A stretch of DNA of 5,211 nucleotides, from the IMG/VR virus record IMGVR_UViG_3300029518_000136. The stretch is one strand, 5' to 3'. Position 1 is the first letter of the stretch. Each line of letters starts with the position of its first letter. The stretch is from a virus (Duplodnaviria > Heunggongvirae > Uroviricota > Caudoviricetes). Positions 1 through 5,211 of the stretch are shown here, in pieces. Made by a program: the position numbers and the translations under genes. The notes below the pieces were generated by a model. That model saw only the letters and a program-made list of their open reading frames with translations. It was not told the origin of the DNA and ran no database searches.

Positions 1-640
1 TGTTGATGACCACGAACTGGTGCGCGCAGGGATACGACGCATTCTGGAAGATATAAAGGGTATAAAAGTCGTCGGTGAGGCATCGTGCGGTGAAGACGCC
101 GTTAAGTGGTGCCGGACAAATGCCGTTGACGTGGTGCTAATGGACATGAGTATGCCGGGCATTGGCGGTCTTGAGGCGACGCGTAAAATCGCGCGTTCCA
201 CAGCTGATGTCAAAATCATCATGCTTACCGTCCATACAGAAAACCCTTTACCAGCGAAAGTCATGCAGGCCGGTGCTGCTGGCTACCTCAGCAAAGGCGC
301 GGCTCCGCAGGAAGTCGTGAGTGCGATCCGTTCTGTCTATTCAGGGCAGCGTTACATTGCTTCTGACATCGCTCAACAAATGGCGTTAAGCCAGATCGAA
401 CCAGAAAAAACAGAAAGCCCATTTGCCAGTTTGTCTGAACGTGAATTGCAGATTATGCTGATGATCACCAAGGGCCAGAAGGTCAATGAGATCTCAGAAC
501 AGCTCAATCTCAGTCCGAAAACGGTGAACAGCTACCGCTATCGTATGTTCAGTAAACTAAACATTCATGGCGATGTTGAGCTGACTCACCTGGCAATTCG
601 CCATGGTCTGTGTAATGCGGAGACATTATCAAGTCAGTGA
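1..640 (+). CDS. uvrY: Response regulator UvrY (BarA/UvrY two-component system, NarL/FixJ family); 5'-partial, about 6 N-terminal codons lie upstream of the window
   Basis: Frame starting at nt 2 translates [20 protein letters not shown]..., so the tool's GTG start at 20 is internal. Receiver-domain motif [14 protein letters not shown] and a C-terminal LuxR/FixJ-type HTH ([42 protein letters not shown]). Stop TGA at 638-640 overlaps the uvrC GTG start (GTGA). Protein matches my recollection of E. coli UvrY. Confidence 0.93.
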
Positions 641-2469
641 GTGATCAGTTTGACGCAAAAGCGTTTTTAAAAACCGTAACCAGCCAGCCAGGCGTTTATC
701 GCATGTACGATGCTGGTGGTACGGTTATCTATGTCGGCAAAGCGAAAGACCTGAAAAAACGGCTTTCCAGCTATTTCCGTAGCAACCTCGCTTCGCGCAA
801 AACCGAAGCGCTGGTCGCCCAGATCCAGCAAATTGATGTAACGGTTACTCATACAGAAACCGAAGCGCTGTTGCTGGAACACAACTACATCAAACTCTAT
901 CAGCCGCGTTACAACGTTTTGCTACGCGATGATAAATCTTATCCCTTTATCTTCCTGAGTGGCGATACCCATCCGCGTCTGGCGATGCATCGTGGTGCGA
1001 AGCATGCTAAAGGTGAATATTTCGGCCCGTTCCCGAATGGCTATGCCGTACGTGAAACACTGGCGCTACTGCAAAAGATTTTCCCCATTCGCCAGTGCGA
1101 AAATAGTGTTTATCGCAATCGCTCGCGTCCGTGTCTGCAATATCAGATAGGGCGCTGTCTGGGACCGTGCGTTGAAGGACTGGTGAGTGAAGAAGAATAC
1201 GCTCAGCAGGTCGAGTATGTGCGCCTGTTTTTGTCTGGCAAAGATGATCAGGTGCTTACGCAACTCATTAGCCGTATGGAAACTGCCAGCCAGAATCTGG
1301 AGTTTGAAGAAGCGGCACGTATTCGCGACCAAATTCAGGCGGTGCGACGCGTCACCGAAAAACAGTTTGTGTCCAATACCGGCGACGACCTCGACGTTAT
1401 TGGTGTGGCGTTCGATGCGGGAATGGCTTGTGTCCATGTATTGTTCATTCGTCAGGGCAAAGTGCTCGGCAGCCGCAGCTATTTCCCGAAAGTGCCTGGC
1501 GGTACGGAACTGAGCGAGGTGGTAGAAACCTTCGTAGGTCAGTTCTATTTACAAGGCAGCCAGATGCGCACCTTACCGGGTGAGATCCTGCTCGATTTTA
1601 ATCTTAGCGATAAAACGCTGCTCGCCGATTCCCTTTCAGAACTGGCGGGACGCAAGATTAATGTTCAAACCAAACCTCGCGGCGATCGGGCGCGTTATCT
1701 GAAACTCGCGCGCACCAATGCGGCGACGGCCTTAACCAGCAAACTTTCGCAGCAATCTACCGTTCACCAGCGACTGACCGCGCTTGCCAGCGTGTTGAAA
1801 TTGCCGGAAGTGAAGCGGATGGAGTGCTTTGACATCAGCCATACCATGGGTGAACAAACCGTCGCTTCCTGTGTGGTGTTTGATGCTAACGGCCCGCTGC
1901 GTGCGGAGTATCGGCGCTATAACATTACTGGCATCACGCCGGGCGATGATTATGCGGCGATGAATCAGGTGCTGCGTCGGCGTTATGGTAAAGCCATTGA
2001 CGACAGTAAGATCCCGGATGTGATCCTTATCGACGGCGGCAAAGGCCAGCTTGCGCAGGCGAAAAATGTCTTCGCCGAACTGGATGTCTCATGGGATAAA
2101 AATCATCCGCTGCTTCTTGGCGTTGCCAAAGGAGCAGATCGTAAGGCTGGGCTGGAAACGCTGTTCTTTGAGCCGGAAGGTGAGGGATTTATTTTGCCGC
2201 CAGATTCTCCCGCGCTGCATGTTATCCAGCATATTCGCGATGAATCACACGATCACGCGATTGGCGGGCACCGTAAGAAACGGGCGAAGGTCAAAAATAC
2301 CAGTTCCCTGGAAACCATTGAAGGCGTCGGGCCAAAACGTCGGCAAATGTTGTTGAAATATATGGGCGGTTTGCAAGGTTTACGTAACGCCAGCGTTGAG
2401 GAAATTGCAAAAGTGCCGGGTATTTCGCAAGGTCTGGCAGAAAAGATCTTCTGGTCGTTGAAACATTGA
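637..2469 (+). CDS. uvrC: Excinuclease ABC subunit C (UvrC), 610 aa, GTG start
   Basis: N-terminal GIY-YIG nuclease signature ([24 protein letters not shown] ... YNV), central UvrBC-interaction region, C-terminal helix-hairpin-helix ([40 protein letters not shown]). Length and N-terminus [14 protein letters not shown] match E. coli UvrC as I recall it. 4-nt overlap with the uvrY stop. Confidence 0.95.
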
Positions 2470-2525
2470 TGTCTCTGTAGCAACATAGGGGTAATCTTAC
2501 TGACAACAGATAGTTACCCGTCATT

Positions 2526-3074
2526 ATGCAATTTAATATCCCTACGTTGCTTACACTGTTCCGTGTCATCCTTATCCCATTCTTTGTATTGGTCTTTTAT
2601 CTGCCTGTCACCTGGTCGCCGTTTGCCGCCGCGCTCATTTTCTGCGTCGCGGCGGTGACTGACTGGTTCGATGGTTTTCTGGCACGCCGCTGGAACCAGA
2701 GTACCCGGTTTGGTGCTTTCCTTGACCCTGTGGCAGATAAAGTTCTCGTGGCTATCGCCATGGTGCTGGTAACCGAGCATTATCACAGCTGGTGGGTGAC
2801 CTTACCGGCAGCAACGATGATCGCCCGTGAAATTATTATTTCTGCGCTACGTGAATGGATGGCGGAGTTGGGTAAACGCAGTAGCGTGGCTGTCTCCTGG
2901 ATTGGGAAAGTGAAAACCACTGCCCAGATGGTGGCGTTGGCCTGGCTGCTGTGGCGTCCGAACATTTGGGTTGAGTACGCCGGTATTGCACTTTTCTTTG
3001 TGGCTGCGGTACTGACTCTGTGGTCAATGTTGCAATATTTGAGCGCTGCGCGTGCAGATTTGCTTGATCAGTGA
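2526..3074 (+). CDS. pgsA: CDP-diacylglycerol--glycerol-3-phosphate 3-phosphatidyltransferase (phosphatidylglycerophosphate synthase), 182 aa
   Basis: CDP-alcohol phosphatidyltransferase motif D-G-x2-A-R ... G-x3-D-x3-D ([27 protein letters not shown]), multiple hydrophobic transmembrane segments, length 182 aa. Conserved gene order uvrC-pgsA-tRNA operon. Confidence 0.94.
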
Positions 3075-3124
3075 TCGTTTCGGCGCAATTTTCAGCAAAC
3101 GATCAAAAGTGGTGAAAAATATCG

Positions 3125-3152
3125 TTGACTCATCGCGCCAGGTAAGTAGAAT
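3125..3152 (+). promoter_or_regulatory. Putative sigma70 promoter of the glyW-cysT-leuZ tRNA operon (-35 TTGACT 3125-3130, 16-nt spacer, -10 TAGAAT 3147-3152)
   Basis: Near-consensus hexamers with 16-nt spacing about 75 nt upstream of the tRNA-Gly 5' end; A-rich stretch just upstream (3105-3120) resembling an UP element; GC-containing segment directly downstream of the -10. Sequence-only prediction. Confidence 0.45.
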
Positions 3153-3225
3153 GCAACGCATCGAACGGCGGCACTGATTGCCAGACGATAATAAAATCAA
3201 GTGATTAACTGATTGCTTGATGAAT

Positions 3226-3301
<76 letters not shown>

Positions 3302-3355
3302 GTTTAAAAGACATCGGCGTCAAGCGGATGTCTGGCTGAAAGGCCTGAAGAATTT

Positions 3356-3429
3356 GGCGCGTTAACAAAGCGGTTATGTAGCGGATTGCAAATCCGTCTA
3401 GTCCGGTTCGACTCCGGAACGCGCCTCCA
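3356..3429 (+). tRNA. cysT: tRNA-Cys (anticodon GCA), 74 nt
   Basis: GGCGCGTTAACAAAGCGGTTATGTAGCGGATTGCAAATCCGTCTAGTCCGGTTCGACTCCGGAACGCGCCTCCA: acceptor stem GGCGCGT/ACGCGCC, anticodon loop with GCA, T-loop TTCGACT, encoded CCA. Confidence 0.95.
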
Positions 3430-3441
3430 CTTTCTTCCCGA

Positions 3442-3528
3442 GCCCGGATGGTGGAATCGGTAGACACAAGGGATTTAAAATCCCTCGGCGTTCGCGCTGT
3501 GTGGGTTCAAGTCCCACTCCGGGTACCA
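3442..3528 (+). tRNA. leuZ: tRNA-Leu (anticodon UAA), 87 nt, long variable arm
   Basis: GCCCGGATGGTGGAATCGGTAGACACAAGGGATTTAAAATCCC...GGGTTCAAGTCCC...CCGGGTACCA: anticodon stem-loop GGGAT-TTTAAAA-ATCCC with TAA anticodon, class II variable arm, T-loop TTCAAGT, encoded CCA. T-stem here reads GTGGG/CCCAC. Confidence 0.92.
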
Positions 3529-3567
3529 TGGGAAAGAATAGAATAATCAAAGCAATAAGCAGTGTCG

Positions 3568-3599
3568 TGAAACCACCTACGGGTGGTTTTTTTGTTTTT
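3568..3599 (+). terminator. Rho-independent terminator downstream of the tRNA operon
   Basis: 8-bp stem AAACCACC (3570-3577) / GGTGGTTT (3582-3589) closing a UACG (UNCG-type) tetraloop, followed by TTTTGTTTTTG. Confidence 0.65.
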
Positions 3600-3618
3600 G
3601 TGCTTCATGTTCACCATT

Positions 3619-3641
3619 GTTTCGCCATTCAGTTTCGCCAT
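3619..3641. repeat. Tandem direct repeat GTTTCGCCAT x2 (3619-3628 and 3632-3641) in the att-int spacer
   Basis: Two identical 10-mers with 13-bp periodicity read directly from the sequence, lying between the tRNA-operon terminator and the int 3' end. Candidate arm-type recombinase binding sites. Confidence 0.3.
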
Positions 3642-3664
3642 AAAAAGAGGGCATTACTGCCCTC
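3641..3664 (-). terminator. Hairpin with T-tract on the - strand at the int stop codon (putative int terminator)
   Basis: Perfect 7-bp inverted repeat GAGGGCA (3647-3653) / TGCCCTC (3658-3664) with a 4-nt loop containing the int stop codon; on the - strand it is followed by TTTTTA (plus-strand A-run 3642-3646). Confidence 0.4.
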
Positions 3665-4664
3665 CAACGACCGGAACAACTGAAATTCTTCGATTATATC
3701 TCGCTGTTTGTGAGGCGTTTTTATGACCTGAAATTTCTTGTTTCTCACTCAGCGTACCTTCAAGATCCGAAATTCCTTTAGCTTTTAGATCATGGAAAGT
3801 GAACTGGAAATCGAGGTCTGGATATTTCTCAGAAGCAAGTTTTTTAGTCTTCATCCATTGCGCATTAAAAGCATCGCGCGTGTATCGCAGACCTGATGGC
3901 TGGTGGATGACAAAAATACTTACCATCCCGCTGTTAAGATGAATGCTGTCAGCAAGATTAACGGCATCCTCCAGACGTTTTGTCCAGGCCTTGATCTGGC
4001 TAACTGCGGTTTTACTCTGCTGGATTAAAATTCCTTCGCTCAATAATTGACTCTTTTTTAGGTCAAGAATGTCTCCCTGGCGGGCACAACATAGATATGC
4101 CAACTCCATTGCAACTTTTACGGGAATAGAAGCAACGCTATAAAGTGCATCATATTCCCTGTCGCTAATATAACGGGTCCGAGCCTGCTCTTTAAATTGC
4201 TTCACTCCATGGCAAGGATTCATCTTCACCTTTCCTCGTTCGTATGCCCACCGAAACACCCTGGACATAAATGCTTTCTCGCGGTTAGCCTGAACTCTGC
4301 TCTTAACTCCTCGTTTATCCATATATTTTCTGATGTGCTCGGGCTTGATGTTATCCGGCTTCATTTTCCCGAAGACAACATTTACCTTTGAACCGTATTT
4401 TCTGTAGTCTTTACGTGTTTCAGTTGCTAACTCGTGGAAATCGCCGGAATTAAAGAACTCTTCACAAAGTGCGTTGAAGTTAGTACCAACCCTTAAATCG
4501 TTTATGAAGTTTTCGTAAGCTGCCCATACCTGCGATTTTGTTAGATCAGGATTGCACAACCTGACGGTACGACCATCTGTTGTACGAAACTCATAAGCAG
4601 ATTTTCCCCGACGAACGCGGGGAGGCATCCAGTTATCATCGGGGTTTTTGCGAGCTCTAGACAT
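3654..4664 (-). CDS. int: Phage-type tyrosine recombinase/integrase (lambda Int family), 336 aa
   Basis: N-terminal arm-binding-like region (NWMPPRVRRGKSAYEFRTTDGRTVRL, compare the lambda Int N-terminus pattern). Catalytic core aligns to lambda Int: box I Arg in ARQGDILDL, Lys in QQSKT, box II FTFHDLK (His present, Arg position is Lys), second His in SGHK, nucleophile Tyr in TARYNR. Position adjacent to a tRNA 3' end. Confidence 0.9.
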   Translation of the reverse strand: MSRARKNPDDNWMPPRVRRGKSAYEFRTTDGRTVRLCNPDLTKSQVWAAYENFINDLRVGTNFNALCEEFFNSGDFHELATETRKDYRKYGSKVNVVFGKMKPDNIKPEHIRKYMDKRGVKSRVQANREKAFMSRVFRWAYERGKVKMNPCHGVKQFKEQARTRYISDREYDALYSVASIPVKVAMELAYLCCARQGDILDLKKSQLLSEGILIQQSKTAVSQIKAWTKRLEDAVNLADSIHLNSGMVSIFVIHQPSGLRYTRDAFNAQWMKTKKLASEKYPDLDFQFTFHDLKAKGISDLEGTLSEKQEISGHKNASQTARYNRRISVVPVVGGQ

Positions 4665-4891
4665 TACATATCCTTAAAGTTTGGTTCTTCTTCCTCTGGA
4701 TTACTCACTATCAACTTAAGGCCAACCGGGTTTGATACATGATCCCATGTTGTTCCTGGTCTGCCGTCCTTACGTGGGATAAAAAATACCCCACTATCCC
4801 TCAGAGCTTTACACTGGAGGGAAGGGCGACGATAACCAGTTAATTGATAGAGGTCATCTGGAGTAAGAAAACGTTGGATTTGTCCGCTCAT
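4664..4891 (-). CDS. xis: Excisionase-like small DNA-binding protein (Xis), 75 aa
   Basis: Small ORF directly upstream of int, overlapping it by 1 nt (TAATG). Pattern YRRPSLQCKALRDSGVFFIPRKDGRPGTTW resembles the lambda Xis winged-helix region (RRPRSL...R...IFPPPVKDGREYLF). GGAG Shine-Dalgarno 8 nt upstream of the ATG. Confidence 0.7.
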   Translation of the reverse strand: MSGQIQRFLTPDDLYQLTGYRRPSLQCKALRDSGVFFIPRKDGRPGTTWDHVSNPVGLKLIVSNPEEEEPNFKDM

Positions 4892-4924
4892 ACATAGTTC
4901 TCCACTTAAACCGGCTGCACCCGG

Positions 4925-5203
4925 TTACTTCATTCTGTAAGCACACGATGAACAACCGTGACGGGTTCCATCGTTGCAATTGCGACATAATGGACTTTCT
5001 TTCGAACTTTTCCCATTTAGCTGACGAAGTATCTCTACTGGCACCATTACCGGCATTGGTACACGAATCACCATGCTTCTGAGTTCAGCAATTTCGTTTG
5101 CCTGTTCGAACACTCGCGCCTTACAGTATTCAGCTTCAGATTTCCACCATGCCACATCCGCTTTGAGGCGACGCCCACGCCGCTGCTTGAGTTTACTGGG
5201 CAT
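4925..5203 (-). CDS. Hypothetical small Cys-rich phage protein (C-x2-C-x7-C-x2-C zinc-ribbon-like C-terminus); possibly 5'-extended beyond the window
   Basis: 92-aa ORF upstream of xis with a basic N-terminus (KLKQRRGRRLK) and C-terminal CRNCNDGTRHGCSSC. The reading frame stays open to the window edge, so the true start may lie beyond 5211. Occupies the position that small ea-type ORFs occupy upstream of xis in lambdoid phages. Confidence 0.5.
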   Translation of the reverse strand: MPSKLKQRRGRRLKADVAWWKSEAEYCKARVFEQANEIAELRSMVIRVPMPVMVPVEILRQLNGKSSKESPLCRNCNDGTRHGCSSCAYRMK

Positions 5204-5211
5204 GAATATTC

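Follow-up and report, generated by a model that had tools for sequence, protein, structure and literature searches.

Probable attL junction of an mEp390-like lambdoid phage inside the tRNA-Leu gene leuZ of Escherichia coli

Introduction

The DNA analyzed here, a stretch of 5,211 nucleotides from the IMG/VR virus record IMGVR_UViG_3300029518_000136 (hereafter the window), begins as E. coli core chromosome, passes through a tRNA operon and ends in genes of phage type. It raises the questions of which kind of element adjoins the tRNA-Leu gene leuZ and at which position the chromosome gives way to it. The original prediction, made from the letters alone, had described a tRNA-targeting prophage whose boundary lies at the CCA of the tRNA. 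We conclude that the region is very probably attL (B-O-P′), where a lambdoid temperate phage of mEp390 type, intact or as a remnant, is integrated in leuZ. Insertion at leuZ is of an ordinary, already documented kind, as the gene is a published prophage and integrative-element site in STEC (PMC7067040, PMC8767318).

The chromosomal side and the tRNA operon

Positions 1-3471 are E. coli core DNA in the order uvrY′-uvrC-pgsA-glyW-cysT-leuZ with 99% identity to K-12, and when the comparison is extended to 1-3595 the identity is 98.9%. Three tRNA genes were identified, of which the first two are chromosomal, lie 5′ of leuZ and belong to the same operon, with leuZ as its last gene.

3226-3301, plus strand: tRNA-Gly gene glyW (ARAGORN, Rfam tRNA, K-12 annotation)
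3356-3429, plus strand: tRNA-Cys gene cysT (ARAGORN, Rfam tRNA, K-12 annotation)
3442-3528, plus strand: tRNA-Leu(UAA) gene leuZ, a hybrid gene (ARAGORN, Rfam at 57.6 bits, alignment, cloverleaf fold)

An Rfam scan of 3100-5211 in E-value mode returned these three tRNAs and nothing else, with no trailer family. Beyond the operon the G+C content falls from 0.512 (1-3471) to 0.447 (3602-5211), as expected from the AT-richer region that had been described past the tRNA.

Empty sites, attR copies and the state of the element

The ordinary arrangement leuZ/3′ETS-leuZ/yecA is uninterrupted in 3793 of the 5426 complete E. coli genomes searched with a balanced query, K-12 included, and a window-type integrase is carried by five of the 5426. 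As the original prediction had it, a normal chromosomal gene, yecA, follows leuZ in K-12, and these counts bear out the view of a strain-variable insertion. About 1630 E. coli genomes (~30% of the complete ones) are split at the same tRNA position as the window, and an element of some kind is probably present at these sites.

The window stops at 5211, short of its own attR, and the evidence for attR comes from related genomes, where the search for a repeat of the tRNA-Leu 3′ segment suggested by the original prediction was successful. In GDSC2BY4G, a complete siphovirus prophage with a 97%-identical int-xis module lies between leuZ and yecA; terminase, portal, capsid and tail genes are found between attL and attR, and the attR repeat is located 45,050 bp downstream. 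In MB20, the repeat is 5.6 kb downstream, in a degraded remnant cut down by IS1. Together with the empty sites and the drop in G+C content, these repeats support the attL architecture that had been proposed.

The MB20 case shows what a defective element at this site looks like, with int, xis, a ParB fragment, IS1, gtr genes and humD in 5.6 kb, and as the window covers just 1.7 kb of its element, the window strain might also hold only int-xis and a few genes behind a fossil attL. We regard this as unlikely. The int, xis and 92-amino acid (aa) open reading frames are all intact in the window. Four contigs that match it over its full length at 99.3-99.4% identity run on for at least 10 kb with intact lambdoid early genes (cI-like, cro-like, cII-like, replication and ParB-like), and the IMG/VR prophage contigs whose Int is 98-99% identical measure 39-50 kb. 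The reading of the region as attL of an mEp390-like temperate phage is kept, and the element in the window strain may be active.

The crossover zone lies inside the tRNA gene

Alignment of attB, attL, attP and attR placed the crossover within the tRNA gene, upstream of the trailer.

3473-3501, no strand assigned: crossover zone (att core), from alignment of attB, attL, attP and attR
3529-3595, plus strand: leuZ 3′ trailer, predicted copy of the 3′ETS-leuZ sRNA sponge (K-12 annotation, repeat ends, terminator scan)

Positions 3473-3501 are the sole stretch identical in attB (K-12), attL (window), attP (mEp390) and attR (MB20 and GDSC2BY4G). The left limit is set by a switch between host-type and phage-type letters at 3468-3472 and by the L007 junction, whose similarity begins exactly at 3473. 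The right limit is set by T3502, which is of phage type in attL and replaced by the host-type C in attR. From 3502 on, attL shows the phage-type letter and attR the host-type letter at every variant position, and this includes the T-stem and trailer variants in the attR copies of both GDSC2BY4G and MB20. The T-stem pair T3502-A3516 of the window is a compensated change relative to the C-G pair of K-12.

Similarity to the empty-site genomes runs past the CCA (3528) as far as 3595, the end of the att duplication, since the element comes with a copy of both the leuZ 3′ half and the 3′ trailer. The same similarity could be read in another way, namely that the junction is at the CCA and that the leuZ 3′ half and trailer (3502-3595) belong to the chromosome and vary between strains; the 3′ end of the gene is used by many tRNA-targeting elements, and 3529-3595 is ~94% identical to K-12. 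This is very improbable, since attR copies start at tRNA nucleotide (nt) 31/32, the attP of the free phage mEp390 has the same segment from nt 31, and the variants from 3502 on, the L007 boundary and the ~1630 genomes split at the same tRNA position all argue against it. A junction at the CCA was rejected on the attR start, the phage-type and host-type variants, the mEp390 attP and L007, which point to 3473-3501. Of the original description, the housekeeping block stands as matched to K-12, and its end at the CCA has to be moved to this zone.

These alignments indicate that strand exchange takes place within 3473-3501, inside the tRNA around the anticodon loop. The loop itself (3474-3480) is most likely the 7-bp overlap. 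At attL, leuZ is chromosomal in its 5′ part and phage-derived from the anticodon loop onwards; the phage supplies tRNA nt 32-87, a full copy of 3′ETS-leuZ and the operon terminator, up to 3595. In the proposed mechanism, Int would bind core sites around the anticodon stem-loop and exchange strands inside 3473-3501. Because attP carries leuZ nt 32-87, the whole 3′ trailer (3′ETS-leuZ sponge RNA) and the terminator, integration would rebuild an intact, terminated operon at attL, and the original leuZ 3′ half would be displaced ~40-50 kb away, to attR.

A lambda-type integrase with lysine at the second arginine position

The phage side of the junction encodes genes on the opposite strand from the tRNA operon, with int reading towards the tRNA.

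3610-3617, 3621-3628 and 3634-3641, plus strand: three direct repeats TTCRCCAT, candidate P′ arm-type Int sites
3646-3665, minus strand: hairpin followed by a T-run, terminator-like for the int transcript (terminator scan; centroid hairpin z -2.6)
3654-4664, minus strand: int, tyrosine integrase of 336 aa (Pfam Phage_integrase and Phage_int_M; PHROG 1, integrase)
4664-4891, minus strand: xis-like gene, DUF4224, 75 aa (Pfam DUF4224, E = 3.6e-14; PHROG 1266 'excisionase', E = 1.5e-29)
4925-5203, minus strand: early-left phage ORF of 92 aa (PHROG 14816, function unknown, E = 1.6e-34)

This arrangement of int, xis and a small phage-like ORF had been foreseen, and the Pfam and PHROG matches agree with it. 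NCBIfam gave no specific family for Int, the xis-like protein or the 92-aa ORF.

Lambda Int was the top PDB sequence match of the window Int, and hhalign aligned the two proteins with a probability of 97.7%. When the AF2 model of Int was searched with Foldseek, 338 columns were aligned to full-length lambda Int (1z1b_B, E = 4.5e-13). No Pfam match to the arm domain was found; in the model, the N-terminus forms strands at 17-19, 24-27 and 33-37 and a helix at 43-56 (pLDDT about 82-88), and the helices of the core-binding part (63-142) come after this arm-binding domain. As modeled, Int is a lambda-type tyrosine integrase with arm-binding, core-binding and catalytic domains.

The active-site residues of Int are R195, K218, H291, K294, H314 and Y323. 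Five of them (R195, K218, H291, H314 and Y323) align with R212, K235, H308, H333 and Y342 of lambda and are invariant in the relatives. The second catalytic arginine (Arg II, R311 of lambda, in the RKHRH pentad) is absent, as lambda FHELR corresponds to FHDLK in the window, so that K294 occupies its position. Lysine was found at this position in all the 37 intact genome relatives and throughout a 36-sequence alignment consisting of 35 database homologues and the window's own Int. Since Arg II is Lys, the case for activity does not come from a canonical active site; that the lineage is active is argued from its spread and from mEp390 being an isolated temperate phage.

We then consider the target of this lineage. 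Relatives of Int with 50-98% identity occur in many genera, and tRNA-Leu(UAA) was found 115-145 bp from them in 32 of the 60 loci scanned (the first 60 of 73 related loci), the other 28 having no tRNA-Leu in the available sequence. The att flanks come from ~20 IMG/VR Int loci, most loci ending right at the int stop codon. The loci scanned for tRNAs suggest that the lineage always targets tRNA-Leu(UAA).

Arm-type repeats, the xis-like gene and the adjoining ORF

The motif TTCRCCAT has four matches in the window against 0.43 expected, and three of the four are clustered at 3610-3641. It is conserved in relatives as three to four copies, and in other genera the word varies along with the integrase subgroup. 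Candidate P-arm copies are present near -113 and -45 in both mEp390 and L011, and in attR and attP of relatives. We read the repeats at 3610-3641 as probable P′ arm-type integrase-binding sites, and a heterobivalent Int of lambda type would bind such arm-type repeats, with three of them in the P′ arm. The terminator-like hairpin at 3646-3665 overlaps the int stop codon.

The stop codon of the xis-like gene overlaps the start codon of int, 22 of 24 distant relatives have the gene immediately before int, and its counterpart in mEp390 (gp28) is annotated as excisionase. The AF2 model has a beta-alpha-alpha-beta-beta topology with a low pLDDT of 62. Foldseek with this model gave no significant match: the best E-value was 0.9, and MerR-type winged helices came out on top, Pukovnik Xis being ranked 47th. 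Aligned with lambda Xis by hhalign, the DUF4224 family reached a probability of 1.4%, and the PDB sequence search returned nothing meaningful. None of these searches linked the protein significantly, by structure or by sequence, to a characterized Xis, and our literature search found no paper describing DUF4224 as an excisionase. From its position and annotation, the DUF4224 protein most likely acts as an excisionase, a putative recombination directionality factor, and excision would use this upstream protein. The 92-aa ORF, whose C-terminus is Cys-rich, is the counterpart of mEp390 gp29, and a 279-bp ORF is found at its position both in mEp390 and in the sibling contigs.

Comparison with mEp390, lambda and the anticodon-loop class

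The closest isolated comparison is Enterobacteria phage mEp390 (Hendrixvirinae), whose nucleotide sequence is 78% identical to that of the window across attP, int, xis and the next ORF. The genes follow one another in the same order and agree in length (int 1011 bp, xis 228 bp, ORF 279 bp). The leuZ-like attP segment and the TTCGCCAT repeats are shared as well, and the 121-bp attP of the mEp390 record is exactly this segment. The phage differs in that its Int is 87% identical at the protein level, it has four arm repeats instead of three, and it carries another version of the trailer, while the trailer of the window is identical to that of other E. coli and Citrobacter elements. The least probable reading is that of a phage satellite or non-phage integrative island using a phage-like integrase. 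In its favour, other non-phage islands occupy leuZ, a defence-type island (type I R-M, Mrr, deaminase) adjoins in L007 and an 'IE at leuZ' is reported in STEC. Against it, the order int-xis-gp29-like ORF is that of mEp390, the sibling contigs have cI/cro/cII-like and replication genes, and in the related complete genome the DNA from attL to attR encodes terminase, portal, capsid and tail proteins.

The temperate-phage junction resembles that of lambda in the three-domain Int, in int adjoining the P′ arm and reading towards att, in xis lying directly upstream and overlapping int, in the prophage order attL-int-xis, and in three P′ arm repeats with candidate P-arm sites. In contrast to lambda, whose attB is intergenic between gal and bio, the target here is a tRNA gene; the att homology spans about 123 bp, against 15 bp in lambda, some 130-165 bp separate the P′ repeats from the crossover zone, lysine replaces R311, and no sequence similarity between the xis-like protein and lambda Xis can be detected.

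Integration sublocations in tRNA and tmRNA genes were reportedly classified by Williams in 2002, with an anticodon-loop class among them. The present junction is similar to that class, as the crossover zone includes the anticodon loop and is flanked by the symmetric anticodon stem, and the tRNA gene is restored by the 3′ portion that the element brings along. Unlike in that class, the carried segment reaches 67 nt beyond the CCA and takes in the terminator as well as the putative trailer sRNA. A strain-variable prophage at a well-known tRNA hot spot is an unsurprising finding, useful for annotation and strain typing. The junction also illustrates, in a clear case, how a phage that targets a tRNA gene would restore the tRNA together with its regulatory 3′ trailer RNA and terminator.

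The phage-borne copy of the 3′ETS-leuZ trailer

The window trailer lies between the leuZ CCA and a Rho-independent terminator at 3569-3593 (terminator scan), and K-12 annotates the ncRNA 3′ETS-leuZ (b4759) at the equivalent place. The sRNA sponge of K-12 was described by Lalaouna et al. (2015), as cited in PMC6191717. It is defined by RNase E release, Hfq binding and lowered RyhB/RybB activity, and the window copy is a predicted one by comparison of letters. The two copies are alike in the CCA-to-terminator position and in the terminator hairpin, and the RyhB/RybB-complementary stretch AAGCAAUAAGCAGUGUCGUG is common to both. The predicted duplex energies are practically equal, being -28.0 (window) and -27.2 kcal/mol (K-12) for RyhB and -20.8 and -20.7 kcal/mol for RybB, as computed on the single-stranded parts, whole-RNA predictions being dominated by terminator pairing. 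In the A-rich (ARN) 5′ part, the window copy shows substitutions and lacks 2 nt, and its terminator loop has one change; in the window strain the operon copy is phage-derived. Our literature search found no paper describing a phage-borne 3′ETS-leuZ.

As the trailer alleles differ in the A-rich Hfq-binding part, prophage carriage could retune sRNA buffering. We offer as a speculation, and as a rather unlikely one, that leuZ lysogens make the sponge from the phage allele, that this may subtly retune the RyhB/RybB buffering of iron and envelope stress, and that phages would be selected to keep the pairing site; the same speculation holds, separately, that the tRNA-Leu(UAA)-specific Int lineage works with lysine in place of the second catalytic arginine. 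If phage-borne trailer alleles act differently from that of the host, they would be an unnoticed source of RyhB/RybB variation among E. coli strains. A detail of note in its own right is that the phage brings its own copy of the tRNA 3′ half and, behind it, of a small regulatory RNA.

The window and its insertion site

Searches with ARAGORN, Rfam, Pfam and PHROG bore out the gene layout read from the sequence, in which int, xis and a phage-like ORF lie on the strand opposite to the tRNA genes.

Features of the window
Truncated by the window start (left 3.4 kb): UvrY
637-2469 (left 3.4 kb): UvrC
2526-3074 (left 3.4 kb): PgsA
3226-3301, plus strand: tRNA-Gly (ARAGORN, Rfam)
3356-3429, plus strand: tRNA-Cys (ARAGORN, Rfam)
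3442-3528, plus strand: tRNA-Leu(UAA), leuZ (ARAGORN, Rfam)
3654-4664, minus strand: int, 336 aa (Pfam Phage_integrase and Phage_int_M; PHROG 1, 'integrase')
4664-4891, minus strand: xis-like gene, 75 aa (Pfam DUF4224; PHROG 1266, 'excisionase')
4925-5203, minus strand: 92-aa ORF (PHROG 14816, a family without assigned function)

The stop codon of the DUF4224 gene overlaps the int start codon. Because positions 1-3595 are 98.9% identical to K-12 MG1655, the host is E. coli. The right part is indeed AT-richer, with a G+C content of 0.447 over 3602-5211 versus 0.512 over 1-3471.

To locate the junction, we aligned attL (the leuZ-proximal junction) of the window and of strain MB20, attB (the empty host site) of K-12, attP (the phage site) of mEp390 and attR (the far junction) of MB20. 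The nearest isolated phage is mEp390 (Hendrixvirinae), whose record marks an attP of 121 bp; its nucleotide identity across attP-int-xis is 78%. All four sites were identical only at 3472-3501. On the left side, the host AAGG (3468-3471) occurs in attL and attB, and the phage GCGT in attP and attR; to the right, T3502 and A3516, a compensated T-stem pair, are found in attL and attP, with C and G in attB and attR, and the trailer variants divide likewise. In addition, the match between the window and contig L007, where this prophage adjoins a different island, starts only at 3473. These switches on either side, together with the start of the L007 match, place the crossover in 3473-3501. Since the duplicated att segment extends to 3595, the element starts inside the tRNA and similarity to the empty site stops 67 nt past the CCA; the CCA itself, where the original prediction had put the junction, is neither of these points. 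Within the crossover interval lies the anticodon loop (3474-3480), with the symmetric anticodon stem on both sides. Other integrases are known to use the anticodon loop as the overlap region, and by analogy we infer that 3474-3480 would play this role here.

Far end and body of the prophage in related genomes

The repeat of the tRNA-Leu 3' segment expected downstream was found in two related genomes. Strain GDSC2BY4G, whose int-xis is 97% identical to that of the window, carries between leuZ and yecA a complete siphovirus prophage with genes for regulation, replication, lysis, terminase, portal, capsid, tail, DinI and HumD, and the leuZ 3' segment with its trailer recurs as a direct repeat 45,050 bp from attL. 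In MB20 (L001 20256-25900), an element of this type is reduced to a 5.6-kb remnant, with both att copies still present around int, xis, a ParB fragment, IS1, an O-antigen modification cluster (gtrA, gtrB and a glucosyltransferase) and humD. The exact Int protein of the window occurs on many public contigs. Four of these match the whole window at 99.3-99.4% identity, and their next 10 kb holds genes that resemble cI, cro and cII, genes for replication and one for a ParB-like protein. In IMG/VR, prophage contigs whose Int is 98-99% identical measure 39-50 kb. A tRNA-Arg(UCU) gene was also noted inside the early region of the prophage (contig L005 4638-4713; also L006, L007 and L010).

Overall, the reading as the attL side of a tRNA-targeting lambdoid prophage is supported, except for the position of the junction. 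Lambdoid integration modules that target a tRNA are standard; this one lies at a published site and has a sequenced phage relative with an annotated attP, and the finding is already known. Two side points may be worth a closer look: that the phage replaces the 3'ETS-leuZ sponge by a copy of its own, and that the integrase has Lys for Arg in its active site.

The phage supplies half of the tRNA and the trailer RNA

The segment 3502-3595 belongs to the phage and contains the 3' half of tRNA-Leu, the full 3' external transcribed spacer and the operon terminator (stem at 3569-3590); the resulting tRNA-Leu looks functional (cloverleaf fold, 57.6 bits). The K-12 leuZ 3' spacer is 3'ETS-leuZ, a sponge for RyhB and RybB (PMC6191717; bioRxiv 10.1101/2021.04.25.441314); its counterpart in the window is 3529-3595. 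Because the prophage carries a full copy, the 3'ETS-leuZ transcribed from the operon in a lysogen would be phage DNA. Compared with K-12, the phage copy lacks 2 nt and bears substitutions in its A-rich 5' part, and one base of the terminator loop is changed; the stretch complementary to RyhB and RybB is kept. Duplex energies predicted on the single-stranded parts were -28.0 (phage) versus -27.2 kcal/mol (K-12) for RyhB, and -20.8 versus -20.7 kcal/mol for RybB. In relatives from other hosts (L037-L091 and L094-L153, loci of Int relatives with att flanks), the acceptor 3' strand supplied by the phage fits the host 5' strand, the pairs being GGCCGG/CCGGCT instead of GCCCGG/CCGGGT.

Repeats next to the att homology and breadth of the lineage

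Immediately past the att homology, three direct repeats TTCRCCAT start at 3610, 3621 and 3634; the window holds four matches to this word versus 0.43 expected, three of them in this cluster. Relatives have 3-4 copies in the same place. In mEp390 and GDSC2BY4G, candidate P-arm copies are found on the left of the core, at distances of about 113 and 45 bp. The word varies with the Int subgroup (L037-L091, L094-L153), being TTCATAATAT, TTCACTAT, TTCCTAATAT or TTCAGAAKAT in more distant ones. These putative sites fit the pattern expected of arm-type sites. A minus-strand hairpin with a T-run (3665-3646) overlaps the int stop codon.

Relatives of Int, 50-98% identical to it, are found in many genera, including Citrobacter, Kluyvera, Enterobacter, Yersinia, Serratia, Pantoea, Erwinia, Xenorhabdus, Arsenophonus, Morganella, Celerinatantimonas and Shewanella. 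When the first 60 of 73 related loci were scanned for tRNAs, int lay 115-145 bp from the tRNA-Leu(UAA) of a Gly-Cys-Leu cluster in 32; the available flanking DNA of the other 28 contained no tRNA-Leu. The order trailer, terminator, repeats is constant. Judged from these loci, the integrase lineage is dedicated to tRNA-Leu(UAA).

leuZ as a variable insertion site

K-12 has the annotated sRNA 3'ETS-leuZ behind leuZ and yecA after it, in line with the ordinary chromosomal gene expected at this place. A balanced query from cysT to the yecA side showed an unbroken leuZ-yecA interval in 3793 of the 5426 complete E. coli genomes. In about 1630 (30%) the query was broken into two places, the split falling at tRNA nt 31/32 (window 3472/3473), and some element probably occupies the interval in these genomes. 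This integrase type was present in only 5 of the 5426, which agrees with a strain-variable accessory insertion. From these counts, leuZ is a busy integration hot spot where this element is rare. Published work on STEC O145:H28 and O121:H19 already names leuZ as a site for prophages and integrative elements (PMC7067040, PMC8767318).

In E. coli strain 6409 (L002 4001-5265), a 100%-identical copy of window 3400-3601 precedes another, very different integrase (27% identity over 104 aa), and past that copy the repeats differ (TGGCAG-type); the same leuZ att homology is therefore common to unrelated integrase lineages. Tandem occupancy was observed in L007 (11011-21011), where an island carrying type I R-M, Mrr-like, PDDEXK and deaminase-domain genes separates leuZ from this prophage, and in locus L175 (7631-7900), where the distal att of the prophage is followed by TTCAGAAKAT-type repeats from a second element. 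P2-like phage records have a 3'ETS-leuZ-like stretch near one end.

Integrase, xis-like protein and the small ORF

Int is lambda-like. Its best PDB sequence match is lambda Int (E 2e-7), hhalign of the family against lambda Int gave a probability of 97.7%, and the AF2 model (36 sequences, pLDDT 76), which has an N-terminal three-strand-plus-helix domain, aligned with lambda Int at full length (1z1b_B) across 338 columns (E 4.5e-13). R195, K218, H291, H314 and Y323 occupy active-site positions, but the second arginine of the pentad, R311 in lambda Int (FHELR), is replaced by K294 (FHDLK; codon 3783-3785, minus strand). All 37 intact genome relatives, which reach down to about 54% identity, have this lysine, as does every member of the 36-sequence database alignment (the window's own Int and 35 database homologues); a group with Lys at this position was absent from one survey of tyrosine recombinase subgroups.

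In 22 of 24 distant relatives, the gene immediately upstream of int is the DUF4224 gene. Since the fold prediction for its product was weak (pLDDT 62) and all structure matches were non-significant, the Xis label rests on position and family annotation. The 92-aa ORF corresponds to gp29 at the same position in mEp390, and its Cys-rich C-terminal stretch CRNCNDGTRHGCSSC might bind metal.

Follow-up and report, generated by a model that had tools for sequence, protein, structure and literature searches.

The window, by which we mean the whole 5,211-nt stretch of DNA that was analysed, consists over its left 3.5 kb of E. coli-type chromosome and, from there on, of prophage DNA. The chromosomal part holds uvrY, uvrC and pgsA together with a tRNA cluster that includes the integration target, leuZ, and the prophage part holds an integrase gene (int), an excisionase gene (xis) and a further early-left gene, all on the minus strand:

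20-640: uvrY, chromosomal part
637-2469: uvrC, chromosomal part
2526-3074: pgsA, chromosomal part
3226-3301: tRNA-Gly(gcc), tRNA cluster
3356-3429: tRNA-Cys(gca), tRNA cluster
3442-3528, plus strand: tRNA-Leu(taa), leuZ, the integration target (ARAGORN and junction analysis)
3472-3535, plus strand: attL core identity block, 64 bp identical to the attP of phage mEp390
3654-4664 including the stop codon, minus strand: int, a 336-aa lambda-type (heterobivalent) tyrosine integrase (ORF, Pfam, PHROG, AlphaFold2/Foldseek)
4664-4891, minus strand: xis, a 75-aa DUF4224 excisionase (Pfam PF13986, E=3.6e-14; PHROG phrog_1266, E=1.5e-29)
4925-5203, minus strand: 92-aa prophage early-left ORF (PHROG phrog_14816, function unknown, E=1.6e-34)

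The int product matched Pfam PF00589 (Phage_integrase) over residues 176-325 at 36.7 bits (cut-off 27.1), PF22022 (Phage_int_M) at 30.8 bits (cut-off 27) and the PHROG integrase family phrog_1 (E=2.8e-47). Against NCBIfam it gave sub-threshold Xer matches only and no specific family name. The last base of xis, position 4664, is shared with the start codon of int, and the xis-int arrangement is common to phages mEp390, ST64B, F10 and Fostie. The early-left 92-aa gene is also present in the related loci L003 to L008; its product carries four cysteines near the C terminus and matched phrog_14816 only, with no hit in Pfam or NCBIfam.

Chromosome gives way to prophage at 3472/3473, on the 5' edge of the anticodon loop of tRNA-Leu (whose TAA anticodon occupies 3476-3478). 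The identity block at 3472-3535 runs from the anticodon stem-loop through the tRNA's 3' end plus 7 nt, and the 3' part of leuZ, from 3473 on, is supplied by the phage. Across the prophage part of the window (3473-5211, 1739 bases) we found no mismatches to the E. coli assemblies L003, L004, L005, L007 and L008, and a single mismatch to L006. Positions 1-3472, on the other hand, carried 32 to 34 mismatches (~0.9%) relative to L003, L004, L006 and L007, with mismatch sets that differed between L003 and L004; at this chromosomal rate of divergence, ~16 mismatches would be expected in the 1739 prophage bases. Because the mismatch count switches exactly at the tRNA-Leu anticodon stem-loop, where the identity to mEp390 attP starts, this pattern indicates that the allele probably integrated recently and in a site-specific manner. 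Homologous transfer of the region, rather than integration, could in principle have spread identical phage DNA among these strains, but the abruptness of the boundary at the att core speaks against it. Taken together, these features are what is expected of an integrase that targets a tRNA gene, rebuilds the 3' half of the tRNA and has inserted the same phage into several backgrounds. At least three diverged backgrounds carry the phage at leuZ, which marks the att junction to the base.

Other loci extend this picture beyond the window, which ends before the completeness of its own prophage can be judged. Collinear E. coli assemblies with an identical Int contain an adjoining lambdoid early region, comprising a CI-like S24 repressor, Cro, a CII-like protein and replication genes. 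E. coli 2017C-4173W12 has what appears to be a complete prophage of ~43 kb, headed by a 97%-identical int and lying between leuZ and yecA; it carries terminase, portal, capsid, tail, lysis and gtrABC genes and is bounded by an imperfect attL/attR repeat of ~125 bp. In L005 the phage segment is joined, at the equivalent of window base 3473, to a wholly different flank, a defence island (11011-21011, junction near 11204) that encodes a dCMP deaminase, Mrr, PDDEXK_4 and a type I restriction-modification system. ARAGORN detected no tRNA elsewhere in this 21-kb locus, finding only the prophage's own tRNA-Arg, and the arrangement is explained by either a tandem island at leuZ or integration at a secondary site. 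The region is present in 5 of 5426 complete E. coli genomes, and Citrobacter portucalensis A60 (L016) has a 98%-identical integrase. This close Citrobacter relative, together with the rarity of the region in complete E. coli genomes, suggests that the phage moves between Citrobacter and Escherichia.

Several further features of these prophages were observed along the way. A 13-bp tandem repeat, with a unit of about GAAACTGAATGGC, lies at window positions ~3620-3645, just downstream of the int stop codon, and occurs in two copies in the window and three in L005 (~11030-11060); placed in the P' arm, it could be a candidate arm-type or accessory-protein site. The early region of related prophages carries a tRNA-Arg(tct) gene between the repressor and ParB-like genes (L003, 4638-4713; L009, 42114-42190). 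Relatives of this prophage also carry gtrABC serotype-conversion genes: gtrA, gtrB and a glucosyltransferase gene (O-antigen serotype conversion) adjoin attR in a related complete prophage (L009, 7094-9790), and the gtr genes have been kept alongside int and xis in an IS1-truncated remnant in strain MB20 (L001, 3605-5542).

The int gene itself departs from the tyrosine recombinase norm at one catalytic position. Read on the minus strand, bases 3797-3780 encode F290 (3797-3795, ttc), H291 (3794-3792, cat), D292 (gat), L293 (cta), K294 (3785-3783, aaa) and A295 (3782-3780, gct), in agreement with the original prediction that box II reads H-D-L-K with the lysine codon AAA at 3783-3785. The active-site codons, assigned by alignment to lambda Int, are the following:

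4080-4082, minus strand: Arg195, Arg I (lambda R212), invariant in both the Lys-type and the Arg-type groups described below
4071-4073, minus strand: Asp198 (lambda D215)
4011-4013, minus strand: Lys218, the general-acid lysine on the beta hairpin (lambda K235)
3792-3794, minus strand: His291, His II (lambda H308)
3783-3785, minus strand: Lys294, codon AAA, Arg II position (lambda R311, Cre R292), from base-by-base reading and HMMER alignment
3723-3725, minus strand: His314, His III (lambda H333)
3696-3698, minus strand: Tyr323, the nucleophile (lambda Y342)

When Int was compared by HMMER with all PDB sequences, lambda integrase was the sole family matched (E=2e-7). At box II, TFHDLKA of Int pairs with TFHELRS of lambda, which places H291 on H308 and K294 on R311. 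At box I, ARQGD pairs with GQRVGD (R195 with R212, D198 with D215), QQSKT pairs with EQSKT (K218 with K235), and SGHK...ARY pairs with LGHK...SQY (full segments SGHKNASQTARY and LGHKSDTMASQY), aligning H314 with H333 and Y323 with Y342. The catalytic positions had earlier been said to align with lambda Int in a reliable register, and every one of those pairings proved correct against the solved lambda Int chains.

An AlphaFold2 model of Int, built with 59 homologues, had a mean pLDDT of 86.8, with values of 90-97 over the active-site segments (blocks 171-200 and 271-310). In the model, H291 directly precedes a helix that starts at residue 292 and holds K294, K218 sits between strands 211-215 and 222-226, and residues 17-57 form an N-terminal three-stranded sheet plus helix. 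The best Foldseek matches were to full-length lambda Int (1z1b and 1z1g; E=3.7e-13, TM 0.65), and the TM score normalised to the target reached 0.73 against the lambda Int fragment 75-356. The model is consistent with a three-domain architecture, in which a predicted arm-binding N terminus is followed by core-binding and catalytic domains. By sequence and by fold alike, the HxxK helix aligns without gaps to the HxxR helix of lambda. Given the HMMER pairing of the catalytic positions, the AlphaFold2 model and the Foldseek matches to lambda Int, we regard the register as secure. By its fold, motifs, gene arrangement and tRNA targeting, Int is a lambda-type heterobivalent phage integrase.

Int has Arg I with an acidic residue three positions on (R195, D198), a cationic residue at the Arg II position after His II (H291-D-L-K294) and a tyrosine nucleophile near the C terminus (Y323, at least 90% conserved across the Lys-type and Arg-type groups). 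What it lacks is the strict arginine of the box II H-x-x-R motif, which is Lys294 here. That this arginine is near-invariant, as the original prediction held, is borne out by a tabulation of more than 12,000 tyrosine recombinase PSI-BLAST hits, in which Arg II was 99.1% Arg and 0.5% Lys (Gibb et al. 2010, PMC2943603). Int therefore departs at Arg II from the strict "R-H-R-Y" signature, but that signature is statistical (99.1%) rather than absolute, and a lysine at this position is no bar to membership in the superfamily.

A lysine at Arg II could be peculiar to this copy or fixed in a lineage, and homologue alignments favoured the second. All 120 of the closest database homologues (cluster representatives, 62-98% identity) read HDLK, and their hosts include Escherichia, Citrobacter, Yersinia, Hafnia, Pectobacterium, Dickeya, Serratia, Pantoea, Erwinia, Xenorhabdus, Klebsiella and others. 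Searching 1.84 billion 50%-identity representatives exhaustively with HMMER yielded 3506 relatives, and in the best 150 of these (to ~31% identity) the Arg II column held Lys in 108 and Arg in 26. We then assembled 128 near-full-length sequences, consisting of 122 50%-cluster representatives drawn from the best 150 of the 3506 relatives and six phage integrases; 99 had Lys, 28 had Arg and one had Gly. In a neighbor-joining tree rooted on HK022 Int, a crude tree without support values, 98 of the 99 Lys forms fell into one contiguous block and the Arg forms made up a basal grade, a topology that points to one old R-to-K change that was probably retained thereafter. The Lys clade has the motif F-H-D-[LI]-K-A-K-[GS]-[IV]-[ST]-D. 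Since its Arg-type sisters share the rest of this motif (HD[LI]R-AK), the Arg II column is homologous between the two groups. Judged from these alignments, the lysine is no mutation of this copy: a large clade of phage integrases from gammaproteobacteria has it as its conserved state.

Two sequences in the tree stood apart. P0186 belongs to the Lys clade, carries Gly at Arg II and Lys in place of His III, and is possibly a degenerate copy; P0262, a Lys-type sequence, falls among the Arg-type sequences and could represent a second, independent R-to-K change. We also scanned contigs with the peptide pattern HD[LI]KAK[GS][IV][ST], a search that is circular with respect to Lys fixation and was used for taxonomic breadth and codon usage only. 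It returned 305 loci. The 80 that were listed were mostly from Enterobacterales, with others from Celerinatantimonas, Photobacterium, Shewanella, Aeromonas and Alteromonas and one assembly labelled Pseudomonas lundensis.

The same lysine is found in isolated phages. H-D-[LI]-K is present in the integrases of mEp390 (86.6% identical to Int), Fostie (65.5%), Pectobacterium phage ZF40 (58%), Salmonella phage ST64B (45%), Stenotrophomonas phage BUCT708 (45%) and Escherichia phage Evi (41.5%), and the record of ZF40 gives its source as "induced lysogen." Arg-type integrases are those of Pseudomonas phages F10 and LESphi2, Burkholderia phage KS5 and HK022. For ST64B, excision has been quantified by attP qPCR, and a second integrase, IntA, has been implicated in its reintegration (PMC12455584). 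Because IntA may also take part in both excision and reintegration, the excision of ST64B is support for activity of the Lys-type Int rather than clean proof of it.

The int gene shows the marks of a maintained gene. Estimates of dN/dS were 0.063 against E. coli 2017C-4173W12 and 0.071 against Citrobacter portucalensis, the two close relatives for which the ratio is usable, dS being saturated below ~90% identity. The reading frame was intact at 336 codons in all nine loci compared. Across 92 Lys-type DNA loci the lysine was encoded by AAA in 53 and by AAG in 39; with both codons in use, the amino acid has been held while the codon drifted. The gene is under strong purifying selection and is not decaying.

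We consider it very likely that int encodes a functional integrase of an mEp390-like lambdoid prophage, seated in leuZ of an E. coli-type chromosome, with Lys294 at the Arg II position. This reading draws on the identity and register of the residue, its fixation across a clade, purifying selection, its presence in isolated temperate phages and the identical phage DNA found at the att junction in diverged hosts. In tyrosine recombinases, Arg II makes a bidentate contact to the phosphate and the tyrosine oxygen. The active site of Int is R195/D198/K218/H291/K294/H314/Y323, and its reaction would take the usual course for lambda Int: an intasome would be assembled on attP through arm and core binding, Y323 would attack the scissile phosphate while K218 acts as general acid, and the transition state would be stabilised by R195 and residue 294. 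The sole departure would lie in Lys294, which we infer supplies the second cation by contacting a non-bridging oxygen of the scissile phosphate, with recombination presumably efficient. A Holliday junction would then form and be resolved, and excision would be directed by Xis.

Engineered enzymes make such a role plausible. Cre R292K recombines in vivo as well as in vitro (PMC2943603; PMC4499138), and the substitution has been described as "reasonably well tolerated," with the tyrosine nucleophile still used (PMC4499138). A modelled lysine was able to reach O1P, and vaccinia TopIB R223K retains ~10% activity (PMC2943603). Cre R292K also builds up covalent intermediate to the highest level among single active-site mutants, which was taken to reflect a ligation defect (PMC2943603), and a clade that keeps Lys must either tolerate this defect or compensate for it. 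The 0.5% Lys at Arg II in the 2010 tabulation (PMC2943603) means that natural Lys forms were already on record, and the Lys clade is probably a sizeable part of that fraction. A literature search of limited extent found no explicit description of natural HxxK integrases and, in the same literature, no biochemical test of any natural Lys-type integrase. The original prediction had raised the prospect of a lineage with genuinely different active-site chemistry. The lineage part of this stands, as the lysine is clade-wide; the chemistry part was overstated, given that Lys is a conservative cation, that the other catalytic residues are canonical and that Cre R292K recombines.

A variant of the preferred reading, compatible with it, is that the Lys enzymes are tuned: the balance between cleavage and ligation would be shifted, or the chemistry slowed, and the change offset or exploited through the second-shell residues Cys192 and Gly297, giving different kinetics or regulation. 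We compared 98 Lys-type with 28 Arg-type sequences and found several positions that track the K/R state. Cys192, three residues before Arg I, is Cys in 88% of Lys-type sequences and Thr in 26 of the 28 Arg-type sequences; Gly297, three residues after Lys294, is Gly in 81% of the former and Ala or Ser in the latter; Trp139 and Gly303 track the state as well. Positions 192 and 297 flank the two cationic catalytic residues in the primary sequence, as such tuning might lead one to expect, but the Lys forms are essentially one clade and the covariation may be phylogenetic inertia. Tuning is thus a possibility that we hold as tentative. More tentative by a shade is a specific version of it, in which the ancient Lys clade would owe its efficiency to coevolved Cys192, Gly297 and perhaps Arg230, these residues correcting or exploiting the ligation defect and long-lived covalent intermediate of engineered R-to-K mutants. 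[quoted passage not shown]

Alternatively, some other arginine might supply the Arg II function and leave Lys294 a bystander. A relocated Arg I function has reportedly been proposed for IntDOT, and two candidates emerged from our comparison: R143, which is Arg in 81% of Lys-type sequences and Trp in 18 of 28 Arg-type sequences, and R230, Arg in 85% and in 5 of 28, respectively, which lies just past the Lys218 hairpin in the AlphaFold2 model. Neither is invariant in the Lys clade, however, whereas K294 is conserved in 100% of it, and the arginines present in at least 90% of Lys-type sequences (R162, the invariant R195, and R325) are also the commonest residues in the Arg-type group and are hence not compensatory. 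Among the 98 Lys-type and 28 Arg-type sequences, we found no invariant arginine specific to the Lys clade that could replace Arg II. The gapless alignment of the HxxK helix to lambda HxxR and the sufficiency of Lys alone in Cre R292K weigh in the same direction, and a relocated catalytic arginine is accordingly unlikely.

The original prediction had also suggested a degenerate, inactive integrase in a cryptic prophage, int having been disabled by a single AGA-to-AAA lesion. The 99.1% frequency of Arg at this position across the superfamily lends this some appeal, as does the presence of the region in so few complete E. coli genomes, and in strain MB20, which has the closest copy in a complete E. 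coli genome, that copy is a remnant truncated by IS1. Such remnants of the phage type do exist, but their integrase has the same Lys as that of intact prophages. The idea is contradicted on several other counts: the fixation of Lys in the 120 close homologues and in 99 more distant ones, the use of both AAA and AAG, the low dN/dS with an intact frame in nine loci, the isolated temperate phages that have the same Lys, and the identical segment at leuZ in diverged hosts. Moreover, the Arg II codon of the Arg-type relative KS5 is CGG, not AGA. The comparative data speak decisively against a dead integrase, which we consider very improbable. A sequencing or assembly error at 3783-3785, for which nothing speaks except the rarity of Lys at this position, can be set aside as scarcely credible, because 109 indexed blocks of independent public assemblies contain exactly this 336-aa protein, the closest representatives uniformly read HDLK and the same AAA codon occurs in L003, L009 and L016. 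A mutation private to this genome was likewise considered and rejected, the same protein and codon being found in independent assemblies.

For annotation, it follows that a Lys at box II in this integrase family should not be taken as a pseudogene signal, and that a prophage whose integrase reads HD[LI]KAKG[IV]SD should be regarded as potentially mobile. In other respects the locus is ordinary, a typical tRNA-targeting lambdoid integration module with a rare, already tabulated active-site variant.

Among known systems, the closest named relative of Int is the integrase of mEp390 (JQ182729, gp27), which is 86.6% identical over 336 aa and shares the HDLKAKGISD motif and the xis-int arrangement. 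The annotated mEp390 attP has 64 bp identical to window positions 3472-3535, and the two phages therefore share the leuZ target. They differ in that mEp390, a lambdoid phage isolated in Mexico, has a different backbone, and the integrases have ~13% amino acid divergence; we found no integration biochemistry for mEp390 in the papers searched. Like Int, the integrases of ST64B (Sb28) and ZF40 (gp02) belong to the Lys clade (45% and 58% identity, respectively), and they come from inducible prophages, but these phages have other hosts and attachment sites, and a host-encoded IntA is reported to assist ST64B recombination.

The lambda and HK022 integrases (PDB 1z1b, 1z1g and 5j0n) share with Int the three-domain fold, an upstream xis gene, the QSKT and GHK...Y motifs and the same residue at six of seven catalytic positions. 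They are only ~16-28% identical to it in sequence, and R311 is replaced by Lys294. In addition, lambda uses its own type of Xis, whereas a DUF4224 excisionase is found here, and its attB lies between gal and bio rather than in a tRNA gene. The nearest parallels for the active site itself are the engineered Cre R292K, Flp R308K and vaccinia TopIB R223K, of which the Lys clade is the natural counterpart, with the same substitution at the same catalytic position. These mutants, however, were made in the laboratory and have reduced rates, and Cre R292K accumulates covalent intermediate. In the Lys clade, unlike in the engineered mutants, lysine is an evolved and conserved state with possibly coadapted neighbors in C192 and G297, and the clade could show what compensates for the lost bidentate contact of Arg II.

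Follow-up and report, generated by a model that had tools for sequence, protein, structure and literature searches.

What is the small cysteine-rich protein encoded immediately upstream of the excisionase gene of a lambdoid prophage, and does its position beside xis bear on its function? In lambdoid phages, Shiga-toxin phages among them, small accessory proteins whose genes lie at the xis end of the early-left operon influence both the choice between lysis and lysogeny and the induction of the prophage, and few of the mechanisms are known. We examined this question in a stretch of 5,211 nucleotides (the window) from a Caudoviricetes record of IMG/VR (IMGVR_UViG_3300029518_000136), for which an initial annotation had proposed a four-cysteine protein possibly homologous to lambda Ea8.5. 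The coordinates of the features discussed here are collected in Table 1.

Table 1. Features of the cysteine-rich ORF, the xis junction and the adjoining prophage end (positions are those of the window).
Feature	Position	Strand	Remarks
Cys-rich ORF, complete, 92 aa	4925-5203	minus	ATG 5203-5201, TAA 4927-4925; member of PHROG 14816
Basic N-terminal region KLKQRRGRRLK, aa 4-14	5162-5194	minus	homologue alignment
Five-heptad amphipathic helix, aa 13-48	5060-5167	minus	AlphaFold models and column hydrophobicity
Proline-rich motif RVPMPVxVP, aa 47-55	5039-5065	minus	terminates the helix; homologue alignment
C-terminal knuckle, aa 73-89, C-R-N-C-N-D-G-T-R-H-G-C-S-S-C-A-Y	4937-4987	minus	putative single Zn site; conserved
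Stem-loop AACCGG-GTGCAG-CCGGTT	4909-4926	minus	junction element between accessory genes and xis
Invariant 14-mer CCGGGTGCAGCCGG	4924-4911	minus	core of the stem-loop
xis translation-initiation region	4889-4903	minus	Shine-Dalgarno GGAG 4903-4900 (in conserved TGGAGA), ATG 4891-4889
xis, 75-aa DUF4224-type excisionase	4664-4891	minus	Pfam and PHROG matches; 88% identical to the annotated mEp390 excisionase
int, 336-aa tyrosine integrase	3654-4664	minus	overlaps xis by 1 nt
tRNA-Leu	3442-3528		adjoins prophage end

The reading frame of the ORF is open to the edge of the window, as the initial annotation had remarked in leaving the true N-terminus uncertain and an upstream extension possible. The start could be settled from identical prophages in Escherichia coli assemblies. 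In those encoding the identical protein, the frame is closed by a TGA two codons ahead of the ATG, with ATA and TTC between them, so 92 aa is the full length of the ORF; there is no extension, and membership in a larger upstream protein is ruled out. The same assemblies place a Shine-Dalgarno sequence (AAGGTG) 7 nt upstream of the start, just beyond the window edge. The stop codon of a 94-aa upstream gene overlaps the start of the ORF by 11 nt, an arrangement consistent with translational coupling. A 97%-identical copy of the ORF goes unannotated in complete E. coli genomes.

The product gave a full-length match to the profile of PHROG 14816 (E = 1.6e-34; residues 1-90 against profile positions 1-87 of 89), a family annotated as of unknown function that includes gp29 of phage mEp390 (YP_007112446), and its homologues form 284 clusters, mostly of 86-92 aa. 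The pairwise dN/dS among 81 distinct ORFs was ~0.20 at a dS of ~1.1, and by this measure the reading frame is under purifying selection. We weighed these data against the alternative that the ORF is a chance reading frame, or that its amino acid conservation is merely a by-product of a conserved DNA element. The missing annotation of the E. coli copy and the invariant DNA element adjoining the ORF would fit this alternative, but 284 homologue clusters of matching length, the low dN/dS at such divergence, the Shine-Dalgarno sequence and the overlap with the upstream gene all speak against it, as do the many synonymous third-position changes within the knuckle, next to which the 14-mer nevertheless stays invariant. 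The alternative is effectively refuted, its remaining probability being negligible, and the ORF is almost certainly a real gene. The earlier description of a small ORF immediately upstream of xis is thus borne out: it is a genuine gene, and its downstream neighbor is an excisionase.

This neighbor matched DUF4224 (E = 3.6e-14) and PHROG 1266, "excisionase" (E = 1.5e-29). The ORF closes the series of accessory genes in the early-left (pL-type) operon of a lambdoid prophage, which is integrated beside leuZ. The gp29 homologue of mEp390 occupies the same position upstream of xis, and the identity between the window and mEp390 is 57% for the ORF, 88% for xis and 87% for int.

The product itself gave no significant match in Pfam (E ≤ 1), NCBIfam, PADLOC, PDB sequence and profile searches or Foldseek, and no homologue of known function was found in them; the best PDB match, to a MYND-finger fusion, was not significant (E = 0.58). 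The suggested homology to Ea8.5 drew on the gene immediately upstream of xis in lambda, and the position does agree, the ORF lying in the same place as ea8.5/orf55. The two proteins are also both small (92 and 93 aa) and Cys-bearing, and Ea8.5, which is non-essential, likewise comes from the early-left operon, close to its xis end. However, the likeness is a positional analogy only. Lambda Ea8.5 itself matches Pfam PF20735 at 1.1e-48, belongs to PHROG 6325 and is represented by PDB 2M7A/2M7B, whereas the product of the ORF matched none of these at E ≤ 1 to 10 and falls in PHROG 14816. BLASTP gave no alignment between the two proteins, profile-profile comparison with hhalign gave a probability of 0.1%, and PDB searches by phmmer, hmmsearch and Foldseek did not reach 2M7A/2M7B. 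The architectures differ as well. Ea8.5 has a homeodomain-like fold (PMC8614690), a three-helix bundle with C27, H29 and H30 N-terminally and C84-x2-C87 C-terminally, whereas all four conserved Cys of the ORF product lie within 15 C-terminal residues (aa 73-87), after one long predicted helix, and no bundle is predicted. Membership in the hybrid homeodomain/zinc-finger family of Ea8.5 is accordingly refuted at the level of detectable homology, and we regard it as extremely improbable.

The N-terminal half of the protein consists of a basic region, a helix and a proline-rich motif. The strongly basic character noted initially is evident from the seven K/R among the first 16 residues (positions 4, 6, 8, 9, 11, 12 and 14), against one acidic residue. 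K4, R9, R11 and R12 are invariant in the basic region, and so are D16, W19, W20 and E23 directly after it. Two independent AlphaFold models gave a single helix over aa 4-44 with a pLDDT of 87-97 (~95), and the hydrophobic a/d positions (13, 17, 20, 24, 27, 31, 34, 38, 41, 45 and 48) keep a strict 3-4 spacing. The segment of aa 13-48 is therefore a predicted coiled-coil oligomerization segment, and the protein probably forms a coiled-coil oligomer. The motif RVPMPVxVP that follows is common to all tail variants of the family.

The spacing of basic residues and tryptophan also called for comparison with an arginine-rich RNA binder. The boxB-binding peptide of lambda N has an RRxRR-6-W spacing, which recurs in the stretch QRRGRRLKADVAWW of the ORF product, and R9, R11, R12, W19 and W20 are invariant and lie in a confidently predicted helix. 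An RNA binder of the lambda N/Nun type nevertheless appears very unlikely: the likeness covers just five residues, within a motif of low complexity; the gene stands at the distal end of the operon and not beside a nut site; the N-terminal module does not travel together with the stem-loop; the loop, GUGCAG (6 nt), does not resemble boxB; and a second copy of the element is lacking in mEp390.

The C-terminal motif C-x2-C-x7-C-x2-C of the initial annotation was confirmed as C73, C76, C84 and C87 (codons at 4987-4985, 4978-4976, 4954-4952 and 4945-4943) and is conserved among homologues; C27, the fifth Cys of the protein, is not conserved. Among 75 homologues there is no variation at C84, C87, N77, G79, R81, G83 or S85, and conservation reaches 90% or more at C73, C76, D78 and S86. 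The family consensus is C-x2-C-x-[DE]-[GW]-x-R-x-G-C-[SG]-[ST]-C-x-[FY], of which C, C, R, G, C and C are invariant over every flavor of the knuckle; judged by this conservation, the motif is not due to chance. Third codon positions vary freely in the knuckle, although no other part of the protein is under stronger constraint; the dN/dS of the knuckle, 0.07-0.12, is biased downward, since the knuckle pattern itself was used to retrieve the loci. Two CxxC pairs conserved throughout the family together with a turn-forming Gly are the sequence hallmark of a C4 zinc knuckle or mini zinc ribbon, and the protein quite probably binds Zn. In two AlphaFold runs the segment of aa 63-92 had a pLDDT of ~44-55, which a more diverse alignment raised merely from ~48 to ~54.

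The succession of a long helix at the N-terminus and four Cys also recalls the TraR/DksA proteins, which bind the secondary channel of RNA polymerase through a long helix with a C4 zinc finger, and the lambda exo-xis region does encode a TraR/DksA-like protein, Orf73 (PMC9239242, PMC8614690). However, no Pfam match was obtained at E ≤ 1, hence none to the DksA/TraR zinc-finger family (zf-dskA_traR), the Cys spacing is x7 rather than ~x17, and the helix of the ORF product begins with a strongly basic N-terminus where TraR and Orf73 carry an acidic DxxDxA tip as their hallmark (PMC8614690). We consider such a role highly improbable.

The knuckle is not confined to this N-terminal half. An exhaustive profile search found it joined to no fewer than six unrelated N-termini, among them those of a DUF3850 fusion of 380 aa and a protein of 197 aa, and by this distribution the tail is a portable module. 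No similarity was found between the 94-aa upstream gene and the knuckle-fused DUF3850 domain. Conversely, the basic region, helix and RVPMPVxVP also carry other tails, without the knuckle, in rightward operons upstream of the terminase. Since the N-terminal module without the knuckle sits elsewhere, it is the tail, and not the N-terminal module, that tracks xis. Wherever the context was examined, no other gene stood between the knuckle ORF and xis, regardless of the family of xis and int: DUF4224 with a 336-aa integrase, Exc (PF07825) with an Arm-DNA-bind_1 integrase, a 69-aa type with a 392-aa integrase, or a 68-aa type with an Arm-DNA-bind_2 integrase. The same knuckle tail occurs with four or five types of xis. 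We then scanned IMG/VR with the knuckle codons alone as the query and obtained 85 distinct contexts. In all 85, CCGG(G/T)TGCAGCCGG directly follows the knuckle stop codon (one is cut off at the contig end), and wherever the sequence continues, the stem-loop is followed by TGGAG and then by a start codon. Neither these contexts nor any looked-up context showed a knuckle away from xis.

The element behind this regularity is an 18-nt stem-loop (AACCGGGUGCAGCCGGUU as DNA), the outer AA of which belongs to the TAA stop codon of the ORF. The ORF ends 33 nt before the start of xis, and the ORF stop, the stem-loop, the Shine-Dalgarno sequence and the xis ATG all lie inside 36 nt. The invariant 14-mer would be expected 0.04 times by chance in the window. 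The flanking pair of the stem-loop covaries (A-T in 31, C-G in 11 and G.T in 11 of 65 contexts), a pattern that 0 of 2,000 shuffles reached. The stem-loop precedes xis genes of about eight sequence types, and TGGAG comes 2-12 nt after it in all phage contexts. However, its distribution is wider than that of the knuckle: a knuckle ORF precedes only 35 of 86 phage-type sites (41%), and the remaining 59% are without one, a 3'-5' exonuclease gene being an example of what stands there instead. In phage mEp460 the stem-loop is present and no knuckle ORF was found in the 14 kb of early region examined. When phages are compared, the edges of the stem-loop are exactly where sequence similarity is lost.

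Several simple roles for the element were considered and rejected. As an intrinsic terminator it lacks a T-run on the sense strand; a terminator scan flagged it on the antisense strand only, in this window, where the tail consists of ORF codons and is not conserved elsewhere. It does not fit a cII-type TTGC-N6-TTGC site, and no promoter-like site for sigma-70 was found at it. There is no support for a larger, stable RNA structure that would mask the ribosome-binding site of xis, since the folding of 4860-4965 was no more stable than that of shuffled sequence (z = 0.26); moreover, the xis Shine-Dalgarno sequence lies outside the stem-loop and is not sequestered by it. Rfam gave no match to the stem-loop at E ≤ 1, and the complete mEp390 genome contains no second copies beyond chance. 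A genome-wide scan for the stem-loop with TGGAG was dominated by chance matches in GC-rich genomes, with genuine sites only in Enterobacterales. The 14-mer was found in no paper, and literature searches on "upstream of xis" and mEp390 returned nothing relevant.

How, then, might the protein work? A role as a small nucleic-acid-binding regulator, as first suggested, is plausible, and what we would guess first is an oligomeric regulator that binds nucleic acid and acts at the xis junction. In this model the helix would assemble into a parallel coiled-coil oligomer, with the basic N-terminal helices held out toward nucleic acid, and the four Cys, by binding one Zn, would provide a second, small contact module. 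The knuckle might act at the adjoining junction, either by binding the stem-loop as RNA or DNA or by acting on Xis or Int, and in this way tune Xis production or excision while the early-left operon is transcribed. The parts of this proposal differ in strength. The chances that the protein binds nucleic acid appear close to even, if slightly below; a function tied to xis and excision is suggested tentatively, and the whole reading of a three-module protein with its knuckle working at the xis junction, which explains the observations best, is put forward with the same reserve. The most specific version, in which the knuckle tail and the stem-loop constitute one excisionase control cassette and the knuckle protein binds CCGG(G/U)UGCAGCCGG, 5-10 nt ahead of the xis Shine-Dalgarno sequence, to set the amount of Xis made from early-left transcripts, is rather improbable.

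The main alternative is that the protein is an accessory factor unrelated to excision. The breaks in similarity at the stem-loop, the occurrence of the same tail with several xis types and the gap in identity between the ORF and xis/int mean that the linkage of knuckle and xis could be purely historical. The protein would then act on a host or phage target through the helix surface (D16, W19, W20 and E23) and RVPMPVxVP, and might serve host takeover, counter-defense or a bias of the lysis-lysogeny decision like that exerted by the lambda exo-xis proteins; the knuckle would be a mere stabilizing or oligomerizing zinc tail. The stem-loop with its Shine-Dalgarno sequence would be the sole shared homology for recombination among lambdoid phages, so that the tail spreads only from there. 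This is in agreement with the N-terminal module working in other genomic contexts with other tails and with the 59% of stem-loop sites that have no knuckle. Precedents exist in the Ea22 proteins with their swapped C-terminal domains (PMC10834534) and in exo-xis genes, which alter the choice between lysis and lysogeny but leave recombination untouched (PMC3824215, PMC8614690). Against it stand the absence of any knuckle away from xis in 85 of 85 contexts and in all those looked up, and the strength of constraint on the knuckle, which is unexpected for a structural appendage able to travel with its N-terminal partners. We consider this alternative only slightly less likely than an action at the xis junction, which we retain as the working explanation.

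Some consequences follow for the annotation of such loci. The Ea8.5-like label is wrong and has been removed, and a family that has no Pfam entry is now defined as a three-module protein, the zinc-knuckle tail of which behaves as a portable cassette that is fixed at the edge of the recombination module, beside an invariant 14-nt stem-loop. Should Xis synthesis be under the control of the tail or the stem-loop, a new element in the control of prophage excision would have been found; if the cassette reading is true, it would be a previously unrecognized layer of excision (directionality) control in lambdoid phages, whatever their RDF and integrase family. If neither controls Xis, the stem-loop is still a clean example of a conserved module-exchange junction. 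The question is directly testable, because the cultivable phage mEp390 carries the whole arrangement.

Among known systems, bZIP DNA binders offer a parallel to the N-terminal layout, in which the basic region is contiguous with a heptad-repeat helix. However, the ORF product has no bZIP signature or Pfam match and adds a proline-rich motif and a zinc knuckle, so the likeness is one of layout and not of membership.

With respect to the junction, the closest analogy is Com of phage Mu. The gene of this small zinc-finger protein lies just ahead of mom, and Com activates mom translation by binding a hairpin in the mRNA next to the ribosome-binding site of mom. Both genes stand directly upstream of the actual or putative target, with a hairpin beside the ribosome-binding site of that target, but this is analogy and not homology. 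The finger of Com is N-terminal with a longer Cys spacing, whereas the knuckle of the ORF product is C-terminal and gave no Pfam match (E ≤ 1). The hairpin is also present in phages without a knuckle protein, and since no inhibitory structure covers the xis Shine-Dalgarno sequence, a Com-like unmasking is without structural support.

With respect to architecture, the comparison is with the Ea22 proteins of the lambda family (Ead_Ea22, PF13935), which share a common N-terminal and coiled-coil part and exchange their C-terminal domains (PMC10834534). The ORF product is much smaller, has no match to PF13935 and, in place of the C-terminal alpha/beta domain of Ea22, ends in a zinc knuckle that is linked to the xis junction. 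In both cases, however, an accessory protein of the early-left operon is a mosaic with interchangeable C-terminal modules.

The 92-aa Cys-rich ORF upstream of xis is a genuine gene. The initial annotation correctly described its frame as open up to the window edge, and took its N-terminus to be uncertain and a larger upstream protein to be conceivable. In the E. coli assemblies that encode the identical protein (L004-L009), however, an in-frame TGA lies beyond the window edge, two codons 5' of the ATG, an AAGGTG Shine-Dalgarno sequence precedes the start by 7 nt, and there is an 11-nt overlap between the start and the stop of an upstream 94-aa gene. The PHROG 14816 profile aligned end to end with the product, and homologues are mostly 86-92 aa long. 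These observations settle the N-terminus and exclude the larger protein. The homologues form 284 clusters, all from Enterobacterales where the source names an organism. Among 81 distinct full-length coding sequences, the median pairwise dN/dS was 0.20 at a dS of ~1.1, with 0.22 in the N-terminal module, 0.36-0.49 in the linker and 0.07-0.12 in the C-terminal four-Cys tail (the knuckle). A knuckle codon pattern served to collect the loci, which biases this last value downwards. Third positions vary freely within the knuckle codons in the nucleotide alignment. A 57%-identical copy, gp29 ("hypothetical protein"), occupies the same place in the cultivable phage mEp390, ahead of the excisionase and integrase annotated there. 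The deposited start of gp29 (MAAM..., L002 3992-4270) lies three codons 5' of the family-wide start MVSKLK....

Features of the prophage left end
Feature	Position	Strand	Basis or remark
int	3654-4664	minus	Phage_integrase, PHROG 1
xis	4664-4891	minus	DUF4224, E=3.6e-14; PHROG 1266 "excisionase", E=1.5e-29
ORF under study	4925-5203	minus	92 aa, MPSKLKQRRGRRLKADVAWWKSEAEYCKARVFEQANEIAELRSMVIRVPMPVMVPVEILRQLNGKSSKESPLCRNCNDGTRHGCSSCAYRMK
14-mer	4924-4911	minus	alignment of gene ends
extended stem AACCGG/CCGGTT	4926-4909	minus	two TAA stop bases used in stem

On the host side, the window carries E. coli uvrY, uvrC and pgsA, then tRNA-Gly, tRNA-Cys and tRNA-Leu(taa), beyond which lies the left end of a lambdoid prophage with its genes on the minus strand. 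The prophage end comes immediately after the tRNA-Leu(taa) gene (leuZ) and its terminator hairpin at 3569-3590 (window 3442-3660), and identity to nearly all E. coli genomes ends at ~3601, which places attL at roughly 3600-3650. The xis stop and int start share one base, which suggests coupled translation. A 97%-identical int-xis-ORF block occurs in few complete E. coli genomes. There, as in MB20 (NZ_CP073976, 7400-8600), the prophage is a remnant cut directly upstream of the ORF by an IS1 and a ParB pseudogene, and PGAP left the ORF unannotated. In L004, ~1.4 kb without a called gene (2229-3616) separates a cI-like repressor from the first early-left genes; it holds a tRNA gene (RF00005, 52 bits, 3178-3250) and, adjoining the repressor, a sub-threshold AgvB-like sRNA match, and no N-like gene was evident there. 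The product of the upstream neighbour (window 5204-5211 and on; L004 7727-8011) has 94 aa and belongs to PHROG 625 (unknown function); it has no Pfam match and no similarity to the DUF3850 domain that P0158 carries joined to a knuckle.

It had also been proposed that the ORF might encode a homologue of lambda Ea8.5, an identity we dropped. Ea8.5 matches PF20735 (1.1e-48), PHROG 6325 and the solved homologues 2M7A/2M7B, whereas the window protein matches none of them. BLASTP gave no alignment between the two, and hhalign, comparing a 75-sequence profile with an Ea8.5 alignment including both PDB sequences, gave a probability of 0.1%; a PDB profile search and a Foldseek search with the model of the window protein were both empty. 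Ea8.5 has a homeodomain-like fold (PMC8614690) and carries Cys/His in its N-terminal part and in a C-terminal C84-x2-C87, whereas the four conserved Cys of the window protein all lie within 15 C-terminal residues. In lambda, ea8.5 and orf55 sit between ea22 and xis (also PMC8614690), and the likeness is positional only.

The strongly basic N-terminus (K/R at 7 of the first 16 residues) and the four-Cys cluster (C73-x2-C76-x7-C84-x2-C87) are present as initially annotated. K4, R9, R11 and R12 are invariant and K6, R8 and K14 nearly so, and D16, W19, W20 and E23 are likewise invariant in the column statistics. Both AlphaFold runs, with different alignments, gave a single helix over residues 4-44 (pLDDT 87-97) and low confidence after it (~48-54 in the knuckle). 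Together with an unbroken 3-4 hydrophobic spacing (13, 17, 20, 24, 27, 31, 34, 38, 41, 45, 48), the predicted layout is a basic region running into a coiled coil; the motif RVPMPVxVP (aa 47-55), kept in all family members, terminates the helix.

Aligning the homologues and searching 1.84 billion representatives exhaustively with a profile revealed two separable modules. The N-terminal module (aa 1-56) is also found truncated or with at least three other C-terminal tails, and the two such variants that we looked up lie in rightward operons, after replication genes and just before terminase, far from xis. The knuckle also forms the very end of proteins that are unrelated in their N-terminal parts: one of 380 aa that contains a DUF3850 domain, one of 197 aa and several of 58-113 aa, mostly with a predicted coiled-coil stretch ahead of the tail. 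Additional flavours are CGSCCDWARNGCGTCIFKE and CEVCVEGARGGCSTCAFNRQ, and the overall consensus is C-x2-C-x-[DE]-[GW]-x-R-x-G-C-[SG]-[ST]-C-x-[FY], with C, C, R, G, C and C invariant.

At every fetched locus, the knuckle gene is immediately upstream of an excisionase-integrase pair, and these pairs belong to different families: DUF4224 with a 336-aa integrase, lambda-type Exc (PF07825) with an Arm-DNA-bind_1 integrase at icd, a 69-aa type with a 392-aa integrase, and a 68-aa type with an Arm-DNA-bind_2 integrase. Directly 3' of the stop codon lies an invariant 14-mer, CCGGGTGCAGCCGG, with a chance expectation in the window of 0.04. Its general form is CCGG(G/T)TGCAGCCGG, and it separates the final early-left gene from the Shine-Dalgarno sequence of xis, TGGAG(A) and then the xis start following after 2-12 nt. 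Scanning IMG/VR by knuckle codons only, blind to downstream sequence, gave 85 distinct contexts, all 85 with the element right after the stop (loop position 1 is G in 62 and T in 23; one copy is cut off by the contig end). Searching the other way, with the 14-mer as query, gave 123 matches, 86 of which, with a Shine-Dalgarno sequence, are phage xis junctions; a knuckle ORF precedes only 35 of these (41%), and in most of the rest, of which phage mEp460 is an example, the preceding gene encodes a 3'-5' exonuclease. About eight xis/RDF sequence types follow the element, most then followed by a 330-440-aa ORF. The pair flanking the 14-mer covaries (A-T 31, C-G 11 and G.T 11 of 65 contexts; reached in 0 of 2000 shuffles), which supports a stem, although the covariation reflects few independent events and the stop codon dictates part of it. 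Rfam gave no match to the element, its sense strand lacks a T-run, mEp390 contains no second copy, folding showed no excess RNA stability in context, and the 14-mer was not found in the searchable literature. Genuine genomic occurrences are confined to Enterobacterales. The element is present in the window, mEp390, L010, L015, L017, L019, L021 and ~150 IMG/VR loci. The predicted stem-loop behaves as a module-exchange junction.

Some prophages apparently hold decaying copies: P0129, P0138 and L044 (~10150-10250, minus) have frameshifted knuckle tails in which the Cys motif is gone and the reading frame continues across the stem-loop. At the equivalent spot upstream of xis, lambda (NC_001416, ~1600-1625, minus) has a terminator-like GC hairpin with a T-run and no 14-mer. 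An unrelated IMG/VR contig (L095, 11435-11574) contains four tandem 14-mer copies with a 42-nt period, probably a coincidental repeat.

The constant placement of the tail beside the stem-loop could follow from a recombination junction and nothing else, and the stem-loop is a junction of this kind: a single knuckle tail occurs with four or five different xis genes, one xis with different upstream genes, and identity between the window and mEp390 steps across it from 57% (ORF) to 88% (xis) and 87% (int). On this view the product would be an accessory protein with an unrelated target and a historical linkage to xis, paralleled by the Ea22 proteins of the exo-xis region, which are mosaic coiled-coil proteins (PMC10834534). 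We rank this main rival only slightly below our preferred reading. Against it, no part of the protein is more constrained than the tail, which is grafted onto many N-terminal partners and was never seen elsewhere, whereas its usual partner does occur elsewhere, then without the tail. Such asymmetry is expected from a function dependent on the xis junction, and we chose a regulator at that junction on the basis of the constrained tail, its many partners and its xis-only position. We tentatively suggest that the product may be a small oligomeric regulator that would bind nucleic acid, its putative Zn knuckle acting at the xis junction on either the stem-loop or Xis/Int. The question is directly testable in the cultivable mEp390.

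The nearest mechanistic analogy for such a regulator, not a homology, is Mu Com/mom, although folding gave no masking structure at the window junction to support the likeness. The family is already catalogued, only as PHROG 14816 of "unknown function", and Pfam has no entry for it. Small accessory proteins that bind zinc are also known near xis, such as Ea8.5 and the TraR-like Orf73; the window protein is an unrelated variant, set apart from them by its portable tail and junction element.
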